In this document: one piece after another, positions 1 to 64,000 of the stretch
Layout: each line of letters opens with the position of its first letter
How positions within the stretch are numbered: the stretch's first letter is position 1
Assembly: GCA_024398875.1 (NCBI GenBank)
Contig: JAKSIJ010000006.1
Coordinates: 59,802-123,801, forward strand
DNA from: Fibrobacter sp.
GTDB lineage: Bacteria > Fibrobacterota > Fibrobacteria > Fibrobacterales > Fibrobacteraceae
DNA: 64,000 bases
Direction of reading: 5' to 3'
The notes under the pieces: generated by a model
Seen by the model: the letters and a program-made list of their open reading frames with translations, nothing else
What the model was told of the DNA's origin: nothing
The model's database searches: none
Program-made: the position numbers and the translations under genes

Positions 1-749
1 GTACCCACAGCAAAATGAAGCAGCAGGCCATCGCGGGCGAAATTTCCGCAGGCACCCTCTTTGTCGCGGACTGTCAAGACGCGGGCCGTGGCCGCCATGA
101 CCGCACCTGGGTCTCCCCCGCCGGGAAAAACCTCTACTTCAACATCCTCCTCCCTCTGGAGGGAATCCCTCAAAACCGCTTCGCGCAAATCACGCAGATT
201 GCAGCCCTCACCTTTGCGGAAGTCTTCAAGGGCCTGGGCGCCGATGTCACCGTCAAGTGGCCCAACGACATCCTTGCGGGCAAAAGCAAGTTCTGCGGAA
301 TCCTCTCCGAAATCATTTTCATCCCCGACGGCTGCGAAGCTGGCGAGTTTTTCCTGAATATGGGCGTGGGCATCAATGTGAACAGCGAGCCTGAGGATTA
401 CAAAAACCTCAATCGCGACGTCACCACACTGAAGGCGATTACAAACAAAGTAATCAACCGCGAAAAATTACTTCAGGCCCTCATCTCCTCTCTGGAACGA
501 GCCCTCGGGCAGTTCAAAGCCTTCGGCATCTCGCCTTGGGTAAATGCCTGGCGACAGATGGACAAGTTCATCGGAAGTCGCGGCACCGTCATCGTAAACA
601 ATCACTGCACGGATGAAAACCGCAACAGCGGCGAAGGCTGCATCAAGAAATCCGGCCAGATTCTCGACATGAATCCCGACGGAAGCCTTCTCTTCAAAAC
701 CGACGACGGCGAAACCCTCACCGTCTACTCCGCCGATCTGGAAATCTAG
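1..749 (+). CDS. birA: Biotin--[acetyl-CoA-carboxylase] ligase, 5'-truncated by the window edge
   Basis: Motifs QDAGRGR, GKNLYF, VKWPND, KFCGIL, GVGINV. The frame stays open upstream of ATG 15 (..THSKM), so the true start lies before the window. Confidence 0.93.
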   Translation, partial: THSKMKQQAIAGEISAGTLFVADCQDAGRGRHDRTWVSPAGKNLYFNILLPLEGIPQNRFAQITQIAALTFAEVFKGLGADVTVKWPNDILAGKSKFCGILSEIIFIPDGCEAGEFFLNMGVGINVNSEPEDYKNLNRDVTTLKAITNKVINREKLLQALISSLERALGQFKAFGISPWVNAWRQMDKFIGSRGTVIVNNHCTDENRNSGEGCIKKSGQILDMNPDGSLLFKTDDGETLTVYSADLEI

Positions 750-758
750 CAGGCTCCC

Positions 759-1961
759 TTACTTCACAGCGTAGCCGTTTTGGAAATTGGGGAAGCAAGA
801 CGCATCATAATTACAGACCGCCCAGACAAAACCTCCAATACAAATGGCATATACGAGAACTGTCCAGAACACGCGTCTGCGCGCAAAAAAGGCTTCCGTC
901 TTTTCCTTGAGATAACGCGACCACACAATAACTATGAGAATAGTCAACACAAGAACGCCGAGCCAAGCGGAAAGCACCTGAATATCGTTTGTCAAAACGA
1001 TTTTTCTGAATACTAATATATATGAATAGAAAATCAACACCCATGATATGCAATAATATTGATTAATATGCTTGGAGGGGTGGGTCAACACAGGCATTAC
1101 CTTCTTTGGAAGCACTTTGGCGATAAAATAGAACAGGCTGATTAGAGAAACATTCAACGCAATGCACACAATTGCGTCCTGAAAAGGGCGATGAGCCAAA
1201 CCGATTTCGGAAACAAGCGCGGTAAACACATTTTGTTCCACCTTAAAGGACACAAACAAATATGCAGCACACAGAATTATTCCTAAACCCAAAGAGACGA
1301 TATGGAATTTTTTTGGATTTTGCAAATGTTGGTAGATCTCACCAAAACATTGACCAGCAGCCACAAAAATGAACCAGTTAAATAGAGGAAAATAACATTC
1401 TGAATAGGTTCCCCAGAAGATTCCAAGGATCTGGTCAATACCATAAACATCCGTCTGCACCCCTCTGAGAAAAGTTCCCAATATACTCATCACAACAGCA
1501 ATCGCCAATATACTCCACTTGCCAAATTTCGCATGTTTCAACAAGGCAACCAACATGTACGCATATCCAGCGAATGGCAAAATGTCATTGCTGACACCAA
1601 GGGCCAGAAACGCAAGGCTCTGAGGTCTTGAAAACAAAGCAATACTCAAGAACCAACTCATCATGTCCCTAACTATTATAAGAATTAAACCTATAGTGAG
1701 AATCTGGAATCCGCGATTCAGGAATTCCCTACTAGAATTGTGGCGCGTATACGACATCCCTATGCCCATACAGAACATAAAAGTCACCGCACCGAACATG
1801 TTTCCCCTCACATAGGCATTGATATGACTCAGAGATGGCTCAAAATAGTTCGAAATAGTCTCAAATACATGCGTCCAAATCATCAGCAATATGGTCACTG
1901 CCTTCACAAGATCAAATTCCAATTGCCTGCCAGTATTGACGCGCTGCTTCGAAAAAATCAT
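759..1961 (-). CDS. Multi-pass membrane protein, DUF1624/HGSNAT-like acyltransferase family
   Basis: N-terminal RQLEFDLVKAVTILLMIWTH and F.F..G.G pattern, about 10 hydrophobic helices. Family assigned from motif recall. Confidence 0.6.
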   Translation of the reverse strand: MIFSKQRVNTGRQLEFDLVKAVTILLMIWTHVFETISNYFEPSLSHINAYVRGNMFGAVTFMFCMGIGMSYTRHNSSREFLNRGFQILTIGLILIIVRDMMSWFLSIALFSRPQSLAFLALGVSNDILPFAGYAYMLVALLKHAKFGKWSILAIAVVMSILGTFLRGVQTDVYGIDQILGIFWGTYSECYFPLFNWFIFVAAGQCFGEIYQHLQNPKKFHIVSLGLGIILCAAYLFVSFKVEQNVFTALVSEIGLAHRPFQDAIVCIALNVSLISLFYFIAKVLPKKVMPVLTHPSKHINQYYCISWVLIFYSYILVFRKIVLTNDIQVLSAWLGVLVLTILIVIVWSRYLKEKTEAFFARRRVFWTVLVYAICIGGFVWAVCNYDASCFPNFQNGYAVK

Positions 1962-1979
1962 TCTACATCCTTTTCTTGT

Positions 1980-4091
1980 CTAGTAAATAAATAACATCTC
2001 GCGATACTTAGGTAAGGGCCAGCAATCGTCGGGAACCACTTTCTCCAACCCATCCACCACCTTGCGGAGGTCCGCCACAGCGGCGATGATGTCTTCGTGG
2101 GAGCCCTTCAAGGCCTCTTCCATCTTGGCGATGTTTTCCATCAAGTTGTTGCACCCTTCGCCGAGAGTCTTGGCGTAAGCGTCCAACCCAGGGAAACCCT
2201 GATTCAAGGCCATTTCATTTGTCTTTAATGCCTTGGAGTAGGCCTCCACCACCTTCGGGAGAATCACGTTCTTCGCGAGGTCACGGGCGATTTCGCCTTC
2301 GATGTGAATGCGCTTGTGGTAATCCTCGCTGTTCACCTCGTAGCGGGATTCCATTTCGCGGCGGTTCATGACGCCGTACTTTTCGAAGAGGGCGATGTTT
2401 TCTTCCTTGGTCAGAGCCTGCAGCGCATCCATGGTGGTGCAGATGTTGGGGAGTCCGCGGCGTTTTGCCTCTTCCACCCATTCGTCAGTATAGCCGTTAC
2501 CGTTGAAGAGCACGCGCTTGTGTTCCTTCACAATCTTCTGGAGGATTTTCTGTAAGCCGGTGTGGAAGTTTTTCTCGTCCAGCTTTTCCAACTGTTCGGA
2601 AATCATGTCGAAGGCTTCCGCCACAATCGTATTTAGAACAACGTTGGGCTCGGAGCAGCTTTGGCTACTGCCTGGTGCGCGGAACTCGAACTTGTTGCCC
2701 GTGAATGCAAATGTGCTGGTACGGTTGCGGTCCGTGGCGTCGCGAGGGAGTGGCGGCAGCATGTCGGCACCTATGCGCATGGCTCCCGCCTGCTTGCTGG
2801 ATTTGGGAACTCCCTGCTCCAGCTGTTCAATCACATCCATCAGCTGATCGCCCAAGTACATGGAGACAATGGCTGGAGGCGCTTCGTTTGCACCCAGGCG
2901 GTGATCGTTACCAGCGCCAGCACATGTCATGCGGAGCAGATCCGCGTGAGTATCCACAGCATACATGATTGCACACAACGTTGTAAGGAACACTGCATTC
3001 TGGTGGGGGTCCTTCCCCGGATTCAGAAGGTTCCCCTTACCGTAGGAAATGCTCCAGTTGTTGTGTTTGCCACTGCCGTTCACGCCGGCGAAGGGCTTCT
3101 CGTGCAGCAGGCAAACGAGGCCATAGCGGTCGGCCACATTGCGGAGAGTTTCCATGATGAGCATGTTGTGGTCGCAAGCCAGGTTCACATCCTCAAAAAT
3201 CGGAGCCAGTTCGAACTGTGCGGGAGCCGCCTCGTTGTGGCGAGTCTTGGCCGGAATCCCCAGCTTCCACAATTCCACCTCCACCTCATTCATAAAATTC
3301 AGAATGCGGGTGGGAATGCTACCGAAGTAGTGGTCGTCCATCTGCTGATGCTTGGCAGGAGTGGCGCCAAAGATGGTGCGGCCCGCCTGGTACAAGTCCG
3401 GACGTTGCAGGTAGAAGCGTTTATCGATGAGGAAGTATTCCTGTTCGGCGCCCAGCGTCACCGTAGTCTTCTTGGGGCTCGCCTTGAAGCAAGTCATGAG
3501 GCGGCGGGTAGATTTGGAAAGGGCCTGCAGGCTGCGAAGGAGCGGTGTCTTCTTATCGAGGGCCTCGCCCGTGTAGCTGCAGAATGCCGTGGGGATGCAA
3601 AGCGTCGCACCATTGCCATGGCGCTTGATGAAGGCAGGGCTGGTGGGGTCCCAGGCGGTGTAGCCTCGGGCCTCGAACGTAGAACGGAGACCGCCACTGG
3701 GGAAGCTGGAGGCGTCGGGTTCTCCTACAATGAGGTTCTTGCCCGAAAGCACCATGATGGCCTTGCAGCCACTGGGTTCAAGGAAGGAGTCGTGCTTTTC
3801 GGCGGTGGAGCCCGTCAGCGGCTGGAACCAGTGGGTAAAGTGGGTGGCACCGCGATCCATGGCCCACTTCTTCATGGCATGAGCCACATCGCCAGCGATG
3901 TTCGGGTCCAGAGCCTCGCCCTCGTCGATGGTGGCCAGAAGCTTTTCACAAATGTCCTTGGAAAGGTAAGTGCGCATGGCGTCGGCGTTAAAGACGTCTT
4001 CGCCGTAGAATTGCACATTCACCGGTTCGGCAGGTTTGATGGAACTGGCGGGTGCGGTGGCGATATCGTAGATGGCGGTATTTCTGTTCAT
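1980..4091 (-). CDS. glnA: Glutamine synthetase type III
   Basis: 703 aa with THFTHWFQPLTGSTAEKHD, GEPDASSFPSGGLR, EQEYF, HEKPFAGVNGSGKHNNW, RLGANEAPP, FTGNKFEFRA. Confidence 0.97.
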   Translation of the reverse strand: MNRNTAIYDIATAPASSIKPAEPVNVQFYGEDVFNADAMRTYLSKDICEKLLATIDEGEALDPNIAGDVAHAMKKWAMDRGATHFTHWFQPLTGSTAEKHDSFLEPSGCKAIMVLSGKNLIVGEPDASSFPSGGLRSTFEARGYTAWDPTSPAFIKRHGNGATLCIPTAFCSYTGEALDKKTPLLRSLQALSKSTRRLMTCFKASPKKTTVTLGAEQEYFLIDKRFYLQRPDLYQAGRTIFGATPAKHQQMDDHYFGSIPTRILNFMNEVEVELWKLGIPAKTRHNEAAPAQFELAPIFEDVNLACDHNMLIMETLRNVADRYGLVCLLHEKPFAGVNGSGKHNNWSISYGKGNLLNPGKDPHQNAVFLTTLCAIMYAVDTHADLLRMTCAGAGNDHRLGANEAPPAIVSMYLGDQLMDVIEQLEQGVPKSSKQAGAMRIGADMLPPLPRDATDRNRTSTFAFTGNKFEFRAPGSSQSCSEPNVVLNTIVAEAFDMISEQLEKLDEKNFHTGLQKILQKIVKEHKRVLFNGNGYTDEWVEEAKRRGLPNICTTMDALQALTKEENIALFEKYGVMNRREMESRYEVNSEDYHKRIHIEGEIARDLAKNVILPKVVEAYSKALKTNEMALNQGFPGLDAYAKTLGEGCNNLMENIAKMEEALKGSHEDIIAAVADLRKVVDGLEKVVPDDCWPLPKYREMLFIY

Positions 4092-4215
4092 AATCTTCGC
4101 TGGACTCCCGCACTGCGTTCGAAAGTGACCGCATGGGGAATTTCTTCGAGGGCAAAGTTAGCAAGGAGGAAGATGCCGGGCACGGGGGAAAATGGGCTGT
4201 TTTCGCCTGTTTTCA

Positions 4216-4258
4216 TTACATTTTTGTAAATATCATCTATTTTATTACATTTTTGTAA
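4216..4258. promoter_or_regulatory. Two identical palindromic boxes TTACA-TTTT-TGTAA, candidate operator/UAS
   Basis: Exact copies at 4216-4229 and 4245-4258 (29-bp period) in the glnA/regulator divergent region. Confidence 0.55.
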
Positions 4259-4306
4259 AGTAAGTAAGAAAAATATGTATATTTTTAGTGTCTAGATCCT
4301 TCATAC

Positions 4307-4322
4307 GGCATATTCTGTGCCT
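4307..4322. promoter_or_regulatory. Candidate sigma54 -24/-12 site (GG-N10-GC on both strands)
   Basis: Minus strand AGGCAC-AGAAT-ATGC and plus strand CGGCAT-ATTCT-GTGC, compared with consensus TGGCAC-N5-TTGC. Confidence 0.45.
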
Positions 4323-4326
4323 ATTC

Positions 4327-4394
4327 AGGATGACACGAGGGCGGAAAACTGCCTCAAACGCTAACCAGTTCAAGGATGACACGAGGGCGGAAAA
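4327..4394 (+). repeat. 22-bp exact direct repeat AGGATGACACGAGGGCGGAAAA x2
   Basis: Copies at 4327-4348 and 4373-4394 with a 24-nt spacer, ending 6 nt before ATG 4401. Confidence 0.9.
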
Positions 4395-4400
4395 TACCGT

Positions 4401-5537
4401 ATGCCGAGAGATTTGAATTTCCAGTCCGTCTACAGGGACATCGCCAACACGCTGAATTCCGTTCGGCGGTGTAGCGAGCAGTCCGCCCAAATCCAGCACA
4501 TCCTGAAAAACGCCTTCGAAAGTCTGGAGGTCGCCCACGAAAAGGAGTGCGAGCATCTCCGGAACATCGTAGAGGGAACCCCCGGCGACCTCATCGGCAA
4601 CACACGGGAGATGCAGGACGTCCGGGAGCAGGTGCAGCAAATTGCAGGCACTGAGGCGACACTTCTATTGCGCGGGAATTCCGGCACCGGCAAGGAATAC
4701 ACCGCCCGAACCATCCATCAGCTTTCGGACCGCAAAGAGAAGCCCTTCGTGATTCTGAACTGCGACGCGCTCAGCACGCTCCCCGGCGGCAATTCCTTCG
4801 AGAGCGAGCTGTTCGGGTACGAGCGCGGCGCTTTCGCCGGCGCCATGAGCAGGCACATCGGGAAGGCGGAGCAGGCAAGCGGCGGGACCCTCTTCCTGAA
4901 CGAAGTGGCGGACCTTCCCGCCGCGGCGCAGACAAAGCTGTTGCAGTTCATTCAGGACCGCAGCTTCAGCCGACTGGGAAGCAACATCGTCCAGCGCGCA
5001 GACATCCGCATCATCGCGAGCACGGGCAAGAATCTGGAAAGCCTCATCCAAGAGGGCCGCTTCCGCGAAGACCTCTTTTACCGCCTGAACATTTTCCAGA
5101 TTCACCTGCCCGACCTGGCGCAGCGCAAAACGGACATTCTCCTTTTGGCAGATTACTTTATCGGCAAGATGAATCTGAAATACGGGAAGAAGATTCTCCG
5201 CCTCAGTTCCCCCGCCATCGACATGCTCATGAGCTACCACTGGCCAGGTAACGTGCGGGAGCTGGAGAACTGCATCGAGCATGCATGCCTCGCCACAACA
5301 GACGTGGCCATCAACGCCTACGACTTGCCGCCTACGCTACAGACGGATGTGACCAGCGGAACAACGTTACTGCCCGAAGGCAGCGCCTCACTCACAACCC
5401 TGCTGGATAGCTACGAAAAAGAAATCCTCACCGAGGCGCTAAAGCGCAACGGCGGGAACATGAGCGCCGCGGGCCGAGAACTCTCCGTCAGCCCGCGGAT
5501 GATGCACTACAAAGTTAAGAAGTTCGGTTTGAGTTAA
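4401..5537 (+). CDS. Sigma54-interaction-domain (NtrC/NifA-like) Fis-family regulator with degenerate motifs
   Basis: GNSGTGKE Walker A, FESELFGYERGAFAGA, GGTLFLNE, RFREDLFYRLN, WPGNVRELEN, C-terminal Fis HTH. Confidence 0.9.
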   Translation: MPRDLNFQSVYRDIANTLNSVRRCSEQSAQIQHILKNAFESLEVAHEKECEHLRNIVEGTPGDLIGNTREMQDVREQVQQIAGTEATLLLRGNSGTGKEYTARTIHQLSDRKEKPFVILNCDALSTLPGGNSFESELFGYERGAFAGAMSRHIGKAEQASGGTLFLNEVADLPAAAQTKLLQFIQDRSFSRLGSNIVQRADIRIIASTGKNLESLIQEGRFREDLFYRLNIFQIHLPDLAQRKTDILLLADYFIGKMNLKYGKKILRLSSPAIDMLMSYHWPGNVRELENCIEHACLATTDVAINAYDLPPTLQTDVTSGTTLLPEGSASLTTLLDSYEKEILTEALKRNGGNMSAAGRELSVSPRMMHYKVKKFGLS

Positions 5538-5611
5538 ACCGCGACGCGGGAATTAACTACGACGCAGGCAGTTAACCGCGGCGGCGCTAGAATTAACCGC
5601 GGCGGCGCTGA
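5533..5611. repeat. Four degenerate 19-21-bp tandem units (TTAACCGCG...) between convergent genes
   Basis: TTAACCGCGGCGGCGCT is exact at 5572-5588 and 5593-5609, with two more degenerate copies upstream. Confidence 0.75.
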
Positions 5612-6309
5612 TAGCGGACGTAATAAAACAAACTCCAGGCACCCCACAGCATGCTAATTGTTGCACCAACGAGGGCGACAGTTTGCACAGTAGCCGCAAT
5701 GGATTCGCACTTCACCAGCACACCCCATTCCGACAAAAGATAGTTCCAGTCGTGGAAGCCGTATTCCATCTCGGCGCCAGTGCCGCCACTAGTGAGTTGC
5801 AACCGCATCACCAGCGCATCTGCAATGTAGGGGACCCAATCCATCAGGTTTTCGAAAGCCCACCAGAGGCCAATGGAAGCACCAAACAAATCCCGAGGCT
5901 TAATCCATAAAGCGAAGCAGAAAACCAGCGGCATGATGACTTGGAAAAGCGAGCCGCCAAGGCTCATCAACATGTGCCCGCCAAACAGCCCAAACAGCGG
6001 GTGCCCAAATTCATGAACGCCCAAATTCAAACTGTGGAGAAAATTCACAATCCAGGCGTCTGGCCCCTTGACAAACATAGTGATGGTGAAAATTGCAAAT
6101 ACAATCCACACTGCAATGCGGAACAACAGGCTCTGGGAAAATCCGTAAGCCCTGGGGTAAAAGAAGAATCGCAAAACCGGATGCCACGTATCGGGCTGGG
6201 AAAGTTTGCCTGCGAACCGAGTGGCGAAGGAATCACCAGAATGCACATCGCGACTCACGTTCGTAATGCGCAATTGCACTTTGTCGGTAGGCTTCATTCC
6301 CTCGGGCAT
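5593..6309 (-). CDS. Membrane protein, M50B-like zinc metallopeptidase
   Basis: Transmembrane HEFGH (HExxH) and a downstream HDW motif. Start probably ATG 6309 or 6297 rather than 6393. Confidence 0.6.
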   Translation of the reverse strand: MPEGMKPTDKVQLRITNVSRDVHSGDSFATRFAGKLSQPDTWHPVLRFFFYPRAYGFSQSLLFRIAVWIVFAIFTITMFVKGPDAWIVNFLHSLNLGVHEFGHPLFGLFGGHMLMSLGGSLFQVIMPLVFCFALWIKPRDLFGASIGLWWAFENLMDWVPYIADALVMRLQLTSGGTGAEMEYGFHDWNYLLSEWGVLVKCESIAATVQTVALVGATISMLWGAWSLFYYVRYQRRRG

Positions 6310-6336
6310 GCGTGTAAAATAAATTATTTTTTTGTC

Positions 6337-7185
6337 GTGAAGCAAGAACCATCGACAAAATCCGGTGCTGTCAAGTCCGTCGTCAGTAATCAAGACGGCA
6401 TCTATAAGGATTTAGCCGAAATCGTCCAGAAATACGCAAGCACAAAATACCGCAGACCCATCGCAGACCATACACGTGAGGCTTTTGCGCAGGCGGAAAA
6501 ATTTGTGGATGCGTTTTACAGCGCAAATTCACAGCAGGCGATGGCTTCGCCGTTTATCGCGGGAACTCTGAACTCCGCGGGTCCCGTAAATATCGCGGGC
6601 CCCCGGGCCGTCATTCTGGATTCCGGCTGCGGCACGGGCGAAAGCACGCTGCATCTGGCAAAGAAATTTCCTGACATTCCTGTCATCGGGATTGACAAAT
6701 CCGCCGCACGCCTTACCCGCGGGGAAAATGGCGGCCGGGACGAACTCGCCCGAAATTTCGCGACTGCCGAACGGAACTGCCCACGAAACGCCTTCTGGAT
6801 TCGCGCCGAACTTCTCGATTTCTGGCGGCTCGCTCTGGAGAAAGTGCAGGCGGGCGAATGGGCCATTCCCTATCACGCCCTCTACTACCCGAATCCATGG
6901 CCCAAGCAGAGCGAGGCCACCCGCAGGTTTCATCTGCATCCCATCTTCCCCACACTGATGGCATTGGGCGAGACATTGGAACTCCGCACCAACTGGGAAA
7001 TCTACGCTCAGGAATTCAAGAAGGCTGCGGAAATTTTGGCAACTTTTTGCCCGACAGGTACATCCCCGGCGGCGCACCTCGTTGTCAAACTTTCAAGCTT
7101 CACACCAGATACGCCATGCACCGCCTTCGAACGCAAATACAGCGCCGCCGGGCAAACCCTCTGGCGCGTCATTTGCACAAAGTAA
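6337..7185 (+). CDS. trmB: TrmB-like SAM-dependent methyltransferase (tRNA m7G46 family)
   Basis: ILDSGCGTGEST, IGIDKS, YPNPWPK, LELRTNW. GTG 6337 is in frame; the extension to 5941 lies antisense to a real gene. Confidence 0.7.
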   Translation: MKQEPSTKSGAVKSVVSNQDGIYKDLAEIVQKYASTKYRRPIADHTREAFAQAEKFVDAFYSANSQQAMASPFIAGTLNSAGPVNIAGPRAVILDSGCGTGESTLHLAKKFPDIPVIGIDKSAARLTRGENGGRDELARNFATAERNCPRNAFWIRAELLDFWRLALEKVQAGEWAIPYHALYYPNPWPKQSEATRRFHLHPIFPTLMALGETLELRTNWEIYAQEFKKAAEILATFCPTGTSPAAHLVVKLSSFTPDTPCTAFERKYSAAGQTLWRVICTK

Positions 7186-7187
7186 AG

Positions 7188-9311
7188 CTACCGCGGCAAC
7201 AGCTGTATATAGAATCTGGAATAGCCTACGTTATTCTTGGGCAACATCAATTCGCCCGTACGGGTCGCCAGATACACATCTGAAACAAAGGTCTTCGCGC
7301 CAGATGCCGTATAGATAATCAAGCGGTATTCGCCAGGCTTCTGAACGTTGTAGCGCAGTTTCCATAAATTGCCAGCGCGGACCACTTCCAAACCATTCAA
7401 AGAATAGTTCCCTTTTTTGAAAGGCACAATTCCATCCTTGCGCGTATCCGGCCCATCCTGCACCCACTTGCTGGAATCCAAAGCAAACGTGCTCCGCAAA
7501 GTATCCTTCACAGGCACCTTAAACATCCGCACAGAATCCAGTTCCAGCGTGATGTCGTAACGGCCGTTAGTTCCCGCCTCGGCCTCATGCAAAGTAAATG
7601 GCTTGGAAACCGCCTCGTTGCCCCAAACATCCATAGTGATGAAGACGAATTTGTCGTTATCAAAAAATACTTTATCTGTAGCATACCTCATCTTTTCATT
7701 AAAATTTCCGTCCGCATGGAACCGCGGAAGGAAGCAGTATTCTTCCACTCCCGCCTCACCAGAGCATTCGCGACCCGTACTATGGGGGAAATAGATGGAA
7801 TCCGGCTCGTGAGCCATAACGCCCGATTCTGAACGAGTAGCAGTCGCATAGGCCACCGTGGAATCCGTAACCTGGTCTTCATGACCCCAGGTTCTCACAG
7901 GCTGGTTGATTTTCACACGATGAATGCCGTGATCGTCCAAAGCCCCATTCCACTTATTGTCCAGAGCACCCTCCCAATAGAATTTGAACACCCTATCAGA
8001 AACTGGATAGCCCTTTTTCACCGACTGGGATTCATTGTAGGCCAAGGTGTCAATCACATGCAAAGTTTTTGGAAGCGTGGGCGCCACCAAATCACCCTGC
8101 TGCGTCTGCAAATAGTTCAACAACACCTCATAGTAACCAGGGATTGCGTTCAATGGAGAATGATAGTGGGAGAACGCAAAATTGAAGATACCCTTGGTAT
8201 GGCGCTGAGCGATAGCAATCTGCCGAGCAAAGCGACCGATGTGACCCGCACTGATGTAACTGCGGCCATAGAGCGGCGTATAGGCCTGCTCCTGATGCCA
8301 TGCCAAATCCGGCTGAGCAAAGTCTTCAATGTTGGCGTAGTAGCCGATTTTACTTCCACTATTCTTCACCGCGTTTTCGTATGCCGCCGTCCAAGCCTCC
8401 ACGCGGTCAATCTTCTGACCGCCACCACCTACAGCATCCATAGGGAGGCACTTGTCTTGTTCGCGGAAGTGGGCGGTTTCAAAGAACTTCTGCCAGAAAA
8501 GTTCTGTATTTTTAAGCGTTCCATAGCCACGGGGGCCAGCCCTTTTCACTGAGCCATTATCATTATAAATCGTATCCCGGATATCCAACGCATCCAAATC
8601 CTCCGTAGCGAACTGGCTGAAAAGCAGAGGGCGTTTGGGGTCCACCTTGTTCAGGGAATCAATGAGAATGTTAAAACCTGCCGCCAGACGTTTTGCATAC
8701 TCATCGCGAATGGAGTCCCCTTCATTCAAATGATTGTGATTCCAAATCTCATACACGCTATAGAATCCGCCAAAAGTTTCGCCATAGCCCATGGAATCCA
8801 CATAAACTTCGTACAAGTCGCAAGCGAAAGCCCCGGCCTTCATCATGGCATTCTTGAAGCCCTGGAAATCCTCGTCCCTCAAAAGATCCCAGCCCCACCA
8901 GGCATTATCCACGCCCAAGCCGAGATACACCTTGAATCCATATTTCTTCGCCTTGGCCATAATGATGTTCTTGTCCACATTACCGCCATATTCCACGCTA
9001 TCTTTCAAGTGGCCAGGATAACTGGCATGCCACCAAGGGTCGCCCACATTCTTGTAGGCAATGTCACCATCTATGACCTGCGTGACGCCCATACTCTTCC
9101 AGTAAGCGGCTTCCAAATCCCAAGCGTTCTCCGCTGTGATTTTTGGATTGGGATTATCCCCGTTCAATTGCTTCCAGTGGTCTGGATTTTCCCAGCTAGC
9201 ATAGAGCCACGCCTGAATAAAGACGCCCTCTATAGGAATGAAACCTGCAGTTGCAAAACTAGCGGCCGCTAAAATTGCAAGACCCAAAACTTTAAAAGAT
9301 TGTACACCCAT
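7188..9311 (-). CDS. Secreted DUF4434-like putative glycoside hydrolase
   Basis: Signal peptide, GVFIQ start of a TIM-barrel-like region, FYSVYEIWN and YANIEDF Glu motifs, then about 300 aa of unassigned C-terminus. Confidence 0.6.
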   Translation of the reverse strand: MGVQSFKVLGLAILAAASFATAGFIPIEGVFIQAWLYASWENPDHWKQLNGDNPNPKITAENAWDLEAAYWKSMGVTQVIDGDIAYKNVGDPWWHASYPGHLKDSVEYGGNVDKNIIMAKAKKYGFKVYLGLGVDNAWWGWDLLRDEDFQGFKNAMMKAGAFACDLYEVYVDSMGYGETFGGFYSVYEIWNHNHLNEGDSIRDEYAKRLAAGFNILIDSLNKVDPKRPLLFSQFATEDLDALDIRDTIYNDNGSVKRAGPRGYGTLKNTELFWQKFFETAHFREQDKCLPMDAVGGGGQKIDRVEAWTAAYENAVKNSGSKIGYYANIEDFAQPDLAWHQEQAYTPLYGRSYISAGHIGRFARQIAIAQRHTKGIFNFAFSHYHSPLNAIPGYYEVLLNYLQTQQGDLVAPTLPKTLHVIDTLAYNESQSVKKGYPVSDRVFKFYWEGALDNKWNGALDDHGIHRVKINQPVRTWGHEDQVTDSTVAYATATRSESGVMAHEPDSIYFPHSTGRECSGEAGVEEYCFLPRFHADGNFNEKMRYATDKVFFDNDKFVFITMDVWGNEAVSKPFTLHEAEAGTNGRYDITLELDSVRMFKVPVKDTLRSTFALDSSKWVQDGPDTRKDGIVPFKKGNYSLNGLEVVRAGNLWKLRYNVQKPGEYRLIIYTASGAKTFVSDVYLATRTGELMLPKNNVGYSRFYIQLLPR

Positions 9312-9382
9312 GCGGTTAAATATACTCTAAAATCCGGCTCCCGACCATTGCCACTCCCAACTTGTTTTTATATTGATTATCG

Positions 9383-10390
9383 ATGCTGTATATCCACCAA
9401 TTCCCAGACTGGACCAATTTCCGCTACAACCACAAAAGCGTGGTCAAAGCGCTCGGTAAAGCTCGCATGGAGCAGGGGCACCTGCTGGGGCTTGCCAAAC
9501 TGGTGGATTTCAATAGCCGTGCAACAGAGATTCTCGCTAAAGACATTGCCGCAAATTTCGCCATCGATGAAAAACTTGTGGACCCCGAAACCATTCGGCA
9601 GGAACTTTTGTTGCGGAACGATTCCACAAGGGCCGAAGTCAAGAATCACCTGGGCATGTTGCAAAAGGCAGAACAGCCTCTGACAGAAGAGCGCATTTTC
9701 AACTGGCACGCCTCCCTGGGGCAGAACCAAGCCCACCATTTTAGGGAAGAGGATTCCGAAGTCATTTTTGGCGAAAAGAAATTCCAGGGTGTCAGTGCCT
9801 ACAGACTCCAGGCAGAAATGGAACGTTTTATCAACTGGTTCGAAACCGACGACGAAGACGGAGTCATCAAAGCTGCCATTGCCCAATTCTGGTTTCTAAC
9901 CATACGGCCTTTCGACGATGCCAACGGACGCATCGCCAGAATGCTTTCCGCCATGCTTCTCGCCCGCTGCGAGGGCACGAAATGCTGCAGCTACACATTA
10001 AATGCGGAGATTCTCCAGCAGAAAGAGGAATACTTCCAGATTCTAGCCAAATGCCAGGCCGGCAATGGAGACTTGACGGAATGGATTTTGTGGTTCCTCG
10101 CCCAAATGGGCAACGCCATCCAGAAAACCATTGAGCAGATTTCCTCGGAAGTTTTCGCCAAGCAGCACCAAGCCCAAGGCGCTGTTGGCAAAAATAGCGC
10201 TCGTGAGCAGAAGCTTTTCGAAGCCGTTTTCAACGGAACATTGCCACAGCCCTTCACCGTAAAAGAATACGCTGCACTTGTCGGCACGAGCCACGACACT
10301 GCACTCCGAGATTTGCAAAGCCTCATAGAGCAGGGCACTGTCAAGCAAAACAAGGGAGGCCGCAGCACCTGCTACAGCCTCACCAAATAA
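9383..10390 (+). CDS. Fic family protein (DUF4172 N-terminus, C-terminal HTH) with non-canonical motif
   Basis: YIHQFPDW N-terminus, motif IRPFDDANGRIAR, C-terminal DTALRDLQSL HTH. Confidence 0.88.
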   Translation: MLYIHQFPDWTNFRYNHKSVVKALGKARMEQGHLLGLAKLVDFNSRATEILAKDIAANFAIDEKLVDPETIRQELLLRNDSTRAEVKNHLGMLQKAEQPLTEERIFNWHASLGQNQAHHFREEDSEVIFGEKKFQGVSAYRLQAEMERFINWFETDDEDGVIKAAIAQFWFLTIRPFDDANGRIARMLSAMLLARCEGTKCCSYTLNAEILQQKEEYFQILAKCQAGNGDLTEWILWFLAQMGNAIQKTIEQISSEVFAKQHQAQGAVGKNSAREQKLFEAVFNGTLPQPFTVKEYAALVGTSHDTALRDLQSLIEQGTVKQNKGGRSTCYSLTK

Positions 10391-10412
10391 AAACAGCCTG
10401 CAATAAATTGAT

Positions 10413-11591
10413 TTACTTTCCACTAACGGTGATGCCGTATGGTGGAAGTGGCGCCACATCGCCTTTTTCTACGACGAGCACATCTTTGCCATCATAAAAA
10501 AGCACATCGCTAAAAGTTCTGTCACCGGTATAAAGCAGCCCAGACTTTGCATCAAAATAAAATCCGCCATCAGCTCCGGAAATGTCCTTCAGCTCTTTGA
10601 CGGAGCCATCCTTCAAATTCACGCTTACAACTGCTTTTGAAAATCCTGCGGAAACCGCCACATAAGCGACGGCATTTTTCTCATCAACAGCAATATCTGT
10701 AGCGCCACCGCCGAGTTTTGCACCCGTTACAAACAAACTAGATGTTTTCTTAGCCAAATTCACTTTCTCAATGCCGCGATTTTCATCTGCAGGCAACGAC
10801 CACATTTCATCATATTCGCCCTGAGTCGCCACGTAGAGATTCTCAGATGTCGTGGCCATCATCGCCGGATTTTTCGTTGCAAGGGTCAAGGTATCCAGCA
10901 ATTTGCCTGTCTTCAAATCATACCAGGCCAAAAGTCCCTTCGGATATGTGGAAGTGTAGGTTGCGGCATCATAGACGTACCGCTGGAAAATTGCAAACAG
11001 CGTATCTCCCCGCACGGCAAAATCCGCCAGATTTGGAGATGTCCCGCCCTTGCTTGTAAAAACATCCGTCTTCACCGTTTTCAGGATTTTTCCATCGGCT
11101 ACGGAAACCTTGACGAAGTTCTGCGCGCCTTCCAAAGCCATCCAAGCAGAAGATTCATCCGCCATAACGACGTCCGTGGGATTAGAATAATCCTCCAAAG
11201 CAGTCTGCCACAGCACTTCTTTTTTGCAAGGGTTCAGCAATGTTAAGTTGTCTGCACCTGCGCGTTCCAACACAAAAAAGTTTCCGCCCGCATTGATGAT
11301 TTTTGAATCCTGATAAAAATCCAGTTTGTCTTCTGAAATCATCGCAGCATGCTCGGCCTTTTCTTCAATCCAGCGCAGTTCTCCAGCCTTGTAATCTGTG
11401 CCAAAAATGAAAACTGTCCGGTCAGTGCAAGCGCTAGTGACGCAGCCAGCACCATCGCAATCCATTTCGCTGGATGAAGATGTTTCCGGAGATTCCGCCG
11501 ACGAAGAATTGTCGCCACAAGCCCAAGTAATGAGCGCCACGAGCAACAATAAATTCTGCACCATATTAATTTTAAATTTTTGCTTTTTCAT
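10413..11591 (-). CDS. Lipoprotein, predicted beta-propeller, BtuG-like cobalamin-binding candidate
   Basis: Lipobox ITWAC, Ser-rich linker, repeated NPxxV blade-like motifs, directly downstream of the riboswitch-controlled TonB receptor. Confidence 0.6.
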   Translation of the reverse strand: MKKQKFKINMVQNLLLLVALITWACGDNSSSAESPETSSSSEMDCDGAGCVTSACTDRTVFIFGTDYKAGELRWIEEKAEHAAMISEDKLDFYQDSKIINAGGNFFVLERAGADNLTLLNPCKKEVLWQTALEDYSNPTDVVMADESSAWMALEGAQNFVKVSVADGKILKTVKTDVFTSKGGTSPNLADFAVRGDTLFAIFQRYVYDAATYTSTYPKGLLAWYDLKTGKLLDTLTLATKNPAMMATTSENLYVATQGEYDEMWSLPADENRGIEKVNLAKKTSSLFVTGAKLGGGATDIAVDEKNAVAYVAVSAGFSKAVVSVNLKDGSVKELKDISGADGGFYFDAKSGLLYTGDRTFSDVLFYDGKDVLVVEKGDVAPLPPYGITVSGK

Positions 11592-11638
11592 GTTTTTCCT
11601 TGTTATATTTTATGTAATACATTTTGTATTACACGGGG

Positions 11639-13675
11639 TTAAAACCCCTGGGTGAATGTGAGCCGGTATTCTCGCCCCGGCATGGGGAAAGGCGAATAGG
11701 CGTTTCGATACGTTTCGTCCGTAATGTTTTCGACTGCAAAAACAAAGCGTGTTTGCGTATAAGGTGTAAAACCTAAAGCGGCACGATGGTTGGGCACCGC
11801 AGGCTGCTCCAGGCGATTTCCGCGGTCTTCATAAATTTTGGTGCGGTAGGAACTGGCCCAGGTAAAATCAAAATGGAAGGGCAACTGCAACTTGGCTTCC
11901 GTATAATAACTCTGCACAGGTTCACCAGGAAGATTCTTATCACGGTAAGCAACATCATCCGTGTGGTCCAAGGCCTTCTGAATCGTAGCCCCCATCAGCA
12001 CCTGCAAGAATTTCGCCGGATGACTTTCCAAGTTCAGTTCCAACCCGCGAATGCGAACCTCCCCCACATTCAAAGCCTTCATGAAAGCGCCGCTTGTAAC
12101 CCAGTAAATCCCGTTATCCACGGCGGTTTCGTAGTATGTTACCCGCAGTGTAGAAATTTTTTTGGGTGTAGAAGCGAAGAGGCCGCCCTCAAAGCGCAGG
12201 GATGTTTCCTCCTTCAAATCTGGATTGGAAACGACCCCCGGGTAGACGCCATACAATTCCATCAGTTGCGGCTGGCGATAGAAGCGCCCGAGGCTTATAT
12301 GCCCGCCAAAATAGCCCGCGGGCTGTGTCAGCAAAATCGCCCCGCGGTAAGAGTAGGAAGCGTCCCGATTGCTGGCGGTTTTCAACTTCTGCGTTGCAGT
12401 AGGGAGCACGAATTTTCCACCATCGATGTCGTCTTGCAATAGCTGGAGGGATGCCTCGCCCGAGGTAGCAAGCCAGCGAGTGATGTGGAAGTTCACCTCG
12501 CCTGCAGCATTTCCAGAATAGCGTTCCAGCGCCCACTCCCGAGAAGTTCCGCGGGCCTCCATGCGGTCGAAGCCGCCTGCAATCCGGAGCGTTGCCACAA
12601 GTCGCTCACCCAAATATTCCGCAGTTATTTCCGGCAGCAGATGATAGCCCGCAGCACCATACTCCAGATATTCTGTGGAGAAGTATCCGATGTGATCCAG
12701 CGGATAGTAAGAGTGGGAAACGTTCTTCTCAAAACGTCCCGAAAGGCCCGCCGTAAGCCACAGCCAGCCCAACAACTCTGGCGATTCCAGACGATAACTG
12801 AGGGTAGCATTTTCCCCCTCGTAGCCTGCAACTTTCGTCTGGAATTCTCCGCGGCCAGGATTTCCACCTTCGGCATACGCGCCGTTGAAAGCGAGCGTAG
12901 AGAAGGCGCCGTTCCCGTGCAAAATCCGAAGTTCCGCACTACCCGAATACTCCGTAAAATCTGCATTCTCCCGATTTGCCGTAAAGTCGTCATCCTTATT
13001 GTAGGGCGTTCCATTTTCACTCTTGAATTCATAGTCATTGTCGGAATGCCTGGCAGAAACTCCCGCCGTAAAGCCCACACTGTCTGTAATTGCGGAGTTA
13101 ATTTGGATTGCCGTCTCCCAGTAGTTGTGGCTTCCGTAAGCGGCGAGGAATTTACCCGACGATTCCTGGTTAGAAACTTTTGCGGACTTGGTAATGAAAT
13201 TTACAGCGCCGCCAACTCCCGAACCGCCAAATTTTACAGGCACACGATCCTTATAAACCTCAATTTTTTCAACCTGGTTCAAGTCAATTCGTCCCAAATC
13301 CACCGCACCACCGCTGCCGTCATTGAGAGGGACGCCGTTCACGCAAATCAAAATATCCTGGCCAGCAATTCCCCGAATGCTGATGGTCTGAAAACTCCCC
13401 ACGCCACCTTGGGAATGAGCCTCCACGCCTGTGAGAGAAGAAAGCAGTTCTGCCGCCGAAATGCCGCGGCCCTCCCATGCTTCCGGCGAAATTTCTTCAT
13501 AAGAAGATTGCTTTTGCGACGTTTCAAAAGTGTCAGCACCCGCAATCTCGCTTGCACCCAAATCACGAATAGGCCCATCTTCAGCAACAGCCAAAGAAAG
13601 CCATCCACACACAGGAAGACACAGACAAAGTAATCTACGGAATCCCGTAGTGGTTAAAGCCAACGTCTCTCGCAT
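11639..13675 (-). CDS. btuB: TonB-dependent receptor, probable cobalamin transporter
   Basis: Plug motifs ISIRG, NGVPLND, VEKIEVYK, GGAVNFIT; SNPDLKEETS; C-terminal Phe; B12 riboswitch upstream. Confidence 0.85.
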   Translation of the reverse strand: MRETLALTTTGFRRLLCLCLPVCGWLSLAVAEDGPIRDLGASEIAGADTFETSQKQSSYEEISPEAWEGRGISAAELLSSLTGVEAHSQGGVGSFQTISIRGIAGQDILICVNGVPLNDGSGGAVDLGRIDLNQVEKIEVYKDRVPVKFGGSGVGGAVNFITKSAKVSNQESSGKFLAAYGSHNYWETAIQINSAITDSVGFTAGVSARHSDNDYEFKSENGTPYNKDDDFTANRENADFTEYSGSAELRILHGNGAFSTLAFNGAYAEGGNPGRGEFQTKVAGYEGENATLSYRLESPELLGWLWLTAGLSGRFEKNVSHSYYPLDHIGYFSTEYLEYGAAGYHLLPEITAEYLGERLVATLRIAGGFDRMEARGTSREWALERYSGNAAGEVNFHITRWLATSGEASLQLLQDDIDGGKFVLPTATQKLKTASNRDASYSYRGAILLTQPAGYFGGHISLGRFYRQPQLMELYGVYPGVVSNPDLKEETSLRFEGGLFASTPKKISTLRVTYYETAVDNGIYWVTSGAFMKALNVGEVRIRGLELNLESHPAKFLQVLMGATIQKALDHTDDVAYRDKNLPGEPVQSYYTEAKLQLPFHFDFTWASSYRTKIYEDRGNRLEQPAVPNHRAALGFTPYTQTRFVFAVENITDETYRNAYSPFPMPGREYRLTFTQGF

Positions 13676-13723
13676 TCAGCCTCAAAGTTGCGGCATAACG
13701 CTTTGCGCCATGCCCGTGGAGCC

Positions 13724-13945
13724 TTACAGTTCTTCTGACTCGGGAATCATCCTACTTCCAGCCCCTTCACATCTGGCTTCGCAGTTGCCTGCCCGCCAAA
13801 CATTGGTTTTTGCTGGTTTCGTCCTCCCTTACAGCGGCGGGACCGTTCCCGAATTTGCCTTGGCGTTTTGCCAGTTGCAGCACGGGATTCTCTTACAAAG
13901 TAGGCCGGCGATTCACAAACCGCGACACCCCACCTTGCAGCCTTT
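13724..13945 (-). ncRNA. Cobalamin (B12) riboswitch
   Basis: Minus strand reads AGAGAATCCCGTG...TTCGGGAACGGTCCCGCCGCTGTAAG...GAGTCAGAAGAACTG, the hallmark B12-element segments, about 50 nt upstream of btuB. Boundaries are approximate. Confidence 0.85.
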
Positions 13946-13974
13946 CACAGCATAAGGTTTTGACGAGTTAAATA

Positions 13975-14008
13975 TAAAAAATCGCGAGCCATTCCGTGCC
14001 CGCGATTA
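13975..14008 (-). terminator. Probable intrinsic terminator downstream of ackA
   Basis: AATCGCG...CGCGATT stem followed by a T run on the minus strand. Confidence 0.5.
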
Positions 14009-14090
14009 ATTGTAAATTGTGAATTTTGAATTGTGAATTGATAACTAAGGCGAGTGAAGCGACCAAGCTTGTTTGGGCATTTCCGAGCCG
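13997..14090. repeat. Modular intergenic repeat, copy A (15-bp module, heptamer array, 43-bp module)
   Basis: The reverse complement of 14048-14090 matches 42127-42169 at 39/43. 13997-14011 is the exact reverse complement of 41894-41908. An AATTGTG/AATTTTG heptamer array lies between them. Confidence 0.85.
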
Positions 14091-14119
14091 GTTATCAACA
14101 ATGACAAAGTCATTAATTG

Positions 14120-15289
14120 TTACGCCATTGCTTCTGTATCGAGAGCGATGAGCAGTTCTTCGTTGGTAGCCACCACCATGGCAGTCGGCGTACCATCCTT
14201 ACTGATGATGTGGCCAGATTCCTTACCGCTCTTCATGTTGCGTTCATCGTCAATCTGGTAACCCAGCAGAGCCAAGTTCTCCATCACCGTCTTACGCACG
14301 AGGAAGCTGTTTTCGCCAATGCCGCCAGTGAAGACGAGAGCATCAATCCGCGGAAGTGCCATAGCGATGCCGCCGATTTCACGTGCCAACTTGTAGCAGA
14401 AAGTTTCAATAGCAATCTGTGCGCCCACATTGCCTTCGCTTGCAGCCTGGCTCAAAGTGCGCATGTCGTTGCTAAGTCCAGAAAGACCCAGCAAACCGGA
14501 TTCCTTGTTCACCATCTTGTCCAGACGATCAATATCGTAACCATACTTCTTGCTGATGAAGAAGAGAATGGCGGGGTCGATGCTACCGGAACGGGTGCCC
14601 ATGATGAGGCCATCCAACGGTGTAAAGCCCATAGTGGTGTCGGCGCACTTGCCGTTCAGGATTGCAGAGCAGCTGGAGCCATTGCCCAAGTGGGCGGTAA
14701 TGAGGCAAGTTTCTTCCGGCTTCTTGCCCAAAATCTTGCAAGCTTCGCCCGTCACAAAGCGGTGGCTGGTACCGTGGAAGCCGTAACGGCGGATGGCGTC
14801 CTGTTCATAGAACTTGTAGGGAATGCCATAGAGAAAGGCCTTACGAGGCATAGTCTGATGGAAAGCCGTATCAAACACTGCAACCTGGGGAAGCTTGGGG
14901 AAGAACTTCATGGCGCATTCCATACCAGTAGCATGGGCGGGCTCATGGAGCGGGGCAAACAGAGTGATGCTACGGATGTAATCAATCACTTCCTGAGTAA
15001 CTTTTTCGCTCTTGATGTACTTACCGCCATGCACCACGCGGTGACCGATGGCCTCGATGGAATCGATGAGTTTCTGTTCTCCCAAGAACTTCTGCACTTC
15101 TGCCACAGCTTCTGCGTGAGTGGGGCAATCGAAGTTGAAATCAATCTTTCCCTCCGGGCCCTTGGCCTTCACATGACCGTCAACGCCGATGTTTTCCACA
15201 AGGCCGCTGGAAATGGATTCCTGAGTTTTGGTATCGATGACAGCGAACTTCACAGAAGAGCTGCCGCAATTGAGAACGAGAACACGCAT
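14120..15289 (-). CDS. ackA: Acetate kinase
   Basis: VLVLNCGSSSVKF, GHRVVHGG, APLH, VFDTAFHQT, RRYGFHGTSH, HLGNGSS, FTGGIGEN, TNEEL. Confidence 0.98.
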   Translation of the reverse strand: MRVLVLNCGSSSVKFAVIDTKTQESISSGLVENIGVDGHVKAKGPEGKIDFNFDCPTHAEAVAEVQKFLGEQKLIDSIEAIGHRVVHGGKYIKSEKVTQEVIDYIRSITLFAPLHEPAHATGMECAMKFFPKLPQVAVFDTAFHQTMPRKAFLYGIPYKFYEQDAIRRYGFHGTSHRFVTGEACKILGKKPEETCLITAHLGNGSSCSAILNGKCADTTMGFTPLDGLIMGTRSGSIDPAILFFISKKYGYDIDRLDKMVNKESGLLGLSGLSNDMRTLSQAASEGNVGAQIAIETFCYKLAREIGGIAMALPRIDALVFTGGIGENSFLVRKTVMENLALLGYQIDDERNMKSGKESGHIISKDGTPTAMVVATNEELLIALDTEAMA

Positions 15290-15405
15290 TATAAAACCTC
15301 TTAAAATTTGGCGACAAAATGCCGCTACAAGAAATGATTTGCTTAAATCAAAAGATATGAAAATTTCACCTTTGGTTCCTCGCGAAAATAATTAAATTAG
15401 AGCAA

Positions 15406-15987
15406 ATGTTTAAGAAAATCGCAGAATTTGACAACCGGATATCTGTCAGTTGGACAAATCGACATTTTTCAAAGAAAGTCGAAAAGCTGATGAAATTCTA
15501 CGTCCGTCTAGGAGACGGATATGGCTGGGCTCTTTTTATCGCATTCGTCATCTGGAAAACAGGCTGGATAACTTTCCTCAAGGCTTTGGACCACGCCCTC
15601 ATAGCCCTTGTCATAAGCCTCATCGTCTATGAGGTTGTTAAACTCAGCACCAAGCGCCCGCGCCCCTTTGCCGCAAACCCCGAAATCAAGGCAGAAGTTC
15701 CACCGCTGGACAAATACAGTTTTCCCTCCGGCCACACCATGAACAACCTAGCCGTTGCCACCTCTGTATTTTTCGTAGTTCCTCAGTACGGCTGGATTAT
15801 GCTGGTTCTTCCCCTCACCTGGGGACTTTTGCGGGTCTACTATGGCGTTCACTGGTTCACTGACGTCATTTGCGGATTCTTCCTCGGAATTTTCAGTTTT
15901 ATCGTCGGCTACGTATTATGGCTTCTAGTGGAAGGGAGCCTCGGTCTTCCCTTTGCAGAAAAAATTGAAGGCTTGTTCGGAGCGTAA
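15406..15987 (+). CDS. PAP2 family membrane phosphatase
   Basis: KLSTKRPRP, SFPSGH, RVYYGVHWFTDV. Confidence 0.92.
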   Translation: MFKKIAEFDNRISVSWTNRHFSKKVEKLMKFYVRLGDGYGWALFIAFVIWKTGWITFLKALDHALIALVISLIVYEVVKLSTKRPRPFAANPEIKAEVPPLDKYSFPSGHTMNNLAVATSVFFVVPQYGWIMLVLPLTWGLLRVYYGVHWFTDVICGFFLGIFSFIVGYVLWLLVEGSLGLPFAEKIEGLFGA

Positions 15988-16013
15988 ACTTCTAGAGCAT
16001 AAAGAAAGCGACC

Positions 16014-16679
16014 ATGGCAAACAACTACATCCAAGCCAAAGATTTCTTCCTCTCCCTTAAACCCGATGACCGCGTTTTCTGGCTCATCCGGCATGGCACG
16101 CGTCGCCACATTACCGAAGGCGATGCCCACAAAGGCGCCCTTGTAGGGCTTACCGATGAAGGCCGTGCAGAAGCTTTCGCCCTCGGAAAGCTCTTCCCCA
16201 CATCTGGTGATGCCATCTATTTTTCAAGCCCCGTAGGCCGCTGCATCGAAACCGCGGAACAGATTGCCGCAGGCCGCGAAACCGCCGGCGGACCCTCCGC
16301 CTCAAAAGTCAACGTGATGGATTCTCTCGGGCATTATTTTGTCCGAGACTACGACGAATACCTCAAGCAACTCAACTCCCATTTCTACCAGAACATCTGC
16401 AACTGGATGTACGGCAAGGACCATCCCGCATTCTTCCCCATCGGGCCAAAAGCGGAAGAACTGGTGCAGATGATGTTCGAAAAAGGAACTGCCCGATTCA
16501 ACATTTTTTCGACCCACGACGCATGGGTCGTGCCTTGCCTCGGTTATTTCTGCAACTTCGAATTCTCCCCCAGTCACTGGATGAACTACCTCACTGGAAT
16601 GGCAATCGTCGTTAGTGGCAGTGGCGAAAAACGAATCGTTCCCGTTACAGGGCTTTCTACAGGAAATCTAGACTTCTAA
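16014..16679 (+). CDS. Histidine phosphatase family protein
   Basis: LIRHG, SSPVGRCIETA, STHDA. Confidence 0.85.
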   Translation: MANNYIQAKDFFLSLKPDDRVFWLIRHGTRRHITEGDAHKGALVGLTDEGRAEAFALGKLFPTSGDAIYFSSPVGRCIETAEQIAAGRETAGGPSASKVNVMDSLGHYFVRDYDEYLKQLNSHFYQNICNWMYGKDHPAFFPIGPKAEELVQMMFEKGTARFNIFSTHDAWVVPCLGYFCNFEFSPSHWMNYLTGMAIVVSGSGEKRIVPVTGLSTGNLDF

Positions 16680-16723
16680 GCATCTCCCTTTTTACTTTCA
16701 CGGTTTTGTATATTGCGGCTATG

Positions 16724-17560
16724 GCTACGGATTCTACAATGAATGAAATTTCTGCGACAGATTCACTGGTCCAACCCATGGAATCACAAGAACTCCCGTC
16801 TCCAAAGGACTTGGGAATTGGAATTACCATTGGCTGCGTAAAAAACGTCCACGTTGGTGACACCTTTGAATTCCCCGTGACGGTAAGCTGGAGCGTTAAC
16901 GGAAGTTCACTTCTCGTACTTCCCACTAATTCCGCGAATGCCAAGGGCCTCACGCAAATTAGCATGTCTCAGGAATCCAGCCGCTCTGTAGTGGATGGGC
17001 AAGAAAAGGCTTCGGTACTTTTCAAGTATAAAATTGCCGCCGAAGACACCGGAAGTCTCGCCATTCCCGCCCTCCAGTTCGAAATTCCAACCTCAATGGG
17101 AGTTCCGCTCCAACTCAAAACGGAACCCTTTCCCCTGCAAGTAAAAGAGCCCGTCAACAGCACACCCATTGCCGTAGGATTCGCCGTGGGCGCCATCGTC
17201 GCTGCTGCCGCCATCCTCCGCACCCGCAGAAACAAGCAGCGGGCCCTCGCCAGCCGCACCGAACGCGAATTCCAGCAGGAACTCAGAGAACAAATGCTCA
17301 TTCTCAAACAGCGCATCAACGTGGCAGATGGCCGCCAGTGGCTTCTGGAGCTGGAACAAGCCTGCAAAAAATTCGCAGGCCACAAATTCGGCAGCGAAAA
17401 TCTGGAAACTCTGCAAAAAGAAGGCGCCCTAGAAGGTTGGGAAGGCATCATTCAAGCCTTCGCCCACGCCCGCTACGGCGCACTAGCCCGGGACACTTTT
17501 GAAAACCGAGAAACCTGGAAACTCGCCATGAAGCTCATGCAAGTGGAAGAAGAGGATTGA
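16724..17560 (+). CDS. BatD-like Ig-domain membrane protein
   Basis: VGDTFEFPVTV / DTGSLAIPALQFE resemble BatD domains, followed by one TM helix; lies just upstream of MoxR. Start uncertain (16706-16739). Confidence 0.5.
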   Translation, partial: ATDSTMNEISATDSLVQPMESQELPSPKDLGIGITIGCVKNVHVGDTFEFPVTVSWSVNGSSLLVLPTNSANAKGLTQISMSQESSRSVVDGQEKASVLFKYKIAAEDTGSLAIPALQFEIPTSMGVPLQLKTEPFPLQVKEPVNSTPIAVGFAVGAIVAAAAILRTRRNKQRALASRTEREFQQELREQMLILKQRINVADGRQWLLELEQACKKFAGHKFGSENLETLQKEGALEGWEGIIQAFAHARYGALARDTFENRETWKLAMKLMQVEEED

Positions 17561-17655
17561 CAGGCACTCAAAATTGTTTTTTCAAAAATTAATTTGTAGA
17601 TTTTTGCGAGAAACAAGGTAATATCCCTTTGTATTTATAAAAGAGGTTTGTTGAT

Positions 17656-18639
17656 ATGGATATTCAAGAACTTTCTGAAAAAATCAAGCAGCAGAGCGTT
17701 TTCTGTCAAAATCTGCTGAACGAAGTCGAAGATACGGTAATTGGCCAGAAATCCATGGTGGAGAGCATCTTGACCGGCATTCTCGCCGATGGCCACGTGC
17801 TCTTGGAAGGGCTTCCAGGACTTGCAAAAACAACTGCAGTCAAAGCCTTTGCCGATGCCGTCTCCCTGAATTTTAAACGCATCCAGTTCACTCCGGACCT
17901 GCTCCCTGCAGACCTCTTGGGTACTACCATCTATAACGCAAAAGAAGCAAAGTTTGAAACACGAAAGGGCCCGCTTTTCACAAACCTGGTGCTGGCTGAC
18001 GAAATCAACCGCGCACCCAGCAAAGTCCAAAGCGCCCTTCTGGAAGCCATGCAGGAACGGCACATCACCATCGGCGATGAAACCTTCAAGCTGGACGAGC
18101 CCTTCCTGGTGCTAGCAACGCAAAACCCCATCGAGCAGGAAGGAACCTACCCGCTCCCTGAAGCTCAAGTGGACCGTTTTCTCTTGAAAGTAAAAGTCAG
18201 CTACCCCAACAAGGCTGATGAAATGAAGATTTTGGATGCGGTTAGCGGTGCAGGCCTTCGCCAGCCCAAGGCCGTAGCCACCAAGGAAGACATCCTGAAC
18301 GCTCGGCAATTGGTGAAGCAGGTCTATGTGGACGAACGCGTCCGCGAATACATCGTGAATCTGGTTCTCGCCACCCGCGATCCGGGCAGCATCAAGCGTA
18401 GCGATTTGGTGGGCTTTGTAGAAGTGGGCGCCTCTCCCCGCGCCTCCATCGGTCTTGCGCAGGCGGCAAAGGCACACGCCTTCATTCAGGGCCGCGCCTA
18501 CGTCACGCCCGAAGATGTGAAAGCTGTGGCAATGGAAGTTCTCCGCCACCGCTTGATTTTGAGCTTTGAAGCAGAGGCCGAAGAAATCACGCCGGAAGTT
18601 GTGGTCCAGAAGATTCTGGATACAGTGGAAGTTCCGTAG
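17656..18639 (+). CDS. moxR: MoxR-family AAA+ ATPase
   Basis: GHVLLEGLPGLAKT, RIQFTPDLLPADL, LADEINRAPSKVQSALLEAMQE, ATQNPIEQEGTYPLPEAQVDRF, GASPRAS. Confidence 0.96.
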   Translation: MDIQELSEKIKQQSVFCQNLLNEVEDTVIGQKSMVESILTGILADGHVLLEGLPGLAKTTAVKAFADAVSLNFKRIQFTPDLLPADLLGTTIYNAKEAKFETRKGPLFTNLVLADEINRAPSKVQSALLEAMQERHITIGDETFKLDEPFLVLATQNPIEQEGTYPLPEAQVDRFLLKVKVSYPNKADEMKILDAVSGAGLRQPKAVATKEDILNARQLVKQVYVDERVREYIVNLVLATRDPGSIKRSDLVGFVEVGASPRASIGLAQAAKAHAFIQGRAYVTPEDVKAVAMEVLRHRLILSFEAEAEEITPEVVVQKILDTVEVP

Positions 18640-18652
18640 CATTGGTCATCCT

Positions 18653-18796
18653 ATGAAAAGACCTTTTCTCTCCATTTTTTGGTTAGCCGTATTGACGATT
18701 TGTTGCAGCAGTTTTGTAGCTTGCGATAGCGGTAGCAGTTCTACCGGGGGCTACGATTTCGATGTTGTAAACGACAGTTCCTCTTCCGCCCAATAA
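18653..18796 (+). CDS. Small 47-aa putative lipoprotein
   Basis: MKRPFLSIFWLAVLTICCSSFVA-C-DSGSSS signal/lipobox; fills the moxR-DUF58 gap co-directionally. Confidence 0.5.
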   Translation: MKRPFLSIFWLAVLTICCSSFVACDSGSSSTGGYDFDVVNDSSSSAQ

Positions 18797-18814
18797 GCTT
18801 TGCCGAGAAACCAA

Positions 18815-19705
18815 ATGCTTTCCAAAGACGTTCTCAAAACTGTTAGCCAGATTGAACTTTCTGTGCGGGGCACCCTGGATTCTGTGATGACCGGAGCGTA
18901 CCACAGTTCGTTCAAAGGGAACGGCATGGAATTTAGCGAAGTCCGGGAATACGTGCCCGGAGATGATGTCCGTGAAATTGATTGGAATGTAACGGCCAGA
19001 ACGGGCACTCCCTACGTCAAGAAGTTTGTGGAAGAGCGTGAAATGACCATGCTTTTGATGGTCGACGCATCCAGCAGTTCGGAATTCGGTAGCGGAAAGC
19101 AGATGAAGGGCGAAGTCATGGCAACCCTCACCGCGCTTCTCGCCTTCGCCGCCATCAAAAATAACGACAAAGTCGGGCTATTGATTTATACAGACCAGGT
19201 GGAGCTTTTCATTCCGCCGGAGAAAGGCCGCAAGCACGTGCTGCGGCTCATTCGCGAAATTCTCTACTTCAAGCCGCAGCACCACGGCACGAACACCCAG
19301 GTGGCGCTGGAATACGCCGGCAAGATTCTCAACCGTCGTGCCGTCGTCGTGGTGATGAGCGACTTTCTGGACGAAGGCTTCGAGACGGCATTCAAGATTC
19401 TCCGCAAACGCCACGACGTGCTTGCGGTGTCTGTGGTGGACCCCCGCGAAATGCAGCTACCGCCCGCAGGACTTGTAGAACTGGAAGATCCTGAAACCGG
19501 CGAGACGCTTCTCATCGATACAGGCGATGTAGCCTTCCGTGAAGCATTCGCCCGCGAGGCAAAACGGCAAGGGAAAGCCACTAAGGAACTTTTCCAGCGC
19601 ATGTCCGTGGATTTTGTCCGGGTTGAAATTCATGATGAATTCAGGGATACGGTAGCGCCTCTCATCGAGCACTTCCGCCGCCGTGCCCGAGCCGCGCACC
19701 GCTAA
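18815..19705 (+). CDS. DUF58 / vWA-like MoxR partner
   Basis: KGNGMEFSEVREYVPGDDVREIDWNVTAR, VDASSS, SDFLD. Confidence 0.93.
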   Translation: MLSKDVLKTVSQIELSVRGTLDSVMTGAYHSSFKGNGMEFSEVREYVPGDDVREIDWNVTARTGTPYVKKFVEEREMTMLLMVDASSSSEFGSGKQMKGEVMATLTALLAFAAIKNNDKVGLLIYTDQVELFIPPEKGRKHVLRLIREILYFKPQHHGTNTQVALEYAGKILNRRAVVVVMSDFLDEGFETAFKILRKRHDVLAVSVVDPREMQLPPAGLVELEDPETGETLLIDTGDVAFREAFAREAKRQGKATKELFQRMSVDFVRVEIHDEFRDTVAPLIEHFRRRARAAHR

Positions 19706-21699
19706 TCCGTCGCAGGCCTAAATCCCAGCAACTTCAAGCTATAAAGTGCAGTGCCCTTGCTGATGCTGCGTACACCTGTGGCATAGCCAAAAATTTTCCG
19801 GAGCGGAATTTCAGCTTTCAAGGTATGGATGCGTCCATCGCCGCCAATTTCCTTAACCTGACCATCACGACTCTGGATATCCCCCGTCACTACTCCCGCA
19901 AAATTCGCTGGGCATTCCAGCGAAAGTTCCATCACGGGTTCAAAAAGTTCAATATCCGCAGGCTTGATGAGCTTGATGACCGCGTCTGCGCAAGCCTTTT
20001 TTATCATGAAGGGTAGCGCCCCTTCCGTCCACTCAAAATTATGGACTTCAAAACGCACACCTACAAGAGGACCCTTTCCGAGAACGCCGATTTCAGTGGT
20101 CTCCAAAAGGGCGGAACGCACGCCCGCAAGAATCTCGCGGGGAGCCTTTTCCATAAATTCTGCGGCAAGACGAATGTCATGAGCCTCCGTTTCAAGAGGC
20201 TCTGCCGAGAGCCGGATGGAAATTTTATGAGGGCCAATCTGGAATGTATTTTCCACAGGACCCACGTTATGGCAAAGCCGTTCCTGCCAGCGAACTTCCG
20301 GCTGGCCCGCCCGCACCTCGCAGCCAAATTCCCGCTGTAGGCGGGCAAGCAAAACTTCCAATTGCACCTCGCCTACAGTATGCAGATACCAGAACCCGCC
20401 ATCCTCATGCTGCACGCGGAAACTGGGGTCCATGCGGCTGAGGGTCGAGAGGCTCTTTTCCACATGATGGTAGTCTTCGGTACTCACGCATTCAATGCGG
20501 GTCTGCAAAAGAGGCTGGTAGCGGTCACCAAAAACGCTACAGCTAGCCCCTAGATTGCTTCGGCCGTCGGCCTCGCAATGACGTATTCCGTTGTCGGGGC
20601 TCGCAATTTTCGCCACACAACCATCCCGCAAAACAATCTGACCAAGTTCCGTTTCAAAAGGCGCCCGCATGGCATAAATGTCACCCGCACGGATTTCTTC
20701 CACCGGCAAAAGCAAGTTTGCCTTAAGCCGCGAGAATTCAAAACCCGCTGGCCATTCCTTCCGCTCCATATCAGTGTGGGCCCGAAACAGCGAAATCTCG
20801 CCAATCCCTTTAAAATGCCGCAGGCGAATAACTTGACCGAGTTCGCCATCACTAAACTCCGGAACCTCCGGCAAAAAGAAGCTGAGGCCCGTCACAAGGC
20901 TCCGCACACCAAAACCCGCCAGCGCAGATCCCGCATAGCAGAGCGCATAGCCATCGCTCGCCACAAGCTTTCGCAGACCTTTCAGAAGCATCTTGGGCGG
21001 CACAGGCTTCTTGTTCATAGCAAAAGCGAGGACTTCGTCATCAAAATTGCTTGCAAACTCCACCGCTTCCGCATAGCACTTCTTGATTTCGCGGGAATGA
21101 TCCCAGCCATCTTCCACATTCCAGCCTTCATCTACGGCTTCTTCGCCTGTTTCGGAATGTTCCAAACGGCTCTGGCTCAACACATCGAACACAGCGGTCA
21201 TTTTGCCGTCGGTATATTCGGGAAGCGTCATCTGCACCGGGCGCACGCCCAGCACCTCTTCTACATTAATGAGCGTTTCGTCCAGCGAATAATCTGCATT
21301 GTCCAGCTTGTTGATGAAAATGATGGTGGGGACGCCTGCTTCACGCAATTTTCGCCAGGCAGCGACTGTCTGCGTTTCCACGCCACTGGCAGCACTCACT
21401 ACAAGTACGGCCCCCTCCACAGCAGAGAGTGCCATATCCACTTCGGCGCCAAAATCCACATGCCCCGGAGTATCTATGAAATTAAACCAGGTGTTCTTCC
21501 ACTCGAAATGAGCGACACCACTTTCAATGGTAATTCCCCGCTCCTTCTCCTCCGGCATGTAATCCATGGTAGCAAGGCCATCTTCCACCTTGCCCGGGCG
21601 CCGAACTTCACCCGCCGTAAAAAGGATGCGCTCGGAAAGGGTCGTCTTTCCGGCATCCACATGAGCCAAGATGGCTATGTTACGGATGGGCTGCGTCAT
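19702..21699 (-). CDS. Elongation factor G-like translational GTPase (divergent EF-G paralog)
   Basis: AHVDAGKTT, ERGITI, DTPGHVDF, INKLD, plus EF-G-like domain III and V segments (DPSF, FEPVM, FGYA). Confidence 0.88.
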   Translation of the reverse strand: MTQPIRNIAILAHVDAGKTTLSERILFTAGEVRRPGKVEDGLATMDYMPEEKERGITIESGVAHFEWKNTWFNFIDTPGHVDFGAEVDMALSAVEGAVLVVSAASGVETQTVAAWRKLREAGVPTIIFINKLDNADYSLDETLINVEEVLGVRPVQMTLPEYTDGKMTAVFDVLSQSRLEHSETGEEAVDEGWNVEDGWDHSREIKKCYAEAVEFASNFDDEVLAFAMNKKPVPPKMLLKGLRKLVASDGYALCYAGSALAGFGVRSLVTGLSFFLPEVPEFSDGELGQVIRLRHFKGIGEISLFRAHTDMERKEWPAGFEFSRLKANLLLPVEEIRAGDIYAMRAPFETELGQIVLRDGCVAKIASPDNGIRHCEADGRSNLGASCSVFGDRYQPLLQTRIECVSTEDYHHVEKSLSTLSRMDPSFRVQHEDGGFWYLHTVGEVQLEVLLARLQREFGCEVRAGQPEVRWQERLCHNVGPVENTFQIGPHKISIRLSAEPLETEAHDIRLAAEFMEKAPREILAGVRSALLETTEIGVLGKGPLVGVRFEVHNFEWTEGALPFMIKKACADAVIKLIKPADIELFEPVMELSLECPANFAGVVTGDIQSRDGQVKEIGGDGRIHTLKAEIPLRKIFGYATGVRSISKGTALYSLKLLGFRPATD

Positions 21700-21701
21700 C
21701 T

Positions 21702-21965
21702 CTACTTCTGAAGTTTTGCTTCCAGTGCGGCAACGCGCTTGGAAAGTTCCGCACAGAGGGTTTCCAACTTTTCCAGCCGGAAATCATGTTCCGCATCCTT
21801 TGCCGTCTGCACTTTCAATTTGAAGTTCTGTTCGTTGTTTTTGGTATAAAGAGAATCGATGCGGAGGTCATGCTCGTTATCCTTTTCCACCTGGGCATCC
21901 AGGCGCTCGTCATGCTCCTTATCCTTCCGTTCCAATTCCCGAAAGCGCTGATCTTCATTCTCCAT
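21702..21965 (-). CDS. Small coiled-coil protein with 14-aa repeats
   Basis: GGAGG RBS before ATG 21965; KDxEHDxR repeats. Confidence 0.7.
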   Translation of the reverse strand: MENEDQRFRELERKDKEHDERLDAQVEKDNEHDLRIDSLYTKNNEQNFKLKVQTAKDAEHDFRLEKLETLCAELSKRVAALEAKLQK

Positions 21966-21981
21966 AAAAACCTCCCAAACT

Positions 21982-22314
21982 TTATGCCTGCTCTGGAACG
22001 CAAGCAAAAAACACTAATGGTTCCGCATTATCGTTGATGAGACTGTGAGAATGTCCCTTGGGGCAGTAATGACACTGACCGGCACTGACGATCTCCTCGC
22101 CATCGTCAAAAATCACACGACCAGAACCACTCAGCACAAAGAGGATTTCTGAATTCGTTTCGTGGGTATGAAGACCGATAGATGCGCCCTGCACGAGAGT
22201 GCCATGCATAATGCGGTTCTTGCCATCAAAAAACATCTTTGCCAAAAACTCTTTCTCGCCACCCTTAAAATTGGGCATGGCCGTAGCTTCCATATTCTTC
22301 AAATCAATAATCAT
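21982..22314 (-). CDS. Cupin domain protein
   Basis: SIGLHTH..SEILFVLSGSG, HYCPKGHSHSLIN; GGAGG RBS before ATG 22314. Confidence 0.9.
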   Translation of the reverse strand: MIIDLKNMEATAMPNFKGGEKEFLAKMFFDGKNRIMHGTLVQGASIGLHTHETNSEILFVLSGSGRVIFDDGEEIVSAGQCHYCPKGHSHSLINDNAEPLVFFACVPEQA

Positions 22315-22334
22315 ATCAAACCTCCACTTCAAAA

Positions 22335-23369
22335 TTAAATTAAATCCACCATCCTGTGGAAGGAGGGAACGCTGAATGCGGGGTCTTCAGCAAAAGCCCG
22401 ACTCAAAATTTCCATGACCTCATCGGAATACTCCACCTGCTTGGAAAGGAGCTTCACCGCATCTATTTTATTTGTTCCAAAAGCAGCACCAAAACGCTTC
22501 AGAACCAACCAGAAAAACACCGCAAACTTCACCTTTGTTAAAGCATCGCCATCAAAGAGCGTTTTCCCATAATAGCGGAACAGCGTGTAGGCCACAATTT
22601 TCGCCCCATCAACAGCACTGAACAAATTTTGCGATGCCTCGTCCAACTTTGTAAGAGCCCTATCCCAAGCCGGGCCAAAGCTCTCCCCCGCATTCAAAAT
22701 GTTTTTCCACGCAACTAAAATTTCACCCTCGGACAAATTTACTTTATCTGTAATTTGATTTGGGTTGGCAGGGGAAGGCTCATCGGGCGATGTAGCGTCC
22801 AGTATCTGATGAAGTCCCTCACGAAGCGCCCTCTCCGGCAAAATACCTCGGGCCGGAGCAGTTCCCTGGGCTGTAGAGGCAAGCAATCCAAGCATCCAGT
22901 CCCGCTCTGCAAAGATGGCATCCCGAGCCAGTACTGCATTCTCGGAGATTTCGTCCGCCGGCTCATCCACCTCTCGCTCCTCCAAATCCAGCATTCCCGG
23001 GCTCTCCAGCAGCAGTCGCACCCCCTCTTCGCAGCACAGCCCAATGCCTTTCTCCATCACATCGCCATAGACCTCCACGAATCGGGGGTGCTCCCGGCAG
23101 ATGTCGCAAAGGTACTCCGGCCCCAGGTGGCGGTGTATTTCACAAAGATTGCGGCTATCTAGGAACGGGCAGCGGTCACCGGGCCGCAACTTGAAGCAAC
23201 CTCCCTCAATATTTTCGCGGAGACGATTTCCGAATTCCCCACCCACCTTGGCGTACTTTGACAAAGTTTCCTCGTCTATGCAAACCTCCCAACCCGCGCA
23301 GCAGGTATCGGTACATTTGTCTGCAAGGCATTTAAAATCTTTATAAAATGAAGGAACCCTTAAAACCAT
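22335..23369 (-). CDS. FliB-like (flagellin lysine-N-methylase family) Cys-cluster protein
   Basis: PSFYKDFKCLADKCTDTCCAGWEV, CPFLDSRNLCEIH, LCDICREHPR, LCCEE. Confidence 0.8.
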   Translation of the reverse strand: MVLRVPSFYKDFKCLADKCTDTCCAGWEVCIDEETLSKYAKVGGEFGNRLRENIEGGCFKLRPGDRCPFLDSRNLCEIHRHLGPEYLCDICREHPRFVEVYGDVMEKGIGLCCEEGVRLLLESPGMLDLEEREVDEPADEISENAVLARDAIFAERDWMLGLLASTAQGTAPARGILPERALREGLHQILDATSPDEPSPANPNQITDKVNLSEGEILVAWKNILNAGESFGPAWDRALTKLDEASQNLFSAVDGAKIVAYTLFRYYGKTLFDGDALTKVKFAVFFWLVLKRFGAAFGTNKIDAVKLLSKQVEYSDEVMEILSRAFAEDPAFSVPSFHRMVDLI

Positions 23370-23645
23370 TTAGGCCCCGCCTGTTCCCACTTGAGTCAAC
23401 GCGCTAGCGGTGCAGATTATCGCCAACAGGAAAAAGCCGCCTATTCCAAAAAGAATAAATTTTCCCATTCCAGGGCTGGATTCTTCAACTTCCTCCTGGG
23501 AAGATTCACTGCCACAGGAAGACGCAACATCATTAGATGTATCGCAAACCCCTGAAGTCGATGCCTGCCTGTTTGCGGAAGTGCATCCCGTCATATTCAC
23601 ACAAAGCACCATAGACAAAAGGGATAAAAGGAAAAATCTCAGCAT
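23370..23645 (-). CDS. Small putative lipoprotein with a C-terminal TM helix
   Basis: MTG-C lipobox, Ser/Glu linker, hydrophobic C-terminus; its TAA abuts the FliB-like ATG. Confidence 0.6.
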   Translation of the reverse strand: MLRFFLLSLLSMVLCVNMTGCTSANRQASTSGVCDTSNDVASSCGSESSQEEVEESSPGMGKFILFGIGGFFLLAIICTASALTQVGTGGA

Positions 23646-23798
23646 ACTATCAAATATTACAATAAAAAAGTTTGCCTACCACTCTTTGCACGTGTTTTTC
23701 ATGATTTAGGCTTCAAAAAGACCTTTTCCAGGCAATCCTAGGCAATCCATTCTGCATAAAAAAAACAATTTTTTAAAAATTTCTATCTTTTTGGTGCT

Positions 23799-25175
23799 AT
23801 GAAACATACATGGAAAATCTTAACTCTCGTTAGTTTTATGGCAATGGGTGTATTTGCGCAACAGACAACCACTGCCACTACTCCGTCGGCTCCAGCTGCT
23901 GAACAACCTGCAGCCCCAGCCGCCGCACCTGCTGCTCCTGCTGCCGCACCGGCCGACACCGCAAAGGCCGCTCCTGCCGCAAAACCCGCTCCCGCAGCGA
24001 AGCAGGACTCCACAAAGGCGGCTCCTGTAGCAAAGCAAGACTCCGCAAAAACCGCACCAGCAGCAGCTCCTGCCGATACGGCAAAGGCAGCCCCAGCCGC
24101 AAAACCGGACACAACAAAGGCTGCACCTAAGGCTGATTCCACTAAAATCGCTCCTGCCGCAAAGCAGGACACGACCAAGGCCGCACCTAAGGCTGATTCC
24201 GCTAAAGTAGCGCCTGCTGCAAAACCGGACACAACTAAGGCCACTCCGGCACCTCAAGACACTTCCGTTGCGGCCAAAGATTCTACAAAGGCAGACACCT
24301 CCGCAACCGCTGACACCGCCAAGGTCGACTCCGCAGCCGCTCCTGCTAGGGTAGATACAGTCTACATCGTCAAGGACACCACAAAGAGCGAGAAAATGCG
24401 CGGCAAGCGCTACTTCAAGGATCATCAGGATTCTGTGATGGCCGAGAAAGCCAAGCGCGATTCCCTAACAACCAATCATGGTATTTCCGTCATGTTCGGG
24501 AATAACAACGACAAGCGCTATGGTTACATCGGTTCTCAAGATGACTATGATGATCACTGGGGTGCTGGTTTCGGTATCTACTACTTCTACCGTCACTACT
24601 TCGGCAGCCATTTTGCTTTGGAAGGTCGTCTCGGCGGTGTATACCGCTATGCTCGCTGGTCCCAAGACCTTGACTTCCCTCAATACTACAACATCGCCCG
24701 ACTCGGCAATGGCAAGTACGACCTGAACCATCATGTCGATATCTACTATGACAACTACGCCATTGACGCTCCGCTTTCTGCTAAGGTTGGTGGTCATATT
24801 GGCGCAACAGAATTCCTCTATGCTGGTGTCACCCTCAGCCTTATGAAGGACTTCTACGATAAGGTAACCTCCCGCAACGAACTCACCTTGAAGAACGTCT
24901 CTCCAGAAATGAAGAAGGATTTGGAAATTCTTGAAAAGGAAGGAAAAAATCCCTTCCCCATGGTGGAAGACCACTACACCAGCGACTGGTACCAGATGGT
25001 GGACTGGGAATCTGGATTGTGGGCAAACTTCGGCCTCGATTCCAAGTTCTTCTCTGTGGAAGCTCAGTTGCTCATTATGTCTGCTGCTACGACAGACTAC
25101 AACCACCGGTTTGAATATCTGGGCCATGACTGGAACCCGACATGGCGCATATTTGTGGACTTTAGCATCAGGTAA
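23799..25175 (+). CDS. Secreted/outer-membrane protein with an Ala/Pro/Lys/Thr repeat stalk and a probable beta-barrel C-terminal domain
   Basis: Signal peptide; about 180 aa of repeats (GCACCTAAGGCTGATTCC recurs with a 60-nt period); aromatic alternating beta-strand pattern ending IFVDFSIR. Confidence 0.75.
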   Translation: MKHTWKILTLVSFMAMGVFAQQTTTATTPSAPAAEQPAAPAAAPAAPAAAPADTAKAAPAAKPAPAAKQDSTKAAPVAKQDSAKTAPAAAPADTAKAAPAAKPDTTKAAPKADSTKIAPAAKQDTTKAAPKADSAKVAPAAKPDTTKATPAPQDTSVAAKDSTKADTSATADTAKVDSAAAPARVDTVYIVKDTTKSEKMRGKRYFKDHQDSVMAEKAKRDSLTTNHGISVMFGNNNDKRYGYIGSQDDYDDHWGAGFGIYYFYRHYFGSHFALEGRLGGVYRYARWSQDLDFPQYYNIARLGNGKYDLNHHVDIYYDNYAIDAPLSAKVGGHIGATEFLYAGVTLSLMKDFYDKVTSRNELTLKNVSPEMKKDLEILEKEGKNPFPMVEDHYTSDWYQMVDWESGLWANFGLDSKFFSVEAQLLIMSAATTDYNHRFEYLGHDWNPTWRIFVDFSIR

Positions 25176-25180
25176 TCATC

Positions 25181-25909
25181 ATGAAAAAGACAAATTTTAT
25201 GAATAAGCTTTTATCTGTTGCCTGCCTGGCTACAGCATCCATGTTCTTTGCCGCCTGCGATGGCACAAACCCCATGGAAACCCAAAACGAAATTCAGAAG
25301 GAAATCTTCAGCAGCAAGGACGCTACCTTCGAAAAATTGGATGCCGACCTCGCTCAAGTAGATTTCTACGCTTGCAAGCAGACGTACAACGCCAAGCGTT
25401 GCAAAAACTTCTACGAGAAGTACGGTGCCTACGACACACCCGAAATTGCGAACCCGCTCTACAATGATGAGGGCGACACAATCCAGGTCAAGGACTCTGT
25501 AGATTACTTGCAAGAAAATGCTATGCTGAACATCACCTTGACTGGGTTTGATTTACTCGCTTCTGCTGAAGCAGCAGACACCCTGGAAGTCAAGTTCATG
25601 GTCAAGTCTTATAGTGAAACCGTTCTTGCAAATACCTCCATGTCCCCCATCTTGATTGACACGACGGATGTGACCACTTGGGAAGAAAAGTCCGCAGGTG
25701 CTGTTTCTCTGGCACGTGGCATCAACATCATCAAGATTTGCCCTGTGGTCACATTGAAGAAGCCCGTTGGCGAAGATGACGAGACTCTATCCACAGATGA
25801 GGATTGCGTCACAGTCGAAGCTCTTGGCCAAATCAAGGCCAACGAAACCACCGCCGTATCTAGCGAGACGGAATTCTTCAATATTAAGTGGGATTGGTAC
25901 TTGTACTAA
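25181..25909 (+). CDS. Hypothetical lipoprotein
   Basis: FFAA-C lipobox; 5 nt downstream of the previous gene. Confidence 0.7.
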   Translation: MKKTNFMNKLLSVACLATASMFFAACDGTNPMETQNEIQKEIFSSKDATFEKLDADLAQVDFYACKQTYNAKRCKNFYEKYGAYDTPEIANPLYNDEGDTIQVKDSVDYLQENAMLNITLTGFDLLASAEAADTLEVKFMVKSYSETVLANTSMSPILIDTTDVTTWEEKSAGAVSLARGINIIKICPVVTLKKPVGEDDETLSTDEDCVTVEALGQIKANETTAVSSETEFFNIKWDWYLY

Positions 25910-25922
25910 TCTTGAATCTCGG

Positions 25923-27779
25923 CTAACCACCGAGGTTATCTAGATATTCAAATCTTTCGTAGGCTTGTTCCAACTCGGACTCCAGGCCTACGATTTCTTT
26001 TTGTAGTTCCAAAATCCGGGGCGCATTGGTGTAGACTTCCGGCTTGGATAGTTCAGTCTGGCGACTAGCGATTTCCGCTTCCAGAGATTCAATCTTTTCC
26101 GGAAGTGCGGCATACTCCCGCTCCTCGTTGTAGCTACGCTTTTTCTTTTTGATAGGGGTTGGCATGGGAGGCACCACGCCGGCCGGAACAGCCGTTGCTG
26201 ACAGGGGCTGCGCGGAAATTGCAGCGGACTTGGATTGCGCGCGGGCAGCCTCCTTCTCCCGGAACTTGCGGTTGGCTTCATAATCCGAATAGCCGCCCAC
26301 AGCCTCAAAAACGTTGCCGTCATCCTCGATGGCAAAAATGCTGGTAACCACGGAATCCAGAAAGGCGCGGTCATGACTGACGGTGATGACAGTTCCCTTA
26401 TAGTCGGCAAGCAGTTCCGCCAACAAATCCAGAGTTTCCATGTCTAAGTCGTTGGTAGGCTCGTCCAGAACAAGGACGTTACTGGGATGGCTGAAGAGAC
26501 AAGCCAGCAGTAGGCGGTTCCGTTCGCCACCACTCAAGGCGCTGATGGGTCCGCGGGCTCGTTCTGCAGAAAAGAGAAAGTCTTGCAGATAACTTAACAC
26601 ATGACGCTTGACGCCATTCAGTGTGATGTAGGCCTGACCATCGCCGATGTTCTCAATGAGAGATTTATCTTCCCGAAGGCGCGTGCGCATCTGATCGAAG
26701 TAGGCGATTTGCAGATTGCTACCCAAGCGGATTTCGCCTGAATCGGGAGTGAGTTCGCCCAAAATGAGGCGAAGAAGCGTCGTTTTGCCCGAACCATTGG
26801 GCCCTACGATGCCAATGCGGTCACCGCGAGAGACTTCCGTAGAGAAGTCGCGGATGAGAGGTTCGCCCTCATAGGCGTACGTCACGTTCGTGAGGCGGGC
26901 AACCAGGCGCCCGGAGCGTTCCGCCTCGGTAATCTGCATGTTGACGCTTCCGGTGCGCGTGCGCCTTGCCGCACGTTCTTCGCGCATACGGATGAGCGCA
27001 CGCACGCGCCCCTCGTTCCGAGTGCGCCGCGCCTGGATGCCCTTCCGTATCCAGACTTCTTCTTCAGCCAAGCGCTTGTCAAAAAGCTGGTTCGCCTTCT
27101 CTTCTTCTACTAATGCCTGATCCCGAAACTGCACGAACTTGTCGTAAGGGAAATCCCAACTGCGAATGCGACCCCGGTCCAACTCAAAAATGCGCGTGGC
27201 AATCCGCCGGACAAAAGCTCTATCGTGACTGACGAACAGCACCGCACAATCCAGGCGTGAAACGATTCCCTCCAGCCATTGAATCGCGGGAATATCCAAA
27301 TGGTTGGTGGGCTCATCCAGCAATAGCAAATCTGGGTCTTCAGCAACCGCCCGCGCAAACAGCACGCGGCGCTTCTGCCCGCCGGAGAGGTCGTCATACC
27401 GCAGGTCTGCAGGGATACCCGTCTTCCCCAGGATGGCTTCCGCATGAGAATTGCGGAGAGCATCATCTGCGCCCACCTCGCGCGCGGTATTAGCGCCCGT
27501 GATAGGAACACGTCCCATCACCACATCGCGGACAGTTCCTTCCAAATGCGCGGGAATCTCCTGAATCATGCGGCTGATCTTGAGGCCCGACTTCTTGACG
27601 ATATCGCCGGAGTTCATCTCCATCTCGCCCGTCAAAATTTTCAAGAGGGTACTCTTGCCCTCCCCATTACGGCCCACAAGGCATATCCGGTCCCCAGCCT
27701 CAATATCAAAAGAGACGTTATCTAAAAGCGGCGGACCGCCAAACCGGAGCAGAATGTTCTGAGCCGAAAGAATGGGCAT
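25923..27779 (-). CDS. uup: ABC-F family ATPase (Uup-like)
   Basis: Two NBDs (GRNGEGKS/LSGGQ/DEPTNHL and GPNGSGKT/LSGGE/DEPTNDLD), linker WIRKGIQARRTRNEGRVRAL, C-terminal coiled coil. Confidence 0.92.
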   Translation of the reverse strand: MPILSAQNILLRFGGPPLLDNVSFDIEAGDRICLVGRNGEGKSTLLKILTGEMEMNSGDIVKKSGLKISRMIQEIPAHLEGTVRDVVMGRVPITGANTAREVGADDALRNSHAEAILGKTGIPADLRYDDLSGGQKRRVLFARAVAEDPDLLLLDEPTNHLDIPAIQWLEGIVSRLDCAVLFVSHDRAFVRRIATRIFELDRGRIRSWDFPYDKFVQFRDQALVEEEKANQLFDKRLAEEEVWIRKGIQARRTRNEGRVRALIRMREERAARRTRTGSVNMQITEAERSGRLVARLTNVTYAYEGEPLIRDFSTEVSRGDRIGIVGPNGSGKTTLLRLILGELTPDSGEIRLGSNLQIAYFDQMRTRLREDKSLIENIGDGQAYITLNGVKRHVLSYLQDFLFSAERARGPISALSGGERNRLLLACLFSHPSNVLVLDEPTNDLDMETLDLLAELLADYKGTVITVSHDRAFLDSVVTSIFAIEDDGNVFEAVGGYSDYEANRKFREKEAARAQSKSAAISAQPLSATAVPAGVVPPMPTPIKKKKRSYNEEREYAALPEKIESLEAEIASRQTELSKPEVYTNAPRILELQKEIVGLESELEQAYERFEYLDNLGG

Positions 27780-29263
27780 TACATCTTTCCGGTTTCCATG
27801 AACCGTGTATGCATTTCAAAAGCGCGGGAAAGTGCTAGCGGCAAATGCGTTCCCTTCGCATGCTTCAAGCCAAATTCCAGCACGTCTGTCAATTCATCGC
27901 GAAAATCGGGATGTGCGCAGTTCTTGATAATGAGGCGAGCCCGCTCTTCGCTGGGGAGGCCACGCAAATCCGCCAACCCCTGTTCCGTCACAAAAATCTG
28001 AGTGTCATGTTCCGTGTGGTCCACGTGGCTCACGTAGGGAACAATGCTGCTGATGGCGCCACCCTTCGCTACAGAGGGCGTGAGGAAAAATCCCAGGGCG
28101 CAATTTCTTGCAAAATCTGCAGAACCGCCGATGCCGTTCATCATGGCAGAACCGCAAACTAGTGAACTGTTCACATTGCCAAAGATATCCGCCTCCAACG
28201 CCGTGTTCATGGAAATCACACCCACGCGGCGAATCAAATCCGGACTGTTGCTGACTTCCTGCTGGCGAATGACGAAATGCTTTTTCCATTCTGCGGCATT
28301 CTCCACATATTCCTGCTGCGCCTTTTGCGAAAGCGTCAAAGCTGTTCCGCTTGCAAAGCCCAACTTTCCTTTTTTGAGAAGAGGAAGCACGGCCTCCTGA
28401 ATCACTTCGGTAAACAAATCGATGCGCCCCAGGCGTTCATCTTCGGCCATAGCGCAAAGCACCGCATTCGCGACCTTGCCCACACCGCTCTGGTAGGCCA
28501 TTCCCTTGGGGAGGCGCCCACTCCTTTCCTCAAACCGGATAAAATCCAGAATCCGCTCGCCAATATTCTTGGAGACTTCATCGGGCTCCACAAAAGGCGT
28601 CACTTCATCAAACCCATCATTCTCCACAATGGCGATCACCTTATTCGGATCAATGCGGACAAAATCCTCACCGGCTCTATCGCCAGAACTCATAATCGGG
28701 AGAGACTTCGCATGAGGCGGAAGTTCTGGTAGGGCATTGTCGTGAACGCCCACGAAACTATCCCCATAACGGGTATTCAATTCCAAAATAATCTTCGGGG
28801 CCATTTCCAAATAACAGACGGAATTGCCACCAGATGAAGAAAGATACACGCGACCGTCCGGCAGAATGGCGCTGACCTCGATAATCGCCACCGTAGGCGC
28901 AGGCACAGCCCCCGTGCGGACCAGATAGCCCATCTTCCCGAGATGAGCGTCAATATACTTGATGGAGCCGTTGTTGATGCCCTTGCGCAAATCCGCATTG
29001 CTCTGGTAGGGCATGCGAAGTTTCATCGCGCCCGCACGAGCGAGAGCGCCATCGCAGCTATCGCCGGTACTGGCTCCCGCAAAAAGAGTCACCTGGAATT
29101 CCTGGCCCTGCTCATGAAGCTTTTCTGCACGAGCCGCAATGGCTAGGGGAACTGCCTTGGGGTAGCCCGCCAAGGTAAAGCCGGAAACGCCGAGCACATC
29201 TCCGTTTTCAATCATTTCTGCTGCCGCAGCAGCACTGCATCTTTTGCTTGTAATCCAGTCCAT
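27779..29263 (-). CDS. Succinyl-CoA:acetate CoA-transferase / acetyl-CoA hydrolase family
   Basis: SGFTLAGYPKAVP, QSGVGKVANA, FTEVIQE, EADIFGNVNS, NGIGGSADF, VTEQGLADLRG. Confidence 0.92.
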   Translation of the reverse strand: MDWITSKRCSAAAAAEMIENGDVLGVSGFTLAGYPKAVPLAIAARAEKLHEQGQEFQVTLFAGASTGDSCDGALARAGAMKLRMPYQSNADLRKGINNGSIKYIDAHLGKMGYLVRTGAVPAPTVAIIEVSAILPDGRVYLSSSGGNSVCYLEMAPKIILELNTRYGDSFVGVHDNALPELPPHAKSLPIMSSGDRAGEDFVRIDPNKVIAIVENDGFDEVTPFVEPDEVSKNIGERILDFIRFEERSGRLPKGMAYQSGVGKVANAVLCAMAEDERLGRIDLFTEVIQEAVLPLLKKGKLGFASGTALTLSQKAQQEYVENAAEWKKHFVIRQQEVSNSPDLIRRVGVISMNTALEADIFGNVNSSLVCGSAMMNGIGGSADFARNCALGFFLTPSVAKGGAISSIVPYVSHVDHTEHDTQIFVTEQGLADLRGLPSEERARLIIKNCAHPDFRDELTDVLEFGLKHAKGTHLPLALSRAFEMHTRFMETGKM

Positions 29264-29288
29264 GGCCTAAAATTAGTATTTTAGCGGT

Positions 29289-29708
29289 GTGCTAAACTTC
29301 ATCAAGTACAACATCATTGGCGTTATGAATACCCTGATCACGCTCCTAGTGGTTTGGATTTTACACCAGTGGTTGGACTGGAATATAGAGCTCTCCAACT
29401 TCCTCGGGTTCATTGCCGGTGGCGTGAACAGTTACATCTGCAACCGCATCTGGAATTTCAAAAGCCAAAACAAAAAACGCGCAGAAGTCGTCCGGTTTCT
29501 CATCGTGTTTCTCGTGAGTTATGGTCTGAATTTACTTGTACTGGAAGGAAGCACATACATTTTGCAAAACGCCACCTGGTGCGCCTCTTTCACTGCATGG
29601 ATTTCCCAATTTATGAAGCCCACATTCTTCGCAAATATCATCGCCAACGTGGTGTATGTGCTGGTGAGTTTTACGCTCTACAAGAAGTGGGTTTTTGCGG
29701 CAAAATAA
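29289..29708 (+). CDS. GtrA family membrane protein
   Basis: KYNIIGVMNT, NSYICNRIWNF, SFTLYKKWVF; GTG start. Confidence 0.88.
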   Translation: MLNFIKYNIIGVMNTLITLLVVWILHQWLDWNIELSNFLGFIAGGVNSYICNRIWNFKSQNKKRAEVVRFLIVFLVSYGLNLLVLEGSTYILQNATWCASFTAWISQFMKPTFFANIIANVVYVLVSFTLYKKWVFAAK

Positions 29709-29740
29709 TGCTTCTGCTTCAGGCAGAACGGCTCAAACTC

Positions 29741-29803
29741 AAAACGCACGAAAACAAGGGGCTCTCTCCCTTCGGTCGCTCCGCATTGTTTTCTTAGCGT
29801 TTT
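29741..29803. repeat. Long imperfect inverted repeat between convergent genes
   Basis: AAAACGCACGAAAACAA ... TTGTTTTCTTAGCGTTTT around a GC-rich core. Confidence 0.6.
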
Positions 29804-29848
29804 AGTTTTTCGCCTTTTGCCTTTCGCCAAAGGCACCATTATTCCACC

Positions 29849-30844
29849 TTATTTCGCGGAATAGCTCTTGAACCAGTCGGCGAAGGCCTTTATACCCACA
29901 TCCAAATCCGTGTCGGCGGTATAGCCCACATCCCGTTCCAAAGCCTTGGTATCAGCCCAGGTGATTTCCACATCACCCGGCTGCATAGGCATGTAGATTT
30001 TCTCGGCGGTCTTGCCCAAATGCTTTTCCAGAGTCTTCACAAAATCCAGAAGATTCACCGGATTGCCATGACCGATGTTGTAGAGGCGAGATTCCGCCGC
30101 GCTGGCAGAAGCGCCAGCGGCTTCAAAACGAGCAGCGCCCGTTTCATAGACCTTCACCACACCGCCTACGATATCATCGATGTAGGTGAAGTCCCGCTGC
30201 ATATTTCCGTTGTTGAAAATCTTGATGGGCTTGTCATGGAGTATTGCATCGGCAAAGAGCCAGGGCGCCATATCCGGGCGGCCCCAAGGTCCATAAACCG
30301 TAAAGAAGCGAAGACCCGTAGAATTCACCTGGAAAAGGTGGCGGTAAGTCTCCGCCATCAGTTCGTTACTGCGTTTGGTAGCCGCATACAAGCTAGACGG
30401 AGAACAGACCGGATCATCCGTAGAGAAAGGCGTCTTTGTATTCCGGCCATAAACGCTGGAAGAGGAGGCATACGTCAAGTGTGCTACCGGGAACTTGCGG
30501 CAACCCTCTAAAATACTTAAGAAGCCCGTAATGTTGCTGTCGATATAGGCTTGGGGATTCTGAAGGCTATAGCGAACACCGGCCTGAGCTCCCAGATGAA
30601 TCACGCCATCAAACTTTTCCTTGGCGAACAAATCCATGATAGCGGCGGAATCCGCCAAGTCCATTTTTTCAAAACGGAAGTTCACATCGTCCAGACGCTT
30701 GAGGCGGTCTTCTTTAAGACTCACCTGGTAATAAGCGTTCATGTTGTCGATACCAACCACCTGGTAGCCCTTCTTCAACAAAAGGAGGGACACTTCACAA
30801 CCGATAAAACCTGCGGCACCTGTCACTAGAATCTTTTTAGCCAT
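29849..30844 (-). CDS. NAD-dependent epimerase, UDP-glucuronate 4-epimerase (CapI-like)
   Basis: LVTGAAGFIG, HLGAQAGVRYS, YASSSSVYG, YAATK, LRFFTVYGPWGRPDMA, RDFTYIDD. Confidence 0.93.
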   Translation of the reverse strand: MAKKILVTGAAGFIGCEVSLLLLKKGYQVVGIDNMNAYYQVSLKEDRLKRLDDVNFRFEKMDLADSAAIMDLFAKEKFDGVIHLGAQAGVRYSLQNPQAYIDSNITGFLSILEGCRKFPVAHLTYASSSSVYGRNTKTPFSTDDPVCSPSSLYAATKRSNELMAETYRHLFQVNSTGLRFFTVYGPWGRPDMAPWLFADAILHDKPIKIFNNGNMQRDFTYIDDIVGGVVKVYETGAARFEAAGASASAAESRLYNIGHGNPVNLLDFVKTLEKHLGKTAEKIYMPMQPGDVEITWADTKALERDVGYTADTDLDVGIKAFADWFKSYSAK

Positions 30845-30927
30845 TATTCGCCTATTCTCTAATTTCTCAAAACATAACTTTTTTCAGTGTTTCCACAAAA
30901 GGCAAATGGCTAATAAAACTAATTTTT

Positions 30928-31752
30928 ATGCAACTTTTTCAGGGTTCAGCACATCTAAAGAACGTGGAAACGACGAACTTCAATACCTCGGGAGAGCCCA
31001 TCCTCTCCATTCAAAACCTCCGCCGTGATTTTAAAATGGGCGACGAGGTGGTTCACGCCTTGCGGGGTGTGAGCTTCGATATCCATCGAGGGGAATTCGT
31101 CACCATCATGGGCACCAGCGGCTCCGGCAAATCCACCATGCTGAATATTTTAGGTTGTATGGACAAGCCTACCGGCGGGCACTACATTCTGGATGGCGAA
31201 CATACGGAAAAACTCTCACGGGATGCCCTCGCCCGCATTCGTAGCCAGAAAATCGGTTTTGTATTCCAGAGCTACAACCTTCTCTCCCGCACCACAGCAA
31301 TTGAGAATGTGGAACTTCCGCTGCTCTATAACCCGAAAATCAGCGCCGAGGAGCGGCATCACCGCGCTCTCGCAGCCCTCAAGATGGTTGGGCTGGAAGA
31401 CCGCATGAACCACATGCCAAACCAGATGAGTGGCGGTCAGCAGCAGCGTGTGGCCATCGCCCGCGCCCTAGTGAACGACCCTGTCATCATTCTCGCCGAC
31501 GAAGCCACCGGAAATCTGGACACCCGCACCAGCTACGAAATCATGATGATTTTCCAGGAACTGCACCGGCAGGGGAAAACCATCGCCTTCGTAACGCATG
31601 AGCCCGATATTGCAACTTTCAGCGGTCGCACAGTGACGTTGCGCGATGGACTCCTGAAAAAAGACGTGGTGAACGAGAAGGTGCAAGATGCAAGGGCCGC
31701 CTTTGAAGCGCTGCCTCCTCCCGAAACTTTTGATGACGAGGAGGATGCATGA
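30928..31752 (+). CDS. ABC transporter ATP-binding protein (MacB/LolD-like)
   Basis: GTSGSGKST, IGFVFQSYNLL, MSGGQQQRVAIARAL, ILADEATGNLD. Confidence 0.93.
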   Translation: MQLFQGSAHLKNVETTNFNTSGEPILSIQNLRRDFKMGDEVVHALRGVSFDIHRGEFVTIMGTSGSGKSTMLNILGCMDKPTGGHYILDGEHTEKLSRDALARIRSQKIGFVFQSYNLLSRTTAIENVELPLLYNPKISAEERHHRALAALKMVGLEDRMNHMPNQMSGGQQQRVAIARALVNDPVIILADEATGNLDTRTSYEIMMIFQELHRQGKTIAFVTHEPDIATFSGRTVTLRDGLLKKDVVNEKVQDARAAFEALPPPETFDDEEDA

Positions 31753-32963
31753 GTCCGTTAACCCTCGCTAAAATTGCCCTCAAGGCTCTTTTCCGGAACC
31801 GGATGCGCACATTCCTTTCTGTACTGGGCATCGTAATTGGTGTTGCCGCCGTGATTACCATGGTGGCTATGGGCGAAGGCTCCAAGAAATCCATCAAGGA
31901 AAAGATGACGGCAATGGGTACCAATGCCATCGTCATCATGCCCAATCAGCAACGCCGCGGTGGCGTGCAGTTGGACGCCAACAGTACTGCCCAAACTCTA
32001 GAAGAGGCCGATGTCATCGCCCTCCGCAGGGAAGCCACATACATCAACGCCGTTTCACCTGTAATTACCGCAAACGGGCAGGCTGTTGTAGGCAACAACA
32101 ACTCCCCCACACAACTCACGGGCGTCTCTAGCGACTACCTCCTCATCCGCAATTATGAAATCGAAGATGGTGTGATGTTTGATGACGAAACAGACCGCAT
32201 GGCAAAAGTCTGCGTCATCGGGCAAACTGTCGTAAAGAACCTCTTCCCTGAAGGTAACCCCATCGGGAAAACCCTCCGCTACAAAAGCATCCCGCTGAAA
32301 GTCATCGGGACGTTGAAGGCTAAAGGCTCCGGCGACTTCGGGCAAGATCAGGACGACATCATCTTCACGCCCTACCAAACCGTCATGAAGCGTTTCAACG
32401 CCACAACTGACATCCGGCAGATTTACGCCAACTCCATCGGGGAAGGCTACGCCGAGAAGGCGACCGAAGAAATCATGGGCATCTTGAAGGAGCGTCGCGG
32501 CTGGACAAAACCTGTGGACCCCTTCCGCGTCCGCACGCAGGAAGAAATGATTTCCATGATTACCAGCACTTCCGATTTGCTTTCTCTGGTACTTACCGCA
32601 ATTGCAGGCATCAGCCTCTTTGTGGGCGGCATCGGCATCATGAACATCATGTACGTGTCCGTCACGGAACGCACTAAGGAAATCGGCCTCCGGATGGCCA
32701 TCGGCGCCCGCAGCCGCGACATTCTGCTGCAGTTCCTGTTTGAATCCGTGATGATTAGCCTTCTGGGTGGCGCCATCGGAATAGCCCTTGGCATAGCCGC
32801 ATCCCAAGCGATAAAGACCATCATGAACTGGCCCATGAGCGTCTCCATCACCAGCGTGATTGTGAGCTTTGGCGTGTGCTTTGCTACAGGCGTTTTCTTT
32901 GGCTGGTATCCGGCCCGTAAAGCAAGCCGCCTGGATCCCATAGAAGCCCTGAGATTCGAGTAA
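31749..32963 (+). CDS. ABC transporter permease (MacB-like)
   Basis: RTFLSVLGIVIGV, VGGIGIMNIMYVSVTERTKEIGLRMAIGA, PARKASRLDPIEALR; 4-bp overlap with the ATPase gene. Confidence 0.93.
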   Translation: MSPLTLAKIALKALFRNRMRTFLSVLGIVIGVAAVITMVAMGEGSKKSIKEKMTAMGTNAIVIMPNQQRRGGVQLDANSTAQTLEEADVIALRREATYINAVSPVITANGQAVVGNNNSPTQLTGVSSDYLLIRNYEIEDGVMFDDETDRMAKVCVIGQTVVKNLFPEGNPIGKTLRYKSIPLKVIGTLKAKGSGDFGQDQDDIIFTPYQTVMKRFNATTDIRQIYANSIGEGYAEKATEEIMGILKERRGWTKPVDPFRVRTQEEMISMITSTSDLLSLVLTAIAGISLFVGGIGIMNIMYVSVTERTKEIGLRMAIGARSRDILLQFLFESVMISLLGGAIGIALGIAASQAIKTIMNWPMSVSITSVIVSFGVCFATGVFFGWYPARKASRLDPIEALRFE

Positions 32964-32965
32964 AA

Positions 32966-34429
32966 CTAATTATTCTTAGAAGCAATGAGTTCGTGGGCTT
33001 CTTTAAGCTTGCCAATCGCTGCCGTCGAGGCATCAAAGCTCTTCTTGACCAAAGCCTGCGCTTCTTCAAAGAACACCTTATTACAGAACAAATCTTCCTG
33101 CGCAGCCTTGATGTTCTTATACACTTCACGCATTACTTGAAGGTTTTTAGATTCCCTTTCAGAAACTTCCTGGATTTCCTTGCAGATGGCATCCAGTTCC
33201 TCTTGCTTCTGGGCAATGATAGTGGGGTCATTTTCCCGAATGATATATGAGGGTACCTTTCCAAATTCCTCATACTTCCCTACAACCGCAGAAGCTGCAC
33301 GGGCGGAAGAATTTCGAAGTCCCACAGATTTTGCAGCAGAATCAATAGCGATAGAGCAGAGAGATGTCCCATGATAATTGCAAAGCACCCGTTTTTCTTC
33401 TTGACGTAATTCGTTATACGGATGGAAATCCTGTTCCGTCTCCACATAGCGAAGCGGAGCGTACAACGGTGTAGGTTCGCCTGCAACGGTAATGCGATAG
33501 AAAAGACAAGGTTCGTTATTGAAGCTTTTGGTTTCGTACAAATTATTACTGCGATTTAACAATTTGTGTACACGCTCTAAAAGTTTATCCCCATCGTAAG
33601 GATCATTCAAAACACCCGGAGCATCCTTAAACAGAGCGCTATAGACAATTTCACGATACTTGTCTGCGATAATCTTGTTAGAAGTATTACGGCCCCAAAT
33701 CGATGTTCCAAGGAAGAACGTATCCGTCAATTGTGTTTCCGAGCGGCCATTGAAAAACGCCACCGCCTTCACCATATTGGTGAGGGCAATCCATTTGCGG
33801 ATGGATACATAAAAATTATTCTGCTCACAAATTTCAGCAACCTTGCCAATAACATTCAGAGAATCCGCCGACAACGAGACCTTCTTGATTTCTTCGTTCC
33901 AAAGGTTACGTTCCTCCGCAGATACCGCCATTCCAAGGGGAACATGTGTTGCGGTCACGTCACCTGGGGTTTGGAGTAGCGAGCAAAGCGCACCAGAAGA
34001 AATACTATCCGGGAGAGCGATGGTCAGCGTGATCTCATCCACAATCTCCCCACGATTGAGAGCCACCTCAGGGCGAAGTTCTCCAGAAATGATAACGGAT
34101 GCCTTACCGCCATCCTGCAAAGCAATGTGGACTTGGGTCTTTTCGTCTTCCTCAGCAGGGTCAAACTTTTGGAATACGATAATGTCAAAAGCATTCAGTT
34201 TTTCAGGAATTTCCTGATCTCGCTTGCCAATTTTCAGCACCTTTGCATTCTTAAAAGCCGCAATCAAGCGTTCCACAATCAGAGACTTTCCGGAACCAGC
34301 ACGTCCATACAGATAAAAAGGCTCGCCAATGAGAGTAGAAAGAAATCCCAATTGAATAAAAAATTCGCGTTCGGGAATCCCTGCCGATAGAGACTGCAAA
34401 AGTTCTGAAATTCGTTTCGTCAATGTCAT
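32966..34429 (-). CDS. Divergent RavA-like AAA protein
   Basis: The N-terminus follows the RavA pattern (GIPERE..GEPFYLYGRAGSGKSLIVERL..AF) and VSIRKW..VKAVAFFNGR is present, but no Walker B DE is recognisable. Confidence 0.55.
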   Translation of the reverse strand: MTLTKRISELLQSLSAGIPEREFFIQLGFLSTLIGEPFYLYGRAGSGKSLIVERLIAAFKNAKVLKIGKRDQEIPEKLNAFDIIVFQKFDPAEEDEKTQVHIALQDGGKASVIISGELRPEVALNRGEIVDEITLTIALPDSISSGALCSLLQTPGDVTATHVPLGMAVSAEERNLWNEEIKKVSLSADSLNVIGKVAEICEQNNFYVSIRKWIALTNMVKAVAFFNGRSETQLTDTFFLGTSIWGRNTSNKIIADKYREIVYSALFKDAPGVLNDPYDGDKLLERVHKLLNRSNNLYETKSFNNEPCLFYRITVAGEPTPLYAPLRYVETEQDFHPYNELRQEEKRVLCNYHGTSLCSIAIDSAAKSVGLRNSSARAASAVVGKYEEFGKVPSYIIRENDPTIIAQKQEELDAICKEIQEVSERESKNLQVMREVYKNIKAAQEDLFCNKVFFEEAQALVKKSFDASTAAIGKLKEAHELIASKNN

Positions 34430-34479
34430 ACAACACTCCTGTAAAGCACGACAAATTTACAAATTTCTTACAATGCCGT

Positions 34480-35337
34480 CTAGATAAAATTCAAGCGAAA
34501 CAAAAGTTCCACTTTTTGAGCGAAGTATGGCGACACAGAAACTTTCTGCCCTACCACCCTGATTTTAGGATTCCTCTGCAACTCCGCAGGCAATCGACAA
34601 GAATCCTTTTCAGTCATCCATACAGCATCTGCAAGCTCCATGGCGGAAATTACAGCTGCTGTAAATTTTGAGTCGTGGTCAGGACGTTGAATCACAGTCT
34701 GCACATCCACTCCAGCCTTCTTCAAATCCTCCACAAAGCGATCCGGATTTCCTAGCCCACAAACAACAGCATTTCTCGTCCGCTTATCTGCAATTTCAAC
34801 AGTTTCCAGTTCAAAAGAAACATCCCTCTCCGCACCGTAGCAGCGTGCAACCAAAGCCGGAGCCTCATGATCTTGCACCAAACTACGATGTTTCCCTAGC
34901 GGAATCAAATCTTTAAAAGACGTGGGCGGTTGCGACCAATCCAAACGGATAACTTTTGCCCCCACCAGGCGAGAATCCTCAAAGCCATCATCACAGATGA
35001 TGAAATCAAACAGTCTATCAATTTCATGCGCCGTTTTATACCGATTTTTTGTGGCAAATACCCGCACATTCGTGCAATCGTACAACTTCATTTTATACAA
35101 ATTAACTTCATCCCAAGCCTTGAAATGGCACAAAACCGCCACCTTGTAATTTGCAGGAATCCTCCGCACCAACCACAGACAAAAAGGTGTCTTTCCAGCG
35201 CCACCGACCAAAAAACTCCCAACCACAATTAGCTGGGCATGGGAAAGAGGCTTCCCCGATTTGAGGCAAAAATGATGATGAAGCAAATACCCAATCCTGT
35301 AGACCAGAGCTAGAAGGTATTTCAGGAATAGAGGCAC
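34480..35337 (-). CDS. lpxK: Tetraacyldisaccharide 4'-kinase
   Basis: IVVGSFLVGGAGKTP, DEVNL, IICDDGFED, LIPLGKHR, GLGNPDRF, PDH, MTEKD. Confidence 0.85.
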   Translation of the reverse strand: MPLFLKYLLALVYRIGYLLHHHFCLKSGKPLSHAQLIVVGSFLVGGAGKTPFCLWLVRRIPANYKVAVLCHFKAWDEVNLYKMKLYDCTNVRVFATKNRYKTAHEIDRLFDFIICDDGFEDSRLVGAKVIRLDWSQPPTSFKDLIPLGKHRSLVQDHEAPALVARCYGAERDVSFELETVEIADKRTRNAVVCGLGNPDRFVEDLKKAGVDVQTVIQRPDHDSKFTAAVISAMELADAVWMTEKDSCRLPAELQRNPKIRVVGQKVSVSPYFAQKVELLFRLNFI

Positions 35338-35346
35338 AACGCCCTC

Positions 35347-36426
35347 TTAGAGAGACTGACGCTTTTGCTGCAGATAGAGATCGGCTAGCACCAACGCCGC
35401 CATACTTTCTACAATCACTGGAGCGCGAACAGCCACACAGGGGTCATGACGTCCTTTCGCCAAAAGTTCCCCATTCTCACCATCCCGACTAGCGGTCTTT
35501 TGAGATTGGGCAATTGTAGCCGTCGGCTTGAAGGCGATGCGGCAGAAGATATTCTCTCCATTGCTGATGCCGCCTACAGAACCGCCCGCATTATTCGTGC
35601 GGGTATGGAAGGCGCCATCAAAGAAGATTTCGTCATTATGCTCGCTACCCTTCATGCGGGCAGCCGCAAAACCGCTTCCGATTTCAAAGCCCTTGCTTGC
35701 CGGAATGGAAAGCATAGCTTGAGCAAGAAGCGCATCCAGGCGATCAAAAACGGGTTCGCCCAAACCAGCGGGTACATTCTTCACCAGAAGGCTCACAACG
35801 CCACCAATGCTATCCGCATTCTTCTTGGCATCTAAAATAGCCGCTTCCATCCGGGCAGAAGCATCTTTGTCCGGGCAACGAACCGCAGAAGCCTCAATAG
35901 CCTCGCGAGAAATCGCATCCGTTGTCATTGCAGGGCAATCTACATCGCCTACGGAACTGACCCAAGCCAGAAATTCCGTTCCTGCAACTTTTTCCAGCAA
36001 TTTCCGTGCCACCGCACCTGCGGCCACGCGACCGATGGTTTCGCGGGCAGAACTGCGGCCACCACCGCGATAATCCCTGAACCCATACTTCAAATCGTAG
36101 CTCAAATCCGCATGGCTCGGGCGGTACCATTTTTGCACATCGCTGTAATCGGCGCTGAGCTGGTCCTCATTGAAAACCACAAAACTGATGGGAGTTCCCG
36201 TGGTCTTCCCTTCAAAAACGCCAGAAAGAATCTTCACCTGGTCTTTTTCATTCCGAGTCGTAGTCACAGCACCTTGACCGGGGCGGCGGCGGTCCAGAAA
36301 TTCCTGAACATCCGCTTCTGTTAGGGGAATCCCTGCAGGGCAACCATCCACAACGGCCCCAACAGCGGGACCATGAGATTCACCCCATGTGGTTACCGTA
36401 AATAATTTTCCAAAGGAGCTAGACAT
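35347..36426 (-). CDS. aroC: Chorismate synthase
   Basis: TTWGESHG, RRRPGQ, GKTTGTPI, RPSHAD, GGGRSSARET, GGISNGE, GRHDPCV. Confidence 0.98.
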   Translation of the reverse strand: MSSSFGKLFTVTTWGESHGPAVGAVVDGCPAGIPLTEADVQEFLDRRRPGQGAVTTTRNEKDQVKILSGVFEGKTTGTPISFVVFNEDQLSADYSDVQKWYRPSHADLSYDLKYGFRDYRGGGRSSARETIGRVAAGAVARKLLEKVAGTEFLAWVSSVGDVDCPAMTTDAISREAIEASAVRCPDKDASARMEAAILDAKKNADSIGGVVSLLVKNVPAGLGEPVFDRLDALLAQAMLSIPASKGFEIGSGFAAARMKGSEHNDEIFFDGAFHTRTNNAGGSVGGISNGENIFCRIAFKPTATIAQSQKTASRDGENGELLAKGRHDPCVAVRAPVIVESMAALVLADLYLQQKRQSL

Positions 36427-36523
36427 GTTTCAAAATATAGATATTACAAAAAAAATCCACAAATACCCCTTAATTAAAACGAAGCCGTTTGCTATATTTC
36501 GCTTACATTTTTTGATTTTAACT

Positions 36524-37108
36524 ATGCTGAAGTCCGCATCTATCATACTGCTTTTTGTCCTCGCCATCAACGTGGAAGGTTTTGCGCAGGATTACAATAA
36601 ATTTGCGGGCATTCCCTTTGGTGCTACTCGCCAAACCGTTGCGGAAGAACTCCTCAAAAGAGGCTACGAACCCTACGGGCAAAGTTCCCACGGCAACATG
36701 GGGCTTTCCACCTACCAGTTCGGGGAATTGCTAGTCCAAATCGAATTTCTCTTCAACCAGAATGACAAATTCTACGCCTTTGAAATCCGCACTGGCAGAG
36801 TGGAAGAAGCTCGCCTCCCGAAAGTTTTCGAAGCAGTTTCTTACATGTCCGAACAGTTTGATTTGAAATACAAGAAGCATGCCAGCGATGCAACCCTTAC
36901 GGAAAAGGACTTACACGAAGGCCGTAATATTTATGAACAATGGTTTGGAGTCCGAGCGCTCGATGCCTACACATCCATCATAAAAACGGGCAGCCGCTAC
37001 CACGCCACTGGGTACGTGACCCACAGAGCGCTGGCAAAAGAAAAGAAAAACGAGAGCGGAGAAAAACTTCCGCCGCACCAGTATTCTAAAAATCAAAAAT
37101 ACAACTAA
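36524..37108 (+). CDS. Hypothetical secreted protein
   Basis: Signal peptide then FAGIPFG. ATG 36524 preferred because the 36389 start overlaps aroC. Confidence 0.65.
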   Translation: MLKSASIILLFVLAINVEGFAQDYNKFAGIPFGATRQTVAEELLKRGYEPYGQSSHGNMGLSTYQFGELLVQIEFLFNQNDKFYAFEIRTGRVEEARLPKVFEAVSYMSEQFDLKYKKHASDATLTEKDLHEGRNIYEQWFGVRALDAYTSIIKTGSRYHATGYVTHRALAKEKKNESGEKLPPHQYSKNQKYN

Positions 37109-37113
37109 GACAG

Positions 37114-37143
37114 GCCTCTACAACTAGAGGCTTTTTTATTTTT
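37114..37143. terminator. Intrinsic terminator between convergent genes
   Basis: GCCTCTA-CAAC-TAGAGGC followed by T runs. Confidence 0.7.
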
Positions 37144-37543
37144 TCTGAGCGCAGTGATTACACAGTCCATGCAAATAAAGAGCAGCGCCCTTCAAAACAT
37201 AACCCTTGGGGAGCATGGATTCGCAATCCTTCGGGGATTCAAAAATGTCCGTCACCTGACCGCAGGCATTGCACATGAAGTGGCTGTGCGGTTCCGTCGT
37301 TGCGTCGTAACGGAGAAAGCCCTCTCCAAAATCCAGCGTCAGCACCAGGCCCTTGCTATCCAAAAGTTCCAGCGTGTTATAGACGGTGGTTCGGGACATG
37401 TTGGGGTACCGCTCCTGCAAAGCCTGATAAATGGTATCTACGGAGGGGTGCGTCGTCACGTCCATCAAATACCGCAAAACCTCCACCCGCTGGATGGAAG
37501 GCCTAATGCCACGTTCTTGCAACAGAATAACAGGATTTTGCAT
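37136..37543 (-). CDS. perR: Fur-family peroxide regulator
   Basis: RPSIQR, HPSVDTIY, SRTTVYNTL, RYD..HSHFMCNACG, HGLCNHC; downstream of rubrerythrin. Confidence 0.85.
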   Translation of the reverse strand: MQNPVILLQERGIRPSIQRVEVLRYLMDVTTHPSVDTIYQALQERYPNMSRTTVYNTLELLDSKGLVLTLDFGEGFLRYDATTEPHSHFMCNACGQVTDIFESPKDCESMLPKGYVLKGAALYLHGLCNHCAQKK

Positions 37544-37595
37544 ACAACCTAAAATATAAAAAAGGCGAGTCCCAAAGGGACCCACCTACACCCAA

Positions 37596-38153
37596 TTACT
37601 TGAAGTAACGGCCCAGTAGACCCTGGAAGGCGCTTCCGTGACGGGCTTCGTCCTTGCACATTTCATGAACGGTGTCATGAATGGCATCATAACCCAGTTC
37701 CTTGGCGCGCTTAGCGAGAGCAAGTTTGCCCTCGGTAGCACCCGCTTCGGCAGCTACGCGGAGTTCCAAGTTCTTCTTGGTGTCCGGGAACACCACTTCT
37801 CCCAGAAGTTCCGCAAACTTGGCGGCGTGTTCCGCTTCTTCAAAAGCGATGCGCTTGTAGGCTTCCGCCACTTCAGGATAGCCCTCACGATCAGCCTGAC
37901 GGCTCATGGCCAAGTACATGCCCACCTCGGTACATTCGCCGGCGAAGTTCTCCTTGAGACCCTGCACCACCTCGGCATCGAGACCCTGGGCAATACCCAC
38001 CTTATGTTCATCAGCCCAAACAATCTTACCACCAGCAGGCTGTTCCACCTTCTCAAAGAACTTGCTCTTGGGAGCATGGCACTGCGGGCATTCCTCCGGA
38101 GCTTCCGGACCCATGTGCACATAACCGCAAACCTTACAAACCCATACCTTCAT
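37596..38153 (-). CDS. rbr: Rubrerythrin with N-terminal rubredoxin-like domain (reverse rubrerythrin)
   Basis: [37 protein letters not shown]. Confidence 0.93.
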
Positions 38154-38210
38154 TTTTCACTCCTTTCCGCCTCGCGGAATCTTAGTTGTTTATTCACTTG
38201 TTTGTTATTT

Positions 38211-38225
38211 TTGTAATAATTACAA
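38211..38225. promoter_or_regulatory. PerR/Fur-type 7-1-7 operator TTGTAAT-A-ATTACAA
   Basis: Perfect palindrome 58-72 nt upstream of the rbr-perR operon; resembles the Per box TTATAATnATTATAA. Confidence 0.7.
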
Positions 38226-38271
38226 TATAACAAATACAACAAGAGAGTGTCAAGGGGTATTTTAAGAAAAA

Positions 38272-38928
38272 TTATCCTTTGAAGGTATCCAAGGCCTCGT
38301 TGGGGCCAATCAGGAACAATACGTCCTGCTCCTGGAGCACATAATCGGCGATATTACCAATCTTGGGAGTGGGTTCCAAAGGATCACGAATGGCAATGAC
38401 CTGCACGCCATACTTGTGAGTCAAGGAAAGCTCTTTCAAAGTCTTTCCGATGAAATCCTTGGGGCACACAATCTCCACGATGGAGAAGCCTTCCATGAAG
38501 GGGAGGTAATCCAACATGTTGGGGCGATTGAGCCGCTCCGCCAGAGAAACAGCCATGTCTCGCTCCGGATGGAAGATGTCTTCCACGCCGAGTTTTTCAA
38601 GAATGACGGTATGTTCCGGGCTGCTGGACTTCGCAATGATGTTCTTAACGCCAAGCTCCTTCAAATTGAGAATCGTGAGGAGAGAGGCTTCCAAGTCCTC
38701 GCCAATGCAGCAGATGACTGCATCCACCTTAGAAAGGGGCAAGGCCTGCAACTGCTTTTTGCGGGTGCCATCGGCCACCACCGCCTGAGAGACAGAGCTG
38801 GAAATGTCCTGAATCTTTTCGGGACTGGGGTCAATGACCATCACATCATGACCCAAAGCCGTCAAATGTCTAGCCAGAAAATACCCAGTATTCCCGAGGC
38901 CGATTACTACGAATTGTTTTGAAGCCAT
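38272..38928 (-). CDS. ktrA: TrkA/KtrA potassium uptake regulatory subunit
   Basis: VIGLGNTG NAD-binding motif, IIAKSS, IFHPERDMA, C-terminal TrkA-C domain. Confidence 0.88.
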   Translation of the reverse strand: MASKQFVVIGLGNTGYFLARHLTALGHDVMVIDPSPEKIQDISSSVSQAVVADGTRKKQLQALPLSKVDAVICCIGEDLEASLLTILNLKELGVKNIIAKSSSPEHTVILEKLGVEDIFHPERDMAVSLAERLNRPNMLDYLPFMEGFSIVEIVCPKDFIGKTLKELSLTHKYGVQVIAIRDPLEPTPKIGNIADYVLQEQDVLFLIGPNEALDTFKG

Positions 38929-38933
38929 AATGT

Positions 38934-39596
38934 TTACACCACTCGAAGAACTTCTTGTGTCGTCTGATCGCAGAAGGAATTATCCTGCACCAGGCGGCGC
39001 ACTTCCATAGGATTCACGCGAGCGTAGGCGATGAGAGCCTTCCCAATGCCGTTCCGGATATAATATTCGTCATCCTGAGCGCAGGTGAGGCAGAACTGCC
39101 GGAGAAGCGGCCAGTCGGTACGAGCGTTATACTGAATCTGGAAGATGATGGCACTGCGGCGCACCCACACATTGGGGTCGCGAATCCAAGCCGTAATCTT
39201 GGAACGGAGTGCAGGAAGTCTCAAAACCAAGTCCCCAAGAATGCAAGTGGCAATGGTATCCACCGTATCGCGCCAGGCACGGGTCTTGATGAGCTTCTTC
39301 AAAAAGTTCAGATGTTGCCCTCCAAGCATCTCCTTATGACGGAAGAGATAATCGCAGGCGGCATACTGAATCTCGCGGTAGGGCTGTGACCACATGTCCT
39401 CCACCCGATTCACAAGTTCCACATCCGTCTTGGGCGGGTTCCTGTCAAAGATGGGGTACGTAACTTCACGACGCGGCACCACGTTGATTCCTAAAAAGTC
39501 AAATTGTTCGCGCGCCTTCTTGGACATTTCGTGAGATTCTTCTTCGTTGGCGATGGAGCGCAAAGCGAGCAGTATTTCTTGTGTAAACCGTAACAT
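38934..39596 (-). CDS. DNA alkylation repair protein (AlkD-like)
   Basis: FLGINVVPRR, REIQYAA, AWRDTVDT, NVWVRRSAI, EYYIRNGIGKAL. Start at 39596 or 39605. Confidence 0.8.
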   Translation of the reverse strand: MLRFTQEILLALRSIANEEESHEMSKKAREQFDFLGINVVPRREVTYPIFDRNPPKTDVELVNRVEDMWSQPYREIQYAACDYLFRHKEMLGGQHLNFLKKLIKTRAWRDTVDTIATCILGDLVLRLPALRSKITAWIRDPNVWVRRSAIIFQIQYNARTDWPLLRQFCLTCAQDDEYYIRNGIGKALIAYARVNPMEVRRLVQDNSFCDQTTQEVLRVV

Positions 39597-39748
39597 CGCT
39601 CTCAAAGATAGTCCAGAATAAATTTATTTTCTAGGTCTTGACAAGCATTTTTTTTCACTTTTTTTTAAATTTCTTCTAGTTTTTTACAAAAAAACACAAA
39701 AAACACTCTTGACAAATTAAAAAAGCATCTATTTAATCCGATATTTAC

Positions 39749-40444
39749 ATGGAAAAGCCCAAAAACAGCCTACCTGTTATAGAGGTCCCGCCTGAACTCC
39801 GGGGCCCTTCCGACGAAGAAATTCTGCAAATGTCCGAGTCAAACGACTCCCCCAAAAGACGAAATTCCGCCAGACGCCCCTCCAAGAGAGAGCGCATGGA
39901 GCTGAAAAAACGGAAGGCTCTTGGAATCATGAAGACCATGGCCGAAAAAACGGTGGCCCGCACCGAAAATATCTCTAGTACTATTAAAAGCGCCGCGGCG
40001 GCAGCAACCGCCGCCGCCAATACCGCATTGAATTTCGCACGGGAGACGGAAATCAAAACCGGAACGCTTTCCGATGCCCGCAAAAAACTGGAAACCCTGT
40101 TCACTGCAAAGAAAGAGGTAGTCGCCCAGAAAGCCGCCCAGGTGGTCAAGACCGTCATTCATGAAGCCCCGAAGATTCCAGCTTCGGGCCGCGTCATCCG
40201 CGGAGCCTTCGGAGCAAAAGGCGCCATCCTCAAGGCAGAAATCATCTCCTCCGCAGATTTGGCCAAGAAACGCATGGAAGAGAAGGCGAAGAAAATCCGT
40301 GCAGCACTTTTCGCAAAGAAATCCGCCGAAGCTGGCACTGGGACCGCCACCGCTAGCCAAAGCAGCGCCACCGATGGAGTAGTTCCCGTGAAGCGCCCCC
40401 GTGGCCGCCCCCGCAAGAACCCCCTCCCACCAGAAAATCCGTAA
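39749..40444 (+). CDS. Basic Ala/Lys-rich protein with a C-terminal AT-hook
   Basis: KRPRGRPRK near the C-terminus; upstream TTGACA-17-TTTAAT (39709-39737); terminator downstream. Confidence 0.65.
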   Translation: MEKPKNSLPVIEVPPELRGPSDEEILQMSESNDSPKRRNSARRPSKRERMELKKRKALGIMKTMAEKTVARTENISSTIKSAAAAATAAANTALNFARETEIKTGTLSDARKKLETLFTAKKEVVAQKAAQVVKTVIHEAPKIPASGRVIRGAFGAKGAILKAEIISSADLAKKRMEEKAKKIRAALFAKKSAEAGTGTATASQSSATDGVVPVKRPRGRPRKNPLPPENP

Positions 40445-40474
40445 TTCGGAAAATCGTGCAATTTTGTAAATAAC

Positions 40475-40508
40475 AAAAAACTCCTGGATTCACTTCCAGG
40501 AGTTTTTT
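40475..40508 (+). terminator. Intrinsic terminator
   Basis: AAAAAACTCCTGGA-TTCACT-TCCAGGAGTTTTTT. Confidence 0.8.
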
Positions 40509-40653
40509 GAGAGGCAACGATCAGACTCGAACTGATGAATAAGGCTTTTGCAGAGCCGCCCCTTACCAACTTGGGTACGTCGCCATTGTGGGGGTCAATA
40601 TAGGTAAATCCCTTTTCTTTTTCAAGGGTTGGGGAAAATTCTATCTTTGAAAC

Positions 40654-41205
40654 ATGCAGTTTGCCAGCTTGAAATCCCGAATTCTCCTGATTTTGGCCTC
40701 CCTCTGGGTCCGAAGCCTCAGAATCCGGCTCCACGCCCCAGCGGATTACCGCCCCGGAGTCCTGGGACTGTGGCATCGGGATTTGCTGGCCAGCACCGCC
40801 TGCTTCAAGAATAAAGACGTCCATGTGCTGATTTCGGAATCCAAGGATGGGGAATTTTTTGCGAAACTGGTTGCAAAACTTGGGTACAAAGTCACCCGAG
40901 GGTCCGACAGCCACGGCGCCCTCAACGTGCGGCACCTTCTGCGGACATTGAAAGAGGATGGGTTTGTGGGAATGGCCCTAGACGGCCCCCGCGGTCCGGC
41001 ACTTGAAGTCAAGCCCGGATCTTATTGGCTCGCTGAAACAGCAAACCGCCCCCTGTGGCTTATCGAGCCCCATTATGGGCCTCATTTTTCTCTAAAATCC
41101 TGGGATAAATTCATCGTTCCCTTGCCCCTGACAGCGATTGACATTCAAATTAAATATCTTTCGGACGTAGTTGAACATTCTAACCTAAAAGGAAAACAGC
41201 CGTGA
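40654..41205 (+). CDS. DUF374 / lysophospholipid acyltransferase-like protein
   Basis: WH, LISESKDGE, VTRGS, ALDGPRGP, LKSWDKFIVPLP. Confidence 0.82.
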   Translation: MQFASLKSRILLILASLWVRSLRIRLHAPADYRPGVLGLWHRDLLASTACFKNKDVHVLISESKDGEFFAKLVAKLGYKVTRGSDSHGALNVRHLLRTLKEDGFVGMALDGPRGPALEVKPGSYWLAETANRPLWLIEPHYGPHFSLKSWDKFIVPLPLTAIDIQIKYLSDVVEHSNLKGKQP

Positions 41206-41867
41206 TTGCAATGCCGCCTAAATTTGTCGCTTTTGACCTGGAAACGACTGGACTTGTTTGTGGAAAAGATGAAATTATCGAAATCGGTGCCGTGAAATTC
41301 ACCGTGGAAACCAAGGCCGGACGCGTGGTTCCCAAAATCGAGAAGGAATTCGAAACCTTCGTGAAGCCGAGCATGATGATTCCTGCCGAAGCTTCCAGCG
41401 TGAACCACATTACCGACGCCATGGTGGAAAACGCTCCTCTTCCGGGCGAAGCCATCAAGAACTTTGCAAACTTCTGCGGGCAGGGTTCCATCCTCCTCGC
41501 CCACAACGCCAATTTCGACTCCAGTTTTTTGCGGGATGCCTACAAGAAGAATCCGCAGTTCGTGCCCGGGAACCCCATCGTGGATAGCCTCGCCATCGCC
41601 CGCACCATTCTGCCGGAACTCACCGACGAAACGGGCAAGCACAACCACAAGCTGGGCTTTTTAGCCAACATGTTCAAGCGCCGGAATGAAATCGCCATGA
41701 GCATTGATTCCGACAAGATGCACCGTGCGGTCTATGACTGCGAAATGCTGATGGAAGTGTTTGTGGCGCTGCTCCGCCGCCGCCTGAAAGAGAAGGACTG
41801 GGAGATGGGGAGCATTATGCAGGCCATGGCCAAGTATAAAGGCATCCCACAGTTCCTGAACAAATAA
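41202..41867 (+). CDS. DEDDh 3'-5' exonuclease (DnaQ-like)
   Basis: FDLETTG, EIIEIGAV, AHNANFD, DSL, HRAVYD; GTG start overlapping the DUF374 stop. Confidence 0.92.
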   Translation: MIAMPPKFVAFDLETTGLVCGKDEIIEIGAVKFTVETKAGRVVPKIEKEFETFVKPSMMIPAEASSVNHITDAMVENAPLPGEAIKNFANFCGQGSILLAHNANFDSSFLRDAYKKNPQFVPGNPIVDSLAIARTILPELTDETGKHNHKLGFLANMFKRRNEIAMSIDSDKMHRAVYDCEMLMEVFVALLRRRLKEKDWEMGSIMQAMAKYKGIPQFLNK

Positions 41868-42190
41868 TGCAGAATGCTGAATGCGGAATGATGAATTAAT
41901 CGCGGGCAATGACGCGTCCGAGGCTTCTCATAATTCATACTTCGTAATTAATAATTTTTGGATTGCCGCGCTACGCTCGCAATGACGCTTACGAAGCAAT
42001 TCACAATTCAAAATTTAAAATTCAAAATTCACAATTATCTTATGAGAGTTCTTCGTCAGAAGCCTCTCGTACTTCATACTTCATAACTCATAATTTATAA
42101 TTAGTGCTTCGCACTCATTTTGACTTCGGCTCGGAAGCGCCCAAGCAAGCTTGGTCGTTTCACTCGCCTCGACAAAATTCATAATTACAT
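41866..42190. repeat. Modular intergenic repeat, copy B: four heptamer arrays interleaved with hairpin modules
   Basis: AATGCAG/AATGCTG/AATGCGG/AATGATG; CTCATAA/TTCATAC/TTCGTAA; AATTCAC/AATTCAA/AATTTAA; CTCGTAC/TTCATAC/TTCATAA arrays; REP-like GGATTGCCGCGCTACGCTCGCAATGAC; 43-bp module. Confidence 0.85.
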
Positions 42191-42400
42191 TATGGGCGTT
42201 GGTTCGTTACAGACTGTAACCCAGTATTCGCCCTCGCACCCAGAGACGCAGGACCCGTCGTGAATCTCCCTCCGGTCCAGTTTGATGACATTGGCATCAT
42301 TGCAGAGATTGCTTTTTGTCCGCTGCTCCGAATAGGTGTCCGGAGCGCAAGCCATAAAAAGACTGCATAAAATACACAAAACACCGCCATGCGTTAGCAT
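42185..42400 (-). CDS. Small Cys-rich putative lipoprotein (71 aa)
   Basis: MLTHGGVLCILCSLFMA-C lipobox and four further Cys; directly downstream of rpmB. Confidence 0.5.
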   Translation of the reverse strand: MLTHGGVLCILCSLFMACAPDTYSEQRTKSNLCNDANVIKLDRREIHDGSCVSGCEGEYWVTVCNEPTPIM

Positions 42401-42431
42401 AGCGGCTTTGCGAAAATTTCTATTGAAGAAA

Positions 42432-42653
42432 TTAGATGCCAAGTTCAGCAGCGACGGCCTGAATGCCACGCTTGCTGATGGTACGGAGACCAGCGGCACT
42501 GACGCGGAGGGTAACCCAGCGGTCTTCTTCAGGAATATAGAAACGCTTCTTCTGGAGGTTGGGAAGCTGCTTCATCAACTTCTTACGATTGGAGTGGGAA
42601 ACCATGTTACCCACGAGGCCGGCTTTTCCGGTGACTTCACAAATACGGCTCAT
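42432..42653 (-). CDS. rpmB: 50S ribosomal protein L28
   Basis: [39 protein letters not shown]. Confidence 0.97.
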
Positions 42654-42720
42654 AATAAACTCCGTTGTTTTTTATCGTGCCCAATTTTAGTTAAAACGGG
42701 CCTTTTTGTCAAGATGGGAA

Positions 42721-43653
42721 TCAATCTTGTAACTCTTTGGGCAGGTTAAACTTAGTCGATTCCACCAATTTTACGAAATTTTCGATTTCTATAGGCCCAA
42801 ATTTGACTTTGAGCCAGTCCACCACCTCTTGAACCAGCACCTCAGGTGCGCTGGCCCCACTGGAAAGTCCAACGGTCTCTATGCCATCGAACCAGGCCAT
42901 GTCCAGGTCTTCCACAGAGTCAATCAGGTGGCTCGGAATACCCTGTTCCTGCCCCAGTTCCATCAGACGGGAGGAATTGGAGGAGTTTTTGGCCCCCACC
43001 ACTAGGAGCATGTCCACCTTGCTACAGAGGTCCAGAACGGCAGACTGGCGGTTCCCGGTAGCATAGCAGAGGTCGCCAGCATCCGGACCGATAATTCCCG
43101 GGAACTTGGTCTTCAGAGCCTCGATAATCTTGCGGGTCTCGGCCACAGAAAGCGTGGTCTGGGTGATATAGGCCAGTTCCTTGCCTGCGGGAACCTGAAG
43201 ATTTTCCACATCGGTCTCGTTGCGGATGAGGGTGATGGAACCTTCCGGCAACTGGCCCAAGGTGCCTTCCACCTCGGCATGGCCCGCGTGCCCAATCAAA
43301 ATGATATGGCGCCCGGCGTTGTAGTGGCGCTTGGCGCTGTAATGGACCCGAAGCACTAGAGGGCAGCTGGCATCCAGAACTTTCAAATGGCGAGCTTCCG
43401 CATCCGCATAAATCTTCTCTGCCACACCATGGGCCGAGAAAATCACCACGGAACCTTCCGGAACCTCATCCACCTCGTCCACAAAAATCACGCCCTTGGA
43501 TTTCAGGGTCTCCACCACAAAACGGTTGTGCACAATTTCATGACGGACATAGATGGGCGTACCAAACTTTTCAATAGCCTTCTCCACCACATGGATGGCC
43601 CGGTCCACTCCGGCGCAAAAACCGCGGGGCGTTGCAAGAACCAGCTTTTTCAC
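42721..43653 (-). CDS. ispH: 4-hydroxy-3-methylbut-2-enyl diphosphate reductase
   Basis: PRGFCAGVDRAI, IVHN, FSAHGV, DASCPLV, GHAGHAEVEG, TQTT, CYATGNRQ, SSNSSRL. Confidence 0.98.
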   Translation of the reverse strand: MKKLVLATPRGFCAGVDRAIHVVEKAIEKFGTPIYVRHEIVHNRFVVETLKSKGVIFVDEVDEVPEGSVVIFSAHGVAEKIYADAEARHLKVLDASCPLVLRVHYSAKRHYNAGRHIILIGHAGHAEVEGTLGQLPEGSITLIRNETDVENLQVPAGKELAYITQTTLSVAETRKIIEALKTKFPGIIGPDAGDLCYATGNRQSAVLDLCSKVDMLLVVGAKNSSNSSRLMELGQEQGIPSHLIDSVEDLDMAWFDGIETVGLSSGASAPEVLVQEVVDWLKVKFGPIEIENFVKLVESTKFNLPKELQD

Positions 43654-44852
43654 TAGGCAACCCCTTCTGACTTCTGAAGCAGCTTTTTCAGGAATTCCAG
43701 CAGTTGGTGGTAGGAATCCTCGACCTTGGTGCGCTCGTGAGCAAGGAACGTACCCACCAGGCGAGTGTCCGCCATGTTCCGGCGGGAATAGCCCGCTGTG
43801 GACTGAAGCTGCGTAATGACGCCTTCACGAATGAGGGCGGAAACCGTTTCCTTCTGACCCCGAGCAAAAGGCCCGACGCAAGTGGCAACACCCATCTGGA
43901 GGGGTTCCCAGAAATCGTGAACCCCCAAACCACGACCGAAGGAGCCGCCAATCACTGCGGACTTGGAAGTGGCAAAGACATCCTTGGTGAGACCATACTG
44001 GCTCACGATGGAGACAGCGCCCTTCTGCACCAGGGGCCATTCCACCACTATGATTTCCTGGTCCTGGAGGGCCTTCCTGAATTCTGAAACCTCGGAAAGA
44101 CGGCGAGGCACCAGCACCACTGATTCCTGACGCTTGATGGAAGACACAATCATGCGGCAGAGGCTAACCCATTCCGAAATATGCATGGAGATGAATGCCG
44201 TATCCACCGTGGGATTTTCCGGAGCGGAGACTTCCTTGCCTGAGCGGACCCAAGGAAGAAGTTTCCAATCGCCACCAATCATCATGTGGGACAGGGCGGA
44301 CTTGGAAACCACCGATAGAAGTCTGGAAAGGTCGGCGCCTGTCTGCATGCAGGCAAAGCCTACGGCTGAGAAATCTATGCCCGGCAGGGAGCGGTAGTAA
44401 CGGCCAGAAACCAGAGCCACCGAGGGCTTGGTAGAAATGCTGCGCATGGTGGAAAGGTAACCCGGCCAGAGTTCATTTTCAGCGAGAATCAGACCCAATG
44501 GCTGCACCTTCTCCACAAAGTTCTTCATGGCGGCGGGCGTATCGGCGGGAGCGAGAGCGGCATCCACCTTGCCCTTGCCTGCATCTTGCAAAAAAGAAAG
44601 TACCTCCACCTTCTGGGTGGTGATGAGCATTTTCGGGCAAGCGGGCAGGTCTTCCTGAAGGAAGGTGGCCAGATTCAAGAGCATGCGGCATTCGCCGAGA
44701 CTTGCGCCATGGAGCCAGAGATAAGGACCCACCGGCCAGGGGCCATCCAAACGGTCTTTCACATGAAATTTGCTTTCCAGCACAGGCACCTTGGTAACGG
44801 CCTGCGCTGCGACTCCCGCCACCTGACGGGCAACATCCAGAAAATTAAACAT
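43653..44852 (-). CDS. waaA: 3-deoxy-D-manno-octulosonic acid (Kdo) transferase
   Basis: LWLHGASLGE, ENELWP, VLVPRR, IGGSF..HDFWEP..GP. Confidence 0.8.
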   Translation of the reverse strand: MFNFLDVARQVAGVAAQAVTKVPVLESKFHVKDRLDGPWPVGPYLWLHGASLGECRMLLNLATFLQEDLPACPKMLITTQKVEVLSFLQDAGKGKVDAALAPADTPAAMKNFVEKVQPLGLILAENELWPGYLSTMRSISTKPSVALVSGRYYRSLPGIDFSAVGFACMQTGADLSRLLSVVSKSALSHMMIGGDWKLLPWVRSGKEVSAPENPTVDTAFISMHISEWVSLCRMIVSSIKRQESVVLVPRRLSEVSEFRKALQDQEIIVVEWPLVQKGAVSIVSQYGLTKDVFATSKSAVIGGSFGRGLGVHDFWEPLQMGVATCVGPFARGQKETVSALIREGVITQLQSTAGYSRRNMADTRLVGTFLAHERTKVEDSYHQLLEFLKKLLQKSEGVA

Positions 44853-44854
44853 GA

Positions 44855-45529
44855 CTAACCTATATACAATTTCTTTAAATACAGCAATAAATTAAAAAAC
44901 AAGAGCCAGCCCCAGGTAGACCTATCTGCCAAAAAAGCAGCACAAAAGGAACGTTTGGGGGCAAATACAAGCGGATATTCCTTCTGGAGTGGCCGAATCT
45001 GCTTCTGCTTTTTATAAATCGCAATGCGGTTCAACGGAATCATGGGAGTCTCCCGAGCCCAGTTCCTCCACGTATCGCCAAACTTCCCTTCCAGAAAGCG
45101 GTCTTCCTCTCGAGCGAGAATCCACTCAAACGTAAAAACCGCCAATACGAAAGGAAAGGCCAAAAGATTCGGGCCCAAGGCAATAAAAATCGCGCCCACC
45201 GCCAAAAGAGTGTTGGAAAAATACAGCGGGTGCCTCGTATAGGCGTAGGGACCAACCATGACGAGTTCATCGGCTTCCAGCTTGTTCCCGCGGGAATGGG
45301 CACCAATGTACTGGCGGGCTTTAATGCGAAGTAGCGCTCCCGCCACATAAAGAGCAAGACCTATGCAATAAAATTCCATCTGGTCCAAGGACAAAGGCTG
45401 AAAAACTTCACCGGAGGGCAATAGAAATGCGGGTACTAAAAATTCGGGCAACGGCTGCCCCGGCACCGCAAGAAGCGCAAGCGCCAGAACGCCCAGAATG
45501 TAGCCGCGGAATTGGTACAACTTATTCAT
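44855..45529 (-). CDS. ICMT/PEMT-family membrane methyltransferase (LmtA-like candidate)
   Basis: GPYAYTRHPLYFSN, EEDRFLEGKFGDTWRNWARETP; start 45529 overlaps the ABC transporter stop. Confidence 0.75.
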   Translation of the reverse strand: MNKLYQFRGYILGVLALALLAVPGQPLPEFLVPAFLLPSGEVFQPLSLDQMEFYCIGLALYVAGALLRIKARQYIGAHSRGNKLEADELVMVGPYAYTRHPLYFSNTLLAVGAIFIALGPNLLAFPFVLAVFTFEWILAREEDRFLEGKFGDTWRNWARETPMIPLNRIAIYKKQKQIRPLQKEYPLVFAPKRSFCAAFLADRSTWGWLLFFNLLLYLKKLYIG

Positions 45530-47069
45530 GTTCCACATCCACAACCTGGAAGGTACTCTCCAGATTTTCGGGCAGGGCGTCGTGGCTGGACATGAGCACC
45601 CACTTTCCGGTGGCTGCAGCAGCCGCCAGAAATTCCTGCAGGATGGGGGCCCGATCGGCGAGGGCGATGGAGGCCAGCGGTTCGTCCAGCAGGACTACTT
45701 TTGCTTTGGAGGCGAGGGCCCACAAGAGGCCCATGCGGGAGCGCTCCCCGCCGGACAGGCCCGATTTTTCTAGCAGCGGCTTCGCGCCCGAGACCTCGAT
45801 AAAGCGGAGGACGGCGGGGGCGCAGTTTTTTTCTACGAGGGTGCGGAGAAGTTCCCGCGGCGGAAGTTCAAAATCCTGCGACATCATGAAAATGCCCGCG
45901 GCAAGGGCCTTAGACGGAAGGCGCATATCGCCCGAGTTCCATTCCTCAAGCCCTGCGATAAGCCGGAGGAGCGTTGTCTTGCCGGCACCATTTCGCCCGC
46001 GGAGAAGCACGGGGAGGTTTTCGTTCAAGGTAAAGTTCTGGCCCGAAAAGACGACCGCTGCCGACCCATCATAACCAAAAACGCCCTTCTCAATCTGAAG
46101 TCCCTCGCCCATTTTCACCTTGCAGGGATTTTTCTTGGGCACATCGCCAAAGCGAAGCAGCAGGCGGTAGGCGCTCATGGCGGAGCGGAACTGGGGAATC
46201 ACCCGGGCGCATTCCTTCACCGGTTTGTAACTGAGGAGCACTGCCGAGCAGAACAGCACCAGACCCTGGGCGTCCATCCAGCCTTTGGAAATGAGAAGCG
46301 CGCAAAAAGCTAGTACCACAACCATGGCCAGGACCGAAACCGTCTCCATCATGAGGGAGAGTCCGTTTTTCTGGATGGAAGCCTTGAGTCCCCGTTTGGC
46401 GAGATAGCGGATGGATTCCAATAGGTTGGAAGAAACGGCGGCACGTTCGAAGGGAGAACTCCAGTTTTTATAGAGACGGCGGGCACGGTTCAAATCGGTG
46501 CGGAATTTGGATTTTGCAAAAAGGAGCGTTTCCTCCTCGGGTCCAAGTTTGTGGAGTTTCCGCTGCATCCAGGCCACCAGAGGGACCACCACCACGAAAA
46601 GGAAAAGGGTCAATGGCCAGGAAATGAACAGAAGTACCGGCAGGAAAACCAAAAGCTGCAAAACCGCCTGGATTCCCTGGAAAAAAACGGTCCCGTTGGT
46701 TTGGAGGACTTGAGTCGCCTCAAAGGCGGATTCCACCTGGGCCTCTCCCTCCGGCAAATGGAAGAATCGGGGGGAAATGCTGCGCAGTGTCCGCAAAAAC
46801 CAGGCGGTGACGTTTGCTCCCGTGTTGAAAATCCAAGTTTCCGAAAGGCGGGTCTTACCGAGGAGAAGGGCCAGACGGATGGCAGAAAGGACCACCATGA
46901 TGAGGACCCATTGCCAAAGGGCGATGGGCGGCTCGCCAGACAAAAGCTCCATGAAGGAGCGGATTCCCCACAGCAAAGCGGCGTCTACGGCACTGGCCAG
47001 AAGGGCCACGGGCAGGAAGCGCAAAATGCCGCCACAAAGGGATTTTTTGAGCCATTTTCCTAAATTCAC
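45522..47069 (-). CDS. ABC exporter, fused permease-ATPase (MsbA-like, shortened)
   Basis: About 6 TM helices then GRNGAGKT, LSGGE, LLDEP, SSHD; first gene of the waaA operon. Confidence 0.75.
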   Translation of the reverse strand: MNLGKWLKKSLCGGILRFLPVALLASAVDAALLWGIRSFMELLSGEPPIALWQWVLIMVVLSAIRLALLLGKTRLSETWIFNTGANVTAWFLRTLRSISPRFFHLPEGEAQVESAFEATQVLQTNGTVFFQGIQAVLQLLVFLPVLLFISWPLTLFLFVVVVPLVAWMQRKLHKLGPEEETLLFAKSKFRTDLNRARRLYKNWSSPFERAAVSSNLLESIRYLAKRGLKASIQKNGLSLMMETVSVLAMVVVLAFCALLISKGWMDAQGLVLFCSAVLLSYKPVKECARVIPQFRSAMSAYRLLLRFGDVPKKNPCKVKMGEGLQIEKGVFGYDGSAAVVFSGQNFTLNENLPVLLRGRNGAGKTTLLRLIAGLEEWNSGDMRLPSKALAAGIFMMSQDFELPPRELLRTLVEKNCAPAVLRFIEVSGAKPLLEKSGLSGGERSRMGLLWALASKAKVVLLDEPLASIALADRAPILQEFLAAAAATGKWVLMSSHDALPENLESTFQVVDVEHE

Positions 47070-47145
47070 GCCTAAAATGTAAAAAATTTGAAGGGGGCCC
47101 CTTTACAAAACGACTTTCTTTCCTATATTTGGCCCTACACCAGAT

Positions 47146-47218
47146 GCCCCTATCGTCTAGTGGCCCAGGACTCGGGATTTTCATTCCCGCAACAGCAGTT
47201 CGAAACTGCTTGGGGGTA
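47146..47218 (+). tRNA. tRNA-Glu (TTC), CCA not encoded
   Basis: Cloverleaf with anticodon arm CGGGA-TTTTCAT-TCCCG and T arm AGCAG-TTCGAAA-CTGCT. Confidence 0.95.
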
Positions 47219-47222
47219 TAAT

Positions 47223-47255
47223 AAAAGAGGTACGTCGCAAGGCGTACCTCTTTTT
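47223..47255 (+). terminator. Intrinsic (probably bidirectional) terminator after tRNA-Glu
   Basis: AAAAGAGGTACG-TCGCAAGG-CGTACCTCTTTTT. Confidence 0.8.
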
Positions 47256-47297
47256 CGTAATGAATTAGTTTTGCCACTACACCACATATTCAGACAT

Positions 47298-48206
47298 TTA
47301 CAAAAGCCAAGAAACTGAGGCGGAACCAAAGAACAATCTTTCATTGAGCTGATCCCCGTTGATAACAGTAACGCCAACGCTATACTGCATAGTTTTGTGG
47401 AAATTGTATGTGACACCAAAGTAATTGGAGAAATAGAGCGGAAAATCAAAGGTGATTTGCGCTTCATTCTTATCATAACCTGTTGACCTTCCTGCCAATT
47501 CCTTCGTCAAAAACTGCGGAAAATGAATCATAGGAGCATAGATTAAAGCGACGGGGCCAAGAAATAAACTAGCAAAGGAGCCAATTCCAGCCCTTAAGTG
47601 GAGTTGATAATGATCATAGCTGTCTATAAAAGCTTCCGGCTCAGGCCAGGTTTGAATAAAAGGTTCCGAAGCCGATATACCCTCATAGCTGTATTTAGTG
47701 CTATTGTAGTCAACGCCTAAATATGCTGAAGCTCCAAGCTCGCCATAATTTCCGTTGATGCCAATGGTTGCCGTGCCATAAGGCATAAGGTCGAGTCCAA
47801 GCCCCAAAGAAACGAATTTCAATTTATGTTTTTCCAACATTTCTACTTGAACGCTTAGGGGACTTTCCTTAAAAATATAGGTCAGATCTGCGCGACCAGG
47901 GTTAATTTTTTCAGAATAATCATCTTTACTAGCATATCTTTCCCCATCCCGCACATACGCAGAGCCAGTCCAAACTTTTGACAGTTTCGTTTCCTTGCCT
48001 CCGTAACCATTGGTACTCAGGGACACTCTTTTGACTTTAGAATTCTCCTCCATCTTGAATTCGGCTCCACGAACAGGCTGCTGGAGAGTGACGTCAAACT
48101 CCCCTTCAATGACGCTCATCTTGTAGCTGGTGGTTGCACAGCCAACGAAAAGGCTGCACAACCCTATGCACGACATCAAGAAAATATGTAAAACAAATTG
48201 TTTCAC
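47298..48206 (-). CDS. Hypothetical lipoprotein, possible outer-membrane beta-strand protein
   Basis: FVG-C lipobox; Gly/aromatic-rich strands ending SVSWLL. Confidence 0.65.
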   Translation of the reverse strand: MKQFVLHIFLMSCIGLCSLFVGCATTSYKMSVIEGEFDVTLQQPVRGAEFKMEENSKVKRVSLSTNGYGGKETKLSKVWTGSAYVRDGERYASKDDYSEKINPGRADLTYIFKESPLSVQVEMLEKHKLKFVSLGLGLDLMPYGTATIGINGNYGELGASAYLGVDYNSTKYSYEGISASEPFIQTWPEPEAFIDSYDHYQLHLRAGIGSFASLFLGPVALIYAPMIHFPQFLTKELAGRSTGYDKNEAQITFDFPLYFSNYFGVTYNFHKTMQYSVGVTVINGDQLNERLFFGSASVSWLL

Positions 48207-50075
48207 TTAGAAATCCTTCACACAGACGATTGAAGTTTCTGCATTTTGGGGCCACACCGCACTTTGAAGTGTTCCCACCCCATTTTGACCCGTAAAAAAG
48301 ACCGCTATTTCAAGTTCTTCTACAACAGGTGTGCTAGTTTTATAGGAAACAGCTTCAATGGAAGTCGTATCAGTTTTAATCGCTCTAGCTTCTCCACGCT
48401 TAACCAAATTTGCATACGCTCCCCACTCATTCACGCTGGGAATGTGAAAACCATCGGGACATAATAATCTCTCCACATTTTCCCATTTTCCAGAACCTTT
48501 CCAAGCCAAAGCAGAATCGAGCCATATTTTATCTTCCAATACAATAACACCATATAGGTGGCTATCTTTGGTATTATAGACATATCTTATGTTTCTATAA
48601 TCCAGATTATTCTTATCTGGTCCAACATAAAACATTCCGTCCTTCATCTGCCCATACATTTCCCTGCTGGAAGAATCAGTTTCCTCCACAAAATAAGAAT
48701 ACCGCCCATCAGACTGATTAAGTTTCATCCACTGGTATGTTTTGTCGTTGTCAAAGCACCCATAAACTTCGGATTTATATTTCAAAATCTGTAGTGTATC
48801 ACTTTTACGGTTACACAGCTGACCAGTCCTAAACGCATAGGCATCTAATTCGCTTGACCAGTGCCACTCTCCAATCGGCCCCCAATAGATATTTGAAGGC
48901 TGTCCGCAAACCGCAATAGTGTCGTTATATTCGAACATTTGCCCATACTCAATATTAACACCACAAATTCCTATATCGTAATCCAGAAGGGAGGCATCCA
49001 TCCACTCATTACCTCTACAGTAGAAGTAGCGATCAAGGATTCTCTCCACCTGGTTGTCTTCACATTTCCCCAAAAGGTACTTGCGGTTTTCACGGTCATA
49101 TGAGCCCTCCACCCAACCGCTATCCTTGCAAATAAGGAACGAAGAGTCGGTCAATTCGTAAGTGAGATCTTTCCGATAGGTAGAACACAACGGCAGGGAG
49201 TCGTATGAGTCATTATACAATTTCCAGCCATAGCCTCTGTTGCATACTAGGATTGTCCCATAAAATTTGCTACTTTCATCAAAGATTGTATCTGCAAAAT
49301 AGTCGCTACTGCATGTATCAAAGCCATAGGCCTGTGTACATATACCATTGTAATTACCACAACCCATTTCCATATTTTCCAACACAAAATCAGCAATAGG
49401 AATTGTGCCCATTTTTAACTGCAATGATTCGCCGTAATCCTTCACGACTGCAGCAAACTTTTCCTCAAAATCAGCGTCTGACAAATATACTTGAAGCCAA
49501 ATGCCTAATTGATTCTCTACAACCGCTATGTAGTTGTAGGTACTATCTAAATCTTTCTGCGCAAGCCTATTAGCAATATAGTAGGGCAATCCCTCTTCCT
49601 TCACATAATGCAAAATACGGCTAGATTTGAATGCCTGCTCAAAATTAAGATCGAAATCTGCTGAATCCTGACCTATATCAACAATAATTTCCAGTTGTCC
49701 TGTGGTGACAAAATTGGAATTTTTCATCCACGAGCCAGATATGACGAATTTAACAAGGGGCGAATCATAGTCGGCAGCCCCAAATTGACAATTTAATCTC
49801 GCATCAGAAGTTTCGCAATTTGCGTTGTTTTTTAGAACCGGATTGAATAAAGAATCCAACTCATATAGACTTACAGAATCAGGTTTAAAGGTACAAACAC
49901 TAGTAAAATCCTTATGTTTGAAGGTTTCATTTAAGGCTCTCAGTGACAGCGGCCTATTTTCCAAAGAATAGAATGTTTCTAACCGACTATCCTTATCATC
50001 AATAAATTCAACACCATAGTCATCACTACAACTCCAAAACATTAGAAGCGATATGAATAAGAATATCCATCTCAT
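48207..50075 (-). CDS. Lipoprotein with a Fib_succ_major-like C-terminal domain and Cys/Trp repeats
   Basis: FWS-C lipobox; repeated (L/F)xC...W units; LCPDGFHIPSVNEW. Confidence 0.7.
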   Translation of the reverse strand: MRWIFLFISLLMFWSCSDDYGVEFIDDKDSRLETFYSLENRPLSLRALNETFKHKDFTSVCTFKPDSVSLYELDSLFNPVLKNNANCETSDARLNCQFGAADYDSPLVKFVISGSWMKNSNFVTTGQLEIIVDIGQDSADFDLNFEQAFKSSRILHYVKEEGLPYYIANRLAQKDLDSTYNYIAVVENQLGIWLQVYLSDADFEEKFAAVVKDYGESLQLKMGTIPIADFVLENMEMGCGNYNGICTQAYGFDTCSSDYFADTIFDESSKFYGTILVCNRGYGWKLYNDSYDSLPLCSTYRKDLTYELTDSSFLICKDSGWVEGSYDRENRKYLLGKCEDNQVERILDRYFYCRGNEWMDASLLDYDIGICGVNIEYGQMFEYNDTIAVCGQPSNIYWGPIGEWHWSSELDAYAFRTGQLCNRKSDTLQILKYKSEVYGCFDNDKTYQWMKLNQSDGRYSYFVEETDSSSREMYGQMKDGMFYVGPDKNNLDYRNIRYVYNTKDSHLYGVIVLEDKIWLDSALAWKGSGKWENVERLLCPDGFHIPSVNEWGAYANLVKRGEARAIKTDTTSIEAVSYKTSTPVVEELEIAVFFTGQNGVGTLQSAVWPQNAETSIVCVKDF

Positions 50076-50692
50076 AGATAAATCCTCACATCACAACGTT
50101 CCTCTGCATGCTGCACCGACATGCTTAACTTCATATCTTTCGACTTTATGTTCAAGTCAAAGAAATAGCTCACGCGTAGTTCACAATCGGTACCAAATTC
50201 CTCGGAATAGTACTCTCTATTGGGGATGGTGAATTCAAAGTCGTCCTTATCCAATTTATATACATAATCATACCCTTCATCATGGATAATAATGGATGTA
50301 GCATTTAGGCAATTCATATCCGTACAATCCACAATGTCCATCCAAAGTTTCCACCTACCACTTACATTAATCTCATACGAAAGATTGTTAACCTTCGAAT
50401 CGAACTTGCTGATAGAAACAAAAATCGGCGAAAGGGAGGAATCTTTAGACCTTTCTTTAAGAAGGATATTAGAAAAGGGGACATATCCAGAATAGAAGTG
50501 GCGATAATCTACAATGCTGTTGGAGTCCACCCTCTCCTTGTCATACTCAAGAATAAACGAGTCTAATTTGCTTAAGGATAAGTCACCAACTTTGAGGTAA
50601 GACATACCCAATGTTTCTGTTCCCCATTCATAGCCACACCCACAAATGCATAGCAAGACAAAAACAAGGATTATCTTCGGCAAGAATCGCAT
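50072..50692 (-). CDS. Hypothetical lipoprotein
   Basis: ICG-C lipobox; 4-bp overlap with the next gene. Confidence 0.65.
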   Translation of the reverse strand: MRFLPKIILVFVLLCICGCGYEWGTETLGMSYLKVGDLSLSKLDSFILEYDKERVDSNSIVDYRHFYSGYVPFSNILLKERSKDSSLSPIFVSISKFDSKVNNLSYEINVSGRWKLWMDIVDCTDMNCLNATSIIIHDEGYDYVYKLDKDDFEFTIPNREYYSEEFGTDCELRVSYFFDLNIKSKDMKLSMSVQHAEERCDVRIYL

Positions 50693-50827
50693 ACATGATA
50701 ATTCTAGTAAAATTTTTAGTTTATGGCGATGCCCCTTTGCTTACGACAAATTTTCAAACTATTTGTTTGGATTTCTACAAAAAATATGTATATTTATGTT
50801 TGGATTTTTACAAAATAGGACAAAAAT

Positions 50828-52192
50828 ATGTATTTTCAGCGCAATATCGACAAATTTCTGCTAGAATGGGCCAAATCAAAAGACCACAAACCTCTTTTAC
50901 TCCGCGGCGCACGCCAAGTCGGGAAATCTAGCGCGGTTGATCACCTGGGTAAAAAATTTGGAAATTGCGTAACCATAAACTTCGAAAGAAACCCGGAATA
51001 CAAAATCGCCTTCCAACAAAATTTGGATGTGGGCAGAATCGTTTCACAACTATCGGCTCTTAGTGGCATGCCTATTTCCCCAAAAAAGACTTTGCTTTTT
51101 CTGGATGAAATTCAGGAGTGTCCTGAAGCCATTATGTCGCTTCGATTTTTTTGGGAAGATTTACCGCAATTACATGTAATCGCAGCCGGCTCCCTTTTGG
51201 AATTTGCATTGCAGAGTCTTCCAACATTTGGTGTCGGGAGGATACATTCCATGTTCATGCATCCTATGACATTCGATGAATTTCTAATTGCCACCGGTAA
51301 TAAGCGCTTGTTAGAAGTGCGGCTTCAAGCGTCTTCCAAAGCACCGTTGCCAGATTCAATTCACAACAAACTAGTTGAATTATTCCGAACCTATATGATG
51401 GTGGGAGGCATGCCCGAAGCGGTCAAGAAATGGGTTGAGAGCAAGGACTACCTGCAATGTCAAGCCATACAAGACGACATTCTGATTACTTATGAAGATG
51501 ACTTTGCAAAATACAAATCGAAATGTGACCCTCAATTATTGCAGCTAACTTTTAGAAGCATTGCCCTGCAAATTGCAAACAAGTTCTCTCCAACAAAAGT
51601 CGGAAGCGGCTACAGAATAGAAAAAATAAAGAGCGCCGTTCAGTTACTGACGCAGGCAGGAATTGTCATTCCCGTAACACACTCCGATTCAAATGGTCTC
51701 CCCCTCGGTGGTGAAGCGAATCCAAGCTATCAGAAAATGCTCTTGCTTGATTCTGGGTTACAACTCCGATTGATGAATATGTCCCTAGGGAACGCTACTG
51801 CAACAGCCGCAGAAATTCTTACATCAAGTGTCGAAGATCTTGTAAACAAGGGTCCGCTCACAGAAATGCTTGCCGGACTGGAAATTTTGCGGAACAAAAC
51901 GCCGAACATGCGACACGAACTGTTTTATTGGAACCGTCAACAGAGAAATAGCTTAGCAGAGGTTGACTATGTTGACGCAAGAGCCGCAAAAGTCGCGCCC
52001 ATTGAAATTAAAGCTGGTAGTCAAGGTGGCATGAAAAGTCTTTGGATTATGATGCGAGAAAAAAATATTGCGAAAGCCTATCGCTGTTCCCTGGAAAACT
52101 TTGGTGAAATAAACTACACAGACAATCAAAGCGAAGGGGCTCTGAGGCATGTGGATATATACCCCCTCTACGCCATTTCGCAGATGCCGTAG
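50828..52192 (+). CDS. AAA_14 ATPase with DUF4143 domain
   Basis: PLLLRGARQVGKS, LFLDEIQE, AAGSLL, YMMVGGMPE, LLDSGL, WNRQQRNSLAEVDYV, PIEIKAG. Confidence 0.9.
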   Translation: MYFQRNIDKFLLEWAKSKDHKPLLLRGARQVGKSSAVDHLGKKFGNCVTINFERNPEYKIAFQQNLDVGRIVSQLSALSGMPISPKKTLLFLDEIQECPEAIMSLRFFWEDLPQLHVIAAGSLLEFALQSLPTFGVGRIHSMFMHPMTFDEFLIATGNKRLLEVRLQASSKAPLPDSIHNKLVELFRTYMMVGGMPEAVKKWVESKDYLQCQAIQDDILITYEDDFAKYKSKCDPQLLQLTFRSIALQIANKFSPTKVGSGYRIEKIKSAVQLLTQAGIVIPVTHSDSNGLPLGGEANPSYQKMLLLDSGLQLRLMNMSLGNATATAAEILTSSVEDLVNKGPLTEMLAGLEILRNKTPNMRHELFYWNRQQRNSLAEVDYVDARAAKVAPIEIKAGSQGGMKSLWIMMREKNIAKAYRCSLENFGEINYTDNQSEGALRHVDIYPLYAISQMP

Positions 52193-52353
52193 GCATTGCG
52201 AGAGTTCTCAAACTGGTTTTCTCCAGAACATTTATTGCCAAACCCATTATCTTATTTTAAATTTGGCGGCACGTTTAACTTTGGGCGTCTAAACAGCGTC
52301 CTACAGTGGACATTGGCTTCAGGATAGGTGCGAAGCGATGTCCTGAGGTGATT

Positions 52354-64000: not shown

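Follow-up and report, generated by a model that had tools for sequence, protein, structure and literature searches.

A GSIII-linked AAA+ regulator of Fibrobacter with altered GAFTGA and Walker B motifs, no sensor domain and a probable NifA-like ancestry

The window, i.e. the whole 64,000-nucleotide stretch of Fibrobacter sp. DNA analysed here, carries on its plus strand (4401..5537) a gene for a 378-aa regulator built of a helical N-terminus, an AAA+ domain of the sigma-54-interaction type, a lid and a Fis-type HTH. Its divergent neighbour on the minus strand (1980..4091) encodes a 703-aa type III glutamine synthetase (GSIII), which synteny makes the presumed target. A Pfam search assigned residues 64-235 of the regulator to Sigma54_activat (PF00158, E=6e-60), residues 241-319 to AAA_lid_14 and residues 339-375 (5415..5525, +) to the DNA-binding domain HTH_8, whose recognition region is invariant across a 30-sequence family alignment. 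The AlphaFold model (mean pLDDT 74.5, with the AAA+ core mostly >85) has the standard bEBP AAA+ fold with two helices ahead of it (residues 7-20 and 24-58).

In bEBPs, the threonine of the GAFTGA loop contacts sigma-54 and the aspartate of Walker B coordinates Mg for ATP hydrolysis. Both residues are replaced in the window protein. Loop 1 reads GAFAGA (residues 143-148, 4827..4844, +) with Ala146 (codon gcc, 4836-4838) at the position of the sigma-54-contacting Thr, and Walker B reads TLFLNE (residues 163-168, 4887..4904, +) with Asn167 (codon aac, 4899-4901) at the position of the Mg-coordinating Asp; alignments to ZraR, NifA and FleQ pair A146 with the GAFTGA Thr and N167 with the Walker B Asp. 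The protein therefore has neither the loop Thr of a canonical bEBP (for which Ser is tolerated) nor its Asp-Glu pair. It does have the PF00158 AAA+ domain with Walker A, Arg fingers and sensor II that such proteins share. Walker A, GNSGTGKE (residues 92-99, 4674..4697, +), keeps its Lys and Glu and is functionally canonical (GxxGxGKE, two of the x positions being variable across the family). The catalytic Glu168 of Walker B is kept together with its Asn partner in LNCDAL (the glutamate-switch Asn), and so are both Arg fingers (FREDL and YRL) and the sensor II Arg (WPGNVRELEN). The loop 1, Walker A and Walker B motifs, with the codons of the two changed residues, had been picked out in an earlier sequence-only reading of this DNA, and the sequence and the alignments bear it out.

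Two hallmark residues changed in one protein, with canonical residues in the orthologs of other species, might point to a decaying gene or to an assembly or sequencing artefact. We consider this explanation highly improbable. The reading frame of the ORF at 4401..5537 is intact, and the protein matches 147 of the 149 columns that are near-invariant among 33 species-level orthologs, the departures being D167N and H252Y. The same locus is present in a MAG from horse faeces (L001), with 98% protein identity for the regulator; between the two, the regulator genes differ at 39 synonymous and 8 non-synonymous sites (dN/dS 0.056), and dN/dS for GSIII is 0.041. The 90% cluster of the regulator comprises 25 members from NCBI, ENA and Logan assemblies, and GAFAGA and LFLNE occur together in all 15 variants listed, which come from independent assemblies and include one identical to the window protein. 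Metagenome contigs of four runs also cover the gene (two identical to the window, two 95-97% alike). Codons 146 and 167 are unvaried in these contigs, while flanking synonymous sites do vary, at 4832 in the Ala144 codon and at 4904 in the Glu168 codon. Both substitutions are fixed in the species-level cluster and under strong purifying selection. Decay or artefact was accordingly rejected on the grounds of column conservation, fixation in the cluster, dN/dS and the metagenome contigs.

The picture across orthologs is a divided one. The best 120 relatives of the regulator were all Fibrobacter orthologs with 68-98% identity; among them loop 1 was GAFTGA in 110, GAFAGA in 7 and GAFIGA in 2, and LFLNE was confined to the window's own cluster. 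In the set of 33 species-level orthologs, the fourth loop residue was Thr in 17 (L002-L017 and L020), Ala in 5 (the window, L001, L018, L019 and L026), Leu in 6 (L021-L025 and L032) and Ile in 5 (L027-L031). The Leu/Ile clade has further changes, with DD in Walker B, Gly for the glutamate-switch Asn and Gln for the sensor II Arg, and L002 combines a loop Thr with a DD Walker B. The sequence-only reading had proposed an ortholog alignment to see whether T->A and D->N are fixed, and had taken orthologs with GAFTGA and DE to signify strain-specific decay or a sequence error. The two changes are indeed fixed in the species-level cluster, but most other orthologs carry GAFTGA and DE; strain-specific decay or error is nevertheless not the cause, given fixation and purifying selection.

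A neighbour-joining tree of the orthologs, rooted on Planctomycetota homologs (T/DE/N/R at the four positions), placed the T/DE/N/R state as ancestral, with the Thr exchanged on five or more independent occasions within Fibrobacter (for A, I or L) and with the NE Walker B unique to the window lineage. Strong purifying selection persists in the clades with changed motifs (dN/dS 0.02-0.08), the one with DD, N>G and R>Q giving values of 0.025-0.075. For a wider comparison we used the 150 nearest 50%-identity cluster representatives, a set of diverse bEBPs. At the loop position, 139 of them carry Thr, 3 carry Ser and 2 carry Ala; in Walker B, 145 carry Asp and none carries Asn. Set against this near-constancy of the Thr, its repeated loss here suggests that the sigma-54 contact is unusually dispensable in the Fibrobacter GSIII-linked orthogroup, whereas the rest of the protein appears not to be. 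Most orthologs keep the full canonical set (GAFTGA, DE, N, R), which implies that sigma-54-dependent activation is still used somewhere in those species. Since these canonical residues are under selection, sigma-54 independence cannot be deduced from the conserved GSIII architecture by itself, and this is the strongest objection to a regulator that works without sigma-54.

That architecture is very stable. The regulator is divergent from GSIII in 31 of 32 Fibrobacter loci, the remaining contig ending too early; across loci, identity is 88-95% for GSIII and only 60-75% for the regulator. Exactly two TTACA-N4-TGTAA dyads are found in each of the 32 intergenic regions, with a spacing of 29 bp (28 bp in three loci), almost invariant half-sites and variable, A/T-rich spacers. 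In the window, dyad 1 (TTACATTTTTGTAA, 4216..4229) is proximal to GSIII, and dyad 2 (TTACATTTTTGTAA, 4245..4258), 29 bp from it, abuts or overlaps the -35 position of the putative promoter of the regulator. A search of the 64-kb window with one mismatch allowed found no further copies. Taken together, the conservation of the dyads, the lack of any other copy in the window and the invariant HTH residues indicate that the dyads are almost certainly the binding sites of the regulator. The window regulator thus has all the features that define the Fibrobacter GSIII-linked orthogroup, i.e. a divergent GSIII, two dyads, an invariant HTH and no GAF domain, and the link to GSIII drawn in the sequence-only reading gains support from both the conserved synteny and the conserved putative operator.

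From dyad 1 toward GSIII, all loci have the same order of elements: about 30 nt, then TGCAAA, TGCCAA or TGCCCG, then 16-17 nt, then TAnnTT(T), often preceded by TG. In the window, the position of the TGCAAA/TGCCAA box (4177..4182, -) is occupied by TGCCCG, a weak, putatively -35-like element 16 nt upstream of TAnnTT, and the conserved TGC-TAACTTTG box (4153..4163, -), fixed at about 55 nt from dyad 1, is the putative -10/-7 of a primary-sigma-type GSIII promoter. The distance between the TAnnTT box and dyad 1 is about 55 nt in all clades, with canonical AAA+ motifs or without, and if the box is the -10 of GSIII, the dyad centres lie at about -74 and -103. TAnnTTTG resembles the -7 element of Bacteroidetes-type primary-sigma promoters, and it occurs more often upstream of Fibrobacter ORFs (34 times) than in shuffled sequence (14.7). 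The proposed -35 and -10 boxes are weak matches to the E. coli consensus and go unrecognised in a simple sigma-70 scan. Toward the regulator gene, a TATATT box (4278..4283, +), the putative -10 of the regulator's own promoter, is conserved in most loci; it lies 19-33 nt past dyad 2, so that dyad 2 would abut the -35 of this promoter.

A conserved GG-N10-GC (-24/-12) element was not found on either strand of the 32 GSIII-regulator intergenic regions. The sole exact match to the sigma-54 promoter consensus in the window sits inside aroC, and the other matches were at chance level and were discarded. AGGCAC-N5-ATGC at 4308-4322 (-) was likewise rejected as a sigma-54 promoter, since L001 (98% identical) does not have it. 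Nothing relevant came up in Rfam for the window, for its intergenic region or for five orthologous loci, so the 22-nt repeats and the leader hairpins match no known RNA family. The RNA evidence consulted consisted of metagenome or metatranscriptome contigs from mixed relatives, a kind of material that does not yield a TSS. A literature search for Fibrobacter promoters or TSS data found none, and the transcriptional control of GSIII in Fibrobacter is not addressed in the literature searched.

When metagenome contigs were scanned for the dyads in tandem, at least 120 stretches emerged. The Fibrobacter-like matches among those listed were all GSIII-regulator loci, and dyad targets beyond the listed ones may exist. 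Outside Fibrobacter, the dyads of contig L126 (1029-1071) lie next to a gene for a GAF-AAA+ protein with GESGTGKE, GAFTGA and LFLDE, and about 90 bp past them is a perfect TGGCAC-N5-TTGC, followed by an ORF of 274 aa that matches no Pfam family and then by amtB and a PII gene. The relatives of this GAF-AAA+ protein are 525-aa Planctomycetota proteins annotated as NifA. On contig L153, also from outside Fibrobacter, a GSIII gene with 72% identity and the dyads are accompanied by TGGCACgtggaTTGCA directly upstream of gltB, a gltB promoter of perfect sigma-54 type (TGGCAC-N5-TTGC). The Firmicute-like L107 and L158, with similar dyads near an RocR-like bEBP, were set aside as probably unrelated.

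The N-terminus points to the same relatives. A Pfam search of residues 1-63 (4401..4589, +; predicted helices as in the model) found no domain, in agreement with the earlier observation that these roughly 60 residues are neither a receiver nor a GAF domain. In a NifA-like homolog of 525 aa, the region aligns with residues 173-218, which link GAF to AAA+. From its residue 14 the regulator matches P0135, a GAF-AAA+-HTH protein of Planctomycetota annotated as NifA, starting at residue 173 of the latter, just past the GAF domain, and the match continues to the HTH with 44% identity (residues 14-378). The N-terminus thus appears to be the remnant of the GAF-to-AAA+ linker of a NifA-like ancestor. 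The alignment to P0135, together with the dyads at sigma-54 promoters in L126 and L153, suggests that the family was ancestrally a GAF-controlled, sigma-54-dependent activator of nitrogen assimilation that used the dyads as UAS. In the Fibrobacter branch the GAF domain seems to have been lost, with only the linker helices kept and with no apparent sigma-54 promoter at GSIII.

The regulator itself is not a NifA. Its best NCBIfam model, NifA (TIGR01817), matched residues 15-309 and scored 308 bits where 528.85 are required, and no equivalog reached its cutoff. In addition to the score, the protein differs from NifA-type activators in having no GAF domain, in adjoining GSIII and not nif genes, and in carrying both T>A and D>N. 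Its putative operator is TTACA-N4-TGTAA, whereas that of NifA is TGT-N10-ACA, and its adjacent target GSIII lacks a sigma-54 promoter. The likeness remains considerable, since one homolog of the NifA type, that of L126, adjoins the same tandem dyads upstream of amtB-PII.

What the two substitutions may do can be judged from studied proteins. In PspF, T86A keeps ATPase activity and loses engagement with the closed complex (PMC4132715). PspF D107A has a Vmax of 0.23 per min, compared with 39.5 per min for the wild type (0.6%), and a Km of 300 versus 250 uM (PMC3419264); these kinetics mean that ATP is still bound and barely hydrolysed. A bEBP with Ala, Leu or Ile at the GAFTGA Thr was not reported active anywhere in the literature searched, and the string GAFAGA had no match there. 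Such data, together with the lack of a -24/-12 element in 32 loci, strengthen the suggestion of the sequence-only reading that the protein is probably not a canonical sigma-54 activator.

The opposite possibility, that the protein is still a working sigma-54 activator in which GAFAGA and NE are tolerated, perhaps through compensation in the protein or in the Fibrobacter sigma-54, and which has its targets elsewhere in the genome, appears unlikely to us. Every other catalytic and structural determinant is intact. Fibrobacteres genomes have been reported, at phylum level, to encode RpoN (PMC3372290), and additional regulators of the sigma-54 type are present in F. succinogenes S85 (PMC3079729); an RpoN box was not found in the 1.65 Mb of sequence searched. 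Natural GAFSGA variants are considered functional, while T>P inactivated the NifA of B. japonicum (PMC4641369), and PspF E108 variants with poor ATPase, which form constitutive hexamers, can still remodel pre-opened complexes (PMC4132715). Alanine is a milder change than the deletions in TyrR or Rhodobacter capsulatus NtrC, and asparagine can sometimes still ligate Mg. Against these points stand the defects of PspF T86A and D107A, the lack of any active Ala, Leu or Ile variant in the literature searched and the absence of a Walker B Asn from all 150 representatives. Moreover, no -24/-12 element lies near the only conserved putative binding sites, and the repeated, independent loss of the Thr within the genus speaks for a relaxed constraint on the sigma-54 contact.

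A heteromeric partner had also been considered in the sequence-only reading, beside a repressor and a sigma-70 regulator. The protein could be a non-catalytic partner or brake that forms mixed rings with an intact bEBP (cf. HrpR/HrpS) or competes for DNA sites, and in this way modulates a sigma-54 nitrogen regulon. AAA+ rings tolerate some defective subunits (PMC4132715), the oligomerisation surfaces and Arg fingers are conserved, and other bEBPs are present in F. succinogenes. However, mixed rings of wild-type and T86A PspF are inactive, adjacent intact L1 loops being required (PMC4132715), and neither the window nor any of the 32 loci holds a paralog, the best 120 relatives all being orthologs. 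The regulator also has a conserved HTH and a putative operator pair of its own. We regard a role of this kind as distinctly unlikely.

A closer parallel is offered by atypical EBP homologs that act independently of sigma-54, such as VpsR, TyrR, PhhR, HupR, NtrX and the NtrC proteins of Rhodobacter capsulatus and Caulobacter. VpsR of Vibrio cholerae, which lacks GAFTGA and has ND in Walker B, is an activator that works with sigma-70 (PMC6158489). The loop is also missing from the NtrC proteins of Rhodobacter and Caulobacter, whose promoters, that of glnA among them, are of the sigma-70 type; Rhodobacter NtrC has to bind ATP but not to hydrolyse it. With a bEBP-type AAA+ domain, a defective GAFTGA (GAFAGA) and a non-consensus Walker B (NE), as is frequent in these proteins, the regulator fits the descriptive class of atypical EBP homologs as far as its sequence goes. 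It shares with them the bEBP-type AAA+ core and HTH with a compromised sigma-54 contact motif, and a presumed target promoter without -24/-12 and with upstream dyads, at which binding of the regulator is putative. An altered Walker B likewise recurs, as ND in VpsR, NE in the window regulator and DD in the sister Fibrobacter clade. The targets of the two NtrC proteins lie in nitrogen assimilation and include glnA; the presumed target of the regulator is GSIII.

There are also differences, and these would set the regulator apart from all described atypical EBPs. In the latter GAFTGA is deleted or heavily rewritten, whereas the regulator has point substitutions, with a single T>A change in the loop. 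They carry an N-terminal sensor (REC, ACT/PAS), unlike the regulator, which has no recognisable sensor domain. Its orthologs are graded within one genus, and close ones are still fully canonical, so that the transition appears visible within that genus. An AAA+ domain and HTH without a regulatory domain are also found in PspF (with PspA) and HrpR/HrpS (with HrpV), and such an arrangement implies that a partner protein or the level of expression exerts the control. Unlike the regulator, PspF and HrpRS are ATPases of the canonical GAFTGA kind that work at sigma-54 promoters; the regulator has no partner gene adjacent to it.

The explanation we favour, and hold to be reasonably probable, is that the protein is a NifA-like nitrogen regulator without its GAF domain that in this lineage binds ATP, hardly hydrolyses it, and regulates GSIII and itself without sigma-54. 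Two activator residues have been lost and yet selection keeps the gene intact beside GSIII, which suggests that the regulator now probably works without sigma-54. It would descend from a NifA-like, GAF-containing, sigma-54-dependent nitrogen regulator, with the GAF domain lost in Fibrobacter and, in the species-level lineage of the window, the sigma-54 contact (T>A) and the Walker B Asp (D>N) lost as well. The Fis-type HTH would let dimers bind the pair of TTACA-N4-TGTAA dyads located between the regulator and GSIII genes. The AAA+ domain would still bind ATP, since it retains an intact Walker A, the catalytic Glu, sensor II and both Arg fingers; with poor hydrolysis, it might serve as a nucleotide-dependent oligomerisation module instead of a motor. 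Unable to grip sigma-54, the regulator would from about -74 and -103 control a GSIII promoter that has no -24/-12 element, presumably with a primary-type sigma factor, and the sign of this control could be either activation or repression. It would probably repress its own promoter, in which dyad 2 abuts the -35 position. As no sensor domain remains, the nitrogen signal would have to arrive in trans, with PII and GSIII as possible sources, or by way of how strongly the regulator is expressed.

A wider proposal, which we put forward more tentatively and at somewhat less than even confidence, is that the Fibrobacter GSIII-linked series captures a NifA-like sigma-54 activator turning into a primary-sigma regulator. 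The GAF domain would have been lost first, then the Thr, repeatedly, and then ATPase residues, and the window protein would be an ATP-binding, hydrolysis-poor, nucleotide-sensing assembly switch. The conversion of sigma-54 activators to sigma-70-type regulators (TyrR, VpsR, alphaproteobacterial NtrC) has so far been known only from its end points. In closely related Fibrobacter species, orthologs that range from canonical through half-changed to heavily changed have one operator and one target gene in common, which makes the order of events, and what each intermediate does, testable. A candidate regulator and cis-element can also be named for GSIII in Fibrobacter, a major fibre degrader of gut and rumen. 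As a practical warning, annotation pipelines call every GSIII-linked ortholog "sigma-54-dependent", including those with altered motifs.

Tandem TTACA-N4-TGTAA dyads, of the type lying between the type III glutamine synthetase (GSIII) and regulator genes of the window, were also found in two loci from outside Fibrobacter. In L126 (among the metagenome matches listed; dyads and promoter within 1029-1175), they are followed by a perfect sigma-54 promoter that serves an operon composed of a 274-aa ORF with no Pfam match, amtB and PII, and the dyads and operon adjoin a Planctomycetota-type GAF 'NifA'. In L153 (1677-2057), tandem dyads lie upstream of a perfect sigma-54 promoter of gltB, with GSIII adjacent. 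Because tandem dyads precede perfect sigma-54 promoters in both loci, they point to a widespread and apparently undescribed nitrogen UAS. Within the window, the sole exact match to TGGCAC-N5-TTGC (35997-36011, minus strand) falls within the gene for chorismate synthase (coding sequence 35347-36426, minus strand) and was rejected as a sigma-54 promoter, being a chance match.

P0384, an unrelated bEBP-family protein, combines DAFAGA with a Walker B AE (one such case in the representative library); Fibrobacter is thus not alone in showing the double motif loss.

Many Fibrobacter species (L002, L003, L004, L006, L007, L010, L011, L016, L017 and L019) have in common a conserved motif, TCTCTCCTAGA, in the leader that runs from dyad 2 to the regulator start codon, with a GC-rich hairpin after it. 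The motif matches no Rfam family; it may act as an attenuator or a cis-regulatory RNA. The regulator leader of the window is without the motif. Directly before the start codon it carries a 46-bp tandem duplication (4327-4394) with two copies of a 22-nt core, AGGATGACACGAGGGCGGAAAA. Among contigs from four metagenome runs, the duplicated leader was seen in two and a leader with a single repeat copy in one, while the remaining run and the horse-faeces MAG locus L001 have instead an unrelated 34-nt GC-hairpin leader. The leader duplication is strain-polymorphic.

On the regulator side of the intergenic region, several species (leaders of L017, L024, L028, L029 and L032; window 4327-4394) carry recurring copies of a short element of the (C)AGGATGAC / GTCATCCTG type, often arranged as inverted pairs; these resemble a small family of REP-like repeats. 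Immediately 3' of the regulator gene, a direct repeat (two copies of AATTAACCGCGGCGGCGCT, ~5571-5611) overlaps the 3' end of a convergent membrane-protein ORF (5593-6393, minus strand). Elsewhere in the window, a 678-aa TonB-dependent-receptor-like ORF (11639-13675, minus strand) is preceded by a cobalamin riboswitch (13708-13935, minus strand; 64 bits), an arrangement also present in the Fibrobacter locus L003.

Follow-up and report, generated by a model that had tools for sequence, protein, structure and literature searches.

The REP elements and BIMEs of enterobacteria and the REPINs of Pseudomonas are short extragenic imperfect palindromes that occur in tens to hundreds of copies. They are often located after stop codons or between the genes of an operon, either singly, in arrays or as inverted pairs, they form mosaics, and their presence varies between strains. 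REP elements have effects on mRNA stability and, when located close to a stop codon, on translation termination. The repeat family described here resembles REP/BIME elements and REPINs in size, copy number, location, organization and variability. It differs from REP/BIME elements in that it has a second small hairpin but no GTAG-type 5' motif and no RAYT gene that we could find, that the stem varies freely while the unpaired bases are fixed, and that the family crosses phyla and overlaps with promoters in Bacteroidales.

The attC sites of integrons are recognized as folded single strands and consist of an outer stem, an unpaired spacer, an inner stem with an extra-helical base and a variable terminal hairpin. 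The present unit has a similar architecture, but here the conservation is found in the inner and not in the outer part. An identity with attC was rejected, as the flanks of most subfamilies miss the RYYYAAC/GTTRRRY boxes and there are neither cassette ORFs nor a nearby integrase.

Among described motifs TRIT of Mycobacterium comes closest, being a palindrome located at gene termini and conserved in both sequence and structure (PMC3152330). Like the present unit, TRIT is found at gene termini, is largely bidirectional and lacks a classical U-tract (PMC3152330). It is present in 147 copies in M. tuberculosis, is confined to Mycobacterium, is centred about 8 nt before the stop codon and possibly needs a factor (PMC3152330). 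The present family has one copy per mycobacterial genome, located after tRNA-Leu, and differs in copy number and placement from TRIT as published.

The window analyzed here, i.e., the whole stretch of 64,000 nt, is Fibrobacter DNA. The AckA protein of the closest public genome, the MAG JAKSIK01 from horse faeces, is 100% identical to that of the window, and the DNA identity around ackA is 94-97%. A sequence-only reading of the window had pointed to an intergenic element next to ackA (locus A) that shares a 43-mer, a 15-mer and a family of heptamers with a second intergenic region (locus B), and had proposed that the two belong to a dispersed, recombining mosaic of non-coding repeats, similar to REP/BIME, placed at the 3' ends of genes. 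The features of both loci are listed in Table 1.

Table 1. Genes and intergenic modules at loci A and B of the window.
Feature	Position	Strand	Evidence and remarks
TonB-dependent receptor gene, downstream of cobalamin riboswitch leader	11639-13675	-	Plug domain (Pfam)
Cobalamin riboswitch	13708-13935	-	Rfam RF00174, 64 bits, E=1.7e-13; 3' limit of mosaic
ackA intrinsic terminator, AATCGCGGGC-acggaatg-GCTCGCGATT then TTTTATATTT	13970-14007	-	Terminator scan: 10 pairs, 6 G-C
Heptamer array AATTCAC AATTCAA AATTCAC AATTTAC	14008-14040	-	TRF score 52; period 7, 4.7 copies
Long irregular hairpin of repeat unit	14036-14098	-	cmsearch 60.1 bits, E=1.3e-19
43-mer, conserved core	14048-14090	-	GGC/UC/R/GAA - variable stem - CAAG loop - stem - UUC/R (bulge)/Y/UC/GCC
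hp1, perfect small hairpin AATGAC-TTT-GTCATT, 5' hairpin of repeat unit	14100-14114	-	
ackA stop codon TAA	14120-14122	-	Mosaic located in ackA 3' region
ackA (acetate kinase) CDS	14120-15289	-	ORF; Pfam Acetate_kinase E=1.7e-140
Locus B, 510-bp spacer			Between converging genes, RNase_T-type exonuclease gene and rpmB
RNase_T-type exonuclease gene	41202-41867	+	Pfam RNase_T
Heptamer array AATGCNG, directly 3' of exonuclease gene stop	41866-41896	+	TRF
Exact copy of 15-mer	41894-41915 (15-mer 41894-41908)	+	5' arm fused to ATGACGCG
Heptamer array	41928-41956		TRF
Complete hairpin of GGATYGC...TCGCRATGACG family	41960-41988	+	Relatives in L001, L009, L019, L053
Heptamer array AATTCAN (AATTCAA), 5.6 copies	41998-42036	+	TRF score 57; repeat pairs I2 and I7
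Heptamer array ACTTCAT/AACTCAT/AATTTAT	42070-42100	+	TRF; further hairpin before array at 42044-42068
Second copy of repeat unit	42103-42178	+	cmsearch 64.5 bits, E=3.3e-21; folds as predicted

On the minus strand locus A reads ackA, hp1, TTGATAAC, the core, TTA, GTTATCAA, four heptamers, the terminator, the riboswitch and the receptor gene. Because of this order the interval is the 3' region of ackA, and the 15-mer AATTAATCGCGGGCA is an arm of the ackA terminator. The terminator hairpin covers 14007-13980 with the T-run directly after it, and the 15-mer (13997-14011) comprises its 5' arm and 4 nt of the heptamer array. The 43-mer that had been taken for a module was found to be a real repeat, but only the core of a larger unit of about 78 nt (14036-14114) with two hairpins; the unit has hp1 as an extra 5' hairpin and an 8-bp outer stem in which TTGATAAC (14091-14098) pairs with GTTATCAA (14038-14045) around the core. 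This unit sits between the ackA stop codon and the true terminator. No T-run follows the unit, and since it lacks a U-tract it is not itself a canonical intrinsic terminator, whereas the hairpin of the 15-mer followed by TTTTATATTT is one. The interval is therefore a mosaic of three kinds of non-coding modules, i.e., the hairpin unit, the heptamer array and the ackA terminator. While all the modules of the proposed element were found in place, they do not form one element but belong to three separate families, one of them being the terminator.

The long hairpin of locus A (14036-14098) is the portion shared with other loci in metagenome contigs, which break at 14036 and at 14098. It has a predicted folding energy of -22.1 kcal/mol (z -2.85) on the strand that reads GGCTC, referred to as the UC strand, and of -24.6 kcal/mol (z -3.38) on the complementary GA strand. 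hp1 was likewise predicted to fold on either strand. A hairpin at the equivalent position is also found at L002, L100, L120 and L134 (L numbers are our handles for loci from other genomes); its loop is TTC in other copies, and the opposite strand reads C(GAA)G.

Besides four heptamer arrays and several hairpins, locus B was found to contain a complete unit, the second one of the window. In this copy hp1 is AGTGC-TTC-GCACT (42103-42115), the outer stem is formed by ATTTTG (42117-42122) and CAAAAT (42173-42178), and the core is located at 42127-42169. As for the copy at locus A, folding into hp1 and a long hairpin was predicted for either strand. Near-identical units were found at L001, L088, L122, L143 and L175, all from the related MAG. 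The 15-mer at 41894 looks like a truncated hairpin of the terminator family.

The two 43-mers (14048-14090 and 42127-42169) make up the longest inverted repeat of the window (I1, 43 nt), and a repeat search confirmed the reported 39 identities out of 43 (91%). When the window was searched with a degenerate 43-mer, exactly these two sites were obtained, with 0.00 expected from 100 shuffles. The recurrence of the 15-mer is exact, at 13997-14011 on the minus strand and at 41894-41908 on the plus strand, and there was no third site in the window even when two mismatches were allowed (0.32 expected). Period-7 arrays of the same heptamer family are present at both loci (14008-14040 and 41998-42036), and with respect to the upstream gene the array at 41998-42036 is also oriented like that at locus A. 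The order of the modules differs as had been claimed: at locus A the stop codon is followed by the 43-mer unit, the heptamers and the 15-mer, and at locus B by heptamers, the 15-mer, further heptamers and, with other modules in between, the 43-mer.

The ackA terminator hairpin is a member of another hairpin family, (G)GATYGC..stem..TCGCRAT(GACG), which also includes 41960-41988 and is found in several Fibrobacter species (L001, L009, L019, L053). L003 carries the same terminator as the window with a compensatory change in the stem. Heptamer arrays are general at Fibrobacter gene ends, where they are located directly 3' of stop codons and beside hairpin modules. The heptamer is specific to the lineage, e.g., GACGAGA, GACGAAA, AATTCGG, GAGCTRT, GTAGACA or GAGGTAT. 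Between converging genes the arrays of the two sides are mutually inverted, so that all of them are oriented alike with respect to the gene they follow. The array of locus A, located between the unit and the terminator, reads AATTGTG on the plus strand. Compared to L003, a possible AATT duplication was observed at locus A, which is indistinguishable from the AATT-rich heptamers. The heptamers may serve as a spacer array. A function as stop signals in three frames was rejected, as the AATTCAC/AATTCAA and GACGAGA arrays contain no stop codon when read in the direction of the upstream gene. The STRR heptamer repeats of filamentous cyanobacteria are similar in being tandem intergenic 7-nt units with lineage-specific sequences, and have no known function. 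The Fibrobacter arrays differ from them in the sequence of the unit and in being located directly after stop codons beside hairpin modules.

A first exact search with the core gave two further Fibrobacter copies, in which the flanks were fixed and the middle was variable. At L016, from another species, the middle of the copy located after ackA was different yet self-complementary. Public genomes were searched for the family with the gapped pattern GGCTCRGAA-N-CAAG-N-TTCRYTCGCC, which imposes the fixed flanks but not any covariation of the stem. When 101 copies were aligned, the outermost part was found to be a stem of 6-8 pairs, which differs in sequence between subfamilies and is followed by a few unpaired bases. 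Further inward the core consists of GGC/GCC pairs, a 2x2 UC/UC loop (GA/GA on the complementary strand), an R-Y pair, a bulged purine and GAA/UUC. The innermost part is a stem of 8-14 pairs with free sequence and a loop centred on AA (GCAAGC, ACAAGT or GTAAAC). G-C accounts for the R-Y pair of 85 copies and A-U for that of 14, and two copies have another combination. Most lineages have, in front of the long hairpin, a small one that is perfectly paired and has TTC or TTT as its loop.

For 17 named pairs in the 101 copies, 91.5% of the cells are standard pairs compared to 74.3% in shuffles, and at most 50.6% are paired when the partners are slid by 1-3 columns. Cells changed on both sides numbered 282, while 95 were expected. 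The same stem was recovered independently by RNAalifold. Diverged copies found with a covariance model exchange even the pairs that are otherwise fixed (GCC...GGC, GUU...AAC or GCU...AGC) and keep the UC/UC loop and the bulge. The fold is thus kept through compensatory changes, and the core is a family defined by structure, in which the stem is free to vary while the unpaired bases, i.e., the UC/UC loop and the one-base bulge, are fixed.

Several known motifs were considered for this core. A kink-turn was rejected, as the tandem G.A of the GA strand stacks directly on GGC/GCC and is followed by a covarying Watson-Crick pair and then by the one-base bulge. The similarity to 5S rRNA (CUCAGAAGUG) covers 8-9 bases only and does not include the palindrome. 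Loop E, a CRISPR repeat, a tRNA fragment and a coding peptide were rejected on reading the sequence. The outer stems differ between subfamilies and between copies, so there are no conserved terminal inverted repeats as in a MITE.

Among the matches listed, the gapped pattern identified more than 116 loci, of which about 12 are by our own estimate chance matches. Most are in Fibrobacter MAGs, often with several copies per genome. JAKSIK01 carries at least six copies: at least five pattern copies of the locus B type on four contigs and a diverged copy near ackA. With the covariance model only two copies were found in the 64-kb window. The ackA regions of 72 Fibrobacter genomes, 601 kb altogether, gave 6 matches, or about one per 100 kb, and 67 loci that had been chosen for containing a pattern copy gave 106 matches, including clusters and inverted doublets (cmsearch). 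Arrays were found at L118, L105, L134 and L211 and head-to-head doublets at L132, L191, L211 and L155, i.e., many copies per genome of a short imperfect extragenic palindrome that also occurs in clusters of alternating orientation together with other short motifs. The REP/BIME-like organization and the dispersal proposed from the window alone are in agreement with this.

When a gut metagenome that contains the window strain was probed with 1 kb around locus A (13600-14600), 98% of the words sampled were present. The word depth, about 25 and about 28 beside the modules of loci A and B, increased to 520 over 14012-14075 and to 1100 over 41984-42159, respectively, so that the modules exceed the flanking genes in depth by a factor of 10-40. 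Many contigs of the metagenome connect the modules of locus B in altered orders. Contigs from RNA libraries, which are without direction, contain the region at a ratio about equal to that in DNA, and a search of three large raw-read metatranscriptomes gave zero reads for the region.

The unit is located directly 3' of the ackA stop codon in the window. In L003, which is 94% identical, it is absent from this site, and a diverged copy is found in the other orientation beyond the terminator in the same spacer. At L016 and L043 the unit is located downstream of ackA in the opposite orientation. About 68 other species are without a unit at ackA, and its presence among the 72 genomes is sporadic. 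Altogether, the family is multi-copy, occurs as single copies, arrays and inverted doublets, and close relatives differ in whether, where and in which orientation they carry it. These differences at ackA and the joints in the metagenome bear out a mosaic of variable order. The order of the modules has clearly changed; that they recombine, as had also been proposed, is inferred from this change.

A simple duplication into two copies, or a chance resemblance within this genome, would agree with the presence of only two full copies in the window. Since no chance matches are expected, hundreds of copies with compensatory changes exist elsewhere and the depth of the metagenome spikes over the modules, the probability of this explanation is negligible.

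We proceeded to ask which strand folds. G-U and A-C were about equally frequent (72 vs 64), which would be unusual if the constraint were purely at the RNA level; as an indicator of an RNA strand these counts are uninformative, and the type of mismatch was informative instead. On the UC strand the stem mismatches were pyrimidine-pyrimidine in 49 and purine-purine in 7 cases in Fibrobacter, and in 16 and 3 cases, respectively, in Bacteroidales, which means that they are mainly purine-purine on the GA strand. A constraint on duplex DNA would not yield such an asymmetry. The GA strand carries tandem G.A in a CGAG context, the apical loop G(CUUG)C and a small hairpin with the loop C(GAA)G, all of which are stable motifs in RNA as well as in DNA. 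It was predicted to fold better than the UC strand in 82 of the 101 copies, with a mean of -24.0 compared to -21.3 kcal/mol.

The position of the copies relative to genes was determined with a simple codon-usage caller of our own, which recovered ackA and its neighbours correctly. The GA strand was found to be in the sense of a gene ending 2-60 nt away for 48 of about 66 Fibrobacter copies, and only four copies were located inside called genes. This agrees with the proposed location at gene 3' ends and adds an orientation relative to the stop codons. Four Fibrobacter loci have the unit about 80 nt 3' of tRNA-Arg, again with the GA strand and the tRNA having the same sense. The copy at locus A has the minority orientation, so the ackA mRNA would carry the UC strand. 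A possible small ORF on the opposite strand, not accepted by the gene caller, ends 16-20 nt from the copy at locus B. The association of orientation with GC skew was weak (39:25) compared to that with neighbouring genes, and an orientation linked to replication was rejected on this basis.

Our preferred explanation, which we consider somewhat probable, is a REP/BIME-like mosaic of structured repeats that in Fibrobacter acts mainly as an RNA stem-loop at 3' ends. The latter part is proposed from the position, the orientation and the strand asymmetry. The active form of the unit would be one folded strand, which in Fibrobacter would mostly be RNA located at the 3' terminus of the transcription unit that precedes it. 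With such a stable stem-loop 2-60 nt past the stop codon, the message would be shielded from 3' exonucleases, as by REP in E. coli, or else read-through and translation termination would be dampened, again as for REP in E. coli. The repeats may have spread by recombination between copies or by an enzyme acting in trans.

The main rival, which we regard as rather unlikely, is a selfish element working through single-stranded DNA. The unit would then be the recognition hairpin of an HUH/Y1-type enzyme (RAYT-like or IS200/IS605-like) or of another structure-specific enzyme and be copied via a folded ssDNA intermediate, and its positions would reflect tolerated insertions rather than a host function. 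A conserved structure with fixed unpaired bases and a bulge is also a characteristic of REP-RAYT and of the IS608 ends, and the GA-strand loops (GCGAAGC, CTTG and tandem G.A) are generally known to be very stable in DNA. The strand asymmetry in the type of mismatch, the equal counts of G-T and A-C, the inverted doublets and arrays, the differences in presence among close strains and the spread of the family across phyla would all fit such an element. However, a RAYT or IS200-type gene flanked by modules, for which the sequence-only reading had suggested looking, was not found in the DNA covered. No Y1-transposase-like gene was identified by tblastn in 1.4 Mb of fetched loci (a weak test, with an approximate IS200 TnpA sequence as the query), the 1475 ORFs beside the copies formed clusters of only orthologous housekeeping genes with no recurrent gene family among them, and the ORFs between the inverted copies at L211 contained no transposase domain (Pfam). 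A GTAG-like tetranucleotide that could act as a guide sequence was absent from the 5' foot of the hairpin in the alignment of 101 copies, where the junctions vary (CTA, CTGC, TTC and others). The stems differ between copies of one genome, which argues that most copies are not recent. The orientation tracks the neighbouring genes more than the GC skew, and some positions are kept across families, such as that upstream of typA in Bacteroidales.

Outside Fibrobacterota and Bacteroidota, 14 pattern matches were found among those listed. Six of these do not form a hairpin and correspond to the matches expected by chance, while eight have near-perfect stems and are from Mycobacterium, Agrococcus, Propionicimonas, Patescibacteria/Saccharibacteria and one gammaproteobacterial MAG. 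A second pattern identified one copy each in about 20 species of Mycobacterium and Mycolicibacterium, M. tuberculosis not being among the matches. The mycobacterial copy directly follows tRNA-Leu, its GA strand having the same sense as the tRNA, or is located beside tRNA-Leu 3' fragments left by insertions. The Propionicimonas copy is located between two genes that we take from their translations to be rpsM and rpsK (S13-S11).

In Bacteroidales the unit is found 30-150 nt upstream of housekeeping genes and tRNAs on the same strand, with the GA strand antisense, and recurs before typA in several families. TTTG/TAnnTTTG is the promoter consensus of the primary sigma factor of Bacteroides (PMC7366714), and the 3' half of the Bacteroidales unit coincides with it. 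TAnnTTTG was found within 20 nt after the core in 29 of 39 Bacteroidales copies, 26 of which also have TTG about 20 nt upstream, compared to a background of 0.6% per window. In Fibrobacter only 2 of 73 copies have this box. A role at RNA 3' ends therefore cannot be general, since the Bacteroidales units are located upstream of genes with the GA strand antisense, and the link to promoters in Bacteroidales together with the tRNA-Leu trailer in mycobacteria means that one explanation may not cover all lineages.

These observations bear on a further alternative, in which the unit is a binding site for a host factor on DNA or RNA: a regulatory signal with a fixed core recognized by a widely conserved protein, and with roles that depend on the lineage, as part of housekeeping promoters in Bacteroidales and of the tRNA-Leu trailer in mycobacteria. 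That the same 19 fixed bases are found in Fibrobacterota, Bacteroidota, Actinomycetota, Patescibacteria and a gammaproteobacterium points in this direction, as do the frequency of the promoter box and the recurrent position before typA and other housekeeping genes in Bacteroidales, and the single copy at the same place in about 20 mycobacterial species. We nevertheless consider it improbable. There is no known candidate factor, the promoter box is nearly absent from the Fibrobacter copies, where the context of the unit is different, the neighbouring genes share no function, and the unit is sporadic at the ackA site among the 72 genomes.

With Rfam 15 there was no match to the element at the two loci of the window or in 18 related loci, with either gathering or E-value thresholds. 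In the literature no description of the element was found under the topics of Fibrobacter repeats, sequence words and REP/RAYT/MITE. Viral contigs gave no match to the core pattern, which argues that the core is not a phage signal. The core family is thus widespread and is absent from the RNA-family library and the papers searched. It is possible, and we suggest this tentatively, that the core is an undescribed structured motif recognized as a folded single strand by a factor common to several phyla, with uses specific to the lineage. On the GA strand the motif may comprise the tandem G.A pairs, a bulged pyrimidine, the CUUG loop and a GAA-loop hairpin located before or after it. The uses may be after stop codons and tRNA-Arg in Fibrobacter, as a tRNA-Leu trailer in mycobacteria and as a scaffold for housekeeping promoters in Bacteroidales.

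Fibrobacter is a main fibre degrader in herbivore guts, and no description of its intergenic signals was found in the literature searched. Repeats of this kind shape message stability, operon polarity, the supply of promoters and genome rearrangement. They also break metagenome assemblies, and the contigs analyzed here stop exactly at the borders of the unit. The unpaired bases are constant from Fibrobacter to mycobacteria and Patescibacteria while the stem is free, which points to a shared mechanism of recognition. If confirmed, the family would provide a testable handle on 3'-end formation where classical terminators leave gene ends unexplained, and might help to explain how Bacteroidales promoters are constructed.

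Tandem arrays with a period of seven nucleotides were found at Fibrobacter gene ends when the ~400 nt after ackA were compared between ~70 species (loci L004-L076). The unit of the array depended on the lineage, being GACGAGA, GACGAAA, AATTCGG, GAGCTRT, GTAGACA, GAGGTAT or AATTCAT, and the arrays usually flanked a GGCTCCGC...GCGGAGCC terminator. At converging genes the arrays on either side were mutually inverted. We also identified a second dispersed hairpin family, in which a G+C-rich stem-loop is enclosed by (G)GATYGC and TCGCRATGACG. Members were present in the window and in four fetched loci, and both the ackA terminator and the truncated 15-mer, a sequence shared with its 5' arm, appear to belong to this family.

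Directly downstream of the ackA terminator, a cobalamin riboswitch heads a TonB-dependent receptor gene, the product of which is probably a B12 uptake receptor. In the closest relative (L003) the terminator is separated from the riboswitch promoter region by ~250 nt of additional sequence. This contains a diverged copy of the two-hairpin repeat unit, GCCUCACAA...UUGUUUCGGC, inside longer complementary flanks (GGGGCCC...GGGGCCCC).

Coordinates of features in the window and in fetched loci
Feature	Location	Strand	Remark
TonB-dependent receptor gene	11639-13675	-
Cobalamin riboswitch	13708-13935	-	Rfam RF00174, 64 bits
ackA terminator	13980-14007	-	apparent second-family hairpin
Tandem repeats	23906-24242		60-nt (and 21-nt) units, GCNGCACCTAAGGCTGATTCC...
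Truncated 15-mer	41894-41915		apparent second-family hairpin
Second-family hairpin	41960-41988
Second-family hairpin	L001 6350-6390
Second-family hairpins	L009; L019; L053
Possible small ORF, 66 aa	42190-42390	-	between rpmB terminator and repeat copy B
Low-G+C stretch	48001-52000		G+C 0.41 vs ~0.50 in remaining window
Additional sequence, closest relative	L003 5190-5510
Tandem pair of 82-nt units, Bacteroidales	L110 2726-2847

The possible small ORF had no match in a Pfam search and was rejected by a codon-usage gene caller; a longer reading frame overlapping it has a start that, judged by eye, resembles that of a signal peptide or lipoprotein. Elsewhere in the window, the tandem repeats lie within a coding region rich in Ala, Pro and Lys codons, probably encoding a repetitive surface or linker protein, and the low-G+C stretch may be acquired DNA.

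The repeat core was also found in Bacteroidales MAGs, upstream of typA/bipA in several families (L085, L128, L160, L162, L169), and here its 3' half fits the promoter consensus TTTG-N20-TAnnTTTG. In ~20 Mycobacterium and Mycolicibacterium species (L193-L214) one conserved copy of the unit is located immediately 3' of tRNA-Leu. Copies in these loci also adjoin truncated tRNA-Leu 3' ends, beside IS-like sequence, and in some of them the small hairpin GTGTGATCGCGGCTTCGCCGCTCAACACAC is tandemly repeated.

Follow-up and report, generated by a model that had tools for sequence, protein, structure and literature searches.

What is the repetitive DNA that fills the gap between two convergent genes in a Fibrobacter genome, and how was it put together? 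The mosaic in question occupies the entire spacer, from stop codon to stop codon (317 nt, positions 41868-42184 of the window, i.e. of the whole 64,000-nucleotide stretch that was analysed), and consists of four 7-bp tandem arrays alternating with hairpin modules (Table 1). The reading that we favour, with a probability of roughly 0.65, is that of a mosaic of the BIME type, with heptad arrays, themselves prone to slippage, as the landing sites of non-autonomous hairpin elements, and with unequal recombination reshuffling the result. An earlier note on this DNA had listed the features of 41866-42190, all of which were recovered in the sequence read-out at the positions given. Its right-hand edge at 42190 had to be moved: the mosaic ends at the lipoprotein stop codon (42185-42187) and thus fills the whole convergent spacer. 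On the left, the TAA stop codon of the exonuclease gene (41865-41867) abuts the first heptad of array 1. The 73-aa lipoprotein gene on the right was called in L009 and keeps its reading frame across strain differences, and a Pfam search with its product returned no match. The proposal that this small ORF is a leftover of a 271/196-aa cassette was rejected, as no similarity was found. The host of the mosaic is a horse-gut Fibrobacter.

Table 1. Positions of the repeat modules and flanking features in the window
Feature	Position	Strand	Basis or remark
ackA intrinsic terminator, AATCGCGGGC-acggaatg-GCTCGCGATT + TTTTT	13976-14007	-	-15.9 kcal/mol, z -5.4, then U-run
AATTCAC-type heptad array	14005-14039	-	TRF period 7, 4.7 copies, score 52; between element and ackA terminator
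Second double-hairpin copy, different subfamily	14040-14114	-	79.2 bits; core 90.7% identical
Third window member of the GATTGC family, AGATTGC TTCG GCCGTCGGC CTCGCAATGAC G	20552-20583	+	pattern
RNase_T-family 3'-5' exonuclease gene, left flank	41202-41867	+	Pfam PF00929, E 8e-32; called in orthologous loci
Array 1, AATGCAG AATGCTG AATGCGG AATGATG AATTAAT	41866-41900	+	TRF period 7, 4.4 copies
Module H1, CGCGGGCAATGACGCGTCCGAGGC	41901-41924	+	degenerate, weakly folding relative of GCAATGAC hairpin, z -0.01
Array 2, TTCTCAT AATTCAT ACTTCGT AATTAAT AATT	41925-41956	+	TRF period 7, 4.1 copies
Module H2, GGATTGC CGCG CTACG CTCGCAATGAC G + CTTACGAAGC	41960-41997	+	short-form GATTGC-family hairpin, REP-like singlet
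Array 3, AATTCAC AATTCAA AATTTAA AATTCAA AATTCAC AATT	41998-42036	+	TRF period 7, 5.6 copies, score 57
Module H3, ATCTTATGAGAG TTCTTCGTCAGAAGC CTCTCGTAC	42037-42072	+	GAGAG..CTCTC hairpin, -13.1 kcal/mol, z -4.1
Array 4, TTCATAC TTCATAA CTCATAA TTTATAA TT	42073-42102	+	TRF period 7/14; period-7 scan
Double-hairpin element H4	42103-42177	+	70.5 bits (+ strand) and no more than 19 bits (- strand) with the covariance model
TTCATAA, first 7 nt of last heptad remnant TTCATAATTACA	42178-42184	+	sequence
73-aa Cys-rich putative lipoprotein gene (MLTHGGVLCILCSLFMAC...), right flank	42185-42406	-	stop 42185-42187
rpmB terminator	42383-42406	-	terminator scan
rpmB	42432-42653	-	upstream of 73-aa lipoprotein gene

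The periodicity of the spacer is well founded. Tandem Repeats Finder detected all four period-7 arrays, and 129 self-matches at period 7 were counted in the 317 nt, where 500 dinucleotide shuffles gave 80 +/- 8 (z 6.1); the z for period 14 was 5.3, and every other period stayed below an absolute z of 2. About 190 kb of Fibrobacter loci contained 34 period-7 arrays, compared with 0-5 for each of the periods 4-12. Elsewhere in the window there is only one comparable array, at 14005-14044, which adjoins the second copy of the 43-bp module described below. The arrays, previously taken as four different ones, are all variants of one heptad with an ATTC/AATT core every 7 nt, array 1 being of the same class in inverted form (GAAT core; reverse complement ATTCNGC). 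The heptad of array 1 recurs at two other Fibrobacter loci, L239 and L247, array 3 is free of G on the + strand, and the last heptad remnant (42178-42189) overlaps the lipoprotein stop codon. Mutual pairing of the arrays as long stems was rejected by inspection: arrays 2-4 run in the same sense, and only their AATT cores could pair. Repeats do break short-read assemblies, and some contigs end within the mosaic, as would be expected of an assembly artefact or of chance low-complexity sequence; that explanation is refuted by the same architecture in independent NCBI, ENA and Logan assemblies, by the significant periodicity and by the covariation of the hairpins.

Tandem, degenerate 7-nt units that are intergenic and variable in number place these arrays in the STRR class. 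The cyanobacterial STRRs and the GGGAATC heptamers of Xanthomonas are likewise degenerate, overwhelmingly intergenic and located near the end of the upstream ORF, with some inverted pairs and a variable number of units (PMC4692102). The Fibrobacter arrays differ in that they belong to another phylum, have A/T-rich motifs (AATTCAN, CATTCTG, TGTTAAT) without G-quadruplex potential, and are demonstrably interrupted by hairpin elements; in the mosaic itself the motifs are AATTCAN, TTCATAN and AATGCNG, and the G-rich motifs of cyanobacteria and Xanthomonas (GGGGATT, GGGAATC) are absent. A scan of viral contigs for the AATTCA heptad saturated, as did that for the control heptad TTAACA. The latter, picked as a control, is another heptad in natural use.

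The strict 7-bp register, in which a 4-nt core is conserved and the positions around it are free, would also suit cooperative binding sites for a DNA-binding or nucleoid protein, to which the hairpins would be secondary. Heptad binding has precedents in the omega-repressor heptads and in centromere-like sites, both direct and inverted orientations occur here, and similar arrays in viral contigs are biased to the sense strand just upstream of start codons. Nevertheless, the motifs vary a great deal from locus to locus and from species to species (AATTCAC, CATTCTG, TGTTAAT, GGAAGTA), array copy number changes freely between strains, and we know of no candidate heptad-binding protein. We regard this reading as very improbable.

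With regard to the hairpin modules, their description as hairpins stands for two and is weak for two others. The GAGAG hairpin and the double-hairpin element fold well, whereas the two GCAATGAC modules have z values near 0. Two heptads, one inverted (TTATGAG) and one direct (CTCGTAC), make up the stem of H3; a variant, H3a, is found in strains L002, L004 and L001, and one H3 copy lies at the unrelated locus L247. H1, which had been recorded as the CGCGGGCAATGACGCG.. module at 41901-41924, shares GCAATGACGC with H2, so that this string occurs twice in the mosaic (41906 and 41979). The junction string AATTAATCGCGGGCA, which takes in the final 7 bases of array 1 and the first 8 of H1, is identical to the start of the terminator at 13976-14007, and 13-bp CGCGGGCAATGAC repeats account for the duplication or loss of H1 among strains. 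The span of H2 reads GGATTGCC..GCAATGACGC.

Judged from its sequence, GGATTGC..CTCGCAATGACG is a canonical representative of a REP/REPIN-like hairpin family with a cosmopolitan distribution, present in phages, alphaproteobacterial plasmids and Nostoc. The family pattern is G or A followed by GATTGC, one of TTCG, CACG and CGCG, a variable stem-loop, CTCGCAATGAC and A or G. The window holds three H2-type copies; an exact fit is given by 41960-41990 (gap CGCGCTACG) and 20552-20583 (gap TTCGGCCGTCGGC), and 186 of 207 viral copies have the same gap start. Copies in Fibrobacter covary (ATTGC/GCAAT versus ATCGC/GCGAT, and GCCC/GGGC versus GGCC/GGCC). The genes next to these hairpins lie on the same strand in 132 cases and on the opposite strand in 115. 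In annotated phage and plasmid records, matches to the hairpin had no annotation beneath them, Rfam gave nothing in six phage loci rich in it, and neither Rfam nor a search of the accessible literature by sequence gave a description of the GATTGC..CTCGCAATGAC family. Since this module is shared by phages, proteobacterial plasmids and cyanobacteria, and heptamer arrays are a general feature of bacteria and phages (PMC4692102), the proposal of one Fibrobacter-specific composite family does not hold.

The palindromes invite comparison with BIMEs and REPINs. As in the BIMEs of Enterobacteria and Pseudomonas, intergenic, GC-rich imperfect palindromes and short conserved motifs occur in many copies, the number of modules varies by strain, and the location is often between convergent genes. 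Extragenic GC-rich palindromes are represented by H2, H3 and the core of H4; the exception is the hairpin at 20552-20583, which forms an in-frame part of an EF-G-family ORF (19702-21699, -). The GATTGC..CTCGCAATGAC hairpin forms inverted doublets with a short spacer in Nostoc punctiforme, Novosphingobium and many viral contigs, as REPINs do (Bertels and Rainey 2011, PMC3116915), and the long Fibrobacter hairpin resembles a REPIN in being a self-complementary unit with covarying stems. All hairpins could be REPs or REPINs moved by a RAYT (a Y1 transposase of the HUH type) whose gene lies at another place in the genome, a view favoured by the intergenic, palindromic, multi-copy and mosaic nature of the modules, by the doublets, and by the presence of N. 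punctiforme among RAYT-bearing genomes (PMC3116915). However, the differences are considerable. The conserved GTAG/GTGG tetranucleotide at the 5' palindrome head that is tabulated for REPs (PMC2817692) is, by reading, absent from H2 (GTCATTGCGAG, head GTCA), H4 (GGCTCGG/GGCGAG) and H3 (GAGAG). The palindromes between 41901 and 42177 are all direct, without the regular alternation of REP/BIME sequences, their spacers are heptanucleotide tandem arrays, and the window GATTGC hairpin is a singlet; inverted doublets of its family were seen only in other organisms. Copies number in the tens (about 20-40 for H4), below the more than 100 per genome of REP/BIME elements. Bona fide phage genomes, which to our knowledge do not carry RAYTs, are also rich in the GATTGC family. 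Reading the ORFs that flank 14 copies of the double-hairpin element, which appear to be housekeeping genes, revealed no evident RAYT (Y1 HUH, PF01797) or other transposase. We regard the classical REP/BIME explanation as distinctly improbable.

The best-defined component of the mosaic is H4. The 43-bp CAAGCTTG module (inside 42118-42177) proved to be the core of a 75-82-nt element that consists of two back-to-back hairpins, a small one (AGTGC-TTC-GCACT, 42103-42115) and a long one of three segments (42118-42177), in which the outer stem TTTTGAC/GaCAAAA leads to a conserved internal loop (GGCTCGG / CTCGCC) and then to an inner stem closed by a CAAG tetraloop. The predicted fold (-24.1 kcal/mol, z -2.6) agrees with the covariance structure. 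Double changes were seen in 6 of the 16 core pairs, and pairing was kept at 89% compared with 34-44% in slid controls, values reached by 0-1 of 500 shuffles. The outer stem exists in four versions, each fully complementary, and the small hairpin in several, and the covariance model picks up divergent copies that keep the CAAG loop. The element was detected almost only in Fibrobacter; a metagenome census gave only two matches, both due to chance in high-GC coding DNA. Its termini (AGTGC.../...GACAA and AATGAC.../...GTTATC) have no terminal inverted repeats.

The position of the element supports the suggestion that the arrays act as insertion targets. A heptad array lies within 60 nt of 10 of the 16 copies and within 90 nt of 13, against 2.9% of positions, and three copies have no array nearby. 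H4 is flanked by AATT on both sides, the element lies 3' of AATT or CATT at 10 of 13 loci, and AATT or ATT is found on both sides at most loci, with 7-8 bp repeats at L243 and L240 in a target that is itself periodic. The flanking heptads vary by locus, from which it follows that they are not carried by the element. At L248, three tandem and mutually divergent copies lie inside one array, and at L240 there is a nested insertion within the loop of the element.

Copy number and strain comparisons bear directly on mobility. The modules were found to be dispersed and present in many copies, as had been proposed: their summed contig depth in four runs was 16-35 times that of the flanks (18-35 times for array 3 in DNA runs), with many unrelated loose ends attached. 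In isolate-like runs the element reached a depth of 190-350 against about 9 for the flank, in 15-26 contig pieces, which corresponds to approximately 20-40 double-hairpin copies per genome. Two H4 copies lie in the 64-kb window, and the MAG JAKSIK01 has near-identical copies at unrelated loci. Orthologous loci confirmed that modules are reshuffled between strains of one species: the strains compared share 94.4-97.2% DNA identity, yet differ by whole modules. The differences are blocks edged by 9-bp, 13-bp and 25-bp direct repeats, together with a change in array 2 of exactly 14 nt, or two heptads, relative to strain L002. H4 at 42 kb is missing in strain L010. Most of the shuffling at this locus resembles slippage, or unequal recombination of direct repeats, more than it does transposition.

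The presence/absence polymorphism proposed as a check was observed as filled and empty alleles at the ackA and rpmB loci. The copy at ackA begins 8 nt past the stop codon and has a small hairpin AATGAC-TTT-GTCATT and an outer stem TTGATAAC/GTTATCAA. Among strains with 100% identical AckA, the 75-nt element is present in the window, L258 and L261-263, and the heptad array is uninterrupted in L257, L260 and L259. Removal of the element and one AATT restores an in-phase array at ackA, and reading by eye gave in-phase heptads at six loci on the same deletion. In formal terms, each presence/absence allele could instead have arisen by loss of the element between short direct repeats (CAATT, CATAATT).

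A role in RNA must also be considered. REP/BIME hairpins in E. coli stop or protect transcripts, and functional 3'-UTR or terminator hairpins could in the same manner stop or protect the converging RNase_T and rpmB-lipoprotein transcripts, with the heptads as unstructured spacers or as RNase or Rho entry sites. Metatranscriptome contigs, which are unstranded and may include DNA, contain modules joined to neighbouring gene ends (covering 42047-42214 and 42113-42459 at this locus), and the elements are therefore probably transcribed. This role would be in keeping with a convergent spacer filled exactly by the mosaic, with the covariation of the hairpins, with the G-poor sense strand of arrays 2-4, and with the ackA locus, where the stop codon is followed by the element, an array and a strong intrinsic terminator whose 5' arm has the sequence common to H1. 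In contrast, the element comes and goes among strains with identical neighbouring proteins, and some copies are located in 5' regions (L247, L252). Its orientation relative to the flanking genes, identified by reading, is sense at about five loci and antisense at about six, which argues against a strand-specific RNA role. Within 41868-42184 the hairpins lack a U-tract, and the only intrinsic-terminator match is a weak one (AGTGCTTCGCACT+CATTTTG); the real terminators are at 13976-14007 (-) and 42383-42406 (-). The overall fold of the spacer is unremarkable against shuffles (z -1.9, -0.9), for which reason one large structured RNA was rejected as well, and Rfam gave no match over the region at the gathering threshold (best sub-threshold E 0.25). 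We consider such a function unlikely, albeit the least unlikely of the alternatives. That the internal loop and the tetraloop are strongly conserved across species may just as well mean a cellular function through protein or RNA recognition.

The BIME-like mosaic that we favour would comprise two layers. The first would be the degenerate heptad arrays, with an ATTC/AATT core per 7 nt, whose length may be changed by slipped-strand mispairing. The second would be formed by hairpin elements that landed in or beside the arrays, namely the Fibrobacter-restricted 75-82-nt double hairpin, the GAGAG hairpin and the GATTGC..CTCGCAATGAC singlets. The double-hairpin element would reach new loci through insertion at AATT within heptads, and the AATT at the insertion may be either a 4-bp duplication or the element's own, the two being alike in a periodic target. 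Insertion would presumably be catalysed in trans by a putative enzyme that recognises the folded hairpin, the invariant GGCTCGG/CTCGCC internal loop and the CAAG loop included. In a spacer with several modules, blocks could then be duplicated, deleted and reordered by unequal recombination of heptads or module copies, which would account for the shuffling seen among strains. The elements are probably in essence selfish or neutral passengers, and their hairpins may at most be incidental barriers at transcript 3' ends. This best reading gives no reason for the period of 7 of the arrays. A bolder possibility, which we consider rather doubtful, is that arrays and hairpins form one self-propagating system, in which an enzyme that recognises hairpins, probably in ssDNA, inserts at AATT, and the arrays are extended by insertion and excision or by slippage.

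Other small hairpin elements invite comparison. In 2008, Elhai et al. reportedly described the small dispersed repeats of Nostoc as tiny hairpin-forming mobile elements without a transposase of their own, which are said to have been seen as insertions by ortholog comparison and to be often nested in repeats, including tandem heptamers. These repeats reportedly measure 21-27 nt, in contrast to the 75-82 nt of the Fibrobacter element, and would be unrelated to it in sequence. MITEs and PATEs are similarly small, non-coding and polymorphic in presence. The two back-to-back hairpins and the apparent preference for AATT would also suit the end hairpins and the short tetra- or pentanucleotide targets of IS200/IS605 PATEs, although they are not diagnostic of them; unlike MITEs, the Fibrobacter element lacks terminal inverted repeats. 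The mosaic is indeed not a CRISPR array, as had been stated: no constant 23-50-nt repeat is present, and a repeat search gave only 56-nt units with 66-71% similarity. The literature that was searched on Fibrobacter, REPs, heptamers and the module sequences yielded no description of this repeat combination for Fibrobacterota. Taken together, the mosaic appears to be selfish DNA of the repeat type. Its general kind is familiar, and its combination of parts has, as far as we found, not previously been described in this phylum.

The repeat landscape of Fibrobacterota, comprising heptanucleotide arrays and at least three families of hairpin elements, is hereby placed on record. The clean filled and empty alleles in near-identical strains provide raw material for understanding how tiny elements move. 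The mosaic is also tied to two poorly explained phenomena, the excess of heptameric SSRs in bacteria and phages and a cosmopolitan REPIN-like hairpin outside Rfam. If the self-propagating system were true, it would offer a mechanistic handle on the over-representation of heptamers in bacterial and phage genomes and would bear on the origin of the GATTGC..CTCGCAATGAC hairpin family. With respect to gut Fibrobacter MAGs, the mosaics break short-read assemblies and mark the recombination-prone edges of variable gene cassettes, and they could be used as strain-typing markers.

The mosaic between the RNase_T-family exonuclease gene and the 73-aa lipoprotein gene is a real, BIME-like structure, in which arrays of a 7-nt unit (heptads) alternate with hairpin modules H1 to H4, the last being a double-hairpin element. 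As the mosaic is bounded by the stop codons of both converging genes, it fills their spacer entirely. All features that the earlier note had listed for 41866-42190 are present in the sequence, but its four different arrays proved to be related: arrays 2-4 are same-strand variants of a single heptad, NAATTCA, in differing registers, and array 1 is of the same class, inverted (GAAT core). In the 317-nt spacer, 129 bases match the base 7 nt away, versus 80 +/- 8 in 500 dinucleotide-preserving shuffles (z 6.1); period 14 gave z 5.3, and no other period from 2 to 15 fell outside |z|<2. Only one further period-7 array in the 64-kb window (14005-14044), and none of period 5, 6, 8 or 9, passed a strict threshold. 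About 190 kb of Fibrobacter loci contained 34 period-7 arrays with many motif variants, versus 0-5 for any other period from 4 to 12. The 73-aa gene was called in a related contig, and its frame is kept despite strain differences. A 60-nt tandem repeat elsewhere in the window, with 21-nt repeats nearby, is probably a repetitive coding region.

Features of the mosaic and of related or neighbouring sites in the window (TRF, Tandem Repeats Finder)
Feature	Position	Strand	Remark
RNase_T-family exonuclease gene	41202-41867	+	Pfam E 8e-32; stop codon is left spacer edge
Heptad array 1	41866-41896		TRF, period 7
H1	41901-41924		partial GATTGC-type copy
Heptad array 2	41928-41956		TRF, period 7
H2	41960-41990		exact fit to GATTGC-type consensus
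Heptad array 3	41998-42036		TRF, period 7
H3 (GAGAG hairpin)	42037-42072		-13.1 kcal/mol, z -4.1; stable
Heptad array 4	42070-42100		TRF, period 7/14
H4 (double-hairpin element)	42103-42177	+	
73-aa Cys-rich putative lipoprotein gene	stop 42185-42187	-	right spacer edge
rpmB	42432-42653	-	precedes, as does its terminator, the 73-aa gene
TonB-dependent receptor gene	11639-13675		Plug domain
Cobalamin riboswitch	13708-13935	-	64 bits
Second double-hairpin element	14040-14114	-	after ackA
EF-G-family GTPase ORF	19702-21699	-	
GATTGC-type copy in EF-G-family ORF	20552-20583		exact consensus fit
21-nt repeats	23906-23950		
60-nt tandem repeat	24089-24242		2.6 copies, 81% matches, TRF score 217

The modules had been proposed to be dispersed, multi-copy repeats, and this is borne out by the second window copy, by depth and by the many attached flanks. 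In a window self-search, the 43-nt CAAGCTTG module recurs at 14048-14090 (-) with 90.7% identity (E 1e-9), adjoining an AATTCAC array and the 15-mer AATTAATCGCGGGCA, which is also present at 41894-41908. Across the contigs of four public runs, the summed depth of 41965-42177 is 16-35x that of flanking genes, and many different sequences are joined at the module borders. In three isolate-like runs, the element alone reached a depth of 190-350 versus about 9 and lay on 15-26 separate contig pieces; there are therefore about 20-40 copies per genome. Searched against one GTDB genome per species, the right half of the 43-nt module matched 16 loci: 14 were spread over six MAGs of Fibrobacter (from horse faeces and elsewhere), and the remaining two were evident chance matches. 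A looser pattern yielded no real copy in the JGI metagenome collection. With a covariance model derived from 16 copies, the window contains just two matches (79 and 70 bits on the element strand, against 19 bits or fewer on the opposite strand), and further divergent copies were recovered in Fibrobacter loci; 1.09 Mb of unrelated viral DNA gave one match at E<0.01 and a second only at E 0.06. A divergent copy that keeps the CAAG loop (30.9 bits) lies at 931-991 of L027 (IMGVR_UViG_3300028805_000072; L numbers denote loci from other genomes and collections). This 126-kb 'viral' contig, in which AATTCAC arrays are present too, may belong to a Fibrobacter phage or be bacterial and misclassified.

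Each copy comprises a small hairpin (AGTGC-TTC-GCACT or AATGAC-TTT-GTCATT, for example) followed by a long hairpin of three segments: an outer stem, an internal loop (invariant GGCTCGG opposite CTCGCC) and an inner stem with an invariant CAAG tetraloop at its tip. The outer stem is wholly different among subfamilies and complementary in every case (TTTTGAC/GaCAAAA, TTGATAAC/GTTATCAA, CAAATGC/GCATTTG, TAGATGC/GCATCTA). Pairing holds for 89% of cells in eight distinct 41-nt cores, versus 34-44% when the partners are slid, and double-sided changes occur in 6/16 core pairs; at most 1/500 shuffles reached the observed values. The thermodynamic fold (-24.1 kcal/mol, z -2.6) matches the covariation structure. 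Neither of the two GCAATGAC modules, in its window copy, folded better than shuffles. At L248 (7422-7667), three mutually divergent 92-nt units stand in tandem with different, compensating stems, and at L240 (1294-1526) about 80 nt are nested in the CAAG tetraloop of a copy.

An empty site was found beyond the ackA stop codon in seven contigs with 100% identical AckA. Four, like the window, carry the element (AATGAC...GTTATC) between TAACAATT and AATTCACAATTC..., whereas the other three read TAACAATTTAAAATTCAAAATT..., an unbroken heptad array. Removal of the element and one AATT restores an in-phase array at ackA and, by reading, at the 42-kb site, L239, L242, L247 and L252. The flanking heptads vary among loci, so the element does not bring them with it. 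Of 16 copies, 10 have an array within 60 nt and 13 within 90 nt, versus 2.9% of positions, and in one MAG, JAKSIK01, near-identical copies occupy unrelated loci. The periodicity of the target means that any single filled/empty pair could formally reflect microhomology deletion rather than insertion, and leaves the length of any target duplication at 4 to 7-8 bp. Taken together, in-phase restoration, array proximity, tandem and nested copies, and near-identical copies at unrelated loci argue for insertion of the element into heptad arrays. In the ackA-btuB spacer of JAKSIK01 (L259, 3670-4401), the ackA element is absent, the terminator hairpin is a different one (AACCGCGGG..CTCGCGGTT), and an extra segment of ~350 nt holds a divergent, opposite-strand copy (50.5 bits). 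In the window, the cobalamin riboswitch lies directly downstream of the ackA terminator and upstream of the TonB-dependent receptor gene.

Reshuffling of modules between strains, also suggested earlier, was evident at rpmB. Among NCBI, ENA and Logan contigs that encode identical L28 and are 94.6-97.2% identical to the window, the orthologous spacer has at least seven module arrangements, from 86 nt (array 1, H1, short array) to about 370 nt. Pairwise alignments revealed indel blocks of 146, 62 and 125 nt, bounded by direct repeats (CTCATAATT copies, CGCGGGCAATGAC copies and 25-nt heptad blocks, respectively), and one 14-nt change of two heptads, a pattern that is the hallmark of slippage and unequal recombination. 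In some strains, the 73-aa gene is replaced by a cassette of two genes (271 aa and 196 aa; unrelated secreted proteins with no clear Pfam) (window 42185-42431 versus L001 10223-11721 and equivalents in L003, L005, L006 and L008); divergence begins directly past the rpmB stop codon and ends inside the mosaic. L003 also differs beyond the RNase_T gene, with a Fib_succ_major protein encoded there.

The proposal of one Fibrobacter composite family is not supported: the double-hairpin element is almost restricted to Fibrobacter, whereas the GGATTGC..GCAATGACG hairpin (H2) is cosmopolitan, having appeared in an unrelated phage contig during a viral-contig check. Scanning viral contigs for GATTGC-N8-24-CTCGCAATGAC gave at least 207 copies at at least 120 loci, a count that is itself weak proof since about 100 matches are expected by chance. 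The family is nevertheless real: among the matches listed, the gap starts with TTCG, CACG or CGCG in 186/207 copies, a variable stem-loop of perfect complementarity lies inside, up to 15 copies stand in 13 kb of a genuine phage (with portal, terminase and capsid genes), and host GC content spans 0.32 to 0.69. The consensus is [G/A]GATTGC(TTCG|CACG|CGCG)-variable stem-loop-CTCGCAATGAC[A/G]. Members occur at viral loci L264-L382 and on plasmids pNPUN03 of Nostoc punctiforme (L383) and pSA1 of Novosphingobium (L384). BLAST placed the family in alpha- and gammaproteobacterial plasmids, those of Novosphingobium (at least 40 places in a single record), Methylobacterium, Methylosinus, Halomonas and Psychrobacter, and in heterocystous cyanobacteria, including N. 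punctiforme; it is often arranged there as inverted doublets ~15-20 nt apart, a REPIN layout. Copies showed no strand bias to neighbouring ORFs among the matches listed (132 same, 115 opposite), no Rfam family match and no underlying annotation, and searching the literature by hairpin sequence found no paper mentioning them. One window copy is in frame in the EF-G-family ORF, at the domain II/domain III junction, read as ..GIRHCEADGRSNLG..., and alignment shows this stretch to be no longer than in solved EF-G structures. Either the copy arose by replacement-type insertion in a divergent EF-G paralogue, or the match is a very unlikely coincidence (p about 3e-5 for the 12-mer plus stem, by our own estimate).

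Exact three-unit AATTCAN arrays, and those of the intended control TTAACAN, are both common in IMG/VR contigs (L011-L238). Among the matches listed, they are G-free, A/T-rich and intergenic, on contigs of GC 0.21 to 0.64, with a sense-strand bias within 50 nt upstream of ORF starts (TTAACAN, 76/128 sense versus 15/128 antisense; AATTCAN, 45/136 versus 22/136). In phages, such arrays may have a role in leaders or in translation.

The flanking ORFs, named by reading, look like ordinary genes (methionine aminopeptidase, RecN, RlmH, a glucanotransferase and others). Relative to them, the element is in sense orientation at about five loci and in antisense orientation at about six; none of the copies had an evident transposase-like ORF next to it. 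Metatranscriptome contigs contain the modules, and some join them to neighbouring gene ends (42047-42214, 42113-42459); these contigs are unstranded, may include DNA and break at repeats. Only one weak terminator-like match lies inside the mosaic. Unlike RAYT/REP families, the mosaic modules lack the GTAG head and differ in orientation and, at about 20-40 element copies per genome, in copy number; unlike MITEs, the element lacks terminal inverted repeats. The nearest parallel known to us is the pairing, in Nostoc, of heptameric STRR arrays with very small mobile hairpin repeats. How the element inserts, by which enzyme and with what cellular role is a matter of inference. Most probably, non-autonomous hairpin elements, with one family nearly confined to Fibrobacter and another cosmopolitan and REPIN-like, have settled in slippage-prone heptad arrays, and recombination between its own repeats keeps rearranging the mosaic.

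Follow-up and report, generated by a model that had tools for sequence, protein, structure and literature searches.

The window analysed here, a 64,000-nt stretch of Fibrobacter sp. DNA, carries a 224-aa integral membrane methyltransferase within a conserved four-gene unit, and relatives of this protein are found inside lipid A or LPS-core gene clusters of other lineages. We predict, at chances that we put at about even, that it is an active SAM-dependent member of the ICMT superfamily whose substrate is a nascent lipid A-type glycolipid. The operon is encoded on the reverse strand and begins with an MsbA-like ABC half-transporter of 515 aa (45522..47069), followed by the LmtA-like methyltransferase of the ICMT/PEMT superfamily (44855..45529), a WaaA-like Kdo transferase of 399 aa recognised by Pfam and PDB matches (43653..44852), and finally ispH, encoding HMBPP reductase (42721..43653). 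The TAA stop codon of the msbA-like reading frame lies within ATGAATAA, which is the start of the methyltransferase gene, giving an 8-nt overlap; the methyltransferase and waaA are separated by a 2-nt gap (TAG tc ATG), and waaA and ispH overlap by 1 nt, a translational coupling. Two further genes are nearby, namely that for an LpxK-like tetraacyldisaccharide 4'-kinase of 285 aa (34480..35337, reverse strand), 9 nt downstream of aroC and about 8 kb from the operon, and that for a DUF374/LpxJ-family late lipid A acyltransferase of 183 aa (40654..41205, forward strand). The preliminary description of this DNA had proposed three coupled genes with the 8-nt overlap and the 2-nt gap, together with lpxK and an acyltransferase-like gene in the vicinity; all of these coordinates and junctions hold, and Pfam supports its ABC exporter-like, ICMT/PEMT, waaA, lpxK and DUF374 calls. 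Both the gene order and the stop-start overlaps are kept in nine Fibrobacter loci (L001-L005 and L025-L028), hence the arrangement is beyond chance, and the position of ispH is constant in all Fibrobacter loci. The closest genome is the Fibrobacter sp. MAG Horse_feces19, with 96-99% amino acid identity to the window proteins, and not F. succinogenes S85; identity of the methyltransferase falls from 96% to 37% across loci L001-L005. A search of the literature found no expression data for this operon.

Assignment of the methyltransferase to its superfamily is supported at several levels. Its Pfam matches are PEMT (PF04191, 34.1 bits against a cutoff of 25) and ICMT (PF04140, 30.2 bits against a cutoff of 24), and a PDB profile search returned the Ma-ICMT structure 4a2n (E 1e-16), to which its RHPxY and EE..FL..FG motifs align residue for residue. 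The AF2 model (pLDDT 88.8) has as its best Foldseek matches the ICMT structures 5v7p and 5vg9, both at probability 1.0. Like LmtA, the protein has a membrane fold of the ICMT/Ste14 type, and its RHPxY and EE motifs, which in Ma-ICMT line the cofactor pocket, are intact. In the clade comparison R99, P101, Y103, E142 and L146 are invariant, while H100 is kept within Fibrobacter and replaced by N in other clades. With a dN/dS of 0.126 the gene is under purifying selection, and it is the fastest-evolving of the operon, at 37-47% identity genus-wide versus 84-86% for IspH.

The similarity to LmtA, on which the preliminary description had leaned, stands in part. LmtA is indeed the closest curated family, with LmtA_Leptospira (TIGR04571) the best NCBIfam match at 45.2 bits (E 9.5e-12; residues 50-189 against model positions 46-190 of 252) and the protein-S-isoprenylcysteine O-methyltransferase equivalog NF040696 at 32.1 bits against a cutoff of 160; however, the LmtA score is far under its cutoff of 325, so that by the TIGR04571 standard the protein is no LmtA orthologue. 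A second Fibrobacter homologue also has LmtA as its top NCBIfam match (49.5 bits, model positions 10-208), as does every LPS-cluster relative tested (28-80 bits), and in all of these proteins the LmtA score exceeds that of the ICMT equivalog. The LmtA score of the window protein is similar in size to its generic PEMT and ICMT Pfam scores. LmtA of Leptospira interrogans, which methylates the 1-phosphate of lipid A, is likewise an ICMT/Ste14-like integral membrane protein, SAM-dependent by homology, and the place of the window gene between waaA and an exporter gene fits the reported LmtA substrate, Kdo2-lipid A; the core alone aligns, the LmtA model having 252 positions against 224 aa here. The review PMC4402001 describes LmtA (Hinckley et al. 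2005) as acting on Kdo2-lipid A with cytosolic SAM, and according to a 2023 survey (PMC10248169) Leptospira is the one group in which methylation of a lipid A phosphate has been reported. Proteins of about 245 aa (85-108 bits) make up the clade with the strongest match to the LmtA model; their genes showed no linkage to lipid A genes in the loci examined and have a class I methyltransferase gene as partner instead, so LmtA similarity alone does not predict a lipid A role. In a neighbour-joining tree, computed without Leptospira LmtA, the Fibrobacter methyltransferases form a separate clade whose deep placement has less than 50% bootstrap support; the homologue lists contained no Leptospira entry.

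The main new evidence for a link to lipid A is the genomic context of relatives, which were picked for the survey by sequence alone. Of 16 genome loci with E <= 1e-9, 15 have lipid A genes next to the relative, as have 22 of the 37 metagenome loci that reach 6 kb; a few related lineages contribute many of these linked loci, so that the counts overstate independence. Besides that of Fibrobacter, at least five arrangements place relatives within lipid A or LPS-core clusters: gnnA-like/ICMT/lpxB/lpxJ/lpxK in MAGs of KSB1, Calditrichota and 'Cytophagia'; lpxI/gnnA-like/ICMT/lpxB/msbA/lpxJ in Riflebacteria; lpxC/fabZ/lpxA/ICMT/lpxI/lpxB/msbA in Limnochordia; waaA/lpxK/hldE/GT9/ICMT in soil metagenomes; and a further cluster type of the form msbA/lpxL ... 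ICMT. In other phyla, clusters with an ICMT gene carry a DUF374 homologue flanked by lpxB and lpxK. None of the loci examined had a phospholipid synthesis gene next to a relative, and ispH is absent from the ICMT-containing clusters of other lineages, where lpxB, lpxK, lpxJ, waaA and msbA are present. Compared by hhalign with the Fibrobacter profile, the lipid A-cluster groups K, R and Limnochordia score 110-143, group K being the closest (143, E 3e-22), versus 35-37 for the true ICMTs Ma-ICMT and Tc-ICMT. The window protein has its fold and C-terminal motifs in common with ICMTs (Ma-ICMT 4A2N, Tribolium ICMT 5V7P/5VG9 and yeast Ste14), but its N-terminal F/Y-x-x-R is common to the LPS-cluster relatives and not to ICMTs, and its C-terminal extension and final helix are as in those relatives and unlike ICMTs.

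The neighbouring genes resemble those of a late lipid A pathway and are strongly divergent. In the MsbA-like protein ABC_tran scores 68 bits and ABC_membrane 27.5 bits, just below its cutoff of 28; the best PDB matches spanning the membrane domain are MsbA structures 8gk7 and 7met (E 3e-12, residues 75-385), and Walker A (358), signature (438), Walker B (458) and H-loop (494) motifs are all present. With its hydrophobic segments, exporter-type membrane domain and compact ATPase domain, the predicted architecture is compatible with an exporter, and gene context alone suggests that it may act as the lipid A flippase; its dN/dS against L001 is 0.043. The WaaA-like product (dN/dS 0.018) carries the Kdo-transferase N-terminal domain Glycos_transf_N (PF04413, 65.2 bits), and its sole PDB sequence match is Aquifex WaaA 2xci (E 1e-13, residues 44-350). 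The LpxK-like protein scores 89.4 bits with Pfam LpxK (PF02606), and its P-loop VGGAGKT aligns with that of Aquifex LpxK 4ehx. The DUF374 protein, at 64.9 bits against a threshold of 26.8, belongs to the family characterised as the late acyltransferase LpxJ (PMC6148475), and IspH scores 310 bits with Pfam LYTB and 441 bits with NCBIfam NF002188, above the latter's cutoff of 420. As had been remarked earlier, LpxK and MsbA are shortened, albeit modestly: 285 aa versus 314-378 aa in other clusters, and 515 aa versus 576-624 aa in the comparison proteins. In function the set corresponds to the canonical late lipid A genes of the E. coli type, with exporter, Kdo transferase and 4'-kinase all represented and an LpxJ-type acyltransferase taking the place of LpxM, but lpxK lies 8 kb off beside aroC instead of being paired with msbA, and the operon has an inserted methyltransferase gene and ispH. 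The Fibrobacter versions fall below the equivalog cutoffs for MsbA (TIGR02203, 73 vs 602 bits; NF008381, 45 vs 867 bits), WaaA (at most 66 bits against NCBIfam cutoffs of at least 363) and LpxK (TIGR00682, 78.7 vs 91.95 bits), and in view of these sub-threshold scores the substrate may not be a classical Kdo-lipid A.

What the substrate is, which group accepts the methyl, in what order the steps run and that the ABC protein serves as flippase are all inferred, along the following lines. At the cytoplasmic face of the inner membrane, LpxK would first phosphorylate the disaccharide, after which the WaaA-like enzyme would add Kdo or a Kdo-like sugar and the LpxJ-like enzyme a late acyl chain. The methyltransferase would then O-methylate an anionic group, most likely the 1-phosphate by analogy with Leptospira LmtA, with the 4'-phosphate or the Kdo carboxylate as conceivable acceptors, and the less charged product would last be flipped by the co-translated MsbA-like exporter. 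That nascent Kdo-lipid A is methylated at an anionic group in this SAM-dependent manner, on the cytoplasmic face and before export, is a proposition that we consider evenly balanced.

A different membrane lipid might be methylated instead, be it a phospholipid head group (by PEMT-like N-methylation), a polyprenyl phosphate carrier or an unusual Fibrobacter surface glycolipid, in which case the place of the gene in the operon would reflect general envelope biogenesis and not lipid A chemistry. We regard this as unlikely, while acknowledging that it has several points in its favour. PEMT is nominally the top Pfam match; the likeness to PEMT-family phospholipid N-methyltransferases is here judged by the Pfam model alone, and PF04191 is broad enough to overlap with ICMT. 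The gene for an isoprenoid precursor enzyme, ispH, is translationally coupled in the operon genus-wide and could be a pointer to an isoprenoid-linked substrate, the acceptors of the superfamily are varied and include MddA-type S-methylation (a weak match for the relatives), the 245-aa LmtA-like clade occurs in contexts other than lipid A, and S85, described as lacking LPS in the title of a paper cited in PMC4943182, has other glycolipids. Against it, ispH lies outside the ICMT clusters of other lineages and the lipid A genes inside them, the profile comparison places the Fibrobacter proteins nearest to the lipid A-cluster group, and the loci examined have no phospholipid synthesis gene beside the methyltransferase gene.

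Methylation of a protein is a less attractive idea still. Here the enzyme would act in the manner of ICMT/Ste14 on the C-terminus of a lipidated or membrane-anchored protein, and its neighbourhood would be coincidental. It would be logical to consider this given the superfamily and the fact that true ICMTs are the best solved-structure matches, and one member of the 245-aa clade (L030) adjoins an Rce1-like CPBP protease; yet the ICMT equivalog score is lower than that for LmtA, Ma-ICMT and Tc-ICMT reach a fraction of the hhalign scores of the lipid A-cluster groups, and Pfam found no prenyltransferase or CAAX protease in the scanned parts of the window and of the Fibrobacter loci. That lipid A genes adjoin the gene repeatedly, in arrangements unrelated to one another, is also hard to call coincidence, and we consider a protein substrate very improbable. 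Finally, a non-catalytic or accessory role in the membrane, such as that of a partner subunit to the ABC exporter which keeps the ICMT fold without methyl transfer, is scarcely to be expected. Translational coupling to the exporter gene and the fast evolution of the methyltransferase could be read in this way, but the RHPxY and EE motif residues are invariant or nearly so in all clades, the dN/dS value indicates constraint, and in other lineages the gene is not beside an exporter.

Because related genes lie in the lipid A or LPS-core clusters of several lineages, methyl-capping of lipid A may extend past Leptospira. More broadly and more tentatively, an unannotated set of ICMT-superfamily proteins in Fibrobacterota, KSB1, Calditrichota, Riflebacteria, diderm Limnochordia and one soil metagenome lineage of unassigned taxonomy may possibly be a regular lipid A/LPS inner-core accessory. 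Methyl-capping of lipid A phosphate or Kdo carboxylate would in that case be no peculiarity of Leptospira but widespread, lowering outer-membrane charge, a generalisation that we rate as rather doubtful. The operon and its recurrent relatives name a candidate enzyme for a modification possibly common in uncultured and gut bacteria. How lipid A binds cationic antimicrobial peptides and divalent cations, and how TLR4/MD-2 recognises it, is governed by its charge, and one may speculate that methylation of Fibrobacter lipid A affects TLR4 or cationic peptide responses.

The candidate also offers a handle on a discrepancy of more than 20 years. The preliminary description noted that F. succinogenes S85 had been reported as devoid of classical LPS, and the reference list of PMC4943182 bears this out for LPS with a paper so titled (Vinogradov et al. 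2001); yet the F. succinogenes genome has lpxA-D, lpxB, lpxK, waaA, lpxJ and an exporter. The upstream genes on which the preliminary description had made its proposal depend are represented in S85 by LpxA/B/C/D homologues (Antunes 2016, Supplementary file 2), and LpxB protein has been detected (PMC6851124). A low-charge, divergent lipid A could have led classical extraction to miss LPS in S85 despite the encoded pathway. In rumen and hindgut biology the finding touches on the way in which a dominant fibre degrader shows or hides endotoxin.

Four tightly packed open reading frames span 42721-47069 on the minus strand. They encode a 515-aa msbA-like ABC protein (45522-47069; Pfam ABC_tran and a borderline ABC_membrane match), the 224-aa ICMT/PEMT-family methyltransferase (44855-45529; Pfam PEMT and ICMT), a 399-aa WaaA-like protein (43653-44852; Pfam Kdo-transferase N-terminal domain) and IspH (42721-43653; Pfam LYTB). 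The methyltransferase start codon, an ATG, falls within the ABC gene's stop region (ATGAATAA), so that the two genes overlap by 8 nt; waaA starts 2 nt beyond the methyltransferase stop, and ispH and waaA overlap by one base. Pfam also matched LpxK at 34480-35337 (minus strand) and a DUF374 (LpxJ-like) protein at 40654-41205, on the other strand from the operon. The ORF positions together with these Pfam assignments bear out every coordinate, junction and gene call of the preliminary description, which had read the operon as a possible sign of methylation of lipid A or a lipid A-like glycolipid. A promoter and terminator scan of 41800-48400 gave counts not above those of shuffled sequence; the sigma-70 consensus is probably a poor fit for Fibrobacterota. 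A search for RNA evidence found the sequence in DNA metagenome runs only.

Among public sequences the closest is a horse-faeces Fibrobacter sp. MAG (96-99% amino acid identity over the operon); the window does not come from F. succinogenes S85. Its remainder is ordinary Fibrobacter chromosome carrying menaquinone genes, tgt, deaD and Fib_succ_major-domain proteins. The order msbA-like / ICMT / waaA / ispH, then rpmB, is common to nine Fibrobacter loci (L001-L005 from genomes and L025-L028 on contigs encoding homologues), with stop/start overlaps of 14, 8 and 4 nt in the operon of L025. The lowest identities to the window among these loci are 50-56% for the ABC protein, 37-47% for the methyltransferase, 51-74% for WaaA and 84-86% for IspH. 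A methyltransferase dN/dS of 0.126 (window vs L001) indicates purifying selection. The same nine loci hold an exonuclease-DUF374 pair on the opposite strand, an odd pairing kept in 9/9; in the window (40654-41867) the LpxJ-like gene overlaps by 4 nt the gene that follows it, which encodes an RNase T-family 3'-5' exonuclease (41202-41867).

In a profile search the family matched an archaeal ICMT (structure 4A2N, E 1e-16), with residue-for-residue alignment over the RHPxY and EE..FL..FG segments. The AlphaFold model is all-helical (pLDDT 88.8), and its best structural matches are the ICMT structures 5V7P and 5VG9, at probability 1.0. Residues R99, P101, Y103, E142 and L146 are invariant across 53-57 sequences. 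Given the profile match, the ICMT-like model and the invariant residues, the protein very probably works as a SAM-dependent methyltransferase in the membrane, and by homology its cofactor site would face the cytoplasm.

The best NCBIfam match of the methyltransferase is the model for Leptospira LmtA, at 45 bits against 32 for the ICMT equivalog and well below the curated LmtA cutoff of 325, so it does not reach equivalog-level membership. A second Fibrobacter homologue and all relatives tested likewise scored higher against LmtA (28-108 bits) than against the ICMT equivalog, and on this ranking LmtA is the closest named family. Two homologue searches returned no Leptospira or LmtA-named protein among the matches listed. 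In a bootstrapped neighbour-joining tree without Leptospira LmtA, the clades were solid and deep nodes had under 50% support; the tree thus speaks neither for nor against the Fibrobacter and lipid A-cluster clades being sisters, and we used profile-profile scores for placement instead. By hhalign the Fibrobacter clade is nearest to the K group of lipid A-cluster relatives (score 143) and scores only 35-37 against true ICMTs.

A large clade of ~245-aa ICMT/PEMT proteins calls for caution. Its members match the LmtA model best of all, at 85-108 bits over nearly the full model length, and their genes are not within lipid A clusters. As the best LmtA matches lie outside such clusters, likeness to LmtA is not by itself a predictor of a lipid A role, and the case for the Fibrobacter protein comes mainly from gene context. 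Immediately ahead of the 245-aa gene there is always a gene for a class I SAM methyltransferase (Methyltransf_11/25), as in the pairs at L029 6178-7756, L030 6268-7726 and L031 6170-7681; in L030 an Rce1-like CPBP protease and then LptF/G follow. We dropped this clade as support for a lipid A linkage, since its genes are paired with a class I methyltransferase or lie by polysaccharide export genes or a CPBP protease.

Comparison loci were picked solely by similarity to the methyltransferase, and lipid A genes adjoin the homologue in 15 of the 16 non-Fibrobacter genome loci (E ≤ 1e-9). Pfam confirmed the orders lpxC / fabZ / lpxA / ICMT / lpxI / lpxB / msbA in one Limnochordia MAG, lpxI / Gfo-Idh-MocA / ICMT / lpxB / msbA / DUF374 in Riflebacteria, and Gfo-Idh-MocA / ICMT / lpxB / DUF374 / lpxK in KSB1, Calditrichota and related MAGs. 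A metagenome scan added 80 loci, 37 of at least 6 kb; a recognisable lipid A gene lies within ~6 kb in 22 of these 37, against a chance baseline that we roughly estimate at a few percent for a lipid A gene so near a random gene, the linked loci being partly non-independent with several from the same lineages. Two more arrangements came from the metagenomes: waaA / lpxK / hldE kinase / adenylyltransferase / GT9 heptosyltransferase / ICMT / DUF3108, and msbA / lpxL ... ICMT. With that of Fibrobacter this makes six distinct gene orders. A second genome scan, with the lipid A-cluster alignment and the pattern ADELVTxGPY, returned earlier contigs only.

Several of these neighbourhoods deserve separate mention. 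At L106 (900-7337), waaA / lpxK / PfkB-type heptose kinase / cytidylyltransferase-like / GT9 heptosyltransferase / ICMT / DUF3108 run in one direction, an order that places the homologue in an LPS inner-core operon; the lineage comes from soil and peat metagenomes, with similar loci at L093, L094, L097, L098, L101, L114, L117-L119, L121 and L124. Directly upstream of the ICMT homologue in L008 (4901-5842) and L009 (4721-5692), with equivalents in L010-L019 and L046-L054, is a Gfo/Idh/MocA gene whose top match is UDP-GlcNAc 3-dehydrogenase (NF040723; 201-253 bits, cutoff 450). From this match we take the gene to be GnnA-like; GnnA has a role in making diamino-sugar lipid A backbones. Leptospira lipid A has a diamino-sugar backbone and a methyl phosphate (PMC10248169). 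A complete gnnA-like / ICMT / lpxB / lpxJ / lpxK cluster sits on L018 (JAACEJ010000093.1, 3002-7537), a contig binned as Actinomycetota. The ICMT homologue there shares 67% identity with the one in the 'Cytophagia' MAG L009, no different from the level seen for Calditrichota and KSB1 homologues, and the contig is probably mis-binned.

The title of Vinogradov et al. 2001, as given in PMC4943182, terms S85 lipopolysaccharide-lacking. For S85, Antunes et al. 2016 gave homologues of LpxA, LpxB, LpxC and LpxD, and Raut et al. 2019 observed LpxB at the protein level and obtained LPS-like material by extraction; the S85 proteome supplements include LpxB and, among their entries, no WaaA, LpxK or ICMT-named protein. 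DUF374 is now recognised as the LpxJ family of late lipid A acyltransferases (PMC6148475). With the LpxA-D homologues, LpxJ, lpxK, waaA and the exporter, the route looks complete in the genus. LpxA, LpxB, LpxC, LpxI and FabZ gave no tblastn match in the window, so those genes sit elsewhere in the genome. All the late enzymes are unusually divergent (bits/cutoff: MsbA 73/602, WaaA 66/363, LpxK 79/92), whereas the same enzymes score canonically in other ICMT-linked clusters: Pfam LpxK gave 89 bits in the window vs 283-338 in the four loci compared (L008, L009, L021, L106), and ABC_membrane 27 vs 134-169. This divergence suggests an altered substrate in the genus, and the pathway may yield an atypical glycolipid of lipid A-like type.

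That the methyltransferase acts on a lipid A-type substrate is our leading reading, at about even odds. If it does, 4'-phosphorylation, Kdo-type glycosylation and late acylation would come first, on the cytoplasmic side of the inner membrane; the methyltransferase would then transfer a methyl group from cytosolic SAM to an anionic group on the glycolipid, forming an ester, and the co-translated ABC exporter would flip the methylated product last. The 1-phosphate as the specific acceptor is about half as probable as the lipid A-type substrate itself and is preferred purely by analogy with LmtA (PMC4402001); the 4'-phosphate or the Kdo carboxylate would fit ICMT-type chemistry equally well. Methylation of some other membrane lipid, to which ispH within the operon and the Pfam PEMT match would both point, is rather unlikely. 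A protein carboxyl methyltransferase is improbable, and a non-catalytic partner protein more improbable still.

A 2023 survey knows methylated lipid A phosphate from Leptospira only (PMC10248169). In the open literature we found no report of lipid A methyltransferases outside Leptospira, nor of LmtA-like/ICMT genes in lpx clusters of other phyla, which does not prove either absent. The operon methyltransferase is a divergent form of a known enzyme kind in a conserved new context, and lipid A methylation here may be put forward, from sequence, as a well-founded and readily testable hypothesis.

Some further features of the window were noted. The lpxK start lies 9 nt past aroC (chorismate synthase, called by eye) on the minus strand (34480-36426), apart from the msbA-like gene, whereas msbA and lpxK are paired in E. 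coli. GC falls to ~0.41 over 47298-52000, from a window average of ~0.50; this stretch encodes a predicted lipoprotein without a Pfam match (47298-48206), a weak Fib_succ_major-domain protein (48207-50075) and a 206-aa ORF, with an AAA_14/DUF4143 ATPase gene next, and may be a variable island of surface proteins lying just upstream of the operon. Finally, an 824-aa protein (59437-61911) combines lamin-tail, chitobiase C-terminal, Fn3-associated and CotH kinase domains, an unusual secreted CotH-type architecture.
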